Shown: piece by piece, positions 1 through 64,000 of the stretch
Layout of the letters: each line of letters starts with the position of its first letter
How positions within the stretch are numbered: position 1 is the first letter of the stretch
Virus record (IMG/VR): IMGVR_UViG_3300044615_000494
DNA from: a virus
Strand: one strand, 5' to 3'
DNA length: 64,000 nucleotides
Translations under genes and position numbers: made by a program
The notes under the pieces: generated by a model
Told to the model about the DNA's origin: nothing
The model's input: only the letters and a program-made list of their open reading frames with translations
Database searches by the model: none

Positions 1-730
1 CTATGATCTCTAGTTTCTGATCGCTCTCGTTGATAGTATCATCGCTAGTATAAAAATTAGTGATTCCGTATTTTTTATATGCGACTTCAAAATAATGATG
101 TAACTCTTTAGGGTCTAGAAACTTAGTGATCTTGGCGTTACGTAATTCATAGTTACAGAAAGTACAATTAAATTTGCAACCTACACCGATCTCAAAACCT
201 AATATATCCCTATTTAAAAAGCAATTGTCTTCATCGTCTATGTTAGGTAATACGGGCTCATCGATTACTTGATCAAAATCATGATTCAGTAAAACTAGAG
301 GTGAATTGTGAACGATATACTTAGACAAATCCTTATTAGTCACCCAAGCATCAAACATCTCCATGCTTCTTCCTAAGAAGAAGACTTCGATAAGATCATC
401 TAATGTCTTTTGAAAAGTTCTGCTGCCGCCGTGAATTATTTTAAGTTTGGGGTATCTTGCTTTAGCATCCCTCAAGAAAGATTCAATCTTATACAAGTCA
501 CGATTATCAAAAGGTGTTGATACTGCTATGACTGGTTCGTCCGTGTCTTTGAAGTATGCGCCTGCAGCCGCAATTAGATCATCTATCTTCCAATGAGTGA
601 ACCACTCAAGTATAGTAGCATCATGACCGTGCCTTTTTGCACGTTTCTTTAACTCAAAGGCACCCAGGCCCCTGTAATGCAGGTAGGGCCAAGCGCCATT
701 GCTGTTCTCGCATAATATCAGGAATTTCAT
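1..730 (-). CDS. Radical SAM protein with a B12-binding-like N-terminal region; runs off the left edge of the window
   Basis: Hand translation from ATG at 730: MKFLILCENSNGAWPYLHYRGLGAFELKKR...FEIGVGCKFNCTFCNYELR...FYTSDDTIN. CxxxCxxC motif; no stop before position 1, so it is absent from the ORF track. Confidence 0.8.
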   Translation of the reverse strand, partial: MKFLILCENSNGAWPYLHYRGLGAFELKKRAKRHGHDATILEWFTHWKIDDLIAAAGAYFKDTDEPVIAVSTPFDNRDLYKIESFLRDAKARYPKLKIIHGGSRTFQKTLDDLIEVFFLGRSMEMFDAWVTNKDLSKYIVHNSPLVLLNHDFDQVIDEPVLPNIDDEDNCFLNRDILGFEIGVGCKFNCTFCNYELRNAKITKFLDPKELHHYFEVAYKKYGITNFYTSDDTINESDQKLEII

Positions 731-739
731 TAACTATAT

Positions 740-1333
740 TTACACGACCCTCTTGTCGAGAATCTTATCAGCAAGGCCGTATTCCAATGCCTGCTGTGCG
801 CTCATGAAAAAGTCACGCTCCATGTCTTTAGCAAGTTCTTCATATGTCTTGCCTTTGCTATTATGCTTGACGTAGATGTTGGTTAGATTCTTTTTCATCT
901 CAAGGATTTCCTTGACTTGAATCTCCATGTCAGTTGCTTGACCACGTGCGCCGCCACTTGGTTGATGAATCATGTGACGGGCATTAGGTAGAATCATTCG
1001 CTTACTTGCGGCACCTGCTTGTGCAAGCAAACTACCCATGCTACAAGCCTGTCCCATGACGATAGTTGAAACGTCTGGTTGAATGAATTGCATAGCATCA
1101 TAGATAGCCATACCAGCAGTCACGCTACCACCTGGACTATTGATGTAAAGGCTGATATCTTTTTCAGGATTTTCTGATTCAAGATAAAGTAATTGGGCAA
1201 CGATAAGATTTGCCATCTGATCGTGGACCTCACCCTCAAGTAAGATCACACGATCACGTAATAGACGGCTATAGATATCGTAACTACGCTCACCGCGGCT
1301 TGTCTGCTCAAGGACTATTGGAACTAAACTCAT
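740..1333 (-). CDS. clpP: ATP-dependent Clp protease proteolytic subunit
   Basis: [35 protein letters not shown] (catalytic Ser), MIHQP (catalytic His), RDFFMSA. Confidence 0.97.
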
Positions 1334-1395
1334 ATATTCTCCTGTAATTGATAGTTATAATAAACTATCTAGCAGACAAAATCAAATGAAACGGA

Positions 1396-1626
1396 TTACT
1401 TTGCTAATTTAAAATTAGGAAACTGACCAATTTCTTTGCTGATTACTGTACTGATCTCAGCGCCGGTCTTTACTACTTGCTTGGCAAAGTTTGTCTGTGC
1501 ATCGACAAAACCATTCATGGCTTCAGCAATCTTCTCGTCTTTAACGAATTGCTTTACCCATTCTTTCTTTGCACCTTGGACCATACTAATACCTAAATTT
1601 GCGTTATCTGATAACATTGTAAACAT
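1396..1626 (-). CDS. Small helical protein, possibly phasin-like (76 aa)
   Basis: MFTMLSDNANLGISMVQGAKKEWVKQFVKDEKIAEAMNGFVDAQTNFAKQVVK. AAGGA SD before ATG 1626; the ORF-track start at 1734 overlaps a separate ORF. Confidence 0.55.
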   Translation of the reverse strand: MFTMLSDNANLGISMVQGAKKEWVKQFVKDEKIAEAMNGFVDAQTNFAKQVVKTGAEISTVISKEIGQFPNFKLAK

Positions 1627-1627
1627 T

Positions 1628-1768
1628 TTATTTCCTTTTTTGAGTTTGATTATAAGCCACGAGTTCGCGGGCTTGTTCAGCATAGCCACGATTATAAAGA
1701 ATATGTGCGGCTCTTGCTGTAGCGAATACTTCATACCACTCCATAAAGGAGTTCCATAACTTTCTCAT
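1628..1768 (-). CDS. Small hypothetical protein (46 aa)
   Basis: Hand translation MRKLWNSFMEWYEVFATARAAHILYNRGYAEQARELVAYNQTQKRK. AAAGGA SD; downstream of TAAATA at 1817-1822. Confidence 0.55.
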   Translation of the reverse strand: MRKLWNSFMEWYEVFATARAAHILYNRGYAEQARELVAYNQTQKRK

Positions 1769-1848
1769 GATAATCCTTTCATATGGAAGTTAGTGTGAGA
1801 AGAACATCTCACAGTGTATTTATGCTGCGGCGCAACAATTTGAAATTT

Positions 1849-3261
1849 TTAGTCTGTGACTTTGAAAGAAAGAGCCTGGCTCATGTCAGCCGTGCTTAGT
1901 TTAGTATATAGTGACACATTACCGTCAACTTTACCTGGCCACAACACTTTGAATACAAGTTTGCCGCCAACAACTCTAGTGAAAATTTGCATGAAGTTTT
2001 CATCTAGTAGTTCAAGAACCGTTTCTCTGAAGCCCGGAATCAATCCATCGTTGATGATTTTTACTAATTCTTTGGTCATGAAATATACGACACTGCCGCC
2101 CGCTGTGCCTTTGCCCGGCTTCATAAAAGGTTCTTGTGTGAATTTTTTGAACTTGGCAGGGATAGGAGTAGTACCCTTCATCTTTATATTGGCGAGTACT
2201 TTGTCTACGTCATCGTTGCTGAACGGCATTAGTTTTCTTAGATAGTCAGGTATAGCATCTGGATAATGTTGTGATACCCAGTTCAAGCCCACGAATCCTT
2301 GTTTCACAGTAGAAGTAGAATTCATAGTACTGATGAAATCAAGACCGTTGCCGGGCTTAATCTTTCCCTTACGTTTTTCAACACTTGACTTTAATCCACT
2401 CATTGCTGGAGCGGCACCGGTCGCAGTCTTACCTACGCCACCTTTACTACTGATCATGATAGTATGACCAGTCTGTGCGTTCTGTACGCCGTAACTGTCT
2501 GCGAGACTTGCGTTCTGCTCACCGGGGAAGATCAATAATAAATTATCTAAATTCTGAGACTTCAAGAATTTTAAGAATGCTTCCTTCTTGGGGAACTCTG
2601 CAACGTCTTTGACCATTGCCAATATGCCTAGATACTCGCCAGCATCGATAGCCATAGTCTTTTGTGTTCGTTCATCATATTGCTTGACCGAAGGATTTTG
2701 ACCCTCGTTGATTTCTTTAGCAGCCTGCTTGATAGCCGCACCCAAATCTCCTGCTTTATCTAATGTAGGGTTGGACATGATCACATCATATAACTTACCT
2801 GCAGGGATTTCTTTATGTGCGTCTAATGCGTCTTGTATCGCTTGGTCTGTGGTTACAACTTCTTTTTTCTTACCCTTGATCGCAGCCTTAGGATTTGTAG
2901 CGATGCCGATACCTATAGGCTGTACGTTGACTGATTGTGTCGCTTGACCAGTAGCCTTTTGTAGATCGGCCTTTTCAAATTTTTTAGTAGACATCAAGCC
3001 ATGATCTTTGATTTTTACTTGTATGTCAGGGGCAGCAAACATTGGATTCTTTAAAAGAGCCTGCACAGTTTTTGTGACGACAGGTTCAAGTCTTTCGCCT
3101 TCACCTTCTTCAGGATAATACTCGTTACCTGCTTTATCTACGAAAGGTGTACCTGAGTGCAACTTACTGATAAAGGCGCTGGGTCTCCAAGTCAAATGTC
3201 TGGGATCAAACAATGCACTGGAATCTAGTGACTTTTCTGTTAAAAATTCTTTTGCTCGCAT
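1849..3261 (-). CDS. Hypothetical protein (470 aa) with capsid-targeting-like leader MRAKEFLTE; putative internal head protein
   Basis: Long ORF; leader resembles T4 internal-protein CTS (MKTYQEFIAE); TAAATA 5 nt upstream of ATG. Confidence 0.7.
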   Translation of the reverse strand: MRAKEFLTEKSLDSSALFDPRHLTWRPSAFISKLHSGTPFVDKAGNEYYPEEGEGERLEPVVTKTVQALLKNPMFAAPDIQVKIKDHGLMSTKKFEKADLQKATGQATQSVNVQPIGIGIATNPKAAIKGKKKEVVTTDQAIQDALDAHKEIPAGKLYDVIMSNPTLDKAGDLGAAIKQAAKEINEGQNPSVKQYDERTQKTMAIDAGEYLGILAMVKDVAEFPKKEAFLKFLKSQNLDNLLLIFPGEQNASLADSYGVQNAQTGHTIMISSKGGVGKTATGAAPAMSGLKSSVEKRKGKIKPGNGLDFISTMNSTSTVKQGFVGLNWVSQHYPDAIPDYLRKLMPFSNDDVDKVLANIKMKGTTPIPAKFKKFTQEPFMKPGKGTAGGSVVYFMTKELVKIINDGLIPGFRETVLELLDENFMQIFTRVVGGKLVFKVLWPGKVDGNVSLYTKLSTADMSQALSFKVTD

Positions 3262-3266
3262 TATAG

Positions 3267-3272
3267 TATTTA
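3267..3272 (-). promoter_or_regulatory. T4-like late promoter TAAATA, leaderless (5 nt to ATG)
   Basis: Same TAAATA-N5-ATG geometry at 10776, 52875, 53663, 60401, and TAAGTA at 7487. Confidence 0.7.
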
Positions 3273-3280
3273 TTCAACTA

Positions 3281-3772
3281 CTAGCATTTGAAAAGTTGTT
3301 GTGTCTGGAACCATTTGTTATGATCATTAAATGTTTTTAATGGAATACTGTGCTTTTTGAATTTGTCTTTCCATTGATAAAAACTAGGACCATGACTCAT
3401 GATAGGATCCAGACCTTTCTTCATACGTCTCTTACTGTAAACATCCCATTGCCATTGATGAACCATCTCATGCGCTAGAGCCATGATTAGCCATTGACGG
3501 CAATACCAACGCTCAGATAACAAAATGACGCATCTAGACCTGCCCCTATCATACATCGTGTCAGCACCATAGCATTGTCCCCACATTTCCCTTAGTCTGG
3601 GTTTTACATGGATCTTGGGCATACTCAATCTGTCGTTAAATATGCTACTATTAATAAGACGATATAGAGCCTTAGTTTCCCTGATATTGGTGACATAAGA
3701 CATCTTTCTTTGATATGTCAGAGTAGGGAGTTCTTGGGACATTAAATCTTTCAGGGTAACATTATGATACAT
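3281..3772 (-). CDS. SprT-like zinc metalloprotease
   Basis: LAHEMVHQWQW (HExxH) and HGPSF downstream, typical of the SprT family. Confidence 0.75.
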   Translation of the reverse strand: MYHNVTLKDLMSQELPTLTYQRKMSYVTNIRETKALYRLINSSIFNDRLSMPKIHVKPRLREMWGQCYGADTMYDRGRSRCVILLSERWYCRQWLIMALAHEMVHQWQWDVYSKRRMKKGLDPIMSHGPSFYQWKDKFKKHSIPLKTFNDHNKWFQTQQLFKC

Positions 3773-3798
3773 GTCTCATCTCCTCTTTCATATGATAT

Positions 3799-4041
3799 TT
3801 ATTTCTTCAAACTGTCTATATACTCTTGGTATTCCCGATTGGGGTGATTTGTCAGTCTTTTATGATACAGAAAAATTACGGTTTTAGCAGCCGTTCCGGG
3901 AAAAAGACCTGGAATAAACCCGTGCAACATACTTGCTATACCTGCCCAAATCAGTCTAAACCCGGCTAGAAACGCCCAAATTAAGTGGCTAAAGTAGGTT
4001 TCTTTGCTTTTTTCGAGGTGCTCTCGGCTTTTCTTAAACAT
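3799..4041 (-). CDS. Small hydrophobic protein, DUF6356-like
   Basis: HLEKSKETYFSHLIWAF...SMLHGFIPGLFPGTAAK pattern. Confidence 0.55.
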   Translation of the reverse strand: MFKKSREHLEKSKETYFSHLIWAFLAGFRLIWAGIASMLHGFIPGLFPGTAAKTVIFLYHKRLTNHPNREYQEYIDSLKK

Positions 4042-4108
4042 TGTTATTTTCCCTAAAATATTTATGTGTTATAAAAATAAGTTAAATAAGTTTTTAGGAG
4101 AAAAAACA

Positions 4109-4420
4109 ATGGACGCATTCGTATTAGTATTATTAGTCATCGCTGGTGGTTTAGCCGCACTTTGGTACTTCAATAGAGGTACTAAGGACTTCGATACCAA
4201 CAAAGATGGCGCAGTCAATTTTGACGATGCTAAGAAGGCTGTTGAAAATACAGTTCAAGGTGTTAAGGCTGTAGCAGATGTAAACAAAGACGGTACTGTT
4301 AATGTTGCTGATGCTAAGGAAGTAGTTGCTAAGGCCAGAAAGACGGTAGCCAAGAAGGCCGCCCCTAAGGCTAAGCCTGCTGCCAAGAAGACATCACCTA
4401 AACTTAAAGTAGCAAAATAA
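4109..4420 (+). CDS. Membrane-anchored protein with two EF-hand/dockerin-like Ca-binding loops and a Lys/Ala-rich tail
   Basis: N-terminal TM; DTNKDGAVNFDD and DVNKDGTVNVAD; KKAAPKAKPAAKK tail; AGGAG SD before ATG 4109. Confidence 0.7.
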   Translation: MDAFVLVLLVIAGGLAALWYFNRGTKDFDTNKDGAVNFDDAKKAVENTVQGVKAVADVNKDGTVNVADAKEVVAKARKTVAKKAAPKAKPAAKKTSPKLKVAK

Positions 4421-4427
4421 GACCGAG

Positions 4428-5117
4428 ATGGAGATAGGATTTGATTTAATCGGCGATTTGAATCTAGACCCAGAAGAAAGTTTCAACTGGGAGGGCAAAG
4501 CAACCAGCCTGTATTGCATAGTCGCTGGAAATGTTAGTGATGACTTAAGAACAGTTTTTCAAACTTTAAGTCACCTAAGCAGATTCTATCAAGGTATTTT
4601 TTATGTTCCAGGATTAGAAGAGTACAAGAACAGTACTGACTTCGAAATCAGGACTAAAGAAATTCAAACTTTAGTTAGAAGATTACCTAAGGTTGCGTTG
4701 CTATACCATCATGTAGTAATTATTGATGGTATAGCAATACTCGGCATCAATGGCTTCAGCGCAGATAATCCTGATGACATTGATATACAATTGATCAAGG
4801 CTAGACTTGATGATATCGCATATTTGAATAAGAGTGTGGCTAAACTACAAACTCATTTAGATGTGAAGAGCATTCTTGTTGTCACAGCATGTGTTCCTAG
4901 CAAGCAATTATATTTTGGTAAAGTACCGGAACACGTTGACGATCATATATACCCCGATCATTGCTTTAGTGTTGATACTGAAATGAAAATCACTCATTGG
5001 GCCTATGGTGGCTCAGATACAGTAGCCGAGACTGTATATCAGAGTGTGACCTACATGAATAACCCATATAAAAAGAAAGGGCCATATTGGCCCAAACGTG
5101 TTGGAATAGAGACTTAA
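4428..5117 (+). CDS. Calcineurin-like metallophosphoesterase-fold protein with degenerate metal ligands
   Basis: FDLIGDLNL, IVAGNV, FYVPGLEEY and HWAYGGS lie at the positions of DxH, GD, GNHE and GHxH. Confidence 0.6.
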   Translation: MEIGFDLIGDLNLDPEESFNWEGKATSLYCIVAGNVSDDLRTVFQTLSHLSRFYQGIFYVPGLEEYKNSTDFEIRTKEIQTLVRRLPKVALLYHHVVIIDGIAILGINGFSADNPDDIDIQLIKARLDDIAYLNKSVAKLQTHLDVKSILVVTACVPSKQLYFGKVPEHVDDHIYPDHCFSVDTEMKITHWAYGGSDTVAETVYQSVTYMNNPYKKKGPYWPKRVGIET

Positions 5118-5429
5118 TTATTTCTCTGCTTCAACTTTGACTTGCAATGGATAGCCCTGTGATCTGGCTTCCAGGGTTACTTCAATACCTTTTTGTTCTG
5201 CAATCTCATAAGGAAGCACAGCAACTACTGCGCTACCGTTATCATGAATATCTTTTGTGATAGTAGTGGCAGTATCTGGATTATAATTGAAATATTCAAT
5301 CAATGAACCAACAACAAATTCCATAGTAGTAACTTCATCATTCATATAGATGATTTTATACATAGGTGGTTCTTGTAGTGCGTGATTGACTTTGATATGT
5401 TGTTTTGTTTCTGGATGTGCGTTTGCCAT
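5118..5429 (-). CDS. clpS: N-end-rule Clp adaptor ClpS
   Basis: EPPMYKIIYMNDEVTTMEFVV...IHDNGSAVVAVLPYEIAEQK...YPLQVKVE. AAAGGA SD before ATG 5429. Confidence 0.92.
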   Translation of the reverse strand: MANAHPETKQHIKVNHALQEPPMYKIIYMNDEVTTMEFVVGSLIEYFNYNPDTATTITKDIHDNGSAVVAVLPYEIAEQKGIEVTLEARSQGYPLQVKVEAEK

Positions 5430-5450
5430 TACTTTGTTTCCTTTGTTAAA

Positions 5451-5478
5451 GTGTTCGCAGCCTGATGACTGCGAACAC
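5451..5478 (-). promoter_or_regulatory. Perfect 10-bp hairpin in the clpS leader
   Basis: GTGTTCGCAG (5451-5460) / CTGCGAACAC (5469-5478), 8-nt loop; TAAATA at 5494-5499 just upstream. Confidence 0.6.
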
Positions 5479-5492
5479 ATGCTACTACTATA

Positions 5493-5939
5493 TTATTTAT
5501 TGTAGGAAATTGCAATCTTCTTGGGTTGCAACTCGTCAGGTACTTGACGTTCAAGGGTGATTCCCATGATACCATTGTTAACAACGGCGTCAGATACTTC
5601 TACATGGTCGGCGAGAGTAAAAGTGCGGGTAAAATTACGGGCACTGATACCACGATATAGATACTCAACATTACTGTCAAGATCCACGCTCTGGCTACCC
5701 TCAATAGTAAGTAGGTTCTTATCCACAGTCACGTTGATATCCCCTTCCTTGAAACCAGCAACGGCCAATTCGATAACAAACTTGTTGTCGCTATGTTTCA
5801 CAATATTATATGGGGGATAGTTTGTGTCTTTTTGCTGATTGGATAGTCTTAGAATTTCATCAAAGACTCCATCAAATCCGACTGCAAACTTGTGAATCGA
5901 CGGAATGTCGAAGGAACGTAGTGTTAATGTATTTGTCAT
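5493..5939 (-). CDS. ibpA: Small heat-shock protein Hsp20 (IbpA-like)
   Basis: NYPPYNI, FVIELAVAGF, YLYRGISARNFTRTFTLADHVEV, NGIMGITLER..P. Confidence 0.93.
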   Translation of the reverse strand: MTNTLTLRSFDIPSIHKFAVGFDGVFDEILRLSNQQKDTNYPPYNIVKHSDNKFVIELAVAGFKEGDINVTVDKNLLTIEGSQSVDLDSNVEYLYRGISARNFTRTFTLADHVEVSDAVVNNGIMGITLERQVPDELQPKKIAISYNK

Positions 5940-5946
5940 TTGTTTT

Positions 5947-5997
5947 CTCCTTTATTAAGCAAGATGACTATTGTAGACCCGACTATCGGCATCTACA
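5947..5997 (-). promoter_or_regulatory. ROSE-like RNA thermometer candidate in the Hsp20 leader
   Basis: 5' hairpin 5972-5997, then CUUGCU-UAAUAA-AGGAG: UYGCU pairs with the SD leaving a bulged G. Confidence 0.55.
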
Positions 5998-6001
5998 ACA
6001 G

Positions 6002-6007
6002 TATTTA
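6002..6007 (-). promoter_or_regulatory. T4-like late promoter TAAATA followed by a 5' hairpin
   Basis: Similar arrangement at 1817, 5494, 37866, 57427. Confidence 0.6.
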
Positions 6008-6045
6008 TTATAACGTGTTTCGCAATAAATTAAAGTATTTAGGAA

Positions 6046-6267
6046 TTAAAACTTAGACTTAGGGAGATTTTGTTGGTCTATTTGTTTTTTCCAACGTCTT
6101 TTGGCTAATTCTCTAGCGAGTTTCTTTTTGACGCTAGGTTTAGTATATGTCTCTCTATCTTTAAGTTCTAATAGTAAGCCGGACTCCTGCACCTTTTTCT
6201 TTAGTTTTCTTAGTGCTTTTTCTACGTTTCCGTCTTTGACTATTACTTTTCTACCGTATAAATTCAT
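6046..6267 (-). CDS. rpsU: 30S ribosomal protein S21
   Basis: VIVKDGNVEKALRKLKKKVQESGLLLELKDRETYTKPSVKKK...AKRRWKK. Confidence 0.9.
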   Translation of the reverse strand: MNLYGRKVIVKDGNVEKALRKLKKKVQESGLLLELKDRETYTKPSVKKKLARELAKRRWKKQIDQQNLPKSKF

Positions 6268-7481
6268 ATTAATGTCTCAGGATTTTTCACAAGGTCCTGA
6301 ATAATATTTATCTCCGCAACGTCACTTTCCTTGTATCTGCTGATGTTAAACATGTGGGGCATGAGTACTCGTTCTAGTTCGCTTTGTATGCCCCTAGCAC
6401 CGGTTTTTAACTTAAGACAGTTATCAGCCATCTGTTCTATAGCACCCTTGCTAAATTTGAGTTTGATCTTGTCGATGCTGAATAGATATGTATATTGATC
6501 AATTAGATTGTTTTTGACCTTGGTCATGACTTCGACTAACTGTTTCTTATCTAAATCCTCTACAGATATAGAAGTAGCGAATCTACCAACAAATTCAGGT
6601 ATCAAACCAAATCGTGTCAAGTCGTCCGGACTTACTCTATCTAAGAAACTTTCATCAGTATTTGGCTTTACTTCAGCATTGAAGCCTATGCTGGTTCCCT
6701 TGATGCGAGACTTGACGATATCGTTCAATCCTACAAACGCACCGCCCGCTATGAACAATATGTTCCTAGTATCAATCATATCCATCTTGCCGTCAGGGTG
6801 CTTTCTCCCGCCATTAGCAGGAATACGACAACGTGTTCCTTCTATCAGTTTCAGTAGTGCTTGCTGAACGCCCTCACCACTAACGTCACGGGTGATACTA
6901 GTGCTTTCGCTTTTACGTGCGATCTTGTCAATCTCATCGATGAATATGATTCCACGTTCGGCTAGTTGTATATCTCCACCGGCTTCTTGTAATAACATAG
7001 CGATCATGCTTTCGACATCATCACCTACGTAGCCCGCTTCAGTTAAACTTGTAGCATCGGCTATGACAAAAGGAACACGCAAAAACTTAGCGGCTGTCTT
7101 AGCCAATAAGGTTTTACCGGAACCAGTAGGACCTAGCAACAATACATTACCTTTTTGAATCTCAAGATTATCCGGCGGATGCATGATACGCTTATAATGA
7201 TTAGCGATAGCGACAGACAAGGTAACTTTAGCGTTATGTTGCCCGACTACATGCCCATTTAAGTGATCATAAATGTTTAGGGCATCTACATCTCTTAACG
7301 CCTCTAACATCTGATGTTGTTTCTCATCATCAGGCTTTATGTCTTTACTAACAAGATCGTGGCATAGATACGTGCAATAATCACATATTGCTACCTCACC
7401 GGACACAATTAATTTTTTTCTTTTATCCTTATGGGTACCACAAAAAGAACAGGTTTCTAAATGTTTTTCTTCATCACTCAT
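6264..7481 (-). CDS. clpX: ATP-dependent Clp protease ATPase subunit ClpX
   Basis: Zn finger CSFC..CDYC; Walker A GPTGSGKT; ADATSLTEAGYVGDDVE; Walker B IFIDEIDKI; RDVSGEGVQQALLK; GLIPEFVGR; TGARG. Confidence 0.97.
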   Translation of the reverse strand: MSDEEKHLETCSFCGTHKDKRKKLIVSGEVAICDYCTYLCHDLVSKDIKPDDEKQHQMLEALRDVDALNIYDHLNGHVVGQHNAKVTLSVAIANHYKRIMHPPDNLEIQKGNVLLLGPTGSGKTLLAKTAAKFLRVPFVIADATSLTEAGYVGDDVESMIAMLLQEAGGDIQLAERGIIFIDEIDKIARKSESTSITRDVSGEGVQQALLKLIEGTRCRIPANGGRKHPDGKMDMIDTRNILFIAGGAFVGLNDIVKSRIKGTSIGFNAEVKPNTDESFLDRVSPDDLTRFGLIPEFVGRFATSISVEDLDKKQLVEVMTKVKNNLIDQYTYLFSIDKIKLKFSKGAIEQMADNCLKLKTGARGIQSELERVLMPHMFNISRYKESDVAEINIIQDLVKNPETLI

Positions 7482-7510
7482 GACTTTACTTAGTGCCTTA
7501 AATTGTTATG

Positions 7511-8458
7511 TTATAATTTGCAATCACGTGCCGCAACAACATCTACGTATATATCATATATGACATCTGCAGGTACTGTCAGTTTAATGCGCATGGTTCC
7601 TGCATTGCGGTCATTGCCGAATACAGTTAATCGATTATTTACGCCTATGCTGTAGAATATGCCGCCTGCTCGGTACTCAGGATTATAACAGATATTCAAT
7701 ACTTGTCTGCCGCGATCATCTCTAGCCTTTACCTTCAGACGCAGTTCGTTTTGGTTTACAAACTTGCTTTTTAGATAATCAAGTCTATGTAAATCATCGA
7801 TGAAATATTTATTGTGCTTACCTAACAATAAATCATTAGGATTTTTAGCAGAAACATTGATCACCCCACGGCCTATAGGAGTCTCTATCTCAGAGAATAT
7901 CTCATTCATCGATGTGACAAAATTGTAATTCCATCTGATATCATAGGGTACCATCAGATAGAAGTTTCTATATGAATCTGTTGTAAAGTATGGATTTTTA
8001 GTTTGTTGCAAATTATAGGCACGATAAGGATAATCGCGAAATACTTCATCAATTAATCTATCGCCTTTCTGCTGTTCATGGCGAATAGTATGTACTTGTG
8101 CATTGACGATATTACTGTCAAATTGATTTTTAGAATTAGATTTGCTGAACAATCTTTCGGATGTTTTGTTATTGGTCACCGTCACATTGATCTTTATTTG
8201 AGTACCAATATCCTCTAGTATCTCGTATTTCTCTACACGACAACTACTGTATGAGATTACTTGATCATGAACCGTCTTTCCGTTGAAATGTTCACGGTCG
8301 CTTAACACGGCAGTACCGCATATATTTTCTATGGCAGTACGGAAAGCGTCCTTCTTGGCAGATTCGCGGTCGGCACCATAACCATATACAGTTATAGATT
8401 CAGCACCGACCGCGATTCCCGCAAATGATAGAAGGATCGCAGTAGCGATCTTCTTCAT
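7511..8458 (-). CDS. Secreted/periplasmic protein with an LPP20/FlgT-N-like N-terminal domain
   Basis: Signal peptide MKKIATAILLSFAGIAVGA; YGYGADRESAKKDAFRTAIENICGTAVLS. Confidence 0.55.
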   Translation of the reverse strand: MKKIATAILLSFAGIAVGAESITVYGYGADRESAKKDAFRTAIENICGTAVLSDREHFNGKTVHDQVISYSSCRVEKYEILEDIGTQIKINVTVTNNKTSERLFSKSNSKNQFDSNIVNAQVHTIRHEQQKGDRLIDEVFRDYPYRAYNLQQTKNPYFTTDSYRNFYLMVPYDIRWNYNFVTSMNEIFSEIETPIGRGVINVSAKNPNDLLLGKHNKYFIDDLHRLDYLKSKFVNQNELRLKVKARDDRGRQVLNICYNPEYRAGGIFYSIGVNNRLTVFGNDRNAGTMRIKLTVPADVIYDIYVDVVAARDCKL

Positions 8459-8459
8459 A

Positions 8460-9098
8460 TTAGCCGCCAGCAATCAAGCCACGTACTTGTCGAATGTCAT
8501 TACTATCATACTTGTTCCAATTGATAGTACATGCCACAGTCTTGGGATCTACAAGATTAGTCTTACTGATCGCAAAACCTACAAGACGACCTTGAGCATT
8601 AACAGTAACAGTTCTGACGATATCAATGTCAGTGTTGATCAATGCTTCGCGGACGCTATAGTTGGTATCCTTGTTAGGATCATCGGGACTCATAGAAACA
8701 TCAGGTCCGATCTCAGTTTGGCTCTTGAATCTATCCTTCTGATTCTCGTTCTGGTTGTTCTTAGTAATAGTACGGCGATTTTCGGAAACGTTCATACCAA
8801 ACACATAAGCGACTACGTTAGCACGGGCATTATCACACGCCATACTAGTCGTAGACTTCTGAAGCAATCGGGTAGCACCAACACTAGGTTGCACACCTAC
8901 AGCCTGAATGCCGATCACTTCGCACTGTTTGCTATTCCATAGCCACCCGCACTTCTTATCAATCTTGATAGTCTCGCCGGGAACGTTTGTTGCGAAAGTT
9001 TGAGATTCGATTGTGGGAATCTCGCCCTTCTTAGGACCATTACTAGAACAACCAGCAATAGCCAATGCAACACCTGCAACAATTAAACTAGACTTCAT
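8460..9098 (-). CDS. Lipoprotein (LPP20-like)
   Basis: Lipobox LAIAG-C after MKSSLIVAGVA; ACDNARANVVAYVFG; alternative start at 9113. Confidence 0.65.
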   Translation of the reverse strand: MKSSLIVAGVALAIAGCSSNGPKKGEIPTIESQTFATNVPGETIKIDKKCGWLWNSKQCEVIGIQAVGVQPSVGATRLLQKSTTSMACDNARANVVAYVFGMNVSENRRTITKNNQNENQKDRFKSQTEIGPDVSMSPDDPNKDTNYSVREALINTDIDIVRTVTVNAQGRLVGFAISKTNLVDPKTVACTINWNKYDSNDIRQVRGLIAGG

Positions 9099-9132
9099 AA
9101 ACGTTTTCTCCATAGTTGTGAAACGTATAATG

Positions 9133-9161
9133 ATTATAGAATAGTCTACTGTTTAGGTCAA
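9133..9161 (-). promoter_or_regulatory. sigma70-type promoter
   Basis: TTGACC-17 nt-TATAAT upstream of the lipoprotein gene. Confidence 0.75.
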
Positions 9162-10770
9162 GTGTTTTGGTTACCTTTTAGATGTGCTTCTATCTCAGCC
9201 TTTTCGTCATCGCTGAATACATCCAAATCGTATTCGCCCGAATTCAATTTCTCAATCAAAAACTCAATGTACTCCTTGTTGTACATATAACTTTGGCTAG
9301 TGTTCTTATTTTGCTCTAACCATTTTTTACCGTCAAACTTGAATACACGATTTGGTAACACATCTACGCGAACGAATATATCACCTTTCGCGGCTATTTT
9401 GGGAAACTGTGTTCCAAATCCTGTACTCTTTTGAGCACCTAAATCTGCTTTGGCAGAGAATAAATCCGGACGCAATTCTTTCAGTGCGTTGCTCTGATAT
9501 AAAGAACTATTGAATTCTACGTAGCCGTTACCTACATCCTTTAAAGGGGTAACACCCTCAGTTATTATTTCTTTGGGGGCAACAACTTCTTGAACAGATT
9601 TAATATCGGGCTTCGGCTCCAGTTTGTTAGGTTCTTCCAACTTAACTTTTCTTTTACGTTTAGTTGGCTTAGGCTGGAACGTAACTTGCTTGAGAGGTTT
9701 GACGGGCTTAGTGACTTTATTTGGTCTAATCTTGGCAACTTTAAGTTTAGGTTGCTCAACTTTAGCCTTTCGCTTAACTTTTTTTTTACAGGACTATCCT
9801 GCTTTACTTCTTCTTTAACTAAGCCGCCGTCGGCAGTGAGTTCTGCATCCCCTGCTTTTGGCTCAATAGGCTCGCTTGTTTGTTCTTTTTCTTCAGGGGT
9901 TAATGGTAGATATCCTGCTGTGGTGGCCGGAACAAACTCTTCCTTCTTTTCAAATTCCCATTTATAACTACTGATTGCGGCGATCACAAGCATCAATGCT
10001 AATGGGTCAAATACAAAAATCAATAGTATGATTACCCAACGGACGGCCTTTTCTAACAACGCATTGTCTGGGTTGTCACCATATATCAATGCCGCGATAT
10101 ATTTTATAGGACCTACTTCTGCTTCAATCTTACGAAACTGAGTGGCTAACGGAGCCTTTTCTAAACTCAATGCCTGTATAGTCTGATTTGATTTTTCTAT
10201 ACGGGACTGTGCATCATCAATCTCTTTTGTATATGCCTGTCTATCTCTACGCTGTGCGGCTCTTATCTGTACGGATCTTTCTGCACTTGCCTCACTAGTG
10301 CCGCGATCCAGTCTTGCGGACACTTGAGCATCCATCTGTGATAATGCTCTGCGGGCAGATTCTATATTTTCGCGCTCACTGCTTATCAATTCACGCTGAA
10401 TAGCGATCTTCTCATCGATTAAACTTATCTGAGCAGCCACATCGCCTGTAGGTATACCCTGATCCATATGGGCTTTGCTTAAGAAGCCGAATATGCCCAT
10501 GCTTGTGACAAGTGCTAATACTGCTACAGCACCTGTCAAATATGTTTTCATCAACCATCTACATCTTTCCCAATATCGGTGCAACCATATCGTTGTAACA
10601 ATCTTGGCTACCTCGAGACTACCTCCCATGATGATCACGGGTATGACGGCGGCAGCGAATATAGCGGTCAAACCGACTACGCTATACCAGGCTGCTATGG
10701 CACTGAGCGTTAATGCTGTGATTAACGCTAATGTAGATAGGCTAAATACTTTCCTTATTAATAGTGGCAT
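9158..10770 (-). CDS. Multi-TM/coiled-coil membrane protein; a single 537-aa reading frame if shifted -1 at the A9 run (9779-9787)
   Basis: The 0 frame turns low-complexity after VKKK. The -1 frame opens after TAG 9794-9796 and reads KKKVKRKAKVEQPKLKVAKIRP... directly into the 9158..9640 ORF. Confidence 0.75.
9778..9800 (-). other. Candidate -1 frameshift/slippage site A_AAA_AAG with upstream SD-like AGGA
   Basis: AGGA (9797-9800), 12 nt, then A AAA AAG (9784-9778) in the 0 frame GTA AAA AAA AAG. Confidence 0.5.
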
Positions 10771-10809
10771 TAATATATTTATTACGAATTGCACCAAAAT
10801 AAGTGCATA

Positions 10810-11043
10810 TTATTCTCTAGGTTCAGGAGCCTCTCCTTTACCAAACAAATGCCCGTAATTGCCTAAAAACTCTGTAAGAGACTGCACAAGATTTCGTGGA
10901 ATGCCTGGACCTTGTTGTACTAGATATCCTACAATAAAGTCTTCGTCACCGCGCCATTTGATATGCTTAACTTCAAGCCAGTCACCATCAGCGAACATAT
11001 ATCGCTGACCTACTAAATCTTCGTAGCCGCTGAGTTTAGTCAT
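10810..11043 (-). CDS. Hypothetical protein
   Basis: MTKLSGYEDLVGQRYMFADGDWLEVKHIKWRG; tiles with neighbouring genes. Confidence 0.65.
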   Translation of the reverse strand: MTKLSGYEDLVGQRYMFADGDWLEVKHIKWRGDEDFIVGYLVQQGPGIPRNLVQSLTEFLGNYGHLFGKGEAPEPRE

Positions 11044-11326
11044 CTTCGCCGGGAACCTCATAGGCTACGTCATAGCCACCCTTGCGATCACTGAACCAAT
11101 CATCATCACGGTCGTAATCGTAGTTTTCGATGAACTCTAAGAAATTATCATGCTCTTCATCAGTAGGTTCTTCACCTTCTGGTTCGTTCCAATCATTGCT
11201 AGTCATATGGCTAGCGATCTCTTTGAAACGTTCTACTGAACCAAAGTTCTCAATGATATCTTCTTCAGGGATATCATAATTAAAATGACTATGTACTTGG
11301 TGATACTCAATTTTTACGAATTTCAT
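11036..11326 (-). CDS. Acidic hypothetical protein
   Basis: MKFVKIEYHQVHSHF; AGGAG SD. Confidence 0.7.
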   Translation of the reverse strand: MKFVKIEYHQVHSHFNYDIPEEDIIENFGSVERFKEIASHMTSNDWNEPEGEEPTDEEHDNFLEFIENYDYDRDDDWFSDRKGGYDVAYEVPGEDD

Positions 11327-11337
11327 GGTTTTCTCCT

Positions 11338-11538
11338 TTACCAACTATCTGAATGTGTGACGTTAACGCGAACAGTTACCGGTGTACTATTTAATACAAA
11401 ATCAAACTCCATAGATAAAGTAGATCCGATATCGCTCTCATTATCATAAATCAATTTTATAACACCGTCTACTTCATTCTCTCTTACGACATTAACTATA
11501 AAGTCTAATTCTTGTTTGGTTATATAAATTTCATTCAT
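11338..11538 (-). CDS. Hypothetical protein
   Basis: 66-aa ORF, ATGA overlap with upstream gene. Confidence 0.65.
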   Translation of the reverse strand: MNEIYITKQELDFIVNVVRENEVDGVIKLIYDNESDIGSTLSMEFDFVLNSTPVTVRVNVTHSDSW

Positions 11539-11768
11539 TCTTCAACTCCGAAATGTTCTTTAATATCTTTAAGATGTTTCATGGAACGCAAATACTTTTC
11601 AGTATTGTGGCCATCACGGGTAATACCCATCTGAATAGTTAGAATACATTCTTTCACAATCAACTGGGCAAACTTTTCTTTGTCAAAGATCCATCCCTCG
11701 CCACTGTTTGCTGTTGGCTCAATATAGGTAGTAGCCTGTACGGCAAGTAGTTTAATTCGTTCGTTCAT
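11535..11768 (-). CDS. Small protein, MNERI...KFAELIV...HFG paralog family (copy 1)
   Basis: MNERIKLLA...EKFAQLIVKEC...IKEHFGVEE. Confidence 0.75.
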   Translation of the reverse strand: MNERIKLLAVQATTYIEPTANSGEGWIFDKEKFAQLIVKECILTIQMGITRDGHNTEKYLRSMKHLKDIKEHFGVEE

Positions 11769-11980
11769 AGTTCAACGCCGAAATGTTGTTTAATCTGTTC
11801 ACTGATCATCCGGCCTGTCCAAGCAGGATGATCCTCACAAGTCTGCAACATTTCCCGAACAATCAACTCGGCGAACTTTTCAGTATCAAAACGATCTACC
11901 ATGTAACTGTTAAACGCAGTAGTACCTCGTTGTTCACGGACAATGCATTGTGATTTTAATAATGCGATACGTTCATTCAT
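11765..11980 (-). CDS. Small protein, MNERI...HFG family (copy 2)
   Basis: MNERIALLK...EKFAELIVREM...IKQHFGVEL; TGATG coupling at 11980. Confidence 0.75.
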   Translation of the reverse strand: MNERIALLKSQCIVREQRGTTAFNSYMVDRFDTEKFAELIVREMLQTCEDHPAWTGRMISEQIKQHFGVEL

Positions 11981-12144
11981 CAAAAGTGTTTCCCAAAAAG
12001 ACAATACACAGCAAATCGTTTCCAAGTCTTAGGTTGTGTATTACGTGTAGCAACTTGCATAGGATTCTGTCGCCATGTCATGCCATCAGGTCCCCACTGC
12101 CAGTGATATGTACCGAATCTGATATTGAACCATAAGTTACTCAT
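11980..12144 (-). CDS. Trp-rich small protein (54 aa)
   Basis: Hand translation MSNLWFNIRFGTYHWQWGPDGMTWRQNPMQVATRNTQPKTWKRFAVYCLFGKHF; stop/start overlaps on both sides. Confidence 0.6.
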   Translation of the reverse strand: MSNLWFNIRFGTYHWQWGPDGMTWRQNPMQVATRNTQPKTWKRFAVYCLFGKHF

Positions 12145-12368
12145 GATTTGAGTCCAAAATGTTCCCTTATAGCCTTGACGCTATTATTGATGGTATGCGA
12201 TACCATACCTTGATCAAAGGTCGTATAAATGTGGTTAGTATTTGTCTTAGACTCTACTGCTAGAATCGCTTCCTGTATGATCAAATCAGCAAACTCTTCA
12301 AGACGCACATGGCTTACACAATGTTCTACTTGCGCTTTTACAGCAATCTCTTTAAGTCGTTCGTTCAT
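12141..12368 (-). CDS. Small protein, MNERI...HFG family (copy 3)
   Basis: MNERLKEIA...EEFADLIIQEA...IREHFGLKS. Confidence 0.75.
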   Translation of the reverse strand: MNERLKEIAVKAQVEHCVSHVRLEEFADLIIQEAILAVESKTNTNHIYTTFDQGMVSHTINNSVKAIREHFGLKS

Positions 12369-12490
12369 TCTTTTGGTTCCTTAATATAATCTTTTAATTT
12401 GAATTCTGTGAAATTAACAATCAATAAAAGAATATACAGGGCGAAAGGAAACAACATTCCAACCATCAATAATAATATGTCATATATCAC
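12365..12490 (-). CDS. Small single-TM protein (41 aa, GTG start)
   Basis: MIYDILLLMVGMLFPFALYILLLIVNFTEFKLKDYIKEPKE; AAGGA SD; ATGA overlap. Confidence 0.5.
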   Translation of the reverse strand: MIYDILLLMVGMLFPFALYILLLIVNFTEFKLKDYIKEPKE

Positions 12491-12499
12491 ATTGATCCT

Positions 12500-13837
12500 T
12501 TATTTGTCATCACGGAATCTCACAAAGCGGGGAAATCGCAAACTATAAGTTCCGTCTTGATTTTGTGTAATCACATCACACAAGATTTCAACTGTGCGAC
12601 CAATAACCAAACTACGGTTACCCCAAAGGCTATCTCTATCACCATCAGTAAAGCCACTACCAACATTGACAGTAATAGTTTTCCCGTCGTCAACTCCGGA
12701 GCAAACAAGAGCCCCAAGTCGTCCCACATTTCTACCAGTACCTTCTTCAAGATCAATTACCTCCAAGTCAACTGTGATAGTAGGCTTCCACTTCATCCAG
12801 AAAGTGTTGCGCTTGCACTCATAAGGACTATTGATGTCCTTGATCATGATGCCTTCGAACCCTGCGTTAACGTTATCCTTAGCATAACGCATCAACTGAT
12901 CACGACCTTCGCCTGTATCAAGATCAACCATGATGTGCGGCAACAACTCTACGTTAGGCATAGTATCAATGACAGGACGCAACTTCTCAAGCAATTTTAC
13001 ACGCTTATGCAACTGTGCGTTCCAGTATCCACGCTCCCAGTCATCGATAGGAATGATATCAAAGATATTGAACACGCTATCATCAGCCTTGGCGTTGTCT
13101 TTGCGCCGTGCTTGTCGCATCAATTCTTGGAAACTGTTACCGATAACTTCACCGTCAAGCCAGAAGCCATTGAATAGGCTACGATCACCTGAGGCACGGA
13201 CTAATTTGAGATGATTATTTTGAATTTGTTGTTCGATAATACTGAAGTTCTCAAAGATTTTACCATTGCGGCTATAGCAAGTAGTGACACATTCTCCTTG
13301 ATCATTATGAACGACACGCATCAGTACACGCACACCGTCAAGTTTAGGCTCAAGACGCTTGAGTCCCTTCATCTCAGGACGACCCTCGCTATTCGTTGCC
13401 AACTGACAACCAAAGATAGGAATCTCGTACTCTGACTTCTTGACAACCTTGTTGAAAGTCTTATCGCTGATACCGCAACGCAAATCCTTGCGAATCACAT
13501 TACGGCAGAAGTTATTCCATTCGTCAGTATCGAAACGCTTGCTCATCATATCTACGGCATCACGGGCACTATTGCCTGTGATATCACGGTTGCGCAATTT
13601 CAATAGCAAGTCTGTGAATTCTTCCCAAGGATTTTCCTGATTGATCAGACCTTCAGTCTCTGGCACCTGGCGCAAGTGGAAATTGTCATAAGGATTATAA
13701 GCACTTTGCACATAACGCAAGAATCGAATGCTACTCTCGTTACCAAGCACAGCCATCTCATATGCCTGCTTGAGTACGTCTTCCTTGTGTAGACGGCTAT
13801 CGCTCTCGTTTAGTTTGTGAATCCAGTATGCGCTCAT
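12500..13837 (-). CDS. lig: ATP-dependent DNA ligase
   Basis: Motif I EPKLDGVR; LDGEV; FNIFDII; EGIMIKD; KWKP; SLRFPRFVRFRDDK. Confidence 0.95.
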   Translation of the reverse strand: MSAYWIHKLNESDSRLHKEDVLKQAYEMAVLGNESSIRFLRYVQSAYNPYDNFHLRQVPETEGLINQENPWEEFTDLLLKLRNRDITGNSARDAVDMMSKRFDTDEWNNFCRNVIRKDLRCGISDKTFNKVVKKSEYEIPIFGCQLATNSEGRPEMKGLKRLEPKLDGVRVLMRVVHNDQGECVTTCYSRNGKIFENFSIIEQQIQNNHLKLVRASGDRSLFNGFWLDGEVIGNSFQELMRQARRKDNAKADDSVFNIFDIIPIDDWERGYWNAQLHKRVKLLEKLRPVIDTMPNVELLPHIMVDLDTGEGRDQLMRYAKDNVNAGFEGIMIKDINSPYECKRNTFWMKWKPTITVDLEVIDLEEGTGRNVGRLGALVCSGVDDGKTITVNVGSGFTDGDRDSLWGNRSLVIGRTVEILCDVITQNQDGTYSLRFPRFVRFRDDK

Positions 13838-13844
13838 GTATTTC

Positions 13845-14351
13845 TCACTTAAAGGGCCATGCACTATTTGGGTCTAGTTTGGGCCGGGGTTCTAATTTGA
13901 TATCTTCTTCAATGACTTCATTATACTCGTCCCCGTCAACAATATCAACCTTGAACGGACCCGCAATCTCAATATAGTCTTCCTCTACCACCCAATCACT
14001 AAAATCATAAAGCCAGGCTGCTCCCGATCTTTCAAATTCATCATCCGGATCTCCGTTACACCATAACTTTCCAATTTCTTCTTTTTCTTCTTCGGTAAAG
14101 TCATCATCAAATTCAAAATCAAGGCTAATCAAGTCGTCTAACTCTGATCCCCAACCTATACCTGGATCACAGATAATCCAGTTATCTTCAAGATAAACAG
14201 GTTCGTCAAGTTCGCGGAATCCCTGTCCCCAACGATATAGTTCACGTACTACGAAACCTCGGGTGTTACCCTCACTATCAGTTTTGTAAACATCATACAC
14301 GGCATAGATAGATTTCTTATCTGTGGGCATGATGCGATATAATTTAGCCAT
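13845..14351 (-). CDS. Acidic hypothetical protein
   Basis: 168-aa ORF tiling with neighbours. Confidence 0.7.
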   Translation of the reverse strand: MAKLYRIMPTDKKSIYAVYDVYKTDSEGNTRGFVVRELYRWGQGFRELDEPVYLEDNWIICDPGIGWGSELDDLISLDFEFDDDFTEEEKEEIGKLWCNGDPDDEFERSGAAWLYDFSDWVVEEDYIEIAGPFKVDIVDGDEYNEVIEEDIKLEPRPKLDPNSAWPFK

Positions 14352-14352
14352 A

Positions 14353-14565
14353 TTAATCTTTCTTATTAATTGCGTTGGTCACACTACCAAACGTCACCAT
14401 AGTTAACCAAGCCATAGCCAACCATGTCCAAAAAGTATAATCGATACCTAGATTGAACAATGTGTTTAGTGACCAAATCGTTACCAGTGGGGCAAATATT
14501 AAAAGTGCTATAATTAGCAAAATTAAAACAGTGAAAGTTATAGGTGTGAGATTTAATTTACGCAT
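14353..14565 (-). CDS. Two-TM membrane protein
   Basis: Hydrophobic 70-aa ORF; ATG 6 nt downstream of TATAAT. Confidence 0.65.
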   Translation of the reverse strand: MRKLNLTPITFTVLILLIIALLIFAPLVTIWSLNTLFNLGIDYTFWTWLAMAWLTMVTFGSVTNAINKKD

Positions 14566-14571
14566 GATACT

Positions 14572-14600
14572 ATTATACACTTACCAACTAGAATTGTAAA
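14572..14600 (-). promoter_or_regulatory. sigma70-type promoter giving a leaderless transcript
   Basis: TTTACA-17-TATAAT-6 nt-ATG. Confidence 0.65.
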
Positions 14601-14940
14601 ATACTTTACGACCCAAAAACAGTTCTGCTTTTGCGTTAACGCAAAATTCTAGGTCATGATCACGATAGTGTTCATCGCTAGGATTACCGAAAAAGAATCC
14701 AGTTGTACCTAGTTTGGACACTTGACCTGACTTGATATCTTGCTCAAGTTTATGAACATCGTCCCATGTCAGTTCTACTTCAACACCGTTGAATGTGTCG
14801 CACACTCCACCCTTCTCAGCAAAGAGTTTTTCCATCCAGCCTTGCAAGTTGGGATGCTTGCGCCAGTAACTGATCTCTTGATGGTTGTTCCAATCCTCGC
14901 CTGCCTTGCTAGCGACATATGCGTATGCATCAAGTCCCAT
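14581..14940 (-). CDS. Conserved phage hypothetical protein (MGLD...YWRK type)
   Basis: MGLDAYAY...ISYWRKHPNLQGWME...VFYNSSW. Confidence 0.7.
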   Translation of the reverse strand: MGLDAYAYVASKAGEDWNNHQEISYWRKHPNLQGWMEKLFAEKGGVCDTFNGVEVELTWDDVHKLEQDIKSGQVSKLGTTGFFFGNPSDEHYRDHDLEFCVNAKAELFLGRKVFYNSSW

Positions 14941-15139
14941 TTTTAATCCTCTCTAAGATAGGTTGCACTAAATCTACCGAATCCACATTATCATAATATG
15001 CGGCTAACATCATGTTGTAAACTACTACCGCATCTTTACCATATGTGCCTATGATTTCTTTTACTTCACTAGTATTCTTGGCTTTCCACAACAAATCAGC
15101 GATATGATGTTGTACCTTGTTTGCTAATTGCAATTCCAT
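14930..15139 (-). CDS. Hypothetical protein
   Basis: 69-aa ORF with AAGGA SD. Confidence 0.65.
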   Translation of the reverse strand: MELQLANKVQHHIADLLWKAKNTSEVKEIIGTYGKDAVVVYNMMLAAYYDNVDSVDLVQPILERIKNGT

Positions 15140-15148
15140 GATATTCCT

Positions 15149-15259
15149 TTATACAAAAGATTTTACAGTATCTACGAACTTTTGTAAAGACTCAGCGATA
15201 CGATACATCCCAATTTCACCGATGATGATACCCACAATCACGCCTATAAAAAATCTCAT
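15149..15259 (-). CDS. Small membrane peptide (36 aa)
   Basis: Hand translation MRFFIGVIVGIIIGEIGMYRIAESLQKFVDTVKSFV; ATGA overlap. Confidence 0.5.
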   Translation of the reverse strand: MRFFIGVIVGIIIGEIGMYRIAESLQKFVDTVKSFV

Positions 15260-15915
15260 ATGACCTGCACCCTATTCAATTGTGTTTGGTTATTGTCCTG
15301 ACGTTTCACTGTACCCTTGATAGATAACTTACTACCATAGTTTAGATCCTGCTTGTAACTGAAAAAGATCGATTGATCCTTATCGGTGATAGCAGTCACA
15401 AAGTACACGCCCCACTTCTGACTATAGATGCACTTCAAGACCTCGATGTTGGCTGTGACACGATCCAACACTTTACCTAGATATCCGCCTTGTGCAAACT
15501 TAGCACGATTCTCACCTAAGTCACGTTGCACGCCTTTAAGATATGACGCAGGGAGACTGCTGGCTACTGCTATTTCATAGTTACCAACTATCTCTTCTTT
15601 CTCGACCAACTTCATAGCATTGCGGTCGAACTCACTCATATAACCACCGCCAAGAATCTTGAACGTCTTACCTTGATACCAGGCTTTGAGGCTAGCAGCC
15701 ATGTCGTTGTCTTCTTTAGTGATAGTGCTAGGATCGGCAATGAATTCCATGACCAACTGACGATTAGACTTGCGAGGATCCCCTTTGGTATCCTGTGTAT
15801 TACCAATCTCGTATGCCACCTTGACATACATACCATTGACACGTTGCGCGGCACATGCCGCCGACAACACAAGCATAGTAGGATACATTGCCTCAACCTT
15901 TTTAACTTTAGGCAT
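15256..15915 (-). CDS. Hypothetical protein with a C-terminal OB-fold-like region
   Basis: ...KLSIKGTVKRQDNNQTQLNRVQV. Confidence 0.6.
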   Translation of the reverse strand: MPKVKKVEAMYPTMLVLSAACAAQRVNGMYVKVAYEIGNTQDTKGDPRKSNRQLVMEFIADPSTITKEDNDMAASLKAWYQGKTFKILGGGYMSEFDRNAMKLVEKEEIVGNYEIAVASSLPASYLKGVQRDLGENRAKFAQGGYLGKVLDRVTANIEVLKCIYSQKWGVYFVTAITDKDQSIFFSYKQDLNYGSKLSIKGTVKRQDNNQTQLNRVQVI

Positions 15916-16384
15916 TTTCTTCTTCTGCTTCTTTAGCAAAAGCCTCAGTCAACAAAATGTAGTCATCACCATGATCGGACACATACCAATTACCATCAGT
16001 ACGCAGTATGTAATCATATTCCTCGGCTTGACCATTAGCCTTGAAATCTGCAAAGTCCTTGAAGTAACGTGCATAGACATTGTGTTCGCTACGGTCACGA
16101 CCATAGAAGGTAGTCATGTTGCCGTACAATTCCTCAAACTTACCATCCTTGCTCATTGGGCTGTCAGAGGGTAAGTCCAACACGCTAAAGGGATGCTTGG
16201 TTCCGATTGTAGGACGCAAACTTGAGACATCACCTAAGTCAATCAGGTCACGCAAGATGAAGGGATTTGAATAATTCTCAAACAGGATCTTACCGTTGTG
16301 AGACAAGTAACCGTCCCAGTGACAATACACTTGACCAATAGTACCATCTGCAAATTCAAGAGAGATTGTAGAACGTGTAGCCAT
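15908..16384 (-). CDS. Early hypothetical protein (MATRS...YCHWDGY type)
   Basis: VYCHWDGYLSHNGKILFENY; directly downstream of a consensus promoter. Confidence 0.75.
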   Translation of the reverse strand: MATRSTISLEFADGTIGQVYCHWDGYLSHNGKILFENYSNPFILRDLIDLGDVSSLRPTIGTKHPFSVLDLPSDSPMSKDGKFEELYGNMTTFYGRDRSEHNVYARYFKDFADFKANGQAEEYDYILRTDGNWYVSDHGDDYILLTEAFAKEAEEENA

Positions 16385-16418
16385 TTCGTGAGTCCTTTAA
16401 TTAACTGTTTAAGATTCT

Positions 16419-16447
16419 ATTATATACCCAAACCGATTTATTGTCAA
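16419..16447 (-). promoter_or_regulatory. Consensus sigma70 early promoter
   Basis: TTGACA-17-TATAAT, exact consensus. Confidence 0.9.
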
Positions 16448-16451
16448 CCTT

Positions 16452-16682
16452 TTAGCCTACTTCAGCACCACAGAAAACTACTTCATATACTGCTTCCCGT
16501 ACAGCGGTATCCATTGCTTCACCAAACTTGGGGTAGTCAGAATCGGCCAATGCCCGCAAAGCACTCTCGGTTTGGTCCCAAGTCAGTTTCAAAGTTTTAG
16601 CAGTAATCGCAATACCGTGAACTGCCAAGTTACCTTCGGTACTGAACATTTCGTAAGAGATATCGTATGTCAATGTAGCCAT
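16452..16682 (-). CDS. Early hypothetical protein
   Basis: 76 aa; AAGGA SD; own promoter. Confidence 0.7.
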   Translation of the reverse strand: MATLTYDISYEMFSTEGNLAVHGIAITAKTLKLTWDQTESALRALADSDYPKFGEAMDTAVREAVYEVVFCGAEVG

Positions 16683-16715
16683 TTGTGAGTCCTTTTCTTT
16701 ACTGTCTAAGATTCT

Positions 16716-16744
16716 ATTATATGCCCAAACTGACCCAAAGTCAA
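16716..16744 (-). promoter_or_regulatory. sigma70 early promoter; cassette duplicated with 16380-16452
   Basis: TTGACT-17-TATAAT; shares the TATAATAGAATCTTA...AAGGACTCAC..ATGGCTACA leader. Confidence 0.85.
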
Positions 16745-16794
16745 GCCTTTTATGCCATTATTTTTAGGATATTTTGTTGTTTAAAAACAACAAC

Positions 16795-16995
16795 TTACGC
16801 TTCCTTAGGGTTCACGGTAAATTCCAGTCTGGCCAGTCTACCTACGTAGAGTTTCCGTTTCTCATCTAGGGTCATTTCCAGTACCTGATTGGTCGGAAAA
16901 CGCACCCAAATCTTGTTGGTTTCCATGTCAACTATGGGGCAATTCACTCCCTTGCCCCCTTCGCTACGGACAGTAATGTTCTCACCCTTACGCAT
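16795..16995 (-). CDS. Hypothetical protein
   Basis: MRKGENITVRSEGG; AAGGA SD. Confidence 0.6.
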   Translation of the reverse strand: MRKGENITVRSEGGKGVNCPIVDMETNKIWVRFPTNQVLEMTLDEKRKLYVGRLARLEFTVNPKEA

Positions 16996-17170
16996 GTTCC
17001 TTTTCCTTTTTTCCGGCAATAGTCAACAATGCGGCAATGCTAGCCTCGAGGTCACCGGTCATTGTGTAAAGATCCTCGCTACTAAGGTTTTCGTTTTCTA
17101 GTGCGATCATGTAACCAAGAGTACTAAGAACATCGCTAACCTGAGTCAGAGTAAGATTTTTATTAGCCAT
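16988..17170 (-). CDS. Hypothetical protein
   Basis: 60 aa; AGGAG SD. Confidence 0.65.
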   Translation of the reverse strand: MANKNLTLTQVSDVLSTLGYMIALENENLSSEDLYTMTGDLEASIAALLTIAGKKEKEHA

Positions 17171-17182
17171 TTTGTGTCTCCT

Positions 17183-17956
17183 TTATTTAAGTTCAATACT
17201 AGCAACTTTCAATCTAGCAAAAATGTCATCACCAAACTTCCATCCTTCGGGCATACTTGTCTGCATGTCCAATTCATTATCAAGTTTAACAGCCTCTTCG
17301 TTAGTAATCAAGACAATAGCCAAATTGTTTTTAATCATTTGGGCAATCTCAGTAACAGGACATTTTTCCATAGTCATCGTTACCGCTTGATTATAAATCA
17401 TGATACAAGGAACGATATGCTCACGATAAGTATTTTCCTTAGTACGGTTTACACTCTCGCCGATAGTGATAAGATGGTCAATGCTATCACTCTCAAGTAA
17501 TGACCTCGCATTCTCTAGACCAAATCCATCTTCGTTGTCAATCAAAAATCTAAAACGTTTGGCAATCTTTTCAAAGATGTTACGCTCACTAACCTCACGT
17601 GGTATAGGCTTGATTGCCTGTCCACGAACCTTTCTTACGATTGTTTCAATAGATTCGATGATACTAACAAGTATCCAAAAATTTTCAAGGATATCACCGT
17701 CAAAATTGATAGTGATACATTTCTCATTATCCTTTCGTGCCTTTTCAGAAAATCCCTGCTCCAGCATACGCTTTCGCATTTCGGCAATATCTTCTGATCG
17801 TGCTAACCAACCAAAGGTATAATGCTTCTTCTTGATTTCACATTTGACACCGTTGTTGGTATAGAGTACGCAATTATTTTGCTCCTCGTATACACGTTCA
17901 GTGTAGCCACGCTCCTCACATGAGGACTTGAATATATTGAAACTAATAGCAGCCAT
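17183..17956 (-). CDS. Hypothetical protein (257 aa)
   Basis: Long ORF; YREHIVPC motif of unknown meaning. Confidence 0.7.
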   Translation of the reverse strand: MAAISFNIFKSSCEERGYTERVYEEQNNCVLYTNNGVKCEIKKKHYTFGWLARSEDIAEMRKRMLEQGFSEKARKDNEKCITINFDGDILENFWILVSIIESIETIVRKVRGQAIKPIPREVSERNIFEKIAKRFRFLIDNEDGFGLENARSLLESDSIDHLITIGESVNRTKENTYREHIVPCIMIYNQAVTMTMEKCPVTEIAQMIKNNLAIVLITNEEAVKLDNELDMQTSMPEGWKFGDDIFARLKVASIELK

Positions 17957-17960
17957 TATA

Positions 17961-18230
17961 TTAGTTCATGAGGTAAGTGCTGATGATCCACTTAGCACGA
18001 TTGATCGCCTGACGGCCGTCTTCGGCTCGCATACTATCAACTTCACCGTATTCGGTGTTGATCATTTCCTGCGCATCGCTGAGGATGCTCATTGCCATCA
18101 TAGCAGGGCCACTGAAACGAAACGTGAGACTGTCCTCGACCGCTTCACGCATCTGGGTCTCAGTGCAACCAAACATGCGAACTTGGCGTTTTTCTTGCTC
18201 GGTCAAACCACTGTAAATTGCTGTTGTCAT
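17961..18230 (-). CDS. Early hypothetical protein
   Basis: 89 aa; GGAG SD; downstream of a promoter. Confidence 0.7.
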   Translation of the reverse strand: MTTAIYSGLTEQEKRQVRMFGCTETQMREAVEDSLTFRFSGPAMMAMSILSDAQEMINTEYGEVDSMRAEDGRQAINRAKWIISTYLMN

Positions 18231-18259
18231 CTCTATCTCCGTTCGTTCAGTATGTATAT

Positions 18260-18288
18260 ATTATGAACCCAATTAGCCCAAATGTCAA
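18260..18288 (-). promoter_or_regulatory. sigma70 early promoter
   Basis: TTGACA-17-CATAAT with TTTGGG/TTGGG repeat in the spacer. Confidence 0.8.
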
Positions 18289-18353
18289 GCCTTTTTTGTT
18301 GTTTTTTTGCTACAAAAAACCTATATAAATCAACGACTTACAAGAGCGGGATT

Positions 18354-19919
18354 TTACTGTACGGTTTTCACACCCTTGTAAAACTTGATAGCACCTTTTA
18401 ACGACTTGTTATTCAACACGTTGTCCGGATACACAATGATATCCATGATGCCGTCACCATCAAAGTCTGCCATTTCGGACATATGCTTATCAACATCATG
18501 CAATACAAACTTAGACAGATCGCCGATATCTAACTTTTTGAAAGTAGAGTCTTTCTGGTTGATATAGATACGACTGATCTCATTAGTCTTTCCTGGACCC
18601 ACACTCATGACAAGATCATCATAACCATCTTTGTTGACATCGATGCATTGCAGTCTGCCACCAGTGAGATTAGTTTCCCCGGGTATGTTTAGAGCAGTTC
18701 TAATAAGTTCCTTACCTTTGATCGTGTATGCAGTTAGTTCGACATCAAAATTAAGATTTTCAAACTTTAATTCCGTACCGGAAGCATATAACGTTTTTAA
18801 TGTGGGCATGTATGTGACACCTACAGAGAAGGGCTCACTATTACCCATTCTAACCGTGCAAAGATTTTCAACTCCGCCCATAGTACCGGCAAGTACATGC
18901 TTACCTTTATACTCATAGACATCAACTGGTTTTCTATCTCCGGCGTAATTGATTATAGATTGACCAGACGCTATTAATTTCATCTCAGGGTTCACATGAT
19001 TAGTAGGGAACCATGAACCATTCTCCATATAGTAACCTTCTACACCATAATGTCCTCGAAAGAATGTTTGCTGTACCATCCTGTTCGATGATTTGTTATC
19101 AGTAGAATAGAAATTAAAAGTCACAGGACTGATGCCGGGAAGTATACCATCGTGTACAGTATGTAAACTCACTCCATTCCACATATATTTGTGATTCTGT
19201 CTATAGACTCCTAGATCGCTGGGGAAGCCGGCAGCGGTGACGAATTGTTTTCCATAATAGTCAACACCGTGACCTATGCTACCATAGTACTTACCTTCAC
19301 CAGTCCTGTGCATCTTATACTTTTTGTTAGGTTGACTTACGTAAGCCACTACATAACCTGTGACTAACGAACCAGCATCGTTGCTCCTACCATCAGACTG
19401 ATTAGTAGAGTAAAAGATATCTTTTAATCCGTCACCGTTGATATCAAGTATAGAATAAATGAATCCAGAACACGATTGGCTATCTCTGGTTCCCTCGATA
19501 TACTTTTCGCTAGCGTCAACAAACTTGCCTTCACTATTCAATTCATAGATAACTGTCAAACTTTTGCAGGGCTCTGCTACATAACTACGCCATAATAGAT
19601 CAGAACCTTTGCCCTTGTGAAAGGTCATGAGAAATTCAAGTTTACCGTCATTGTTGAGATCGACTGCTATGCTACCTGCCACCTTAGCGGGATAATTTTT
19701 ACCCGAAAGATCAAGCGGCGCGCTAGCGTGTGCAGGATCAAAAAACCAGTACGTCAATGTAGGATCGGGGAAAGCACCTGCTACTTCTTGAAAGTAGTCT
19801 TTGGATACTACTGCGGCCTGAGTGACCGGGGCATTATTAGTAGTCGGGGCAGGATTACTTCCACCGCCACCGCATGCAGTAAGAATGATACTGCTAACAA
19901 CATAAGCAACCTTGCGCAT
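18354..19919 (-). CDS. FG-GAP/VCBS-repeat beta-propeller lipoprotein
   Basis: Lipobox ILTA-C-GGGG; repeats DLNNDGKLEF, DINGDGLKDI, DVNKDGYDDL, DFDGDGIMDI. Confidence 0.8.
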   Translation of the reverse strand: MRKVAYVVSSIILTACGGGGSNPAPTTNNAPVTQAAVVSKDYFQEVAGAFPDPTLTYWFFDPAHASAPLDLSGKNYPAKVAGSIAVDLNNDGKLEFLMTFHKGKGSDLLWRSYVAEPCKSLTVIYELNSEGKFVDASEKYIEGTRDSQSCSGFIYSILDINGDGLKDIFYSTNQSDGRSNDAGSLVTGYVVAYVSQPNKKYKMHRTGEGKYYGSIGHGVDYYGKQFVTAAGFPSDLGVYRQNHKYMWNGVSLHTVHDGILPGISPVTFNFYSTDNKSSNRMVQQTFFRGHYGVEGYYMENGSWFPTNHVNPEMKLIASGQSIINYAGDRKPVDVYEYKGKHVLAGTMGGVENLCTVRMGNSEPFSVGVTYMPTLKTLYASGTELKFENLNFDVELTAYTIKGKELIRTALNIPGETNLTGGRLQCIDVNKDGYDDLVMSVGPGKTNEISRIYINQKDSTFKKLDIGDLSKFVLHDVDKHMSEMADFDGDGIMDIIVYPDNVLNNKSLKGAIKFYKGVKTVQ

Positions 19920-19976
19920 AATCGATATCCATAGTTACAACAGATATGACTATGTTAACAGATTACATGTAAAAGG

Positions 19977-20147
19977 TCAAGACCCTCTGCCCGTTTTTCG
20001 GGTAACTGCAGGGCCGCCAAAACCCTTACTTACCTTACCCTTTTTTCCGTTATTAGGATTGAACTGTCCTTTATTATTCGCTTGTATCGCTTTCTTACGT
20101 GCTAGTAATTCTGCGATTGGGTTTTTTGTTTTATTATCTTCGCTCAT
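19977..20147 (-). CDS. Small basic protein (56 aa)
   Basis: Hand translation MSEDNKTKNPIAELLARKKAIQANNKGQFNPNNGKKGKVSKGFGGPAVTRKTGRGS. Confidence 0.55.
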   Translation of the reverse strand: MSEDNKTKNPIAELLARKKAIQANNKGQFNPNNGKKGKVSKGFGGPAVTRKTGRGS

Positions 20148-20941
20148 GTGAATATAGGTCCTTCTGTTTCAGGTCTCAACGACCTGTTATTTTTAAAACT
20201 AAAGTTCTTGCAAAATACGCTGGTGCACCAAGCATTATAATTATTCCAACCTGGACCCCAGAAATCTATTCGCTTATACCCTTTATCTATCAAGTACTGT
20301 TGCAAAGTGTTATACTGCCAGCGATCACTGTTGTCCAATATGATCAACGTATCGTCTCTTGCTCGTTCGACGGCTAACACACCGCTTAATGCTCTAGCCA
20401 TACCGTCTAACACGATCACATCAAAATATCCTTGTGGATAATTATATAAAGTGCTGGCGTAGCCAGCGAATTCGTTGTTAATCAATCCATGCCTGACATC
20501 GTGATCCCTGTCATCACTACGTATCTGCGGAAAGTTTGTAATGAAGTTGTTTACGACTTCCAATGCATCATCGTGTACTTTTGCATTTTGATCTACTACA
20601 TGTATCACTGCATTAGGTGCCTTTTCTTTGACATGATCTACCCAGGTGATATCATGCTCGACACTAACTGTTTCTCTCACGTAATTGTTAAAGAATAGTG
20701 TGCTGTATCCACAACCATATTCGAATACTTTACTTTCTTTTGACAATACATCTTTTAAGAATGCGATTGCTGGAAATGTCATCCACGGGGTCACACCTTC
20801 TTCATCGCAAGGATGATCATGGAACCATCCATGCTCTTGCAAATATAGGTATGCGTGTGTGCTTAAATGTGAACTAAGATCGTTGGTGAGACTTAAACGT
20901 TTTACACCTTCGTGTTCTACTAATACTATAGGTTTTTTCAT
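20144..20941 (-). CDS. Class I SAM-dependent methyltransferase
   Basis: VFEYGCGYST (motif I), VSVEHD, FDVIVLDGMAR, LIILDNSDR. Confidence 0.75.
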   Translation of the reverse strand: MKKPIVLVEHEGVKRLSLTNDLSSHLSTHAYLYLQEHGWFHDHPCDEEGVTPWMTFPAIAFLKDVLSKESKVFEYGCGYSTLFFNNYVRETVSVEHDITWVDHVKEKAPNAVIHVVDQNAKVHDDALEVVNNFITNFPQIRSDDRDHDVRHGLINNEFAGYASTLYNYPQGYFDVIVLDGMARALSGVLAVERARDDTLIILDNSDRWQYNTLQQYLIDKGYKRIDFWGPGWNNYNAWCTSVFCKNFSFKNNRSLRPETEGPIFT

Positions 20942-21342
20942 GTCTTTGCTGATTCAAGATATTCTAAGAAACTGCCATATAATGTGATCATCATGGCAAT
21001 TTTACTATCATATATGCGTATATATGCTGTTTTAGCCTGCTGATTTTTTAATCCTATATACCAAGGACATTTTATTTTTTTGCCTAGTTTCAGCGTGAAC
21101 CTCTTTAGGTCTTCTTTTTTCAGACCTTTATGCTTGTCACCCACAAACAAAGGAAAATCATAATGCTCTATCTCAGCGAGTGAGAAGGCATCCATACCGT
21201 CTTCAGTAAGGCGCAGGCCAGAACCACTGCGTCCTGTAGCCCACCATTTAAATAACAAATCGTTGATTGAGTTTTTAGGTTGAGATAAGTCTATCTCTAG
21301 TATTTCTATCAGTGCTTGTGTGATAAGTTCTTTATTCTTCAT
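20938..21342 (-). CDS. Hypothetical protein
   Basis: 134-aa tiled ORF. Confidence 0.7.
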   Translation of the reverse strand: MKNKELITQALIEILEIDLSQPKNSINDLLFKWWATGRSGSGLRLTEDGMDAFSLAEIEHYDFPLFVGDKHKGLKKEDLKRFTLKLGKKIKCPWYIGLKNQQAKTAYIRIYDSKIAMMITLYGSFLEYLESAKT

Positions 21343-21628
21343 CTGGGTAAACTTGTCTACCCTGGTTCATGAACACCACTGTAAACTTATCAGTTTTGAA
21401 TTGATTGTTTAACTTACGACACAAGTTTCTAGCATGTCCTGGATTACTGAAACTAGTCTTTTTATACTTAGGAGCCGCTTCGTTCGCTAGGTAATGCTGA
21501 CTCTTGAGATTGATCGGTTGTCCCTCATAAAACACAGCCCAAATACCAGAAGCCTCTACTATCTGGTCGCACTTGTACGTTGTTTTGTCAACATGCTCAA
21601 GTATTATTTTTGGTTGTGTTCTGCTCAT
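21332..21628 (-). CDS. Conserved phage hypothetical protein
   Basis: IWAVFYEGQPINLK...YKKTSFSNPGHA. Confidence 0.7.
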   Translation of the reverse strand: MSRTQPKIILEHVDKTTYKCDQIVEASGIWAVFYEGQPINLKSQHYLANEAAPKYKKTSFSNPGHARNLCRKLNNQFKTDKFTVVFMNQGRQVYPDEE

Positions 21629-21828
21629 TTAAATTTTCCACCTGTAATCTCTACTTTGATAACTTCCTCAGTTTTTTTATCCTCATTATTAAGTTCATGT
21701 AGATCAGCAAGTAACTTCGCTATCTCATCCCTCAATACTCTAGCCTCTGACATGGGTAAAACAAGATCCTTAGACCTTTTGCTGTCCAAATGAGAGACTT
21801 TATCCATGAATCTCTTTATCTGAATCAT
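21625..21828 (-). CDS. Hypothetical protein
   Basis: 67 aa; TAAATA 6 nt upstream of ATG. Confidence 0.65.
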   Translation of the reverse strand: MIQIKRFMDKVSHLDSKRSKDLVLPMSEARVLRDEIAKLLADLHELNNEDKKTEEVIKVEITGGKFK

Positions 21829-21833
21829 CTTAA

Positions 21834-22283
21834 TTATTTATGTGTTTTGGCCTCATCTTCTGATTTAAACGGACCCTCATAGGGGTATCGCTGTATGAAG
21901 ATGTATTTGGGGCAAAAAACTGTCTGATTATGTCCATTTTGATCTATATTAAACCATCCTGCTACATGATAACACTTGCTTTTTGTCGTTTTTGTAAAGA
22001 TATGTAACTTACGCTTGACATCAAACATATTGTTATATGTCTTGTTAGTAGTAGGATATTCAGGATAAGGCATCTCTACCTTAGTCCTATTACTCTTCAT
22101 AGGTTGAAAACTAATCTTAGTCTTCTTTTGTATATCCTTAGTATTGTTAAATTGTAGTGTGCTACCATTGATCATGACTTCATAGCCCGCGCTATTGGCC
22201 TGCACATTACCTACTTTTTTCTCACCGTCAGTCACGACCCAATATTGGTCTTTGATGATTGGTTTCGCTATTAGTTCTGTCAT
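21834..22283 (-). CDS. Hypothetical protein
   Basis: 149 aa; GAGG SD. Confidence 0.7.
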   Translation of the reverse strand: MTELIAKPIIKDQYWVVTDGEKKVGNVQANSAGYEVMINGSTLQFNNTKDIQKKTKISFQPMKSNRTKVEMPYPEYPTTNKTYNNMFDVKRKLHIFTKTTKSKCYHVAGWFNIDQNGHNQTVFCPKYIFIQRYPYEGPFKSEDEAKTHK

Positions 22284-22292
22284 ATTTCCTCT

Positions 22293-22895
22293 TTACGTTA
22301 TCTCTATGAAATTAAAAATCTGTACTATCCTAGCATCTTCATCTTGCTCTCCGAACACCGGGCCTATGCCATGGAATTTGTTAGCAGGATATAGCAAGAA
22401 TCTATTATAAACAATGTTTGATACAGTGTGTATAGTCCATTTATCTAATTGGTTAAATTCATTATTTTGAATAATATGCTTAAGATGCTCTTTGCTCAAT
22501 GCTCTATCTGAGTTGGTTGACTTTTGGTTATAAAAGATAGTACCGGGGGTGTCTTCTCTGTTTTTAGAAAGATACAACACACCCGCATAATAATTGGCAT
22601 CAACGGAATCCGCATGTAACAAGTTTGATGATACCGTACCTTTTTTACTAATCCTAAAAGAACCGTTATCCATCTGTCTCAACTGGCGCATATTCTTATT
22701 TAGAATCTTAGAAATTTTCACATCGATCCAAGTAGGGGAATACGTATCCTTGCTCATTTTTCCTGGCCAAGGTGCATCACCAAACTTATAGCCTGATGAT
22801 TTTTTATCTTCGTAATATTCGGAAGACAAAGCCATATCTCTGATACTATCAGGATCATCATAGAAATCATCGATTATGATTAATCCTAAATTCAT
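22293..22895 (-). CDS. 2OG-Fe(II) oxygenase-like protein (DUF6445-like)
   Basis: IIIDDFYDDPDSIR; LHADS (HxD); YAGVLYLS; YNRFLLYPANKFHG; RIVQIF. Confidence 0.65.
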   Translation of the reverse strand: MNLGLIIIDDFYDDPDSIRDMALSSEYYEDKKSSGYKFGDAPWPGKMSKDTYSPTWIDVKISKILNKNMRQLRQMDNGSFRISKKGTVSSNLLHADSVDANYYAGVLYLSKNREDTPGTIFYNQKSTNSDRALSKEHLKHIIQNNEFNQLDKWTIHTVSNIVYNRFLLYPANKFHGIGPVFGEQDEDARIVQIFNFIEIT

Positions 22896-23116
22896 TCTGA
22901 TATGCTCTCCCAAAACAATTCGTTATCCTTGACATTTGCTATGGGTTTGAGCCAACCTCTATCAATACAATCTAGTAAAATTGATTTATATTCCCTAGGA
23001 CATTTATCACTAATTTCAAACCCTGCTCTAGGTGCCATAACTAATCCATCGATAATATGAAACTTTGGATCACCCGATTTAAGAGTTCGAATAGATGTTT
23101 GAGTAACCTTAAACAT
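22892..23116 (-). CDS. Hypothetical protein
   Basis: Tiled small ORF. Confidence 0.55.
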   Translation of the reverse strand: MFKVTQTSIRTLKSGDPKFHIIDGLVMAPRAGFEISDKCPREYKSILLDCIDRGWLKPIANVKDNELFWESISE

Positions 23117-24119
23117 TTGCCAACTCACCTGTATAAGGATTGTTCAACCACTTTGCATAACTATCAGCCTGGTCGCTGATCTTTTGCAATTCATACTTGC
23201 CACAAAACTTCATGAAGTGAACACCAACTTGCGGTGTCGTCTTGAGGCGCACACCTGTAGTGATGCTAGCATCAACTATCTGCTTAATTTCATCAGGCTG
23301 CGCAGTCAGATCAATCAATAATCTATTACGTTCATAATCTTCACGTACACGATGTTCGACACCATCGGGGTCTACCCAACGCTGTAGCATCATGTTGTTC
23401 CAATTAAAGCCCTGCTTAGTGCGGTCAGCATATGCTTCGATGAGACCGACTTTGTTCTTGCTACCCTTAGTACGCACTCCAGGATAAGCACTGAACACAT
23501 TATCACCCGCGTCACCGCGCATGATCTTCTCAAACAATACAAATTGTGGATCACCAAGCAACTTGGGTTCTTTAGTCTTTTTATCTTTGACTGGCTTACC
23601 CTTGTCATCAAAATAACCTTCAAGAGTAATTAGTTGGTTTGCGACACCGTTGTACTGCTTGACGTTGGGTGCGATCAATTGAATATAGTCTGTGTCGCTA
23701 CTGATGATCACATGTTCATCGTTGGGATGTAGATGTACGAATCGTGCGATGAGGTCGTCTGCCTCAGCACGTTCATGTCGCAACACACTTACGTTAGTCT
23801 TCTCACGCAAAAACGTAGTGAACATATCATACGTTTCCCAGAACATCTTATTTTCTTCTGCTTCTGCCTCAGTGAGGCTTTGCTCTGCAACTTTACGATG
23901 TGCCTTATAAGGTGCATACACATCCTTGCGCCAACTACGACCCTCAAGACAGAATACGACATGATCGATTCCATATTTGCGAACAGCCTGATTGACACTT
24001 GATAATGTCAAGTGCAGAGCCATGCCGATCTTTTCCCAAGTATCGCTATTGCGACTGGCAACATGTCGGGCACGGAAAAATGTATTAGCAGTATCAATCA
24101 GAGCATATTTCACAATCAC
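23109..24119 (-). CDS. rnh: T4-type RNase H / 5'-3' flap exonuclease
   Basis: LIDTANTFFR; EADDLIA; SSDTDYIQL; MRGDAGDNVFS; ERNRLLIDL. Confidence 0.88.
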   Translation of the reverse strand: MIVKYALIDTANTFFRARHVASRNSDTWEKIGMALHLTLSSVNQAVRKYGIDHVVFCLEGRSWRKDVYAPYKAHRKVAEQSLTEAEAEENKMFWETYDMFTTFLREKTNVSVLRHERAEADDLIARFVHLHPNDEHVIISSDTDYIQLIAPNVKQYNGVANQLITLEGYFDDKGKPVKDKKTKEPKLLGDPQFVLFEKIMRGDAGDNVFSAYPGVRTKGSKNKVGLIEAYADRTKQGFNWNNMMLQRWVDPDGVEHRVREDYERNRLLIDLTAQPDEIKQIVDASITTGVRLKTTPQVGVHFMKFCGKYELQKISDQADSYAKWLNNPYTGELANV

Positions 24120-24146
24120 ACCTATTTAGTAGAATAATATACGTAT

Positions 24147-24175
24147 ATTATACTAGGTGTTTGCGAACATGTCAA
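24147..24175 (-). promoter_or_regulatory. Consensus sigma70 promoter
   Basis: TTGACA-17-TATAAT. Confidence 0.85.
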
Positions 24176-24193
24176 CTAACTTAGGTACAGCCT

Positions 24194-25237
24194 TTACCCA
24201 AAGTTAAACAACATGATACCTGTGGGTTCGACTTTGTTTTTGGACAGTACCATTATGCTTTCATCTGTATTCAGATTTGATTTGGCACTAGGTCGTACCT
24301 TATTCTTAAGGTCAGTGGTCTGTATATGATGATAGCCCAAACTTTTTGCCAAGGATAAAGTATCCTCGTACAATTTATAATTTGAAAAATTCTTTATGTT
24401 AACTAGCAATTTACCTTCAGCAATTAGATATTTGTTGATGTTCACCAATGTGGGCTTAAGATAATTGTCTAGCCATTGTTGATAAGTAGTTCCGGGTTTA
24501 TACGATTGATTACCTACCCTATAATCTTCAAGATTAAAATATGGAGGACTACTAAAAGCCAATCCAATCGTGTTCTCCCATTCAGGCACATACACCTCAC
24601 TACCCTGGCATCGTATGTCGTATTTGCTATCTGTTAGGTTGGCTGTATCATAATCCTTTGCCATTTCAAATAATCTGTCAACCAACAAGTTATTAGGATC
24701 TGTCCCATAATACTCTACTTTATTTTTGATTGCGCTTAGTAATCTTACACCCCAACCACAACTAAAATCATAATACTTGTTATTCACATTGTAATATTTC
24801 AATATGTGGTCGGCAGTCTGCATTGGAAAGTTGCTCGGTTTCATAGCAACTCCCCCACCAGAAATTCTTAACGCCGTCTCTAAATTTTGTATATCAGTAT
24901 TTGTTTTTGGATACACTTTTTCACTGGCTAATGTGCGGCTATAAAAATATTTTATCAGATCATTTGACTCAAATACCTCTTCTATGCTCCAGCGAGGGGT
25001 TTCAAGTTTTACTTTTGCCATCAAATCTTTATAGTAATAGTTGGCTATATCACCTATCGCAGTACCACCGCGCTTTACGCTTTTCAAATTTTCTTTTACA
25101 AGGTTGTAGTCGGGTTTAGTATAATACTGTTGTTTTAATTCAATACACTTTTCAACAGGCAGGTCATAATAATGGTCGGTGTACAAAACCTTACCAAGAT
25201 GTTCAATGGTATATTTTTTCTTAGTGGTTTTAGCCAC
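24194..25237 (-). CDS. Amino (N6A/N4C) DNA methyltransferase-like protein
   Basis: YYDFSCGWGVRLL (motif I), YYGTDPN, AFSSPPYFNLEDY (motif IV SPPY). Confidence 0.8.
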   Translation of the reverse strand: MAKTTKKKYTIEHLGKVLYTDHYYDLPVEKCIELKQQYYTKPDYNLVKENLKSVKRGGTAIGDIANYYYKDLMAKVKLETPRWSIEEVFESNDLIKYFYSRTLASEKVYPKTNTDIQNLETALRISGGGVAMKPSNFPMQTADHILKYYNVNNKYYDFSCGWGVRLLSAIKNKVEYYGTDPNNLLVDRLFEMAKDYDTANLTDSKYDIRCQGSEVYVPEWENTIGLAFSSPPYFNLEDYRVGNQSYKPGTTYQQWLDNYLKPTLVNINKYLIAEGKLLVNIKNFSNYKLYEDTLSLAKSLGYHHIQTTDLKNKVRPSAKSNLNTDESIMVLSKNKVEPTGIMLFNFG

Positions 25238-25252
25238 GATACTTTTATGTTA

Positions 25253-25696
25253 TCAACTGATTTCGGTTCGTCCGTTACCCAAATCTCGTTGTCTGATTAC
25301 TCTGAGATTATCTGCGTTCCTGCGCTTTTCTGGGTCTGCTATCTCTTGCTCATACATCTCAAGTGCGATGTTACGGCAAACTGCTTGAAACCAGCGATCT
25401 ACGATCTCGTTGTCGGTATCAGTCTCGCTTTTCTTATATCCTGACTTAATTAGATTAAGAAGGAACTTATCGTTCCAATCTAATTCAAAAGCGCCGTTGT
25501 TGATGTTGTTGGGGTCAATGTCTACTCTATTGATAGCGATATAAGGATCACCATCTTTAGTGGCCTGCTCTTTGGGACTGAGTTTCTTTTCAGTTTTTTC
25601 TTTCTTAGGTTTGGAGGAATCCTCGCTCGGTGGATTCGGCCTCGGCTCTGGTTTTTTCGCTCCTAACCCAAAAATACTTTTAATCTTATTGAACAT
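25253..25696 (-). CDS. Conserved phage hypothetical protein
   Basis: NNGAFELDWNDKF...IVDRWFQAVCRNI. Confidence 0.7.
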   Translation of the reverse strand: MFNKIKSIFGLGAKKPEPRPNPPSEDSSKPKKEKTEKKLSPKEQATKDGDPYIAINRVDIDPNNINNGAFELDWNDKFLLNLIKSGYKKSETDTDNEIVDRWFQAVCRNIALEMYEQEIADPEKRRNADNLRVIRQRDLGNGRTEIS

Positions 25697-26255
25697 TCTT
25701 AGCCCTGGTAATAGCGCCACGCACCGCAGTTTGTAACGCATTGTTTAAATCTACATTGTACTTATTGTTGGCAACTACGTAACCAGAAATTTCTTTAATG
25801 TCATTGAGATTAATTTTCAAGTCGAATCCATCTCCCGTTTTATGCAGATTACGAATGACCGTTTCTTTGTCAACAAGAAAACACCCATCGTTTCGTAATA
25901 CTATTGTAATGTCGCAAATTAATTCAGGTTCTAACATGTCCTTATTATTCGTGCCATTACTATTTGTAAATTTGACAATGAATGTTTTTCTGCTTTTACC
26001 ATTCTTTTTATACATGCTTTGACTTAACTGGCTTTTTAACTCAATAGTAGTATTATGTTTTGGCCAATCAAAGTCTTTGTGATCCTCTCTCACACAAATT
26101 AATGAGGAATCTTGCATAGCAATTAATTCTTCGCAGACGAATCCCTTTAAAAATCTGAGTTGTCTGTCATTCAACTCTTCTAGGCTATTACCAAAATTAA
26201 TGATAAATTGCCAGTCGTATTTTTTAAGATCATTGATTATTTGTTGCATATTCAT
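25686..26255 (-). CDS. Putative PD-(D/E)xK nuclease
   Basis: CEELIA...HKDF...TIELKSQ spacing resembles E..D..ExK. Confidence 0.4.
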   Translation of the reverse strand: MNMQQIINDLKKYDWQFIINFGNSLEELNDRQLRFLKGFVCEELIAMQDSSLICVREDHKDFDWPKHNTTIELKSQLSQSMYKKNGKSRKTFIVKFTNSNGTNNKDMLEPELICDITIVLRNDGCFLVDKETVIRNLHKTGDGFDLKINLNDIKEISGYVVANNKYNVDLNNALQTAVRGAITRAKNVQ

Positions 26256-27261
26256 ATAGTTTAAAACTTGCAAGATTTTTAGCCTTGCTTTCGCACATTA
26301 TATCAGCCCATGAACGATGTGTCAATGCCCAATTATTTACTGCTTCATTCCAGTAGTAATCACTATGAGCGCGTAGTTTCTGTTTGTTATGGCCGCTTTC
26401 TAGTAGTGTAGTCAAGCACGGACGGCTGACGGTGCAGGCACTTGGTAGATGCTCTTCTCTACTGACACTATAGTGTATGACAGGGCGCACGCCACGCCAA
26501 CTATCAATAACCATGCCAATACGGGGATCAGTTTTTTCAATGTATTCTCCTGTTTTAATCCAATTGTGATGAATGTCGAGTACGATAGGAACAAGGTCAG
26601 CCAACTCTAGGCACGAATCGAGACCCCACGACATTTCTTCGTTTTCGATTGTGAGTCCATTTCTTGCTTCGGGGCTGAGTCTGTTGTAGGCCCGCCGGAT
26701 GCCTTCGGGACCTTGGCGACCACTGATGTGGACGTTGATTTTAATGTCCTGAAATGATTTACCATACCCCATGAAACGGGCCATATCTGCATGATATTCG
26801 AACTCCTCGATACTCTTATTTACTACCTCAGGACGATCACTTGCAAGAACAACAAACTGATCAGGGTGAAAACTTAGTCGTACATCATTGGCACGTGCAG
26901 TCTCACCTATAGGAGCCATCCAACGTTCTAGTGTATCCTGTACATCTCTACGTAACCAAAAGTCTTTGTACTCATCCATTGTATAGAAACTAAACATATC
27001 GCTTGTGATACGCAACATACGTAGTTCATGCGGTAGTTCTGCTACCTTTTTGACAAGCGCATGGGTATTGAGGATGTTGCGTTTGGCTACATCAATGATC
27101 TTGTCTTCAACTACTTGCCGCGATTTTTGACGTTTTGCCCACGCAAAAGTCGTGCCACCTGTGTTGAGGCCCTCGGTGCTAGCGATCTCGCCTTTTTTAT
27201 TGATCTCTGCCCATTTGCAGGCAAAGCCAATGCGTTTGATATTAATATTGAAGGTAGTCAT
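26230..27261 (-). CDS. uvsE: UV-damage endonuclease
   Basis: RIGFACK; LRMLRITSD; VRLSFHPDQFVVLAS; INVHISG; LTIENEE; IVLDIHH; HYS; AHSD; DIMCESKAKN. Confidence 0.92.
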   Translation of the reverse strand: MTTFNINIKRIGFACKWAEINKKGEIASTEGLNTGGTTFAWAKRQKSRQVVEDKIIDVAKRNILNTHALVKKVAELPHELRMLRITSDMFSFYTMDEYKDFWLRRDVQDTLERWMAPIGETARANDVRLSFHPDQFVVLASDRPEVVNKSIEEFEYHADMARFMGYGKSFQDIKINVHISGRQGPEGIRRAYNRLSPEARNGLTIENEEMSWGLDSCLELADLVPIVLDIHHNWIKTGEYIEKTDPRIGMVIDSWRGVRPVIHYSVSREEHLPSACTVSRPCLTTLLESGHNKQKLRAHSDYYWNEAVNNWALTHRSWADIMCESKAKNLASFKLYEYATNNQ

Positions 27262-27267
27262 GATATA

Positions 27268-27296
27268 AATATAACACAATAGATTATGAATGTCAA
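27268..27296 (-). promoter_or_regulatory. sigma70 promoter giving a leaderless uvsE transcript
   Basis: TTGACA-17-TATATT-6 nt-ATG. Confidence 0.7.
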
Positions 27297-27305
27297 CACC
27301 AACTT

Positions 27306-28010
27306 ATGAAGTATGAGCCAAATCAAAAATACACTTATGTGACTAATGGGCAACGCAAGATTTCTATAGACTTCATGGGATTCTTGAATGGGGGCGGTAC
27401 GTGGGGAAGTGTAAGGTTCATAAATACTCTCCAAAAATATTATCCTAACAAGTCTTTCCAAAAATGTTTAGAATGGTGCAGCGGCCCGGGCTTCATAGGC
27501 TTTGAACTATTATCTAATAATATTTGCTCAGAGTTAAGTTTTATGGACATATATCAGCCTGCTTTGGACAACATAGCAGAGACTATAAAAAATAATGGAC
27601 TCACTGACAAGATAACATTGCATAACGTAGGAAAACTGTCAGAATTATCAGGAGAAAAATATGACCTGATATTGGGTAATCCTCCATGGCACAAAAAAGC
27701 CCCTGCTAGATTCGCTATCAAAGACGGTGAATATAATGGGGATTTCATGCGTAGAAATGTAGACGAAGGACTAGTGATACACAAAGAGTTTTTCAATCAC
27801 GTGGGCGACCATTTAAATGAAAAGGGAGTGGTCATCATTAGCGCATTAGACAATCGATATGACGATCCTAGACATATAGGGGTCAGCATACATGACTTCT
27901 ATTCTATGGCCAAGAATACTCCGCTAAAATTGATCGATATTTATTATCCTGATAGAGACTTGTCTAAGGGCTATTCTACCACATATTACGCTGTATTTGA
28001 AAAAAGGTAA
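27306..28010 (+). CDS. PrmC/HemK-like SAM methyltransferase
   Basis: CLEWCSGPGFIG; FMDIYQPAL; YDLILGNPPW. Confidence 0.75.
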   Translation: MKYEPNQKYTYVTNGQRKISIDFMGFLNGGGTWGSVRFINTLQKYYPNKSFQKCLEWCSGPGFIGFELLSNNICSELSFMDIYQPALDNIAETIKNNGLTDKITLHNVGKLSELSGEKYDLILGNPPWHKKAPARFAIKDGEYNGDFMRRNVDEGLVIHKEFFNHVGDHLNEKGVVIISALDNRYDDPRHIGVSIHDFYSMAKNTPLKLIDIYYPDRDLSKGYSTTYYAVFEKR

Positions 28011-28044
28011 TTTCGATAAATACTACATATTTAGGACTATAAAC

Positions 28045-29199
28045 ATGAATTTCAGAAAACTTATCAAACTAGTGACCGAAGGGGTCAGCCCTTTCAGTAA
28101 AAATCTCAAAGTCATGAGCCTTGACCAATTCGTGGATAGTGAAGGCAAGGACGAAAAAGATGTTGAAGAAGCCAAATTATCGGGAGTCGCTAGTCGCAAA
28201 TTTGATAAAGATGAACTTACAGCATATCTAGACAGAATTATCGGCAAAAATAAAGAGAAACAGGACAAATATCAGCGCCCATATATACACAGCGGCAATA
28301 TACCTATCGTCAATGACGAAGGTAAGAAATATGACCTAGATGCCCTTCGCAAGACTTTCTCCGAGCGTCCCGCAAAGATTCTCAAGCAAAACGAAAAGAT
28401 GCAACACAGCGACGGCACATCAAGCATTTTCTTCAATGTTGGTCTCCCTGCACTAAAGGGACTTGCCGTTGATGAAGACACCGGTGAATTTATAGTGATT
28501 GATACTTGTCCTGGCGCAGGCGCATGTAAGACATTCTGCTATGCTATGAAGGGTGGTTATGTTCAATGGAAGGCTAGCAGTTTGGGTTCAACTAAGATGC
28601 TTAACTTCTTGTACAATGATCCAGACGGTTTCATGGCTAAGTTAAGTGAAGAGATCGACCAAGCAGAGAAAAAGTACGGCAAGAAGGGTACCAAAGTTGT
28701 TATTCGTTGGCATGATGCCGGCGACTTCTTTAGCCCACAATACCTAGAAATGGCATACGATGTTGCTAAGAAACATCCTGATGTTGACTTCTATGCATAT
28801 ACTAAGATGGCTAGTGTAGCACAGGCGGCACGTCCTGATAACTTTAAGATGAACTTCAGCCAAGGTGCGGCTACTGGTCAAGAAAAGAAAATCGATTTCG
28901 TTAAGACTAAGAACAGTCGTGTAGTTCCTAAAGAACTATTTGCCGACGCATTAGAGAAGGATGAATCAGGTAAATGGCAATATAAGAACCCAGAAGCAGA
29001 AAAGGCTGTCAAGGATCGTATCGCTATCAAGTATAGTCTCAAGCCAGAGTCGGTCATCACTTACGATGAGATGATGAAGAAGCCGGCTGATAAAGATCCA
29101 GAAGCCAAAGGTAAATGGAATGTTATCGTCAAGCCGGGTGATGGTGACGATGCTGCCAATCGTAATGACGTATTGAGCAGTTTACTTCTTATTCACTAA
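28045..29199 (+). CDS. Phage Gp88-like Fe-S protein with N-terminal xxE|G/A motifs
   Basis: CPGAGACKTFCYAMKG; IRWHDAGDFFS; FYAYTK; TAAATA upstream (about 28017). Confidence 0.7.
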   Translation: MNFRKLIKLVTEGVSPFSKNLKVMSLDQFVDSEGKDEKDVEEAKLSGVASRKFDKDELTAYLDRIIGKNKEKQDKYQRPYIHSGNIPIVNDEGKKYDLDALRKTFSERPAKILKQNEKMQHSDGTSSIFFNVGLPALKGLAVDEDTGEFIVIDTCPGAGACKTFCYAMKGGYVQWKASSLGSTKMLNFLYNDPDGFMAKLSEEIDQAEKKYGKKGTKVVIRWHDAGDFFSPQYLEMAYDVAKKHPDVDFYAYTKMASVAQAARPDNFKMNFSQGAATGQEKKIDFVKTKNSRVVPKELFADALEKDESGKWQYKNPEAEKAVKDRIAIKYSLKPESVITYDEMMKKPADKDPEAKGKWNVIVKPGDGDDAANRNDVLSSLLLIH

Positions 29200-30028
29200 C
29201 CTTCAATAAGTCTTTCAATTCAAATAAGTGCTTCATGTAACGGCTAGGATTATCTAGCACACTTACTGCGGCATCACCTTTCCTTCGAGGTCCGTACTTA
29301 ACATCAAACTTGACGTTATTGACTTCCTTGTACATCTCTACCATAGCGTTCACTGTAGTACCTACTCCGTGCCCTAAATTCTCAAGGCTATTTGCAGGTT
29401 CTTCGATAGCAGTCTTCAATGCTTCGCAAATCTCTAACACATGAACATAATCACGAACACATGTGCCGTCTGGGGTATCATAGTCGTTACCGAATATAGT
29501 AAACTCACCCTTAGTTTCTGCCCACATTAGGTTCAGCATCAACCCATCAGGGTTAGTGGGCATCAATCCATAACTAGCACCGATCACATTATAGAATCTA
29601 AACATGCTAAAATCTTTAGGATGATGATTAGTGCAGTATTCCCGCACACAATCTTCCGCCGCCCGCTTACTGATACCGTATGCACTCTCACATAATGCGG
29701 CTGCACCGGTACTAGCAAAGATGAAATTATTAGTAGGTACTTTATTCAGTACGTTCATAGTACCGTTCATGTTAGTGATATAATACATGATGGGTATGCG
29801 TTCACTCTCACTAACGTTGACCATAGCAGCCAGATGTATCACAGCATGATATGGTTCTGTTTGATCGGGAATAGTAAACAATCTGTTGATGTCAACATTA
29901 TAAAATTTGCTTATCGGGACGACAGGATCTCTGATATCAAGACCATGTATCTCGTATTGTCCTTCTAACATCTTGCATAGATGACTACCGATATAGCCTG
30001 AGCAGCCTGTTATTAATATTTTTTTCAT
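29189..30028 (-). CDS. NAD-dependent epimerase/dehydratase (GalE-like)
   Basis: ILITGCSGYIGSH; IHLAA; FASTGA; YGISK (YxxxK); FRFYNV; DGTCVRDYVHV. Confidence 0.88.
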   Translation of the reverse strand: MKKILITGCSGYIGSHLCKMLEGQYEIHGLDIRDPVVPISKFYNVDINRLFTIPDQTEPYHAVIHLAAMVNVSESERIPIMYYITNMNGTMNVLNKVPTNNFIFASTGAAALCESAYGISKRAAEDCVREYCTNHHPKDFSMFRFYNVIGASYGLMPTNPDGLMLNLMWAETKGEFTIFGNDYDTPDGTCVRDYVHVLEICEALKTAIEEPANSLENLGHGVGTTVNAMVEMYKEVNNVKFDVKYGPRRKGDAAVSVLDNPSRYMKHLFELKDLLKVSE

Positions 30029-31359
30029 ATTCCCTCAAATAAGTTCGTTGATTCTAATTTTTCTACTGGTTGAAAAGTAGGATCTTTAGTCAAGTATGTA
30101 TTGTCATCTGTGTAGATAACACTGAATTTATGCTTGTTGGTTAAGATACTACGCACATCATCGATGCAAATTATTTTTCTACCTAAACTTTGTATGAACT
30201 CACTATGTTGCACTGTATTAAAATTACAAATCTGTGCAGTGTTGTTATTGCTTTGTTTGCCTTTGAAATCATTGAAGCATTCATTCCACTTATGAAACAC
30301 ATCTTTTTCTCTATTACGATATGCTTCTAATATATCATTAGAATACCAAGTCTTAGCATCAGGAACATTATTATATAAATCTAACACAGTCTTAGCCATA
30401 TTCTTTTTGTTGACTGTAAAAAAATGACGGCTATCAAAGTTTTGAGTCCAGCGTTGATTCTCTAATACTACTGTAGGCATCTGTATCATCTGTTCATAAA
30501 AAGCCATGCCATAACTCTCTACAGTGCTAGGGTTGAATGCTACCCTTGCGCCAGTGATGAAGTCTACCTTCTCTTGTCCTACAATGCTAGCACGAACATC
30601 ATAGGTAGCACCGATCTTAGCCAGTCTATCTTCAAACTTCTTAACACCATTAGGACTAGTCATTACTTTAGCGGGTAATTTAGTTTGTTCTATCAAATCG
30701 ATAAACAGTTCAGGATTCTTACCTTCTTCCCAACGACCAATAAACAATACACCTTCACGTGGTTTGTGATGTTCTTCTAACAATCCTTGCTCCGTGACGG
30801 GGATAGGTAAATGCCAAGCATTGTCAAATTGATGCTTATTGAACATGCTCTGTGTACCTACATAGATACCATCAGTCTGTAACTGTTGACGCATCACCAC
30901 ATTTGTATTGTACAAGAATGGATTCTTTGTGTCTTTGAACATTTGACTTTCAAGGTGTGTATACGCAATAATTTGTATAACATCCTCGAGGCCCATAGTA
31001 CTAGCGACTTGTACAGTCTCGTATGTATTACAGATAAATGCATCATATAGATTGTGTTCCAATGCTTCTACAATAGCAGTACGGAAGTTGGCCATGCGCT
31101 CATAGCAAAACGTATCACCATACATGAATATATTACTATGAAGAGTGTATGGCAGTGGTTCTAGTGGGGCAATGATGTTCGCTTTCAATGACTCGACAAA
31201 CTCATTATCTTTAGGTTCTTTATCTGTAATGATATCGACTTTGATATTATGCTCGTCCATCAATTCACAAAAACTCTTTGTAAATTGACCTATACCACCA
31301 TGAGGTATCAATGTTTGATAACTCACTAAGAAGCCGATTCGTTTATCGTAGGTTCTCAT
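30025..31359 (-). CDS. GT-B glycosyltransferase (GT4-like)
   Basis: GGIGQF; LFIGRWEEGKNP; FNPSTVESYGMAFYE. Confidence 0.8.
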   Translation of the reverse strand: MRTYDKRIGFLVSYQTLIPHGGIGQFTKSFCELMDEHNIKVDIITDKEPKDNEFVESLKANIIAPLEPLPYTLHSNIFMYGDTFCYERMANFRTAIVEALEHNLYDAFICNTYETVQVASTMGLEDVIQIIAYTHLESQMFKDTKNPFLYNTNVVMRQQLQTDGIYVGTQSMFNKHQFDNAWHLPIPVTEQGLLEEHHKPREGVLFIGRWEEGKNPELFIDLIEQTKLPAKVMTSPNGVKKFEDRLAKIGATYDVRASIVGQEKVDFITGARVAFNPSTVESYGMAFYEQMIQMPTVVLENQRWTQNFDSRHFFTVNKKNMAKTVLDLYNNVPDAKTWYSNDILEAYRNREKDVFHKWNECFNDFKGKQSNNNTAQICNFNTVQHSEFIQSLGRKIICIDDVRSILTNKHKFSVIYTDDNTYLTKDPTFQPVEKLESTNLFEGI

Positions 31360-31742
31360 TCTTCCACTTTAGTAATTTCTAACTCACAATCGATGATCAT
31401 CTCGCATTCATCTTGTACCCAACCGTGATCGCATTCGAGGTCAAGCCAACTATTGCCCTCTTCAAAAAATTCTTCTAGCCACTCTTGTGTTTCTTCATCA
31501 CATTCATCCATGTCATGCTCTTCCCAACAGCCGTCAGTAGTTTCTACTAGTTCAGATTCATAACCACAATCATAGATATTCACACCGGCTTCGATATCAG
31601 GAGGATTATCATCCTCAGTCTCTACGGTGAACTCACCCCAACGCCATCCAGTCTCAATCATAATACGATTGTCACCTTTATAAAGGTAATTACGTTCAAT
31701 GATTGACTTCTTCCATGCGGGTTTTACACTCCAAGTTGCCAT
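31356..31742 (-). CDS. Acidic hypothetical protein
   Basis: 128-aa tiled ORF. Confidence 0.7.
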   Translation of the reverse strand: MATWSVKPAWKKSIIERNYLYKGDNRIMIETGWRWGEFTVETEDDNPPDIEAGVNIYDCGYESELVETTDGCWEEHDMDECDEETQEWLEEFFEEGNSWLDLECDHGWVQDECEMIIDCELEITKVEE

Positions 31743-31984
31743 TATACGTTTCCTTTCAATTTAGCAATAAGATATTCATCTTTATGATACCAGCGATATT
31801 CAAACACAGGTTCGCCTGGACCTGTCCACATGGCTACTTTTCTATATGCGAACTGTAGCCATAACCTTTTATCTGATAGCCAGCAACGTTTAGGTAACCA
31901 AGCGAATCGCAAGGTAGTACCTATACTATGGTGATCAAAATGATCCCAATCATCTACTCTATCTCTACTGTTATAGAATGGCAT
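31742..31984 (-). CDS. Hypothetical protein
   Basis: FAWLPKRCWLSDKRLWLQFAY; TAATG coupling. Confidence 0.65.
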   Translation of the reverse strand: MPFYNSRDRVDDWDHFDHHSIGTTLRFAWLPKRCWLSDKRLWLQFAYRKVAMWTGPGEPVFEYRWYHKDEYLIAKLKGNV

Positions 31985-32193
31985 TACCAACTCTCTACGT
32001 CAGTAATGTCTAACTTTACCATCTCTTTAGGATCAAACTCAATTGTTACTGACGGTCCAATACCGCTAGGTGATGATTGCTTCCAAACAATTTGATTAAC
32101 TGCATCATACATATCGAACACTTCTCTAAGTTTTTCAAACTGATTGCGAGTGATCACAAATTGTTGTTCTTTTGATATAACACCTTCTGTCAT
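31984..32193 (-). CDS. Hypothetical protein
   Basis: 69-aa tiled ORF. Confidence 0.65.
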   Translation of the reverse strand: MTEGVISKEQQFVITRNQFEKLREVFDMYDAVNQIVWKQSSPSGIGPSVTIEFDPKEMVKLDITDVESW

Positions 32194-32194
32194 G

Positions 32195-33052
32195 TTATGT
32201 TCCCCATTCGTTCTTAAACAATGGTACTTGCAGTCTATCGCTGTACCTCAAACCATTCTTCATAGCAAAGTTTGCTACTTGTCTATTATTAAGACTGTAC
32301 ACACTTTCTACACCGCCTACGGGCATGACATACACATTACCTGTAAAACCTTCACTGCGATAAAGTTCTGTGACTTCTAATACTTCGTCCATATCTTCTT
32401 GACTTGCGATAACAAACTTAAGATATACATGACCTGATTCTTGATATTGTAAAACAACATCAGGTCTGATCGCACGTTCACGCTTTTCACCACTAACACT
32501 GAGTTTTGCGCTTACGCTAAACGTGATACTATCATAACTGCGACTGCTGAACGGATCACCCTCAGCCCAATCATATAAAAAGTCTACAAGTTCAGGCTTT
32601 AGTTTCTGACTACCGTTAGTCTCAAACGTGATCTCTTTAAGATTTTTCATGAAGGGATGACTGAGAAGTTTAGGATACATCTTCTGCCATCCTAACAGTG
32701 GCTCACCGCCTGTGATGACTAAGTGTTCGTCTCGCCACTCTTTGAAGGGGAGGATATCTTTGATTGAATCAGCGATGCCATCAACTGAGACACGCGGACT
32801 AAGATGCTTGAACCTAGGATCCCAACTAGCATAACTGTCACATCCGGTACTAACCAGTGGTAAATCTCTATAAGATTTATATAACTTTGCATCGACAGCA
32901 TGACGTTCATTAGTTTTTTCTCCTCTGGGCATACCGAAACCATCGCAAGTGAAGTTACAGCCGAACGTTCTTAGAAAGACTGAAGGCACGCCCATGTAGC
33001 GACCTTCGCCTTGAATACTGTAGAATAGTTCACTTATCTTGATTGAGTTCAT
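32195..33052 (-). CDS. queE: 7-carboxy-7-deazaguanine synthase (radical SAM)
   Basis: ISELFYSIQGEG; VFLRTFGCNFTC...CDSY; VITGGEPLL; FETNG; YSDRLQVPLF. Confidence 0.9.
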   Translation of the reverse strand: MNSIKISELFYSIQGEGRYMGVPSVFLRTFGCNFTCDGFGMPRGEKTNERHAVDAKLYKSYRDLPLVSTGCDSYASWDPRFKHLSPRVSVDGIADSIKDILPFKEWRDEHLVITGGEPLLGWQKMYPKLLSHPFMKNLKEITFETNGSQKLKPELVDFLYDWAEGDPFSSRSYDSITFSVSAKLSVSGEKRERAIRPDVVLQYQESGHVYLKFVIASQEDMDEVLEVTELYRSEGFTGNVYVMPVGGVESVYSLNNRQVANFAMKNGLRYSDRLQVPLFKNEWGT

Positions 33053-33440
33053 TTAAATACCTTATTAATTCTTTATCTGTAGGTTTCACACTGTAGTTCT
33101 GTTTAAAGAATATCTCATAACTATCACTACCGTATTTACCAATACCATAGAGTATATTAGCATTTATTTTGTCCCAAGTCAAGTAATCACGGCTCATACC
33201 ACGCAACCTTTTTTCCCTGATATTATACATACCAAGAGGCTTGATGATATCGATCACTTGTTCTGGTGTACTATTTAGGAGACTTCTTGGGTTTGGAAAC
33301 TTTTTTAGGAACTTTGGAAGCACGTACTTTACTGGCTTTCTTCCCGTTTGGTTCAGCATGATCACTCCTACCATGTGTTCCCATTCGTTCTTTATCTGTT
33401 GCTGAACCATTAGATCGTCTCTTAGTGCTTTTACCTTCAC
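33030..33440 (-). CDS. HhH-GPD DNA glycosylase, MBD4-like (GTG start)
   Basis: WEHMVGVIMLNQT; FLKKFPNP; IKPLGMYNIR; LYGIGKYGSDSYEIF. Confidence 0.8.
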   Translation of the reverse strand: MKVKALRDDLMVQQQIKNEWEHMVGVIMLNQTGRKPVKYVLPKFLKKFPNPRSLLNSTPEQVIDIIKPLGMYNIREKRLRGMSRDYLTWDKINANILYGIGKYGSDSYEIFFKQNYSVKPTDKELIRYLNELNQDK

Positions 33441-33609
33441 TTTGCTTCTCCCTGTATCTCAACACGCCATCTACTATGCCATATTCAGTAGTCTCTGTGA
33501 CCAATCGCCAACCGTCAAAAACTACTATTTTTTCAGTGGTTTCACGCTCTAAAAATTGCTTGAATTCTGATAGGCTATTATACTTTAATTTTTTAGGTAT
33601 ATACATCAT
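33271..33609 (-). CDS. Hypothetical protein; C-terminal ~56 codons overlap the glycosylase gene
   Basis: MMYIPKKLKYNSLSEFKQFLERETTEK; 170-nt overlap. Confidence 0.5.
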   Translation of the reverse strand: MMYIPKKLKYNSLSEFKQFLERETTEKIVVFDGWRLVTETTEYGIVDGVLRYREKQSEGKSTKRRSNGSATDKERMGTHGRSDHAEPNGKKASKVRASKVPKKVSKPKKSPK

Positions 33610-33872
33610 TGAAACTTGAGTTTGTACCAATTCAGTTCAGCATCAGAATATAAGTATATCCTAGTTCTATGATTGTCAGTCAAAAAAGCCCAGGTATATT
33701 TTTGTTTAGGATTTAAAAATTTTAATTCTCTACCCGGGCCAAATACTTGCCAGCACCATTCACGTATCGTACAAAAATCATGACCATCTTTATGAGGGTG
33801 GACGAACTCTAAGCAGTACCCAAAGTTCGCACCACCGGCAAATCTACGATCTAATTTTTGTATGATTATCAA
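33606..33872 (-). CDS. Hypothetical protein (probable TTG start)
   Basis: LIIIQKLDRRFAGG...IREWCWQVFGPG...RIYL. Confidence 0.55.
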   Translation of the reverse strand: MIIIQKLDRRFAGGANFGYCLEFVHPHKDGHDFCTIREWCWQVFGPGRELKFLNPKQKYTWAFLTDNHRTRIYLYSDAELNWYKLKFQ

Positions 33873-33873
33873 A

Positions 33874-34398
33874 TTACCACCAGTCTTCCCAAGGGAACAC
33901 ACACCATTCGGGATTCTCGGCTTTGTTGATCGCCAGGCCAACAAAGTCTGTCTCAAATTCGCTTGCTTGATTTTCGATCAATACAGCAAACCTGACATTC
34001 TTATGCCAAACACTAGCCCATGCTGTTTGTTCTTTAGGTAAGCAACCGCCTTGCCAATCGCTAACAATATTTTTAAATGTATTGCCAGTGTCATTGATGT
34101 CGTCAACAATCAAGATATTCTTGCGCATAGAAACATCCCAGCGACTCTTATATGTCTCTTGCTCTTCAGATGGAACAGTGCCAAATGCGTCCTCTGCCAT
34201 CCATAGATTAGACTCAGCAGGATCTAATGCATAGAAAGGAATGTTTAGGTAATGACTAAGCATCACGCCAGGAATCAATCCTCCCCTAGTCAAACCTACA
34301 ATATAGTCAGGTCTGTAGTCGGCAGTATACATCTGACGCACGATTTCTAGAACCCCGCCCTTGACGAATTCATCTGTGTAATACATTTGTTTATCCAT
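33874..34398 (-). CDS. Type I phosphoribosyltransferase (xanthine/guanine PRT-like)
   Basis: DYIVGLTRGGLIPGVMLSH; PRPP-binding ILIVDDINDTGNT; WCVFPWE. Confidence 0.85.
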   Translation of the reverse strand: MDKQMYYTDEFVKGGVLEIVRQMYTADYRPDYIVGLTRGGLIPGVMLSHYLNIPFYALDPAESNLWMAEDAFGTVPSEEQETYKSRWDVSMRKNILIVDDINDTGNTFKNIVSDWQGGCLPKEQTAWASVWHKNVRFAVLIENQASEFETDFVGLAINKAENPEWCVFPWEDWW

Positions 34399-34400
34399 AA

Positions 34401-34592
34401 TTACCAATGCCTCATTACGTTTGCTATGATGAATAGACATGTTATCACATGTAACACTACCCATGAAGTTTTTAGGAACAATGCGATACGGGCTTCACGC
34501 AAAGTAAGTACAGGGACTCTAGGGCGATCCTCGTCGGTCTCACCCATTAGATGCCCTGTTGCTCTAGCCCAAATTTTTACTAGACTGTTCAT
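34401..34592 (-). CDS. Small membrane protein
   Basis: IWARATGHLMGETDEDRP...VLHVITCLFIIANVMRHW. Confidence 0.6.
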   Translation of the reverse strand: MNSLVKIWARATGHLMGETDEDRPRVPVLTLREARIALFLKTSWVVLHVITCLFIIANVMRHW

Positions 34593-35038
34593 GCTTCGTA
34601 AATTGCGCTGTTTGCACCATGTTCGGCACATTCTACACGCACACAATAACAACGATTGTTAGATTTCTCGCGAATTAAGTTATCAGCATAATTAAAAGCA
34701 TGTTCAGCAAATTTTTCTGCGCCCACACCATTAAAATATGTAAGTTTTGCCAACCCCAATTCTTCTAAATGTTGAAAATCTGCAACGTGCGGGTCTGCTG
34801 TATCTAAACAAACCTTATGATCAAAACTGTCTTCTAACCATTTCTTTAAATCTTTAAGACCCCCGAAATCTACAGCCCAGTTTTTATCATCTAATGTCTC
34901 ACATCCAAAAGTAAACTTGAATGATAAACTATAGCCATGCAATAAATGACAATGACTATGCCCTGCATTGGGCTGTCTAAAGACTGCCGATAAACCTATG
35001 TTGTGTCCGTATGTTTTTGTTGAATAGTACTTTGCCAT
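34589..35038 (-). CDS. queD: 6-carboxy-5,6,7,8-tetrahydropterin synthase
   Basis: SHCHLLHGY; VDFGGLKDLK; FDHK; GAEKFAE; VECAEHGANSA. Confidence 0.9.
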   Translation of the reverse strand: MAKYYSTKTYGHNIGLSAVFRQPNAGHSHCHLLHGYSLSFKFTFGCETLDDKNWAVDFGGLKDLKKWLEDSFDHKVCLDTADPHVADFQHLEELGLAKLTYFNGVGAEKFAEHAFNYADNLIREKSNNRCYCVRVECAEHGANSAIYEA

Positions 35039-35046
35039 CTCTAGTC

Positions 35047-35111
35047 TCCTTTACTAATGAGCAAGTTTGATGGCGGCAGAATTTATAAATCGGGATGACG
35101 CCAAGACCGAT
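35047..35111 (-). ncRNA. Candidate H-type pseudoknot / riboswitch-like leader of queD
   Basis: P1 AUCGG/CCGAU (35111-35107 with 35093-35089); loop UGGCG (35103-35099) pairs with CGCCA (35075-35071); linker UUAUAAAUUCUG. Confidence 0.5.
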
Positions 35112-35115
35112 GTGA

Positions 35116-35283
35116 TTATACGCTTTTTACTTCGTATTGTTCGCTAATTTTAGTAGTCAATGTTTCCCATAATGGCTCTAGTGCATTACGCGGATCCAAC
35201 TCTACTTCTTGATCAGTGATACAAGATACATCATAATTGACGATAACCTTATCACCTTTGTTATTCTCAAATGTTAACTTCAT
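35116..35283 (-). CDS. Small hypothetical protein (55 aa)
   Basis: Hand translation MKLTFENNKGDKVIVNYDVSCITDQEVELDPRNALEPLWETLTTKISEQYEVKSV; ATGA overlap. Confidence 0.55.
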   Translation of the reverse strand: MKLTFENNKGDKVIVNYDVSCITDQEVELDPRNALEPLWETLTTKISEQYEVKSV

Positions 35284-35492
35284 ATCCATCTCCTAACTAT
35301 CACTGTTCCATATCTGTACATATGTGTCTCACAGCCTATTCTGTCAGTAACACTGTGTACTAATTGTATCATCTTTGCGCTGTTTCCGCAAATGATTTCT
35401 AATGGGAATTCGCCCTGATTCATCAATATAAAGTTCTCTACCATAGGTTCGACCTCACTATGTCTGACACCGTGTAGGTCTAACTGATTCAT
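35280..35492 (-). CDS. Stand-alone Smr-domain protein
   Basis: LDLHGVRHSEV...LEIICGNS...YGTVIV. Confidence 0.7.
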   Translation of the reverse strand: MNQLDLHGVRHSEVEPMVENFILMNQGEFPLEIICGNSAKMIQLVHSVTDRIGCETHMYRYGTVIVRRWI

Positions 35493-35965
35493 GGCTTATC
35501 AGAGTACCTTTTTTGATTCTCTGCTTCCCATACACGCTCACGCAAGTTAGTGCTACTGAAACTATGATCGCGGCTATTAAACACTAATTCAATATTACGC
35601 TTCTCGCAGATAGCACGACCAGTAAATTCACTTTGCATATACTCTACACCTAATATACGAACATCAAGGGGTAGTGTTAGCAAAATATCTTCAAGGTCTT
35701 TTTCACTATTATAAACTACGATTTCGTCAACGAATCTATTTGCACTAAGTTGAATCTGTCTTTCTACCAGGCTTTGTATGGGAGCATTCTTTTGAGGTCT
35801 GTCCCAACTCGCATTGTTTTGTAAACCTGCGATTAGATAATCGCAATGATTCTTTGCTTCTGCAAGCATAGCAACATGACCTGCATGTAACAAATCGAAT
35901 TGGCTGAACGTGATACCTATCTTCAACCCTTTATCTTTTAATTCTTTTATTTTATTGAATATCAT
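35489..35965 (-). CDS. Cytidylyltransferase-like nucleotidyltransferase (TagD-like)
   Basis: FSQFDLLHAGHV (HxGH); DYLIAGL; ER; FVDEIV; RDHSFSSTNLR. Confidence 0.85.
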   Translation of the reverse strand: MIFNKIKELKDKGLKIGITFSQFDLLHAGHVAMLAEAKNHCDYLIAGLQNNASWDRPQKNAPIQSLVERQIQLSANRFVDEIVVYNSEKDLEDILLTLPLDVRILGVEYMQSEFTGRAICEKRNIELVFNSRDHSFSSTNLRERVWEAENQKRYSDKP

Positions 35966-36198
35966 CTTTTTAATTCACTCCAAAATTGTTTCTTATGTTG
36001 CTCTTCAAGCCAAACATCTTCATCAGTGAATGTAGGTTGTCTTTTGAGCATTTCCTCTAAAAGAAATTTGATCTCATAGAGTTCTTTTTTAGTCTGCCAA
36101 GATGTCCATCCGTCATTATAAGGGCTACAGATTTCTCCATGAGCCTTAATCAATTGCATTTTAATGCTATCTGGCTCTATTGGTTTCCTGTATCCCAT
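35962..36198 (-). CDS. Hypothetical protein
   Basis: Tiled ORF. Confidence 0.6.
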   Translation of the reverse strand: MGYRKPIEPDSIKMQLIKAHGEICSPYNDGWTSWQTKKELYEIKFLLEEMLKRQPTFTDEDVWLEEQHKKQFWSELKR

Positions 36199-36364
36199 TT
36201 GCGACCTTATTAGTATCAATGATGATGTCCATTGCTTGACGTAGTAACTGTTCGATAGTCACAAGTTTCTGTTCAGTTTCCCAAACTTTCTTGTGCTGTA
36301 GTTCTAATCTAGCCTCTAATTCACATACTTTAGAGAATAGTTGATCGTTAAAGTCTCCCATCAC
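36167..36364 (-). CDS. Coiled-coil hypothetical protein
   Basis: 65-aa ORF. Confidence 0.6.
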   Translation of the reverse strand: MMGDFNDQLFSKVCELEARLELQHKKVWETEQKLVTIEQLLRQAMDIIIDTNKVANGIQETNRAR

Positions 36365-37041
36365 TTACAGCCCTTCATTGCGATATTCAAAAACTCAGCA
36401 CGGGCAGCAGGATCGTTCTTGAATCCACCACCAAGACGGCTTGTGACTGTGCTACTACCTGTATCCTCTACACCACGACTCTTCACACAATAATGTTGTG
36501 CATCAATCATTACAGCAACATCTTCTGTGCCTAGGATGAATTGTAATGTGTGGAAGATTTGTTCTGTGAGGCGTTCTTGAATCTGTGGACGCTTGCTGAA
36601 GTATTCAACGATTCTGTTGATCTTGCTGAGTCCCAATACTTTATCCTTAGGTACATATGCTACTGTAGCAAGACCATCGATGACAACAAAGTGATGTTCG
36701 CAGTTGCTTTGTACATTGACATTACGCTCAACGACCATCTCGTTATACTTCATCTTGTTATCGACCGTAGTACACTTAGGGAACGAATCATAATCTAGTC
36801 CCCAGAAAATCTCATTGACATACATTTTAGCGACACGCTTGGGTGTATCGATCAAACTGTCATCGGTCAAGTCTAATCCTAAAGCCCTCATGATCTCAGC
36901 AAAGTTACCTTCGATGATATCAATCTGTTCTTTACGATCTAGATTGCGCTTTTTGATTGGGGTTTCAACACCCATTTTGACTAGGTGTTCATGAACCTGT
37001 TTGCCAAGTTCTGGGTCTGTTTTTGTCTTATTGTATGACAT
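36361..37041 (-). CDS. folE: GTP cyclohydrolase I
   Basis: DTPKRVAKMY; SNCEHH; GLSKINRIV; RPQIQERLT; AQHYCVKSRG. Confidence 0.96.
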   Translation of the reverse strand: MSYNKTKTDPELGKQVHEHLVKMGVETPIKKRNLDRKEQIDIIEGNFAEIMRALGLDLTDDSLIDTPKRVAKMYVNEIFWGLDYDSFPKCTTVDNKMKYNEMVVERNVNVQSNCEHHFVVIDGLATVAYVPKDKVLGLSKINRIVEYFSKRPQIQERLTEQIFHTLQFILGTEDVAVMIDAQHYCVKSRGVEDTGSSTVTSRLGGGFKNDPAARAEFLNIAMKGCK

Positions 37042-37049
37042 TTAGTTTC

Positions 37050-37066
37050 TCCTTCCTTACACGGAT
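37050..37066 (-). repeat. 17-bp direct repeat copy A (ATCCGYGTAAGGAAGGA)
   Basis: Matches 37809-37825 with 1 mismatch; includes the folE SD. Confidence 0.7.
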
Positions 37067-37806
37067 ATGTTAAATTTTGCATTGATATGCGGTAGAACTA
37101 TTTGTTCTGCGAACCCTTTAAACTGTTCTCTACTTGGATGAGTAGCCCTGTATCGAACTTCTAGATTACTATGATTTCTTAAATGCTCGGGCAAACATGC
37201 GAATCCAGAATTCAAACACCAGTCCCAACATGTTTTGACTGGTAAGAAATTACTCCAGTCTATCATATCGTAAAGATGTTTAACGTTTGGATGCTTCATC
37301 ATAGATTCTTCAGGTAAACCTGCTTCATTAAATATAGACATGAAGTATTTTACGTTGACAGATTTAAGATACCACTGAGTCCTCACTATATGTTCTAATG
37401 CATATATGCAGGAACCTACAGGGTCATAGTAGTTTTTGATATAAGAGATTGTATAGTTATCTTCTTCCCAGGGACGCAGGGAAACCCAACAACCTTCATC
37501 GTTGTCTATGAAACGAAATGTGAATCTAGACTTAAATCTATCTGTATCACTGTGATAATTTTCTAGCCTATGAATGCTAGACCACATCACGCCTACTAAT
37601 AGTTCTTGGGGATTAGATGATTTCAGAGCAGTCTCTACACCGTGAATGACGGATCGACTGATGTACCCATTACCTGCACCGTTAACGGCATAATTATATA
37701 AGGGTAGGTTTAAAGATTCGGCTACATAGTTTGGCCAAGCGATTCTGCCTTCAGTAGGAATACCCTCAGTAAAACTACAACCACTTACTATTAACTTTTC
37801 TAACAT
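37057..37806 (-). CDS. SGNH/GDSL-like hydrolase-fold protein
   Basis: IVSGCSFTEG; NYAVNGAGN; C-terminal THPS. Confidence 0.7.
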   Translation of the reverse strand: MLEKLIVSGCSFTEGIPTEGRIAWPNYVAESLNLPLYNYAVNGAGNGYISRSVIHGVETALKSSNPQELLVGVMWSSIHRLENYHSDTDRFKSRFTFRFIDNDEGCWVSLRPWEEDNYTISYIKNYYDPVGSCIYALEHIVRTQWYLKSVNVKYFMSIFNEAGLPEESMMKHPNVKHLYDMIDWSNFLPVKTCWDWCLNSGFACLPEHLRNHSNLEVRYRATHPSREQFKGFAEQIVLPHINAKFNISV

Positions 37807-37808
37807 CG

Positions 37809-37825
37809 TCCTTCCTTACGCGGAT
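37809..37825 (-). repeat. 17-bp direct repeat copy B
   Basis: Matches 37050-37066 with 1 mismatch; includes the SD of the 37806 gene. Confidence 0.7.
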
Positions 37826-37874
37826 AAAATTTGTAAATCAACTCGCTACCGTTGTGTAGCATATGTATTTATAT

Positions 37875-38618
37875 CTAACTGATATAACCCTTACTTTTTA
37901 AATGGGGCAATATCACCTTATCTACAAACATCTTACTAATAGCAGGCGTAGGATGCTGTGTTTCATCGAACTTCATACCTTCTCTTTTACCCCAATCATA
38001 CATGTTCTTTATGGGTAGAACGTTACTATAATCTATCTGATCGCGCAGATATTTTACGTCTGTATGATTATTATATTTCAAATAATCATCACCGTCTAAA
38101 CTGTCGTAGTTATATGTAGTGAAAAAATATTTGATATTGTGCATTTTTAAGAACCATTGAATGCGCAAAATATTTTCTATAGTGTTTATGTACAGACCTA
38201 TATCATCATAATAATGTTTATAATAAATCTGACTTAATTCATCACTCCAGCCCGGATGCATCAGATAATTATTCTGTTCAGCACCTACGCTACACGGTTG
38301 GCTGTAATACCAGTTGGTTGATTTGTGCGGATCCCACTGATAATAATCTACAGGTTCATGCGTCAGATATACAGACTTTCTAGATACTCCCGACCACATC
38401 ACTCCCACTAGTAGATTTTCAGGTTTGTACTTTTGCACAGTCAAGCATTGATTGACTCTGAAGATCACACGTTTAGAAATAATGTCGTTACCTGTGCTAC
38501 CTGCACCGTCAAAAAAAGCCTGCATGTCTAATGCATCACGCAAGAATACAGGCCAGTTATCGCCGGGTACTTGTGTGAAACTGCAACCTGCTGATATCAA
38601 TATTCTAGGATTTGCCAT
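37875..38618 (-). CDS. SGNH/GDSL-like hydrolase-fold protein
   Basis: ISAGCSFTQ; GAGSTGN; VGVMWSG shared with neighbour; DETQHPT. Confidence 0.7.
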
Positions 38619-39633
38619 TTACAAAAACACCATTATACTGTTGCGTTACGCGGACAAAAGTCGTACACTTGCTAAGATTTTTTAATGTATGCGCACCTAC
38701 ATACGTACATGTGCTACGGATACCTCCCAGTAAATCTAGTACTGTGTTATTAACAGGACCACGATATGGGACTACGACCGTTCGCCCTTCGCTACTACGA
38801 TAACTTGCTATACCGCCGTTGTGCTTGTTCATAGCAGTATCAGAACTCATTCCATAGAATGTAATTTTTCCATCTTCTACGGTGCCGCCACCTTCGTCAT
38901 GTCCGGCTAACATACCACCAAGCATGACGAAATCTGCCCCTGCGCCAAATGCTTTAGCCACATCGCCTGGGCAAGTACACCCGCCATCAGCAATGATATG
39001 TCCCCCAAGCCCATGCGCCGCATCGCTACACTCAATGATCGCACTAAGTTGCGGGTAGCCAACCCCAGTTTGTATCCTAGTTGTACATACCGATCCTGGC
39101 CCGATTCCGACTTTAACAATATCTGCTCCTCGTAGTATCAATTCTTGTGTCATATCTGCGGTAACAACGTTACCTGCAATGATTGTACAATGCGGAAATG
39201 CTTCGCGCACTTCTTCTACATAATCACCGAAATGATCGCTGTATCCATTGGCAACATCTATGCAGATAAAATGAATCTCAGGATAACTATTGATGATACG
39301 GCTTAGTCTTTGAAAGTCTTTCTCATTAGTACCTGTGCTTACTGCTAGATGATTACCACCGATCTTGCCGATCGTATCAGAAAACTGATCTTCAGTATAT
39401 GACTTAACAAGGCATGTGAACATACGATGTTCATATAATGCTTCAGCCATTCCTAGAGTACCTACACCATCCATGTTAGCGGCCATGACTGGAACACCTG
39501 TCCATTCAAAACCGCTATGCTTGAACTTGTAAGTACGATTCAAATCGACTTCTTTACGACTAGATAGTGTGCTACGCTTGGGGCGTATCAATACATCCTT
39601 GAAGTCTAACTTGATATCTTCTTCGATACGCAT
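38605..39633 (-). CDS. guaC: GMP reductase
   Basis: [18 protein letters not shown]; AANMDGVG; CIDVANGYS; [13 protein letters not shown]; IADGGC; FYGMSS; SEG. Confidence 0.95.
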
Positions 39634-39636
39634 TTA

Positions 39637-39825
39637 TTAAGCCTTTGCTTCCTTACGTGCGTTCTTAGTAGCAGTGATTTCGTTACGGCGTGCCTTTACA
39701 GCCTTAGCAAGTTCACCAAGGGCCTTACGTGCGCGGGTACCGGCAGCGTTATTGCCCTTCTCAAACTTCTCATGTTCAGCAAGATATGCTTCCAAATGTG
39801 TGTTAATATCGTTATGTGCGCTCAT
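39637..39825 (-). CDS. Small basic histone H1-like (Hc1-type) protein
   Basis: EKFEKGNNAAGTRARKALGELAK..KARRNEI. Confidence 0.65.
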   Translation of the reverse strand: MSAHNDINTHLEAYLAEHEKFEKGNNAAGTRARKALGELAKAVKARRNEITATKNARKEAKA

Positions 39826-39837
39826 ATTTTTCTCCTA

Positions 39838-41010
39838 TTAATATTTGCTTTCTCTCGTATGATTACGATAATCCGTACTCATACGCAACCATTGCTCACC
39901 CTTACCTTCAAGGATGTCACAAATTCTATCTATCGTCTTGTCAGTCCAGTCACTTATTTTACCCATGTATTGACTTTCAACAAAAATAGCATTGTTTAGT
40001 TTGATCAATGCATCAGTCTTAGACCATGGCACATACATACGTGAATGATCATTAGCGAATGTCTCGGGGAAACTGCGATATGCCGGATACACTACGTTGC
40101 ATCCTAATGCATCTGCTTCGCTGACAGTATTACTCACCCAGTCTTGTAATGCACAGTTGAACAACACACGGCTGTCGTTCAATAAACTATAGTAATCATT
40201 CTTGTCGAGATCGCTATAAATTGTAAGTTTACCTTGTTCTTCAAGGCGTAGTGTACGTTCCATATACGAACTGTTATTGCTACGTAACTTTGCGCCACTC
40301 AATAATGCAAACTCTACATCTTTGTGAATCTTAGTATATTCTTCAATGATGTCCATGTAGAAGTCAGGCTGTTTCTCTTGATCCCAACGTGCGGCAAACA
40401 CAACACGCAACTTACGCTTGTCGAAAGGCTTGATCTCTTTGACACGACCACGAACTTCTTCTTTACCAAATGCAAGACCACTGATATTATAGATCGGAGC
40501 CTTCCAGCCTGCGACCTTCATATGCATGACCATCTCTTCATTGCTAGCCAATACGCCATCAACGAACTCGTTGACCATTTCTTCATACTTGCGCATGAAG
40601 CCTTGCATATCCCATACGTGCAAGAAGTCATCAGGGTCGATAGTCTGTGCTAGACAACGAACGTAGACCTTAGGGCGATACTCTTTAGGTACTTGCTTGA
40701 GAATATAAGGGATGCTGTCAATACCACTAGTATACATGTCTTCAAAATAGATGACATCTTCGCTTGTGACTTCACCGATTTTCATCAATCTGACAAGTTC
40801 AGCCATCTGTGTGAGGCTGTAATATGTTCGACCATGTGCATCAAGCACTTGACCAGTAACGATGCTCTGATCGTTGCTCAATGTCTGACCATTGACTAAT
40901 TGATAGTTGATATCTCTACGCTTGAATACACGTTCATTCCAGTCTTGCAACTGTAATGTATATCTTGCCTTGTAGGGTTCTAGACCCATGTAGTATAATT
41001 TACGCATCAC
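39838..41010 (-). CDS. GT-B glycosyltransferase
   Basis: VVFAARWDQEKQPDF; VLFNCALQDWVSNTVSEA; YRSFPE. Confidence 0.75.
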   Translation of the reverse strand: MMRKLYYMGLEPYKARYTLQLQDWNERVFKRRDINYQLVNGQTLSNDQSIVTGQVLDAHGRTYYSLTQMAELVRLMKIGEVTSEDVIYFEDMYTSGIDSIPYILKQVPKEYRPKVYVRCLAQTIDPDDFLHVWDMQGFMRKYEEMVNEFVDGVLASNEEMVMHMKVAGWKAPIYNISGLAFGKEEVRGRVKEIKPFDKRKLRVVFAARWDQEKQPDFYMDIIEEYTKIHKDVEFALLSGAKLRSNNSSYMERTLRLEEQGKLTIYSDLDKNDYYSLLNDSRVLFNCALQDWVSNTVSEADALGCNVVYPAYRSFPETFANDHSRMYVPWSKTDALIKLNNAIFVESQYMGKISDWTDKTIDRICDILEGKGEQWLRMSTDYRNHTRESKY

Positions 41011-41773
41011 GCCTCTCTATATCTGCTTCTATACATTCAACACCATATTGTACTTCAAGTATGTGACAAGGTTCATCATAATTATTCTGGCCTTGATGCC
41101 ACACTTTTTGACCAATCACATATTCTTCATTGGGATGTTTAGTAACTTTTATTATACTCTGATTATATTCAGTTACAATATCGCATTTACCCTTAAGTAT
41201 ATACCAATGTTCACTTCGGTTGAAATGACGTTGCATACTCAATTGTTTGCTTGGTTCGATCACTAATTCTTTTACTTTATAACCCGGTTTATCATCTAAC
41301 ACACGATAATAGCCCCATGGTCTGTGAACTTTCGGGTTCTTCCATTCTGCTAATATCCAACTACTGCTATTGATTTTTGTAGTACCACCTACCCCGAATA
41401 TAAACTCAATATTATCATCATTGATATCCATCTCAGGAATATTTTCTTTTGTGCGGTCACCGCCATTAGCAAATATAATTCTACTGTGTGGGTATTGTTT
41501 ACGAACTAATCTTAAAGCATCTTTTGCGCTATTGTCGCTGTCATCAAATGATATGACATCATGCACGCCTTTTAATTCGCTGATGATGATGCTACGGTCT
41601 TCAAACTGCATGAAAGGACGTCCTTTCTTGCGTTCTAACCAACTGTCAGAATTGACACCGACGATTAAGATGTCTCCTAATGCGCCGGCGTTTCTGAACA
41701 ACTCAATATGCCCAGCGTGAAGGGGGTCGAAACCCCCTGTCACTAAGACAACCTTAGGCGTTCTTTCCTGCAT
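41000..41773 (-). CDS. Bifunctional cytidylyltransferase-like / mannose-6-phosphate-isomerase-type cupin protein
   Basis: TGGFDPLHAGH; VGVNSD; FANGGDR; RPWGYY; LSMQRHFNRSEHW; ILEVQYG. Confidence 0.85.
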   Translation of the reverse strand: MQERTPKVVLVTGGFDPLHAGHIELFRNAGALGDILIVGVNSDSWLERKKGRPFMQFEDRSIIISELKGVHDVISFDDSDNSAKDALRLVRKQYPHSRIIFANGGDRTKENIPEMDINDDNIEFIFGVGGTTKINSSSWILAEWKNPKVHRPWGYYRVLDDKPGYKVKELVIEPSKQLSMQRHFNRSEHWYILKGKCDIVTEYNQSIIKVTKHPNEEYVIGQKVWHQGQNNYDEPCHILEVQYGVECIEADIERRDA

Positions 41774-41957
41774 CAAACGCCCACATGTCTTTTGCGTCTT
41801 TCCCGGCAACGAATTTACTAAACTGACGATAAGCAAAACTCCTATTGTCATAGAGAGTCGCCTCGTCATACTTGTAGCCGAAGTCCTTACAGAAATTTAG
41901 ATAATTTTCCAAATCATCAAAAATCTGCCTTACTCGGTTCTTGTCGTTCTTTGCCAT
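41754..41957 (-). CDS. Hypothetical protein
   Basis: IFDDLENYLNFCKDFGY; AGGAG SD. Confidence 0.65.
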   Translation of the reverse strand: MAKNDKNRVRQIFDDLENYLNFCKDFGYKYDEATLYDNRSFAYRQFSKFVAGKDAKDMWAFDAGKNA

Positions 41958-42018
41958 GTTTATTGCACTCCTAGTTAATTTAAACACAAGTTAATGATAA
42001 CAGAAAGATATTCAAAAA

Positions 42019-43029
42019 TCAAATATCTTTCCACCCAGCCTGACGAATCAAATGAAGCGCCCAGACGTGATGGCCAGTTTTGGTAGGATGATTGCTATGA
42101 TAGACTAATCCCTTAGCAACCTTACCAGCAATATAATCGAACATGAAATTTACCTTGTTTATCTGATCTTCCATCCAATTCATTGGTAACAATAGTTTAG
42201 GACCAACAGATTTCGAATAGGCGTCAGTTTCGATAGCGTTCAAGATATACGGGGGTTCTACATCAACGTTGACTAATTTGCCCGTATAAACGATCCAGGT
42301 AGGATCGATTATCTTAAAATTATAATCTCGTTTAGGTGTAGCAATCTTGGTGAAATTTCTCCACATGATACCTTCTATAGGACATGCTTTGAAATTAGCA
42401 AGCATATTATGGAAACTCTCAAAGAACAGTTCATCATATGATGCTAACCAATCCAAGATGTGTATCTCGCGCTCTTTGGGAATGTCGTACCATTTGCTGA
42501 TAGCAGTGTGCGAACGGAATAACTTAGTCCATGGTAGGACTAATTCTCGACCAGGCTCTGTCATCTGCATTGCTACATAGACTTTCTTGTATCCTAATGT
42601 TGCAACGTGCTTCAATATTCTTTCGAGGTCTAGATGCATGTATAGATTGCAATTGCCGGGAATAGCAAACTGATACAAGTCCCAACCCATGACTTCTGCA
42701 ATTCTAGGACCAAAGCATCCTTGCAATTGATTACGGAAGTTAAATTTGCCGATGCCGGTGCCTATACCATCTAGCGCCTCGCCATATGTCCAACTCTCTC
42801 CCACATTGACAAACAATGTATCACTGCCCCTTATCACATGAAACTCTGTATTTTCTGCAGGAATTTGAATGTGCATGGGCTTCATATTGTCGTCAGTGAC
42901 CAATATCTTTTTTGCGTTATTTAAAAAAGAATTTTCACTCATGAATAATGAGTTCATATCGTATTCGCGATATGTTGATTTTTCTATCAATTCAGGTTCT
43001 GGGTGCAGACCTGTCTTTGGATCCCACAT
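42019..43029 (-). CDS. SGNH-like hydrolase-fold protein
   Basis: NVGESWTYGE; AIPGNCN; SNHPT. Confidence 0.55.
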   Translation of the reverse strand: MWDPKTGLHPEPELIEKSTYREYDMNSLFMSENSFLNNAKKILVTDDNMKPMHIQIPAENTEFHVIRGSDTLFVNVGESWTYGEALDGIGTGIGKFNFRNQLQGCFGPRIAEVMGWDLYQFAIPGNCNLYMHLDLERILKHVATLGYKKVYVAMQMTEPGRELVLPWTKLFRSHTAISKWYDIPKEREIHILDWLASYDELFFESFHNMLANFKACPIEGIMWRNFTKIATPKRDYNFKIIDPTWIVYTGKLVNVDVEPPYILNAIETDAYSKSVGPKLLLPMNWMEDQINKVNFMFDYIAGKVAKGLVYHSNHPTKTGHHVWALHLIRQAGWKDI

Positions 43030-43030
43030 A

Positions 43031-43507
43031 TTAAATAACCACTCTCATATTAGGTTTTGTTGTATTGTACGTGATCGTAGCGCCATTCTCGCCGTCTTCG
43101 CTTACTGTGATCTCAATCTTGCGATCTGGATATCTAGTGGCGATTTGTTCGTAAAGGTCATCACTGATCATCTCACAACTCTTGTAGTCTAATGACAATA
43201 CACCTTGTGCGCTAGAATACAACCCTTCAAGCCACCTTTTGAATTGAATGAATTCCACATCTCTGTCGTTATGGAAAACTTCAATGGCAACAGTAAAATG
43301 AAAAATATGCCTATGCGGGTAACCCAAAAACGATACATCATATTCATCTCCAGTCTTAAGTTTAGGATCTTCTAATGCGGCAGGATACTTATGAATACCT
43401 TCTTTACGGAAGGTAACCCAGATCATTCTAGAAGCCTGATCTTTAATTCTACGTCTAGTTTCTGCCTTGGCCAAATTGGCCTGATAAATCACTGGATCCT
43501 CGCTCAT
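43031..43507 (-). CDS. Second QueD-like T-fold protein (DpdL-like candidate)
   Basis: EGIHKYP; HRHIFHF; RDVEFI; SCEMISDDL; VSEDGENGA. Confidence 0.65.
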   Translation of the reverse strand: MSEDPVIYQANLAKAETRRRIKDQASRMIWVTFRKEGIHKYPAALEDPKLKTGDEYDVSFLGYPHRHIFHFTVAIEVFHNDRDVEFIQFKRWLEGLYSSAQGVLSLDYKSCEMISDDLYEQIATRYPDRKIEITVSEDGENGATITYNTTKPNMRVVI

Positions 43508-43680
43508 CTATCATCTCCTAAATCTATAGTTTCATGTTTTTCTTCCCACTCTTGACGGCGCAATCTACGCAACTGATTGACTATATCTGCCATCTTTTGC
43601 AGGTCCTTATTATCGGTACCGCTCTCTAATTGTTTTAATTGATTCTCTAACAATCTAATTTGATATGCGTATGACGACAT
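43504..43680 (-). CDS. Small coiled-coil protein (58 aa)
   Basis: Hand translation MSSYAYQIRLLENQLKQLESG...RQEWEEKHETIDLGDDR; GGAG SD. Confidence 0.6.
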   Translation of the reverse strand: MSSYAYQIRLLENQLKQLESGTDNKDLQKMADIVNQLRRLRRQEWEEKHETIDLGDDR

Positions 43681-43682
43681 AT

Positions 43683-45221
43683 TTAATTCTCCGTATTTTT
43701 AGACATCAGATCATCTGTGTCTTCAATTTCCTCTATATAATCTTCAGTACTTTCTTCTACTGAAAACAGTTCATCAAACTTAGTCAAAGCATTGACTGTC
43801 TTTTTGCCACTGAATCCTTGACTGCCTGATTTCATTTGCATCCAGAATCTATCATACTTATCAATTAAGTTGAGACTTCGCTCCCTATCCTTCAATGAGA
43901 ATATCCCTTCAACGATATCACTGAATCTGATCTTCTCAAAAATCTCGTTCATGACCATTGCAGGAACGATACCCTGATCATATGATTTGTTACCGTCTTG
44001 TACCGCAGTGATATGCTGATAGACATTATGGGCTTGCAACAATGTATAACTCAATGTATCCCAACTTGTCTTAGTCTCTTTACCATGCGCACCCAAGAAT
44101 CCAACACCTCTATAGCACAAGTCACGAACTAGCATTCTATCAGTGATAGGGCTGTCAGTGAATGTTTTATGGATACCGTCAGCCAATACAGCAATACTGA
44201 ATTTCCGATTATCGTTTGCATAATCTTTGTTTTCAGCCGTTTTTTCCATGCTGTATGACCACTTAGTATCATGTTCGATGTTGTTCTGAAAGTATGCTAA
44301 TCCCTTAGCCGCACTATAGAACGGGCTTGCGCAATCGAATGTGATCTGGAAGTTTGGATTGTGATGCTTTCGAATCGCTCGTTGAATATCACTGAACAAT
44401 ACTGCATATTCTAAGATGCTAGTACCCAAGCAGTGTACAAGATCGTGCTTGCCTGGCTCAAGTAATCCATCATGAATCATGATCACAAGACGGCGTAGCA
44501 TCAAATGAATATCAATCTTATTCTGACCACCGAATGCCCAACCATTGAAATGATTGTCTGGATAGATGTTAGGGTCACAATACTTCTTCATCTCTTCATA
44601 CCATTTATCACTCTGTGTATGATTGAGACCCTGCAATACGTTTAAGAATTTGCAATTACCATTACGGTTATTGATGAAGTATTCGTTATTAATATGTGTA
44701 GCCTTCACCGCATCTTCGATTGTGCGAATGCCGTGTTTGTCAAATAGATGTTGATTGCGAATAGTCTGTGACGGAACGTCAAGACACATGCCATAATCCA
44801 TGTATGTATCCATCCAGTTCAATACTAACTTGCGTTGCTTCATAGCCTTAGGACAGTTAGGGTCTTTCCAGTCAGCAGGCCATTGACCCTTCATGATCTG
44901 AAAACCACCACTATCACCTAACATAAACGTACCTTGTTCACGCTTACGAATGATGCTTTCAGCAGGGTCATCAACAGTAGTGTCGAGATTAGCGTGACCT
45001 GCTGAATATAACGCCCACTTATATGTGTATAGTCCTTGCTTGCTATTCAAGAAATTCAAACATTCAACATCGCCGTTAAACCCTTGGGGAATTCTAGACA
45101 GATCAAAATATTGTTGACCTTCACGCTGTTTTCCCAAACCAGTGATGAAGAAACTAGACATAGCGGGCAAAAATAAAGCCCAATCATTATTGTGTGAATT
45201 CGATAGATTTATTTGTTCCAT
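43683..45221 (-). CDS. dpdA: TGT-fold 7-deazaguanine DNA transglycosylase-like protein (DpdA family)
   Basis: MLGDSGGFQ (TGT catalytic Asp motif); CLDVP; NVLQG; WAFGG; HCLG; TFDCASP; sits in a folE/queD/queE neighbourhood. Confidence 0.8.
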   Translation of the reverse strand: MEQINLSNSHNNDWALFLPAMSSFFITGLGKQREGQQYFDLSRIPQGFNGDVECLNFLNSKQGLYTYKWALYSAGHANLDTTVDDPAESIIRKREQGTFMLGDSGGFQIMKGQWPADWKDPNCPKAMKQRKLVLNWMDTYMDYGMCLDVPSQTIRNQHLFDKHGIRTIEDAVKATHINNEYFINNRNGNCKFLNVLQGLNHTQSDKWYEEMKKYCDPNIYPDNHFNGWAFGGQNKIDIHLMLRRLVIMIHDGLLEPGKHDLVHCLGTSILEYAVLFSDIQRAIRKHHNPNFQITFDCASPFYSAAKGLAYFQNNIEHDTKWSYSMEKTAENKDYANDNRKFSIAVLADGIHKTFTDSPITDRMLVRDLCYRGVGFLGAHGKETKTSWDTLSYTLLQAHNVYQHITAVQDGNKSYDQGIVPAMVMNEIFEKIRFSDIVEGIFSLKDRERSLNLIDKYDRFWMQMKSGSQGFSGKKTVNALTKFDELFSVEESTEDYIEEIEDTDDLMSKNTEN

Positions 45222-45224
45222 ATA

Positions 45225-45893
45225 TTATATCCCTGATTTTATTTTATCGTAAAAGTCTATACCTGTCATGAAATCATAATCAGGCTGTAAATAATTAGAT
45301 ACATTTTTCTTTGCTTGCTTATCTCTATTATAATACTTTTTGAGGTAAGTTAACAGCACTAATTTTACCGGACTGTCGGTATTTCTGTTATATCGCGATT
45401 CTAAGTCAGTGTTCCATAAAGTTAGTTTTTTACCCAATCGATGTTGAACAAAACTTTTGAATGAGTCGGTGTAGTTATCATTCACTCGTATAAAGGTACA
45501 ATTATCAGAATTTAATCCATTTAAAAAGTTCACTTGTAGTTCTGAGTGTTCGTCTAATGCACACTGATTGAATACGTAACATAATAACGCATCATTGTTC
45601 AATCGAACCGGGGTGTCGCTAGGGTTATTCTTCCTGTAAAAATGTTCGACCACTCCAGACATCCATCTTTCTAGAGGATCGCGGATAAGTACCAACATTT
45701 CTTTTTTCTTTAATTCTTTATTGGTTAGAAAATTATCATAGTGCCAATTAAAGTTATGCATTAAAATATATTCAGTGAATGAACTTGCATTTTTGGCTAT
45801 AGGAATATAAACAAATCGCTCATCGTCCGAAACTACACAATGACCGCGATTTTCAAATCCTATCTTGGATAATGTACCCTTTATCTTACTCAT
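45225..45893 (-). CDS. Sulfotransferase family 2-like protein
   Basis: YIPIAKNASS (5'-PSB); RDPLERWMSG (3'-PB); LDEHSELQ. Confidence 0.7.
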   Translation of the reverse strand: MSKIKGTLSKIGFENRGHCVVSDDERFVYIPIAKNASSFTEYILMHNFNWHYDNFLTNKELKKKEMLVLIRDPLERWMSGVVEHFYRKNNPSDTPVRLNNDALLCYVFNQCALDEHSELQVNFLNGLNSDNCTFIRVNDNYTDSFKSFVQHRLGKKLTLWNTDLESRYNRNTDSPVKLVLLTYLKKYYNRDKQAKKNVSNYLQPDYDFMTGIDFYDKIKSGI

Positions 45894-46572
45894 GTTGAGG
45901 ACCTTTATAAAACGTTAGTGTTTTAATAAAGTCATAGTCCGGCTTTAAGTAATCTTCTACTATGGCATTATATTTTGGGTAATCTTGAAAAAACTTTTTG
46001 AGTTTTTTAAGATTATTTTGTTTACCCGGCCTATCTTGAGTACGATTGAACCATAATAGTTGATTCTCTTCTCGAAAGGCTCCGAAGTATGGATTTTCTG
46101 TGCCTTTCTTGTCCCAAAAACTATAGTTTTTATTTAGATCATTGATGATAAAATATTTTAGTGTATCTTTATAGTTATCATCGAGGAACATAAACACGCA
46201 CTCATCGGTGTCTAATCCTTCAAGGTAATTTACCTGTAGTTCACTATGAGGATCTAATGCAAGTTGATGTAAAATATAGTGCATATTATTTTCTTGCATC
46301 TCAAGTTGTTGTAGATGAAAATGATGCACGATTCCCGAAAACCATCTAGATAAAGGATCTCGTAATACTACTAATTTTTTCTTTTCTTTTAGATTTTCAT
46401 TAGACTTAAAGTTATCTGTCTCGGTCCAGCCGCACATATAATTTAAAATCTGTATGGTATATCTACTGGCACATTTAGGCAATGGAACATAGATGTAGTC
46501 AGTATCATTCGCCGGCGTACATTTACCTAAGTCCCAACGTGCTATCCTAGATTTAGGTGCTATTATTCTCAT
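45886..46572 (-). CDS. Sulfotransferase family 2-like protein (tandem paralog)
   Basis: YVPLPKCAS; RDPLSRWFSG; LDPHSELQ; YLKPDYDF shared with neighbour. Confidence 0.7.
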   Translation of the reverse strand: MRIIAPKSRIARWDLGKCTPANDTDYIYVPLPKCASRYTIQILNYMCGWTETDNFKSNENLKEKKKLVVLRDPLSRWFSGIVHHFHLQQLEMQENNMHYILHQLALDPHSELQVNYLEGLDTDECVFMFLDDNYKDTLKYFIINDLNKNYSFWDKKGTENPYFGAFREENQLLWFNRTQDRPGKQNNLKKLKKFFQDYPKYNAIVEDYLKPDYDFIKTLTFYKGPQHE

Positions 46573-46885
46573 CTTGTACTAATTTGATAATGATATCTAA
46601 TTTCTCTTTAGCATCTTTTACTGCTGGATATTCTTTAGCGAGTTTTTCGATACGCTCATCTTCAACCATCTTTTTCTTAGCCCAGTCCATGATAGACTGC
46701 AATTGAGGGTCAGATGATAATTCTACCGAGTTGTCGATCTTGTACCAAGATCCGCTAGCATTATCACATACCTCGAACTGCTTCGTGTTTCCGTTCCAAC
46801 GCACTTGTCCACTCTGTGCTGGCAGTAGATATTGTCTATCTACTTGCCAGACTATGGGATTCTGATATGAATGGATCTTTATCAT
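46553..46885 (-). CDS. Hypothetical protein
   Basis: GQVRWNGNTKQFEVCD...LAKEYPAVKDA. Confidence 0.65.
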   Translation of the reverse strand: MIKIHSYQNPIVWQVDRQYLLPAQSGQVRWNGNTKQFEVCDNASGSWYKIDNSVELSSDPQLQSIMDWAKKKMVEDERIEKLAKEYPAVKDAKEKLDIIIKLVQDENNST

Positions 46886-47604
46886 TTTGCCTGTGCGGGG
46901 AGCAGATAGCGATATGTCGCACACAGTCCCTTCACAGTGATTTCAGTTGCGCCCTGATCGCTGATCTTGACTGTCTTATCGCCGGGCAAGTCCATGATGC
47001 TCATGAATACCTTTACAGGCCATGCCCACGAACGACTCAATGTACCTTCTACATCAGGGTGAAATACAAAGTTACCGCTGTGTGTTGACGGGTCACCAAA
47101 GTAAATCTTAAGATCGCCCTTGTCAGTCTTAGTAGTGAAATGAATCTCTTCGCTGTTTGCTTGAGCCTGCTTCTTCAATCGCATGATACCTGCAACAGTA
47201 GGTTCGAACTCAACGTCCCACTTAGCGCCCTTGAACTTGACATCTTTGACTTTTTCTTCGATGATAGCCTTGCCCATCAATCGATAGTCATTGACGAAAT
47301 CACCAGCCTTAGTCTCAAAGTGAATAGCAGTAGGGACATCGTCCTTGTTACGTGTAACATTGATGACTGCATGTTCATCATAATCATCAAAACCAAGAAT
47401 AGTCTTGAGTTTGCCTAAATTAGGCATACCGAACGTACCAATGAATTCTGCTTGAGGAGTATCAAAAGTACCCTCAACGATAACGCTCTTGTCTTCTGCG
47501 ATAGCAGAGATTACTGTCTGCTTGTCAGTACCTGCGACCTTGACGAGTTCGATGACCCCCAAGCCAAATGTATGTTGAATCAAATCTTGTAAATTGTCTT
47601 TCAT
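46882..47604 (-). CDS. Putative DNA sliding clamp (gp45/PCNA-like)
   Basis: 240 aa, alternating alpha/beta pattern, adjacent to the DNA polymerase; no diagnostic motif recognised. Confidence 0.4.
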   Translation of the reverse strand: MKDNLQDLIQHTFGLGVIELVKVAGTDKQTVISAIAEDKSVIVEGTFDTPQAEFIGTFGMPNLGKLKTILGFDDYDEHAVINVTRNKDDVPTAIHFETKAGDFVNDYRLMGKAIIEEKVKDVKFKGAKWDVEFEPTVAGIMRLKKQAQANSEEIHFTTKTDKGDLKIYFGDPSTHSGNFVFHPDVEGTLSRSWAWPVKVFMSIMDLPGDKTVKISDQGATEITVKGLCATYRYLLPAQAK

Positions 47605-47647
47605 GTGTTTCCTCTTTGTGTTAGATATTTAGGTAGAATCATTGTGT

Positions 47648-47676
47648 ATAATAGTGGATTTTATTGCAAAAGTCAA
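47648..47676 (-). promoter_or_regulatory. sigma70-type promoter
   Basis: TTGACT-17-TATTAT. Confidence 0.65.
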
Positions 47677-47683
47677 ATACTTG

Positions 47684-50389
47684 TCATCCAAAACTAAACA
47701 AATCATCAAATGTCGAATTGGTGTCTGTGTTCTCTTCTAGTTCCCAATTCAACACTCCTAGAAGGTTATCGATCTTTTTATCGACCAATGTTTTTTCCAT
47801 AGCACTATCATCGAATGGTAGTTCTATGAACCAGTTTGGTAATCGCAATTCATCAGTGGGATATGCTATGCTTGTGAAGTTCAACGGATTAGGCTTTAGT
47901 TTACATACCACTACCTTCATACCATCGACCATCTTCATGCTATAGTTGTCACCATTTACACGGCGTAGATAATTCCAGTTCAATGCCGCGCGAACGTGTC
48001 CGGGCATATTAGCCTTACCTGTCTTACTATTTGCTTCAAGATCACCATATGTAGTTAAGTTGTTGACACTCTTGGGCGAACCCTTAGTCCAACTATCTTG
48101 CTTACCAAGTTCGATCTTGAATTGCTTGATGCGTTCAATGACATCCTCTCTAGTCTTACCTGCGAGGACCATCTCAAGCACTTCAAACAAGAAGTCTTGC
48201 ACATACTTGGGAGTATCTGCTCGTTTCAAGTCAAGACCCATAGCCTTGATCTTGCCTTGCTTCCCATCTTTGTCTAGTCGCTTACCTTCTTTATCATAGA
48301 TGTTGATAGCATAACGCTTCTTAGTGATGAACAAACTACGATCACCGACAAGTTCTCGACCACCTTTGATAACGCTTAATTTGCGGGGCACATGAAATGA
48401 CCGTTCCATGAAACTGGGGAAGCCTTCGTTGACTTGATCAGCGACACTATCATATAGAGCAACAGCCAAATCTTTATTGAATTCGACTTCGTTATTAGCG
48501 ATCTGTTCTTTTAAAATAGGATACGCGCTAAAGTAACATGAGTCAGTATCACCATAAACGATTGAATCACCAGTATGATCATACTTGCCTGCAATGATCT
48601 CATTGATATGCGAACTCATATGTTTCACAATCTGGCGACCACTCAATGTGACGCTCTGACCTATGCGCTTATCATAGAAACGACAATGCTCGTTCAACAA
48701 TGCACCATATGCAGAGTTAAGCAAAATCTTGCGAACCAATTGACGCTTATCCCAGTATTCGATATCTTCTTTCGTTTTGCTCTCTTTTAACTTCTTCTGC
48801 ATGTCTTTACGATCACTATACCAGCGTGTCAATAGTCCTGGGATCACGCCTTCTTGATCGCTACGGAAGATAGTACCATTCGCGCTCAAGATATATGGCT
48901 TGTTGCTGTCAAAGATCAATTTCCATACTTCTGCCGCAGACATCTCTACGCTCTCGCCACTCTCAAAGTCAACTGTGAGCATAGTACCACGCTCTTGATT
49001 CATGACTGCTTCATATTCAAGACTGCCGAACAAGCCTTCCCAAAGCAACGAACTCATCTCAAGATCATCATCTTCGTCATAGCGTTTCTTTTCGCTTGCT
49101 AATCTTCGTGCTTTCTCAGTGAGGTGATGCTCAGTCAATGTAGGACGCAATTGTGCAACGATAGTCTCGGGAGCCATGTTCAATGAACGAATGGCGCTAG
49201 GATACAGACTGTTGATATCGATAGCAGCCACATATTCGTGTATGCCTTTCTTTGGCACAGCGACATATGCACCGGCTGCAGCCATATCACTTTCTTTTGC
49301 ATTTCTCTTTTTATCAGGAACCATCATGCCGCGCTCATGCGCTTCGTTCATGATAGCCATCTCAATCATCGCTACTGAACCCATGACTGTTGGCAACAGT
49401 ACTGTATTCTCATGCGCTAGTGCGTTAGCAAGATCAAGGAACTTGAGTTTGTTGTGGATCTTTACAAGCAACATAGTATCCTGTCTGTTGTATTCAATAA
49501 ACTTCTTGAAGTCCTTGTTATAGAGTTGGTCAAGAGTACCTTCATACTGTGTCTTATTCTCACCGACTTCCATCTCACCGATGAAATCTAGTTTATAACT
49601 GTGACGGCTTTCGTAGTTGTACTTCTTATACAACTGTAGATAGTCCATATGAATACGACCAACAAGGTCATATGTCACTTCTTCTTTGCCGAAACGTTCA
49701 TATGTCCTTGATTTAGGAGTCTGCCCAAGCAAGCAGAATTTGCGTGTATCATCTTTGCTCATGATACGTGTGACACGATTGACCATGTAGGGTATATCGT
49801 ATCCTTCTGAGTTCCAGCCTGTGAGTACGTCTGCATCTTTGATCAACTCAAAGAATGTCTCAAACATCTCAATCTCTGACCTGAACAATATAGTATTACC
49901 TAAGTCAGTAGTCAAGTCATGCGCAGTTTCATCGCTCATGTGCTTGGGCGGGATAGCAAGTGTGACAAGTGTATCTTGCCAATCCAAGTACATTGAGATA
50001 GCCGTGACCGGATTGAAAGGATCACTCGTTGGACTAAAGCCCTTCTCTGGGTCAAAGTCTACCTCAATGTCAAAGAAACATGTATGGAGTTTTGGAGGCT
50101 CACTGCCTAAGTAGTTTTCACTTAGACAGCGGAACACCACATTGATGTCCGATTCAAACAGTTTCTTATTGCTGTGGATTCGTTTTTCTTTTTCGAACTC
50201 AGTACGCTTTCTTGTGCTGAAGCGTGATATGGGATCGCCATATATACTGCGATATTTACCCTTAGGGTCAGTATAATACAAAGTATAGTTGGCAGGAAAC
50301 TCGTTGTATGTGCGCTTGCCGTCAGGCTGTCGCTCTACGACAAATATCCTGTCGCTGTCTCTATCGTGAATCGCGTCAACGTAACTCAT
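47684..50389 (-). CDS. Family B DNA polymerase with 3'-5' exonuclease
   Basis: ExoI FDIEVD; ExoII GWNSEGYD; ExoIII YNRQD; DINSLYPS; KILLNSAYG; YGDTDS; KKRY. Confidence 0.97.
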   Translation of the reverse strand: MSYVDAIHDRDSDRIFVVERQPDGKRTYNEFPANYTLYYTDPKGKYRSIYGDPISRFSTRKRTEFEKEKRIHSNKKLFESDINVVFRCLSENYLGSEPPKLHTCFFDIEVDFDPEKGFSPTSDPFNPVTAISMYLDWQDTLVTLAIPPKHMSDETAHDLTTDLGNTILFRSEIEMFETFFELIKDADVLTGWNSEGYDIPYMVNRVTRIMSKDDTRKFCLLGQTPKSRTYERFGKEEVTYDLVGRIHMDYLQLYKKYNYESRHSYKLDFIGEMEVGENKTQYEGTLDQLYNKDFKKFIEYNRQDTMLLVKIHNKLKFLDLANALAHENTVLLPTVMGSVAMIEMAIMNEAHERGMMVPDKKRNAKESDMAAAGAYVAVPKKGIHEYVAAIDINSLYPSAIRSLNMAPETIVAQLRPTLTEHHLTEKARRLASEKKRYDEDDDLEMSSLLWEGLFGSLEYEAVMNQERGTMLTVDFESGESVEMSAAEVWKLIFDSNKPYILSANGTIFRSDQEGVIPGLLTRWYSDRKDMQKKLKESKTKEDIEYWDKRQLVRKILLNSAYGALLNEHCRFYDKRIGQSVTLSGRQIVKHMSSHINEIIAGKYDHTGDSIVYGDTDSCYFSAYPILKEQIANNEVEFNKDLAVALYDSVADQVNEGFPSFMERSFHVPRKLSVIKGGRELVGDRSLFITKKRYAINIYDKEGKRLDKDGKQGKIKAMGLDLKRADTPKYVQDFLFEVLEMVLAGKTREDVIERIKQFKIELGKQDSWTKGSPKSVNNLTTYGDLEANSKTGKANMPGHVRAALNWNYLRRVNGDNYSMKMVDGMKVVVCKLKPNPLNFTSIAYPTDELRLPNWFIELPFDDSAMEKTLVDKKIDNLLGVLNWELEENTDTNSTFDDLFSFG

Positions 50390-51005
50390 TCTTTATTCTA
50401 TTATAAATTTGTTCTGCTTGCAACCTGTTGCTTTCCATACCGGGATGCCTGCCGTCTAATGCATAGTCATCCATTATCAATATCATATCCCAGAAATTTT
50501 TTAGATTCAGTGTGCTAGGTGGTCTTTCTTGACAACCATCTTGTACACCATGAAAATAAAAATTCTTTATATTTCTTGAGGTCAGATACAACTCTACGTG
50601 CTGTATGGCTAACCAATTGTACCAATAATATTTTTCTTTCAAGAAAGGCTCATCGATCTCGGACATTATCAATCTTTTATGCTCAGGCGTGTCCTTGTTA
50701 ATCAACGTAGCGTTTCCTTCTGACATATCATTAAATTGATGACAGAAATACCTATCAAAATATGAGAAGGCAGTGATAACTATATCGTCAGGATATAGTT
50801 CTGCTTTAAGAACCTTCATCATGATCGCTAGATTACCTATACCAGCATTGGCTAGGTTGACACACTCTATTCCCAGTTTATTAGCGACCATGTTGGGCCA
50901 GCCCAACTTGCTAGGTGTCAGTGCCGGGAGATTAGGGGGTATATGACAATCTGGTAGTGCGTGTCCATATACAAAAGAACACCCGAACGTCACTAATCTA
51001 GGCAT
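50376..51005 (-). CDS. SGNH-like hydrolase-fold protein
   Basis: VTFGCSFVYG; NLANAGIGN; DGRHPG. Confidence 0.7.
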   Translation of the reverse strand: MPRLVTFGCSFVYGHALPDCHIPPNLPALTPSKLGWPNMVANKLGIECVNLANAGIGNLAIMMKVLKAELYPDDIVITAFSYFDRYFCHQFNDMSEGNATLINKDTPEHKRLIMSEIDEPFLKEKYYWYNWLAIQHVELYLTSRNIKNFYFHGVQDGCQERPPSTLNLKNFWDMILIMDDYALDGRHPGMESNRLQAEQIYNRIKNELR

Positions 51006-51288
51006 TCAATACCCTCACTAATCCTACAGTGTCTATGACCGTCAACAACATATAATTTGCTAACATGCCAAAACTACTACGTGTCCATGCAGCCCATGCA
51101 TACATAGCGCACCCCATTATCCACAATGTGTATAACAATACTAAAGGTGGATTAGGTACAGTCAATGCCATCAATAATGAACAGCCTATGCTGATCATCC
51201 AGGCTATGACTTCTATGAAGAAACGGAATCGATTGGATCTGTAATCGTCAAGTATCCAATTGAAAACGTCACGAAAAATATCGATCAC
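50998..51288 (-). CDS. Three-TM membrane protein
   Basis: Hydrophobic 96-aa ORF. Confidence 0.65.
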   Translation of the reverse strand: MIDIFRDVFNWILDDYRSNRFRFFIEVIAWMISIGCSLLMALTVPNPPLVLLYTLWIMGCAMYAWAAWTRSSFGMLANYMLLTVIDTVGLVRVLNA

Positions 51289-51545
51289 AATGTTTTCCCG
51301 ACTGTCTCCAAGATAGTGTTGAGTTCTTCGTTTTCTTTGTTAGTCTCACCTAGTCGTGCCTTATAGGCTACGCGAATTGCCTTCTTAAGGATGCTTGGCT
51401 TGACTTCAAGTTCTTCTGCGATAGCCTTGACTGTATCAGTCAGGCCCTCTTGCAATGTCTCAACTTCTTGCATGACTGCCATGCCCTCGTTGATAAGTTG
51501 CGTGAGTTTGATTTTTGCTTCGTTATTAAAAGTGCGTGTTGACAT
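51285..51545 (-). CDS. GapR/T4 DsbA-like dsDNA-binding protein
   Basis: KLTQLINEG...LQEGLTDTVKAIAEELEVKPSILKKAIRVAYK. Confidence 0.55.
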   Translation of the reverse strand: MSTRTFNNEAKIKLTQLINEGMAVMQEVETLQEGLTDTVKAIAEELEVKPSILKKAIRVAYKARLGETNKENEELNTILETVGKTL

Positions 51546-51572
51546 TAGATTACTCCTCTATGTGAATTAGTT

Positions 51573-51601
51573 AGTATACTACACTGTTGTAAATAAGTCA
51601 A
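51573..51601 (-). promoter_or_regulatory. sigma70-type promoter
   Basis: TTGACT-17-TATACT. Confidence 0.75.
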
Positions 51602-51618
51602 ACTTTTTACGTCCAAAC

Positions 51619-51867
51619 CTATTGATATTTCAGTTTTAGGAACATATATTCCTCTTCTTTCATGGAAATGATTGCATCTTTGGAACTTGTGAGTTTTACT
51701 TTATAACCAAATGTTTCAAACTTCCTAAGTACTTGCGTTTTTATCTCTTCGGGTCTAGTCTTAGAAAAATTAGTAACTAGATAGTTCCTGAATTCAGGAT
51801 CCATACTATCCACCTTTTCATAGATATAAGCCCATAACCATTGATTTTTATTTAGGCTGACTAGCAT
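51619..51867 (-). CDS. Hypothetical protein
   Basis: 82-aa tiled ORF. Confidence 0.55.
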   Translation of the reverse strand: MLVSLNKNQWLWAYIYEKVDSMDPEFRNYLVTNFSKTRPEEIKTQVLRKFETFGYKVKLTSSKDAIISMKEEEYMFLKLKYQ

Positions 51868-52447
51868 CTAGGATTAATTTTTTGATGACTTTCTCAATAC
51901 CGGGATTGACATGATATACATGCTCGACCATATGCTTCCTAATATAGTTTCGCATGTACTTGTCGTCATGATTAGACTTGTCTTCTCTCCACTCTAACCC
52001 TTTACGCATACACCAGTCAATGAATTCTTGTTTGGGATTTAGCAAGAAAGGTCTGTGTACATTTTTACGTGTATCGGGAATAACTTTAGGTTCTCCGTGC
52101 ATAGCAGACCAAATATATGTCTCAATGCAGTCGTTCAAATGATGACCAGTGACAACATATTCAAATTGTTCTAAGAAACGATAACGCTCATTGCGCCAGT
52201 GTTCTTCCCAACTATGATCTTTGGGTTTTTCGTTACGGATATAACCAATATGTAATGAGATGTTTCTACTACTACAATGATGGAAAACAAAGTCGTAAGC
52301 ATTGTCGCTGGCTTCAGTACCGTGATGAAAAAATGCCGCATCAACTTCATGATTGTTGCTCAGAAAATCTAAGATGGCAACGCTATCCACACCACCGCTA
52401 AATGCGACAGTGATTTTTCGAGGCAACTTATGAAGTAATTGGATCAT
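51848..52447 (-). CDS. tilS: TilS-like PP-loop ATPase (N-terminal domain only)
   Basis: VAFSGGVDS; RNERYRFL; TGHHLNDCIET; RPFL; EDKSN; RNYIR. Confidence 0.75.
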   Translation of the reverse strand: MIQLLHKLPRKITVAFSGGVDSVAILDFLSNNHEVDAAFFHHGTEASDNAYDFVFHHCSSRNISLHIGYIRNEKPKDHSWEEHWRNERYRFLEQFEYVVTGHHLNDCIETYIWSAMHGEPKVIPDTRKNVHRPFLLNPKQEFIDWCMRKGLEWREDKSNHDDKYMRNYIRKHMVEHVYHVNPGIEKVIKKLILDASQPK

Positions 52448-52453
52448 ACCTAT

Positions 52454-52482
52454 ATTATACGATATAGGATATGGATTTGCAA
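52454..52482 (-). promoter_or_regulatory. sigma70-type promoter giving a leaderless transcript
   Basis: TTGCAA-17-TATAAT-6 nt-ATG. Confidence 0.65.
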
Positions 52483-52485
52483 CTT

Positions 52486-52869
52486 TTATTGGAAAATGTG
52501 GTGATTCTTTTCGCCGTAAATCTTGATGTATTTTCCGGCTAGCATATCTGCCATGCTCTCGACTGGGCTGCCGGGATAACTGTCCCCGTGATCGACCATG
52601 TCTAATTCACCCTGACGAACGTGAACCAATTCATGAAATACGGTGCGTAATATGTCTACAAGGTTTCGATTTTTAGCATAAACCCAAATAGTATCTCCAC
52701 CGATCATATGCCCACCGGTATGATGGTTATTCTGGGCTTCTTCCGTATCCATGCTTAATTCAATCTTGGGCGGATCGCTAATATTGAGTTTGCCGCATGC
52801 CCACTTAGCAAATTTATTTACTTCGCTAGGTATGTCTGCTCTGGATCTGACGAAATCTTCTGTGCGCAT
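52486..52869 (-). CDS. Zinc metallopeptidase-like protein
   Basis: RTVFHELVHVRQ (HExxH) with downstream E..A; TAAATA-5-ATG. Confidence 0.7.
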   Translation of the reverse strand: MRTEDFVRSRADIPSEVNKFAKWACGKLNISDPPKIELSMDTEEAQNNHHTGGHMIGGDTIWVYAKNRNLVDILRTVFHELVHVRQGELDMVDHGDSYPGSPVESMADMLAGKYIKIYGEKNHHIFQ

Positions 52870-52877
52870 TGTAGTAT

Positions 52878-53657
52878 TTATACTTTGTACCCTTTGGCAA
52901 CCATAGCATCACGTATCAATAATGCTAACTGCATATGTCCTTGAATTCCCGGATGTGGATCTTCGCCACTCACCCTACCATACTCCCAAAATGGTTTAGC
53001 ATGGTGTAATTTAGGATCTCTGATATCGTCTAACACGTTGAAGTTATTGTATAACGCATCCCTGTGATGTTCGGGCCAATTATGCCATAAATGACTTTGA
53101 TGCCAAATATAAAATTCTTTCACCCCAAAAGCATCAAACATTCCTTTGAGTGCATAAGCATAACTGATAGTTCTATAAAAATCTTCTATAGGATGAGTTT
53201 CTGATATCTTTCTTGTAGCCTCTTCCCTGAGTTCTCGCAATCTTCCTAGGCTTCTATGATGCCTATCGTAAGTATATTGTATGTCTGTGCAAACTACATC
53301 GATCTTACAATTAACCCAGTAAGCCTGATTATCTTCCCATGCTTCTTTAGTACTGAGTGGATCATATTTTTCAAATCTAGACCACTCAGTAAATTGAATC
53401 ACAGCAACAGTCCGCGCTAATTCTTCGGGTGTTTTGCTTAACAACCAATTATAAGTTTTTCTTAATACACGTTGATTACTTCCACAACCGTTAGCAAGGT
53501 TGTAAACTTCATCAGCATGTAATAATGACCCTAGGTGATGTGGCCATAATAAAGAAAGCCTTCTATCATGGTCAGGTAAACCATTATGGGCATGAATAAA
53601 ATGTGGTTCTAGTCCCCCACCCGCAGTCCAACTGCATCCATTAGTATATAGTATCAT
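52878..53657 (-). CDS. SGNH-like hydrolase-fold protein
   Basis: YTNGCSWTAG; NLANGCGSN; EDPHPG. Confidence 0.7.
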   Translation of the reverse strand: MILYTNGCSWTAGGGLEPHFIHAHNGLPDHDRRLSLLWPHHLGSLLHADEVYNLANGCGSNQRVLRKTYNWLLSKTPEELARTVAVIQFTEWSRFEKYDPLSTKEAWEDNQAYWVNCKIDVVCTDIQYTYDRHHRSLGRLRELREEATRKISETHPIEDFYRTISYAYALKGMFDAFGVKEFYIWHQSHLWHNWPEHHRDALYNNFNVLDDIRDPKLHHAKPFWEYGRVSGEDPHPGIQGHMQLALLIRDAMVAKGYKV

Positions 53658-53676
53658 GTAGATATTTATTTACGTA

Positions 53677-54264
53677 TTATTTTGCTAATGGATTTTCCCA
53701 AGCCTTCTTGATCTTGTCGTCTACTTTTCTCTCAAGTTCCTTCAATTTAGCATCTGACTCACGTTCTAGGGCTCTGATTCTATTCTGTAGATCACGCTCA
53801 GTATCACCTAAACGCTTATCGCTTTGATTCACAAAACCACGAGTATCACGGTCTAACTCACGACCTCTACGCTCGGCTGCATCAACTGCCGCTTCGACAC
53901 GATCTATATCCGCTTTTAGATCACTTCTGATACCGCGGGTCATGTCTTGATTCTGTTGAACCAGTATGACTAAACTTTCTTGACTCTTTTCTAACTTAGT
54001 CAATCGTGTCTCAATAGCAGTAAAATCAGGGCTTACATAATTAGCGATAGCATCCTTCATGTTCATGTAATCTTTATAAAACTCAAACGTAGCATAAAGA
54101 CCACCGAGTACTGTTGATAATATACCGGCTGCTATCATCAATTTAGCAGGGGTGAAATTATAACCACCTACGCTGATGACTGTGTTCTCACTTAGATATT
54201 TTTCTTTAGCCGCTTCAAGTTCATCTACTTTAGCGTCAATGTCTGTCTTCTTTTTATTTGTCAT
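53677..54264 (-). CDS. Single-TM coiled-coil protein
   Basis: TM LMIAAGILSTVLGGLY followed by a heptad-rich region. Confidence 0.7.
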   Translation of the reverse strand: MTNKKKTDIDAKVDELEAAKEKYLSENTVISVGGYNFTPAKLMIAAGILSTVLGGLYATFEFYKDYMNMKDAIANYVSPDFTAIETRLTKLEKSQESLVILVQQNQDMTRGIRSDLKADIDRVEAAVDAAERRGRELDRDTRGFVNQSDKRLGDTERDLQNRIRALERESDAKLKELERKVDDKIKKAWENPLAK

Positions 54265-54278
54265 TTTTTATTTTCTCC

Positions 54279-54464
54279 TTAATCCCAGAAACCCTTTTTT
54301 GTTTCTTCTAAGTAGGCTTGGGTTCTTAATTTAATACTACTAGGTGATGATGGTACACCCATATAGTTCGTTATGATCTCTCCCTTGCATCTTTCATATT
54401 CTTCTTTTTGCTCAGGTGTCATGTCCTTATAATCTTTAAATTCATACCATTTTGGTTTTCTCAT
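54279..54464 (-). CDS. Hypothetical protein
   Basis: 61 aa; ATGA overlap. Confidence 0.5.
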   Translation of the reverse strand: MRKPKWYEFKDYKDMTPEQKEEYERCKGEIITNYMGVPSSPSSIKLRTQAYLEETKKGFWD

Positions 54465-56224
54465 TTGTATTGTGCCTCCACCATTTTATTATAAGTATCT
54501 GTGTTACCCTTTTCTAAAAAGTACATGCTACGCTTGTTGTCAGAAGGCACTTGATTTTTGTATATCTCTTTAGGTGCATAGAAAGATGTATCTCTCAATG
54601 CAAGTTGTAGATATGAATTATATCCTATAGGTTGCATCATCATTCTGTCTAAACTGATGCCCATAGACAATTCATTGTTTTGTGCATTTTTGTTTAATGG
54701 ATTTTCTTTTTGCTCTGTGCTAGAACTATTATTAGTTTTTGTGTTGTTCTCTATGATTTCAGTCAATGGGTTAGCACGATTAGTTAAAAAATTGTTAGTG
54801 AATAAAACGTTCTCTACTTCTGCACTACGCAATCCAGTCATAGTAGTTGTTTGCACACTAGATGTTGATTGTGTAACTACCGGCTGTATCGATATCATAG
54901 ATACCTGTGTGTCTATTGATTGTGCAGATTGATTGTTGTTTGAAACATTCTGTTGCACACTTGCATTATTACCCATCATGACTTGGTTATTAACTGCACC
55001 AAGATTTTGCTGAGTGTTAGATGCTAAAGGTATACCCTGAGCAAATGAAGAACTTTGCACATTACTTTGTTGTGTTATACTAACTTGTTGCGTGGCTGCT
55101 TGTATGCTTGCATTAGACGATGTATTTGCTACTGACATAGCAGTTTGTTCTGTGGCTCGCACAGCAGATTGTGCTACATCATTAGCGGCTTGTACAGCAG
55201 TTGTAGCAATCGCTTGTTCTTTCTTTTCATTGTTCTTGATCATAGTCAGTATTGATGAAAGACTTGGTCCACCGGAAGTAGAACTACCTTGTTGTGGTGC
55301 AGAACCTGAACTTGCTACATTGTTTGATGAGCCAGGAGGAGGTTGTGATCCTGGTGGCGGCTGTGATCCAGACGGAGCCGGCTGTGATGATCCACTTGGT
55401 GGTGGCTGACTAGTAGATGCTGTAGTTGTAGTCGTACTGCCGGGTGGAGGAGGCTCAGAGCCAGGTGGGGGAGGTGAACTATATGCAATCTGTTGTTCTT
55501 GCTGTTTGGGTTCTGACTCCGGAGGCGGCTTGCTAAATGTATCTGCTATCTCTATAGGACTAGATGTTCCTGTGTTAGTTGTAGTTGTTGTAGGTGTAGG
55601 TGATGTTGATGTTTGCTTAACGCTATAATTCAATGATAAAGATATATCTCGTACCCTAGGACCATAATAACCACTCCAAAAATTCATGTCACTACCCGTC
55701 CATGATATAGAAATGTCACCTAAAGAATTTAGTTGATATGGACTACTAAAAGTTTCAGTGCCTGTAAAGGTCTGAAAGGTAGCACCGGTATTTGTCAAAC
55801 TATAATCATAGTTGTAGTATTCTAAAACTTTTCCTGTATTATTTGTAAGACTGCCATATACGTTTAATGAACCTCTAGTTCCAGAAGGATTATTTAAATC
55901 ATTATATATCTTCCAAGAGTAATTAAAACCACCTACACTTATACCTTGTCCGCTCAATACTGAATTGATCGCTATTATCTGACTTACTGTATACGGCATG
56001 TAACTAAAACGAATCGTATTAGTATCAGTGTTGAATGCTGGAGAAGGACCGCCACCAGTACCCTCTACTTGACCTAATTGAGTAGCATTCATGTAAATAA
56101 CATTACCCCATTGTGTGGGATCCACCAAATTTGGTGTAGTCTGTACACTACCTGTATTGGTGTTTATGTTTTGCGCACAGACTACGTTACTAACTAGCAA
56201 CAATAAGGCTAAGAGTTTTTTCAT
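54461..56224 (-). CDS. Secreted protein with a Pro/Ser/Gln-rich linker
   Basis: Signal peptide MKKLLALLLLVSNVVCA; SQPPPSGSSQPAPSGSQPPPGSQPPPGSS. Confidence 0.75.
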   Translation of the reverse strand: MKKLLALLLLVSNVVCAQNINTNTGSVQTTPNLVDPTQWGNVIYMNATQLGQVEGTGGGPSPAFNTDTNTIRFSYMPYTVSQIIAINSVLSGQGISVGGFNYSWKIYNDLNNPSGTRGSLNVYGSLTNNTGKVLEYYNYDYSLTNTGATFQTFTGTETFSSPYQLNSLGDISISWTGSDMNFWSGYYGPRVRDISLSLNYSVKQTSTSPTPTTTTTNTGTSSPIEIADTFSKPPPESEPKQQEQQIAYSSPPPPGSEPPPPGSTTTTTASTSQPPPSGSSQPAPSGSQPPPGSQPPPGSSNNVASSGSAPQQGSSTSGGPSLSSILTMIKNNEKKEQAIATTAVQAANDVAQSAVRATEQTAMSVANTSSNASIQAATQQVSITQQSNVQSSSFAQGIPLASNTQQNLGAVNNQVMMGNNASVQQNVSNNNQSAQSIDTQVSMISIQPVVTQSTSSVQTTTMTGLRSAEVENVLFTNNFLTNRANPLTEIIENNTKTNNSSSTEQKENPLNKNAQNNELSMGISLDRMMMQPIGYNSYLQLALRDTSFYAPKEIYKNQVPSDNKRSMYFLEKGNTDTYNKMVEAQYK

Positions 56225-57375
56225 TACTCAAACCAGCCCTTACTCTTACCTTTAGGTACCTTTTTAGGATTTGCTTCCCACGATACTTTTGCTTCTTCAC
56301 CGATCTTACCTTCATATGGACAAGGAGTTCCGGCTGCCATCATAGCATCAAATACACGACGGTCTTGACACATAGCCGCTACAGCCGCTACTTTCATGCC
56401 CATGTCGTATAATGTCTTGGATAACTTTAAGCGTTCGCAATTCTCATCACGTAATGTAGAACCAAAACTTATACCAAGAATCTGTGTCTGTGCCGCACCT
56501 GAAACACCCGTTGTACATAAGTCAGCATTACCACCTGACAACATTGCAGGAGCAATCGCTGTTGGTGGAGGTTGAATGACTTTCTGTGTGACAGTTGTTT
56601 CATTGATGTTGCGATTAGTCATCTCGCCTTGTTGTATGTTGACGTTTGTGTTACTGCTAACGTTGTTATTTGTATTAACATTGTTAGATGTTGAAGTGCT
56701 ACTGTTGATGTTTCTGTTAGTCATATCACCGGTATTAACGTTAGTATTGACGTTATTATTAGTGCTTGTGCTAGTAGAAACATTGTTGTTATTATTGGTA
56801 ACACTACCGCTCATCACATTGTTATTAGTATTAACAGATGTGCTAGCATTGTTATTATTGTACGTCATAGTACCACTATTGATGTTATTGTTGGTATTGA
56901 CGGATGTGCTAGCATTGTTATTGTTATAAGTCATAGTACCGCTGTTGACATTATTGTTATTATATGTCATAGTACCGGTATTAACATTGTTATTGTTATT
57001 AGTCATCGTACCATTGTTGGTATTTTGATTGATGTTAGTAACAGTACCACTTTGAATGTTATTGTTTGTATTAACATTCGTTGATGTACTTGTGTTATTG
57101 TTATTATTGTTACTATTAACCGTACTAATGCTAGTACTATTATTATTAGTAGTAGTCATGTTTGTAGTGTTAACACTACTGGTACTATTACTTGTGCTAT
57201 TCGTATCAACTAAAGAGGTAGTTGTATAACCTCCTTGGTTGATAGGAGTAGTGGTACTAGTTGTCGTGCCACCACTAGTAGCCTGAGTGCTTGTATTTGT
57301 TGTGGTTTGTGCATATGCCGGAACGCTGCCTATAAAGGCAGCGATTGTGGCCAACACAAGGATCTTTTTTATCAT
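56224..57375 (-). CDS. Secreted Asn/Thr-rich repeat protein with a Cys-containing C-terminal domain
   Basis: Signal peptide; NNNNVN(T/S)GTMTY repeats; C-terminal PPPTAIAP...C...CER...MCQD...GTPCP. Confidence 0.75.
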   Translation of the reverse strand: MIKKILVLATIAAFIGSVPAYAQTTTNTSTQATSGGTTTSTTTPINQGGYTTTSLVDTNSTSNSTSSVNTTNMTTTNNNSTSISTVNSNNNNNNTSTSTNVNTNNNIQSGTVTNINQNTNNGTMTNNNNNVNTGTMTYNNNNVNSGTMTYNNNNASTSVNTNNNINSGTMTYNNNNASTSVNTNNNVMSGSVTNNNNNVSTSTSTNNNVNTNVNTGDMTNRNINSSTSTSNNVNTNNNVSSNTNVNIQQGEMTNRNINETTVTQKVIQPPPTAIAPAMLSGGNADLCTTGVSGAAQTQILGISFGSTLRDENCERLKLSKTLYDMGMKVAAVAAMCQDRRVFDAMMAAGTPCPYEGKIGEEAKVSWEANPKKVPKGKSKGWFE

Positions 57376-57462
57376 TTTTATTGTTCCCTGTATAAGCCGA
57401 AGAGGTTTTACCTCTCGGTATGCTTATATTTATGCGGAAACAGTGTAAAAAAGACTCAGCAG

Positions 57463-57654
57463 TTAACGGCGGCGATTGCTAGCGAGGGTTATCAACTTCT
57501 GCATGTTGTCAAACAAATCAGGATCTAAACTATATAGGTCTTGCACCCACTGTTTTAAATCTATTTTTCTTAAATTGCGGCGTATGTCTGCCGCCTCACG
57601 ATCATAGATGTCTAAGTCATCCCATTCGTTTTTTGGTTTATCATGATCGTGCAT
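57463..57654 (-). CDS. Hypothetical protein
   Basis: MHDHDKPKNEWDDLDIY; start uncertain. Confidence 0.5.
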   Translation of the reverse strand: MHDHDKPKNEWDDLDIYDREAADIRRNLRKIDLKQWVQDLYSLDPDLFDNMQKLITLASNRRR

Positions 57655-57838
57655 CCAAGAACTCCAACTGTCCGTCATTGAATATATGTAGCATGCCGGG
57701 ATAGTCAGCAAACTCAAACACATATCTAATATCACCGCGAGTAGTAATCGCAGTACCTACAATCACACCGGCTGCCTGATATGTGCCACCTACTTTTTGT
57801 ACCTTGTCACCTATTTTAAATTTAAAATCAGTTGTCAT
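57641..57838 (-). CDS. DfrB/R67-DHFR-like SH3-fold protein
   Basis: FKIGDKVQKVGG...GVIVG...RYVFEFADYPGMLHIF...LE aligns by eye with R67 FGMGDRVRKKSG..GQIVG..YAVESEAHPGSVQIY..LE. Confidence 0.55.
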   Translation of the reverse strand: MTTDFKFKIGDKVQKVGGTYQAAGVIVGTAITTRGDIRYVFEFADYPGMLHIFNDGQLEFLDARS

Positions 57839-58068
57839 ACGTAATCCTTTAGTCCAAAATGTGCGCGAATCTTATCACCGTAACTTTTATAGGGATAACT
57901 GCTATCTTGTTCAGCAATCTTTGCACACTCTTCAATAATATTTTCAGCGAACCTTTGTAATCTCTCTGAGTTCACTTCGGGGTAAGTGCTACCGCCGGTC
58001 TGTAAAGCAATCTCATAGACCTTGTTGGTCATGCCTTTTGGTTTGTGTCTGTTGTAATCGTAGTTCAT
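57835..58068 (-). CDS. Small protein, MNERI...HFG family (dispersed copy 4)
   Basis: LQRFAENIIEECAKIA...IRAHFGL; TAAAAT-6-ATG. Confidence 0.65.
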   Translation of the reverse strand: MNYDYNRHKPKGMTNKVYEIALQTGGSTYPEVNSERLQRFAENIIEECAKIAEQDSSYPYKSYGDKIRAHFGLKDYV

Positions 58069-58106
58069 GATACTATTTTATCATGAATATTGAAAATGTC
58101 AATATT

Positions 58107-58562
58107 TTATTTGCACCAACTCTGCTTTGCTTCACCATAATACTCACGGGCATAACCCTTATTGATGAGTAACATGCGTAAACTCTGGCCATCGATGATG
58201 ACATCGCCCAATACACGACCACCATACTTGTCCCAATCCATTAGTACAATTTGTAGTTTCTGTGCTTTGGATATGCTATCTTTAGTGAAGTTAGTAGCAG
58301 CCTTGCCCAATAAATCTTCGCTCTGACATTGTGCGCGGTGTCCCTTCTCAGGAGTATCGACACCGAATACACGAATACTAAGTTCTTTCTTTAGTGGATC
58401 TGGTAAGAAGGGTGCTTGGAAAGCAACAGTATCACCGTCTATCACACGCAAGATAGTTGCGTCATAAGTTACACCGGGCTTTTGTTTTTGAGCAAAGGCA
58501 TCAGTAACACTTAGTGCAAGTGTTACAGATAATAAAAAACCTACGATCTTACTTGTCATCAT
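58107..58562 (-). CDS. Thermonuclease (SNase family), secreted
   Basis: Signal peptide; LRVIDGDTV; IRVFGVDTPE; DKYGGRVLG; LINKGYAREY. Confidence 0.88.
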   Translation of the reverse strand: MMTSKIVGFLLSVTLALSVTDAFAQKQKPGVTYDATILRVIDGDTVAFQAPFLPDPLKKELSIRVFGVDTPEKGHRAQCQSEDLLGKAATNFTKDSISKAQKLQIVLMDWDKYGGRVLGDVIIDGQSLRMLLINKGYAREYYGEAKQSWCK

Positions 58563-58935
58563 AGTCACCGGCGAATCCTGACATATAACGATCACCCTTA
58601 ATCTTCATGTCTGGTTTAGCGGCTGCTTGTGCATTGATAACTGACATCAATCCTTCTAGGCTCTCTATCGCCTTATTCTGCATCATCTCTTTTTCTTGAG
58701 GCTTAGCGGTCATGTATTTCTTAACGAATGTAACAATATCCGGAATATCAAGCATATGCTTGCTACCATCTTTGAATCTAAATTCGTAATTACCGTCTGT
58801 GTCTACGGCTTTGCGCATCTGCATTAGTATGTGAGGAATCTTATCTAGATCAGCATCCTGCGCAGGGGCATCGTCTTCATCGTCCCAGTCGTTTTGGGGA
58901 CGCTTTTTCGCTTCAATAACTTCAAAAATCTTCAT
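58549..58935 (-). CDS. Hypothetical protein with leader MKIFEVIE|A
   Basis: CTS-like leader; TAAATA upstream. Confidence 0.7.
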   Translation of the reverse strand: MKIFEVIEAKKRPQNDWDDEDDAPAQDADLDKIPHILMQMRKAVDTDGNYEFRFKDGSKHMLDIPDIVTFVKKYMTAKPQEKEMMQNKAIESLEGLMSVINAQAAAKPDMKIKGDRYMSGFAGDYDDK

Positions 58936-58995
58936 GTCTAATCCTCACAATAGTATTATGTATTTATCAAGCCACTAATTATAACATGGATCTTG

Positions 58996-59820
58996 TTACT
59001 TCAACTTAGTTTTGGTAACCTTCTGTAATAGTGCCCAGGCCTCTTCTTCTTTTCCGGCTGCTATGAGTTTCTTCATCAAAGCCCATAATTCAGGGCTAGC
59101 GATTTGCTTGAATTTTATCATTTCCATGGCCCCTAGATTACCCACATATGACGCTTCATTTGTTTTTTTCTGGCTTCCGATCCATTCTTTTGCGGCAGGT
59201 CTTGTTGGAGGTTCTGCGACAAATTGCTTTAGTCTACTATATGTTTTGTTGATCTGTTCCTCTGTCGCTTCTCTATCGCCGCTGTTGTCGATAATGCTTA
59301 GAAATTTAAATATATTAGCAAAACGACCTATATTGTCCTGAACATCATACCAACTATTAGTCACTATTTTATCAGGAACAGTTCTTGATCTCATTTGATT
59401 GCGTTGTCTTGCTACGTCAAGTTTGGTGTTCACTACCACTAGATAACAATCATATCCTAGTTGTTCAAAATTCTTTTTAAGATTGGCAATCTTATCATAA
59501 TCATCGCCGGTACCGTCTATATGAATACCTAGTCTACCCTCAAGTGCAAGATCACTTTTTTTGCTTGTGATCTGTTTGGCTCTTGCTCGTACTGTGTCAC
59601 GCTTTTCTTTTTCTTCAGGGGGCATCTTGGGATCGATGTCGTGTTTCTTCATCATGTATTCGAATGCTACGTCACTATTGATTGTGACCAAACCCATAGC
59701 ATTCAGTCCTAAACGGTCTGATACATAACTCTTGCCGCTGCCAGGGCCACCGATAACAAATACTACCTTAAAGATAGCAGGGTCGTTGATACCTTCTTGT
59801 ACGAATTCACTTGCTCTCAT
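58996..59820 (-). CDS. P-loop kinase (zeta-toxin/AAA_33-like) with leader MRASEFVQE|G
   Basis: VFVIGGPGSGKS; INSD; IHIDGT; VARQRNQMRSRTVP. Confidence 0.75.
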   Translation of the reverse strand: MRASEFVQEGINDPAIFKVVFVIGGPGSGKSYVSDRLGLNAMGLVTINSDVAFEYMMKKHDIDPKMPPEEKEKRDTVRARAKQITSKKSDLALEGRLGIHIDGTGDDYDKIANLKKNFEQLGYDCYLVVVNTKLDVARQRNQMRSRTVPDKIVTNSWYDVQDNIGRFANIFKFLSIIDNSGDREATEEQINKTYSRLKQFVAEPPTRPAAKEWIGSQKKTNEASYVGNLGAMEMIKFKQIASPELWALMKKLIAAGKEEEAWALLQKVTKTKLK

Positions 59821-60395
59821 TTCACACCTATCTTCATATATCTTGTGTAACTTGTTTCTGGATCTGTAAAATCTTTACTACCTAAATAATTTACTTTACG
59901 CATTGGAAATAAATCTGTAAATTGTTCTAGGTCTGCTATTTTTGTTACTGCCCCGCTTGCTTGGTCTCTTCCTTGAACTATCACTCTATATCCATCTGGT
60001 ACTACATTATACCAAGTGGACTTCATGTCATTGACACTAGTATTGATTATGATTCCGGGCTTGTCATATATCACATCTCTAGCATCAGTATTTAAAAATA
60101 TCAACTTCCCCGGTTTAAAAAATGGTTTCAGCAACTCGTGGCTAGTTTCAAGTTTATCTTCGTCATTTTCTACTAATACGATATGATCAAATATCACACC
60201 TTCTTTTTGCAATAACATAGCAAGGTTACCATACCAACTACCTAATATATAGATAGTTCTAGCGCATTTCCCGCCTAATCCTTCTTTTAATTTTTTGCAT
60301 AACCAAGTCTTGCTTTGTATAAGATCATCCGTGAAGCTACCTTCCAGTGTGTCCGGGCTTGATTCTTCTATTTCTGCAAATTCTACGATACGCAT
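59817..60395 (-). CDS. Class I SAM methyltransferase-like protein with leader MRIVEFAEIEE|S
   Basis: IYILGSWYG; VLVEND; IINTS; TAAATA-5-ATG. Confidence 0.6.
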   Translation of the reverse strand: MRIVEFAEIEESSPDTLEGSFTDDLIQSKTWLCKKLKEGLGGKCARTIYILGSWYGNLAMLLQKEGVIFDHIVLVENDEDKLETSHELLKPFFKPGKLIFLNTDARDVIYDKPGIIINTSVNDMKSTWYNVVPDGYRVIVQGRDQASGAVTKIADLEQFTDLFPMRKVNYLGSKDFTDPETSYTRYMKIGVK

Positions 60396-60410
60396 TATAT
60401 TATTTATCTA

Positions 60411-61046
60411 CTACTCCCTGATCGCAAGGTCTATAAAACGCTGTTCATATCTGCTAAAATTAGACCAAATCTCTATTATGCTATCAGGGATCACGGGTAA
60501 TTCTTCATACTTGAACAGTCTAGTGATGAATTGATAACGCCTGTCATACTTGATCTTGGGGTTGGGTATATACCAACTAGGGGGAAGGTGATCAAAATAG
60601 TTATTTAAATTCCCATGGTCGACTGGTACCGGTAGTTGATAGCCCTTGAAAGTCAGAATGCTTTCATTGTCTTTCTTTATCTTTAGTGAAGTTCTGTTTA
60701 AAGATATGTTGTCGTGTTTTTTATAGATTAACTTACAGTGATTGTCACCACCACGCCAAGCCATCGTGTTCTCTATCAAATCATCAATGTCTATGCCGAC
60801 ATCGTGAAGTAATATTTTAATTATTCTATAGTCATCTACATCAATGGATGCAGTACCGCTCAGATAGTGATTTAGTATTATAGAGCAGTCATTGTTTAGA
60901 TTTGTTGCAGGAAAATTCTTTAAATAACCATCATAAGAAAATACATGATTAGTGAATTTGCCGAATCTAACCGGCATCGCGTTTATCTTATAGCCGTATT
61001 CTTCAAATAATAGTCCGGCTTCTCGCACATCATCCGGAAAGTTCAT
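60411..61046 (-). CDS. Prim-pol (bifunctional primase/polymerase N-terminal)-like protein
   Basis: KINAMP; ASIDVDD; HCKLIY; DHLPPS. Confidence 0.4.
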   Translation of the reverse strand: MNFPDDVREAGLLFEEYGYKINAMPVRFGKFTNHVFSYDGYLKNFPATNLNNDCSIILNHYLSGTASIDVDDYRIIKILLHDVGIDIDDLIENTMAWRGGDNHCKLIYKKHDNISLNRTSLKIKKDNESILTFKGYQLPVPVDHGNLNNYFDHLPPSWYIPNPKIKYDRRYQFITRLFKYEELPVIPDSIIEIWSNFSRYEQRFIDLAIRE

Positions 61047-61050
61047 GCAA

Positions 61051-61491
61051 TTATGCGCGTTCTTTCTTTAGTATGCTCTTGATCATCCAAGCATGTTTAG
61101 CATGTGCATCCATGCGTTCTGCGATATAGTTCTCTATACCATAATTGTTTTCATTTTTAGCGTGACTCATGCATTCACCTAAACAATGTAACACTAATTC
61201 ATTATCATGTAACAACTCTGCAAACATTAGTTCTGCTCTTGGGATCATGGTCTGACCTTTGATATCGCTCAATTCAACAAAACGTTCCATGCTTCCTGGA
61301 GTATAACTATCAAGTGTTCTGATATATTCAGCAGTCTTATCTAATGATGCATATACTTCAGCGTATAAATTACCGAAGAAATCGTGATACTGAGGGAAGT
61401 TTGGGCCCTCAACGTTCCAGTGGAACTGTTGCGCTTTGATCACAAACGCATAACTATTTGCTAATAAATGTTTTAAACTATCTGCTAACAT
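61051..61491 (-). CDS. dps: Dps-family ferritin-like DNA-protection protein
   Basis: QFHWNVEGPNFPQYHDFF; DKTAEYIR; HAKHAWMIKS. Confidence 0.9.
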   Translation of the reverse strand: MLADSLKHLLANSYAFVIKAQQFHWNVEGPNFPQYHDFFGNLYAEVYASLDKTAEYIRTLDSYTPGSMERFVELSDIKGQTMIPRAELMFAELLHDNELVLHCLGECMSHAKNENNYGIENYIAERMDAHAKHAWMIKSILKKERA

Positions 61492-61497
61492 ATTCTT

Positions 61498-61638
61498 TTA
61501 CCTTTTACAAATCTCGTCACTTACTCTAGTCTTATATATCTCAGGAAATATTCCATGTATCAATAGTATGATCGCCCATCTCCAGGCTCTATATAAATGT
61601 TGAAAATATCCTATGTTATTTTCCTTTAAGTGACTCAT
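61498..61638 (-). CDS. Small DUF6356-like protein (46 aa), paralog of 3799..4041
   Basis: Hand translation MSHLKENNIGYFQHLYRAWRWAIILLIHGIFPEIYKTRVSDEICKR. Confidence 0.55.
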   Translation of the reverse strand: MSHLKENNIGYFQHLYRAWRWAIILLIHGIFPEIYKTRVSDEICKR

Positions 61639-62236
61639 TTCTTTTTACTTCGTTTTGCAAACCTTTCATTATAGAACTTTCTTTAGTAGGCTTGTCAAAT
61701 TCTTTTTTAGTAGCACGAACTATACCGCTGAAACGTTTGTTGCCGCGTTCGAAATCACCTTCTTTGTCTGCTTTACTTGCATCAGCGCCTGCGGCTTTTT
61801 TATATCTTGCTAATGTTTCAGGACTTAATTCATCAAGTTGTTCTTTATCTGTGCCTGCTGATTTAGGTGTGAACTTGCGATAACTCTGACCCATGCCGCC
61901 CGGTGTGTTAATTTTTTCACCTAATGGTTTTTCGATTACTTTTTCCATTGGGCTCTTTTCGATTCCTAGTCCTGAACCACCAGTAATACCTGCGCTATAA
62001 CCTTCTTCTACAGATTTAGCCTTCATCGCTTTGCTCAATGCAAACAATGCATTATAGAATTGCTCTGTCTTATATGCAGCCTTGATGAATTCTTCGCTCT
62101 GTATCATATCATTGAAATCTTTTGCAAGTTCTTTAACATGGCGCTTTAACATTTCTAATGGAACAGTGCCGTAACCAGGTACATTTACCTGGAAATCATT
62201 TTGCTCATTCTGTAATCCTTTTATGATACTACTCAT
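61616..62236 (-). CDS. Modular putative head protein with xxE|G/L motifs and a terminal repeat SSIxKGLQNE
   Basis: MSSIIKGLQNE at the N-terminus and ESSIMKGLQNE near the C-terminus; SVEE|GY; QLDE|LSPETLARYKK. Confidence 0.7.
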   Translation of the reverse strand: MSSIIKGLQNEQNDFQVNVPGYGTVPLEMLKRHVKELAKDFNDMIQSEEFIKAAYKTEQFYNALFALSKAMKAKSVEEGYSAGITGGSGLGIEKSPMEKVIEKPLGEKINTPGGMGQSYRKFTPKSAGTDKEQLDELSPETLARYKKAAGADASKADKEGDFERGNKRFSGIVRATKKEFDKPTKESSIMKGLQNEVKRNESLKGK

Positions 62237-62793
62237 TATTTGTCTCTCTTACTCTTAGTTGCTACATTCTTTGCTTTACCGCTACGCTCTGGATTAGGAT
62301 CTTCTCTACGCTTACGTGCTGCCGCGCTTGCACGACCCTTCTTGCCTAGGCTATGTGCTTTGCTTTGTGGCAAGCACTTGGGCTTACCCTCACTACTACT
62401 ACCTCTAGCACATGAGCCACGAATCTTTCCATCTGGGCCGAAACGAACCCACTTCTCTTTAAACCACTTGCGTAAATCTTCTTCTAGTTCTTGTTCACTT
62501 AGTTTCTTTTCTAAGCCTTGAACATTTGTATTCTTGTCTGGTTCTGGTGCTAAACGCTTTTTAGCATCAGGCATAAACTTGTCTATAGTCTTTAGTGTTA
62601 ACGGACCTAACACGCCATCAACATCTAAGTTAGCATTGAACTTATCGTTTAAGAAATTTTGAATCTTACGTACACGCTCATCGCTTATCTGATCTTCGCT
62701 GACCTTTTTGCAACTACCAGGTGTGTTGGCTTTGGTACCTGGCACACGCCTGTAACCTTTCCAACATGCTTCTAGTATTTGACGATATCTCAT
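62236..62793 (-). CDS. Modular putative head protein containing a peptidoglycan-binding-like module
   Basis: MRYRQILE|ACWKGY; VRKIQNFL..NLDVDGVLGPLT; ELEE|DLRKWFKEKW...KPKCLP. Confidence 0.7.
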   Translation of the reverse strand: MRYRQILEACWKGYRRVPGTKANTPGSCKKVSEDQISDERVRKIQNFLNDKFNANLDVDGVLGPLTLKTIDKFMPDAKKRLAPEPDKNTNVQGLEKKLSEQELEEDLRKWFKEKWVRFGPDGKIRGSCARGSSSEGKPKCLPQSKAHSLGKKGRASAAARKRREDPNPERSGKAKNVATKSKRDK

Positions 62794-64000
62794 TTCTTGC
62801 TACTATTGCCCCAATTGCTTGCGCCAACTTTACGGCACTTGACTAATGCACCTGATGCATAAGCACTAGGCCATACTTTATAACGGCTCTTGACTTTGCT
62901 ATAACATGCGTCTTTTTCTTCGTCAACTTGATCTTCCGCCACACCTTGCTGTTGGTTAGAATTGCTAAACAACGAATCGATTACTTTTTTGCCACCATAT
63001 AATATGGCCAACACAATACCAGTAGGGATAGCAAATTTAAAAGCCACCTGGGCTAGTTCCATGATTGTTTTTTCTTCCAGTGCTGTGCCCACTTTGGCAG
63101 TTATGGCCTTGGCAATGTCAGCCGCAGAAGATCCAATTTCGTAGGCACCTAGTCCAACCCCAATTTTATCTGCATTCTTGGCTGCAATCTCTGCACCAGA
63201 TTTAGCAACTGGTGCGGCCGCTTTCGCTGTAGCCTTACCTGTATTTTTAAGCACTTGTGCAATTTTAGGTGCCATTGTAATTACTAATCTAGCACCTGCA
63301 GCCAATATCGGCGCAAGTTCATTTAATTGTTCTTCTTTGGTTAGTTCACGGCCAATAATTCCGCCGCCGGTACCACCTACTGCACCGCCGATAATTCCAC
63401 CAATTGGGCCTCCAACTGCGCTACCTGCCACGTGGCCAGCAATTCCTCCAATAGTACCGCCTGCTAATTCACCTTTCCAGCCCTCCGCCACACCTTGCTT
63501 CTCATACATTTGAACCATTTGGTTTACATAAAATTTGTAGAATTGTAAACGATTCTTAAATTCTTGTGTACCAATTTCTACAATTAGTGCTTTAACAGCA
63601 TCATTGATACTTGGGCCTTCCATTCTTTTCAATGCGTTTGTGACAAGTGAATCTACACGTTCTTTACTTTCTTCAAAATTGCTCATACCACCGGCGATAA
63701 CACCGCCCTCTTGCATATATGTTTTGTGTTCTAGATATTCACGAACTGTGTTTAGATAGTCATTGGCTTTGATGATTTTCTCTTGTACCCAGCCCTCTAG
63801 ACCCTCGTCTTCTGAAACCTGATGTATCATCTTATAGATTTCTTTAGCATTCTGTGCCGCATGGAATAAGTCGCTACGTGCCATCTCTACTTCGTGATCT
63901 CTACGGTCTTGATCTTTAGGTATGAATCCGGGCTTCAGTTTCTTCCCTTGTCCGGGGACTAGTATAAGGTCTGCTTCATTGACTTCTGCTTCACTGACTT
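62790..64000 (-). CDS. Large modular putative head protein; 5' end lies beyond the window
   Basis: Frame is open from 64000 (VSEAEVNEADLILVPG...DHEVEMAR); GVAE|GW, QLNE|LA, GVAE|DQVDE|EKDACY. Confidence 0.75.
   Translation of the reverse strand, partial: VSEAEVNEADLILVPGQGKKLKPGFIPKDQDRRDHEVEMARSDLFHAAQNAKEIYKMIHQVSEDEGLEGWVQEKIIKANDYLNTVREYLEHKTYMQEGGVIAGGMSNFEESKERVDSLVTNALKRMEGPSINDAVKALIVEIGTQEFKNRLQFYKFYVNQMVQMYEKQGVAEGWKGELAGGTIGGIAGHVAGSAVGGPIGGIIGGAVGGTGGGIIGRELTKEEQLNELAPILAAGARLVITMAPKIAQVLKNTGKATAKAAAPVAKSGAEIAAKNADKIGVGLGAYEIGSSAADIAKAITAKVGTALEEKTIMELAQVAFKFAIPTGIVLAILYGGKKVIDSLFSNSNQQQGVAEDQVDEEKDACYSKVKSRYKVWPSAYASGALVKCRKVGASNWGNSSKK

Follow-up and report, generated by a model that had tools for sequence, protein, structure and literature searches.

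The queD leader and its gene neighbourhood

The window analysed here is the whole 64,000-nt stretch of DNA from the IMG/VR record IMGVR_UViG_3300044615_000494, and the genes around the leader considered below lie on its minus strand. It belongs to the replication region of a phage, where a family B DNA polymerase, a ligase and a clamp-loader-like gene are found, and it also contains a 7-deazapurine gene set (32195-39633, minus strand) encoding FolE, QueD, QueE, a phosphoribosyltransferase (PRTase)-like protein and, at 38605-39633 (minus strand), an IMPDH/GMP-reductase family protein. The queD gene itself (34589..35038, minus strand) encodes a 149-aa member of the PTPS/QueD family (PF01242; PHROG 'QueD-like'), and is followed on the same strand by the purine PRTase-like gene (33874-34464, minus strand), for whose product the closest solved structure is 1vdm, by two small ORFs and by queE. 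An HhH-GPD/endonuclease III-like ORF of 136 aa (33030-33440, minus strand) belongs to the same operon, in which queE and the PRTase-like gene flank it, and would place a DNA glycosylase-type protein within a 7-deazapurine cluster. The same QueE-XGPRT-x-QueD-FolE block is found in the Synechococcus phage BUCT-ZZ01.

The ORF upstream of queD (57 aa) ends in a TAA stop codon at 35116-35118 (minus strand) and the queD start codon occupies 35036-35038 (minus strand), leaving a gap of 77 nt (35039-35115). In the minus-strand RNA this gap holds an H-type pseudoknot spanning 35071-35111; a preliminary description of this DNA had proposed such a fold for the leader, and its helix P1, 13-nt loop and helix P2 were all found again in the same places, together with the A/U-rich linker that it had pointed out. 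The 5′ strand of P1, AUCGG (35107..35111, minus strand), in which the GG is invariant in the family described below and pairs 4:35, 5:34 and 6:33 of alignment A2 covary, leads into L1, which starts with UCU (35104..35106, minus strand); the consensus here is H-C-U, with the C and the U invariant (ACU 87, UCU 53, CCU 37 and GCU 1 among 178 unique instances). The 5′ strand of P2, UGGCG-U-CA (35096..35103, minus strand), contributes to five variable pairs, then supplies an invariant U (35098) that faces an invariant C, and ends in C-G and A-U pairs, the original 5-bp core being UGGCG (35103-35099) with CGCCA (35075-35071). L2, UC in the window (35094..35095, minus strand) and UC, AC or CC in 88, 57 and 28 of the 178 unique instances, ends in an invariant C (35094) that abuts the 3′ strand of P1, which is the position of the preQ1-I 'specificity' cytosine. 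That strand, CCGAU (35089..35093, minus strand), completes P1, the inner four pairs of which were found independently by RNAalifold. It is followed by the A-rich L3, UUAUAAAUUC (35079..35088, minus strand), made up of 8 nt (the length in 173 of the 178 unique instances) and an invariant UC, and finally by the 3′ strand of P2, UG-C-CGCCA (35071..35078, minus strand), for which the evidence consists of pair and covariation counts and of a pattern test of its extension.

Conservation and distribution of the pseudoknot

Taken alone, the window leader is uninformative with regard to structure (nested MFE of -15.9 kcal/mol, z = -0.26 versus shuffles). The decisive evidence is comparative. A set of 80 loci was fetched from IMG/VR by QueD protein (78-85% amino-acid identity, contigs up to 357 kb); among the resulting 81 sources, i.e. 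the window and the 80 retrieved loci, the pseudoknot is present in 77, and in nearly all of the retrieved loci the same element sits 20-40 nt upstream of the start codon. The copies were aligned with MAFFT (alignment A1, 53 distinct copies) and by a model-based procedure (alignment A2, 77 copies). In A2, 92.8% of the cells are paired versus 70.4% upon shuffling, a value reached by 0 of 500 shuffles, in statistics that overstate independence since the sequences are related; sliding the partners by 1-3 columns leaves 36-47% of the cells paired, and the covariation score is 0.50 versus 0.15. Double-sided changes are seen in three of the five P1 pairs and six of the seven P2 pairs, and A1 gives the same picture. 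Covariation among related queD leaders had been named in the preliminary description as the way to check the fold, and both P1 and P2 are indeed conserved and covarying in them.

At least 178 unique motif sequences are known to us, in which the P1 arm occurs in 13 versions and the P2 arm (5-mer) in 39, and about 14 positions are invariant, concentrated in L1, L2, L3 and the helix junction ends. These positions are kept across marine and freshwater lineages and at least five QueD subfamilies. By comparative sequence evidence, the H-type pseudoknot is shown to be under strong selection. Interleaved covarying inverted repeats fit only a single-stranded pseudoknot, and as such a protein-binding DNA palindrome, which would not give rise to them, is rejected; a frameshift or readthrough pseudoknot was likewise discarded, as the element sits after a stop codon or after promoters. 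Three close QueD relatives (L050, L052 and L060) are without the motif, a short leader and a consensus promoter being all that they possess, so that the element is dispensable in some lineages.

Beyond the five variable pairs of P2, the 5′ side continues with an invariant U-C-A and the 3′ side carries an invariant U-G-C, replaced in a marine subgroup by UCG with UCCGC. Such flanks suggest a U.C mismatch followed by C-G and A-U pairs. The extension was examined by four exact-pattern scans of IMG/VR, after which GGNCU and P1 complementarity were required of each match. With an A-U extension pair, 104 of 115 pattern matches were true motifs, and with G-C 83 of 120, in both cases among the matches listed, versus one of 117 for A.C and none of 71 for G.U, both of these being complete scans. 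In the protein-seeded set the same pair reads AU in 55 cases and GC in 4, with no unpaired cells. One of the two extra P2 pairs is thus proven, in terms of sequence comparison, by the A-U/G-C swap, and the two-by-two counts point to a P2 of 7-9 bp with a conserved U.C mismatch, an L2 reduced to (N)Y-C, and an L3 of 8 nt plus UC.

The association of the motif with a single enzyme family is strict. Two covariance models find one copy in the 64 kb of the window, at 53-55 bits, and five large phage genomes likewise hold one strong copy apiece; the weak second matches (≤11 bits in the window, 19 and 15 bits in two of the phage genomes) did not contain the motif on inspection. Among the matches listed, a QueD homologue is encoded at 186 of the 187 pattern-found motif loci, and lies directly downstream of the motif at all 91 loci with enough sequence. 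Of ten downstream ORFs sampled, eight are PF01242 proteins, from at least five diverged subfamilies, and the other two are a cupin and a methyltransferase. FolE is found upstream of the motif in 25 of 74 loci and never downstream, and QueE follows it in 39 of 91. Furthermore, a sigma-70 promoter (at least 10/12) is found within 70 nt upstream in 37% of instances versus 1% of controls, and the commonest distance from the end of its -10 box to P1 is 7-8 nt, which puts the element at the start of the mRNA. The window has only a weak sigma-70-like site, CGAACA-17-TATAAT (9/12; 35115..35143, minus strand), which ends 3 nt before P1 and is too close to it; transcription from this site would begin inside P1. 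Use of this promoter is doubtful, and readthrough from the genes upstream, which are tightly packed, may instead supply the window leader.

When one genome for each of 185,579 prokaryote species was searched with a strict pattern, seven matches were returned, of which three are real, all on contigs of Bacteroidota MAGs and, provided that the contig extends so far, immediately followed by a queD-type start or ORF; the other four were GC-rich coding noise. No cultured carrier came to light, blastn with three leader variants giving chance matches only, and in six cultured phages with a related QueD (BUCT-ZZ01, RHEph04, ACP17, R5C, X1 and Me-ZS1) queD is packed against the upstream gene, with no leader; a covariance-model search of the whole BUCT-ZZ01 genome found no motif. 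The motif was found only in uncultured phage contigs and in contigs of the three Bacteroidota MAGs.

Predicted masking of the ribosome site and direction of control

In every subgroup, the ribosome site is complementary to a stretch made up of the 3′ strand of P2 and the few bases after it. The main conserved alternative pairing in the window, present in its MFE fold, joins an anti-start segment, GCCAUC (35069..35074, minus strand), whose GCCA is common to the 3′ strand of P2, to GAUGGC (35034..35039, minus strand), and covers the start codon. Equivalent combinations of strand and partner in leaders of other subgroups include UGCCAUUG with CAAUGGCA, AAGUCAUC with GAUGACUU, CCCAUA with UAUGGG and, of the Shine-Dalgarno (SD) type, CCUAUG with CAUAGG and ACUCC with GGAGU. 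The window's own SD sequence, AGGAG (35046..35050, minus strand), is engaged to a lesser degree, its GAG being partly paired to CUC in the alternative fold. It had been suggested in the preliminary description that CUUGCU...AGGAG might sequester the SD; this pairing does belong to the alternative fold, but is a minor part of it, the start codon being what the main pairing masks.

Among 147 unique leaders, the best masking helix takes in the AUG in 112 cases and the SD in another 34, and shares at least 2 nt with P2 in 127. It has a mean length of 6.4 bp versus 4.6 in shuffled leaders, and a mean energy of -8.5 versus -5.0 kcal/mol. The leader's own ribosome binding site (RBS) pairs better than the sites of other subgroups in 103 of the 147 (p ~1e-10, for sequences that are not independent), and a change in the second codon is matched by one in the P2 arm, AUGACU occurring with AAGUCAU in 8 of 8 cases. 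When the nucleotides of the knot are blocked, the predicted probability that the RBS is unpaired increases, from 0.40 to 0.59, for the 90 leaders that have no so-called group-b hairpin, and never falls; in the 57 group-b leaders the predicted change in accessibility is small, from 0.57 to 0.63. A near-consensus sigma-70 promoter lies inside the element itself in 29 of these 57 leaders (including L035 and L176; e.g. L035:1429-1500), with a TTGACA-like -35 box in L3, TATAAT in the loop of the SD-masking hairpin and a 17-nt spacer, and a transcript initiated there would be without the switch and could bypass it.

In the window, P1 with the masking hairpin is calculated at -15.7 kcal/mol versus approximately -9.8 for P1 with P2, in nearest-neighbour energies that contain no pseudoknot or tertiary terms, while P2 with its extension amounts to -6.3 to -7.7 kcal/mol. 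As the masked fold is the more stable of the two, the masked state would be the default, and the knot would need stabilising in order to open the RBS. Given that the 3′ strand of P2 is common to the knot and to the masking helix, formation of the knot is predicted to expose the ribosome site, i.e. the logic would be ON. A terminator or attenuator was looked for in the leader and none was present, and a reading of the element as such was set aside. On the basis of these folding models, knot formation should switch queD translation on. The preliminary description had expected feedback control, and control in that (OFF) sense is not supported by these results, as the knot would expose the RBS in 146 of 147 leaders and the leader has no terminator.

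Relation to known RNAs, candidate ligands and alternatives

Searches against Rfam 15 with 91-101-nt slices of the window and of two diverse relatives (L002 and L041) returned no match to the preQ1-I family (RF00522) at E ≤ 10, nor did a 4-kb scan, in agreement with the earlier remark that the loop fits no classic preQ1-I subtype. The same slices gave no Rfam match to preQ1-II or preQ1-III (RF01054, RF02680), which are HLout pseudoknots of about 80-100 nt, whereas the phage motif is of the H-type and comprises ~45 nt. Permissive Rfam matches on four stretches (snoRNA, TMV pseudoknot, PyrC leader and Mu-gpT-DE) were dismissed as noise. The features of preQ1-I used for comparison are those given in a 2024 review (PMC11625349). 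The phage motif has in common with it a small H-type pseudoknot, a 5-bp P1 with an invariant closing G-C, an A-rich L3 and a location in the leader of a 7-deazaguanine pathway gene, and the likeness to preQ1-I that had been noticed at the outset is further borne out by the invariant C that abuts the P1 3′ strand. The specificity cytosine of preQ1-I, which follows U (type I) or A (types II and III), thus has its equivalent in the phage motif, in which the base before the C is mostly U or A and in 28 instances C. The differences are as follows. Instead of H-C-U, L1 of preQ1-I opens with a conserved U (U6, or UU), and P2 of preQ1-I is 3-4 bp long, in contrast to the longer, mismatch-bearing helix described above. 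L3 of preQ1-I ends in a ligand-contacting A that abuts P2, in contrast to the invariant UC seen here, and the phage L2, at only 2-3 nt, is also unlike that of preQ1-I. With regard to the expression platform, in preQ1-I the SD forms part of the 3′ strand of P2 or adjoins it, or else a terminator follows, and all described preQ1 classes are OFF switches, whereas in the phage motif that strand is an anti-RBS and the predicted platform is ON. Examples of preQ1-I come from B. subtilis queC, T. tengcongensis, C. antarcticum and E. coli, in contrast to the QueC-less phage contigs and Bacteroidota MAG contigs considered here. As such, we file the motif as one that would work like a preQ1-I-type pseudoknot aptamer but is not a member of that family.

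The proposed logic has precedent. The ZTP, PRPP and adenine add riboswitches are translational ON switches in which an aptamer strand competes with an RBS-masking helix, and in which the ligand, on binding, opens the RBS of a gene whose product uses up that ligand or reacts to it; the folds and sequences of these RNAs are unrelated to those of the phage motif, and only the mechanism is compared. The leader has the generic attributes of a riboswitch, namely a covarying aptamer with many invariant unpaired bases, a place in the 5′ UTR of a coherent gene set and a platform mutually exclusive with the aptamer, the last being weak in group b. Few riboswitches have been reported from phages, where such RNAs are rare, and the reported ones copy bacterial classes. 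Glutamine/glnA type riboswitches in pelagiphage-like phages (PMC9004378) are likewise metabolite-type RNAs of marine and freshwater phages, but are such copies, whereas the phage motif has no counterpart in the 185,579-species genome set apart from the three Bacteroidota MAGs. A search of the literature, including the 104- and 224-motif surveys, the survey of 10,000 viral structured RNAs and two language-model surveys from 2026, found neither this queD motif nor a preQ0 riboswitch or fourth preQ1 class.

Considering these observations together, we regard the element as a cis-acting translational ON switch in the queD leader, and most likely a new class of metabolite riboswitch with a preQ1-I-like architecture, a reading that we hold to be probable, if not strongly so. 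In the absence of a stabilising factor the leader would reside in the fold that masks the ribosome site; a ligand bound in the P1/P2 junction would lock the knot, the shared strand would be pulled away, and QueD would be translated. Translation of the genes behind queD (PRTase-like, QueE) may rise as well. The ligand would be paired by the invariant C that precedes the P1 3′ strand, which suggests a guanine-faced (2-amino-4-oxo) heterocycle, a face common to pterins, 7-deazaguanines and guanine. QueC is absent from the window, from seven near-complete carrier genomes and, among the matches listed, from 186 of the 187 motif loci; Pfam searches of the carrier genomes for QueC and TGT gave no full-length match, and two PP-loop fragments (26 and 17 bits) in them are not QueC. 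It follows that preQ0 or preQ1 made by the phage is an unlikely signal, and the earlier idea of preQ0 sensing is disfavoured to the extent that it supposed a phage-made ligand. There is precedent for phages that lack QueC and yet produce dDG or dCDG (PMC10516641). The ON logic, the placement of control right after FolE and the lack of QueC collectively favour feed-forward sensing of the substrate of QueD or a related pterin. Our preferred candidates are dihydroneopterin triphosphate or some other pterin, and next to these a species of the 7-deazapurine or guanine kind; further candidates are CDG, 7-deazaguanine, guanine nucleotides and PRPP. Activation by a product would be odd logic for a biosynthetic gene, and as such the ligand would not be the obvious one.

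Several alternatives deserve consideration. The leader could be a structured but ligand-independent device, in which the knot and the masking helix respond in a kinetic or thermal manner (to nascent transcription, temperature or Mg2+), or protect the mRNA from decay. It is consistent with this that P1 begins within a few nucleotides of the predicted transcription start, that the knot is transcribed before the RBS, and that P2 with its extension is already fairly stable at the energies given above; however, the invariant positions, mostly unpaired or at junctions, far exceed what a hairpin or thermometer needs, and the close association with a single enzyme family speaks in favour of a signal specific to the pathway, so that we consider such a device unlikely. 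Mutually exclusive folds would be equally workable with a protein effector, phages commonly use translational operators, and QueD itself, another phage protein or a host factor such as S1 might stabilise the knot. This is in our view distinctly unlikely, as no partner other than QueD is consistently adjacent (only QueE and FolE are frequent, at the 39 of 91 and 25 of 74 loci already mentioned), and the size, fold and preQ1-I-like pocket positions are typical of small-molecule aptamers. A reading along the lines of the preliminary description, a preQ1-I variant that senses preQ0, preQ1 or CDG and hides the SD in end-product feedback on queD, draws on the resemblance in topology and in several pocket positions and on the membership of queD in the 7-deazaguanine pathway. 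It is nevertheless very improbable: the masked and knotted states share a strand such that the knot exposes the RBS in nearly all leaders, there is neither a leader terminator nor an RF00522 match, L1 is without the conserved U next to P1, and phages lacking QueC would have no preQ0 or preQ1 of their own.

Returning to the metabolite-responsive ON switch, a narrower version of it may be put forward, in which a phage-restricted riboswitch reads a pterin or 7-deazapurine intermediate (e.g. dihydroneopterin triphosphate or CDG) after FolE and gates a QueC-less, probably nucleotide-level DNA modification; this we offer tentatively, with the doubt weighing somewhat heavier than the conviction. The gene set of the window looks like a nucleotide-level route of the tubercidin/toyocamycin type rather than base exchange by DpdA, the PRTase-like and IMPDH/GMP-reductase proteins being ones that we take to be comparable to ToyH/TubE and ToyE/TubD. 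If correct, the interpretation would describe an RNA sensor invented or kept by viruses and not borrowed from their hosts, in a motif that is abundant in uncultured aquatic phages and absent from Rfam. Among the RNAs that guard 7-deazaguanine metabolism it would represent a fourth architecture, and the first to act as an ON switch, and would give a handle on how phages time or dose the DNA hypermodification that defeats restriction. At ~45 nt, the element is also a compact candidate aptamer for a guanine-like or pterin ligand that might be usable as a sensor.

Genes related to sugars are also found near the motif. Between FolE and the polymerase region of the window (37057-38618 and 39838-41869, minus strand) lie two DUF6071 paralogues, a glycosyltransferase and a nucleotidyltransferase-cupin fusion, and similar genes flank the motif on a 183-kb contig, L518 (G031:C1:156000-172000), where a second copy from one Haliscomenobacter MAG stands before QueD. 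The surroundings of that copy include FolE, three radical-SAM proteins (one of them B12-binding), a GT2 protein, a methyltransferase and an epimerase, and this FolE/QueD/radical-SAM/sugar cluster resembles that of the window. The contig is either a jumbo phage or a bacterial cluster and hints at Bacteroidota hosts, and the sugar genes near the motif may indicate a sugar-decorated modification.
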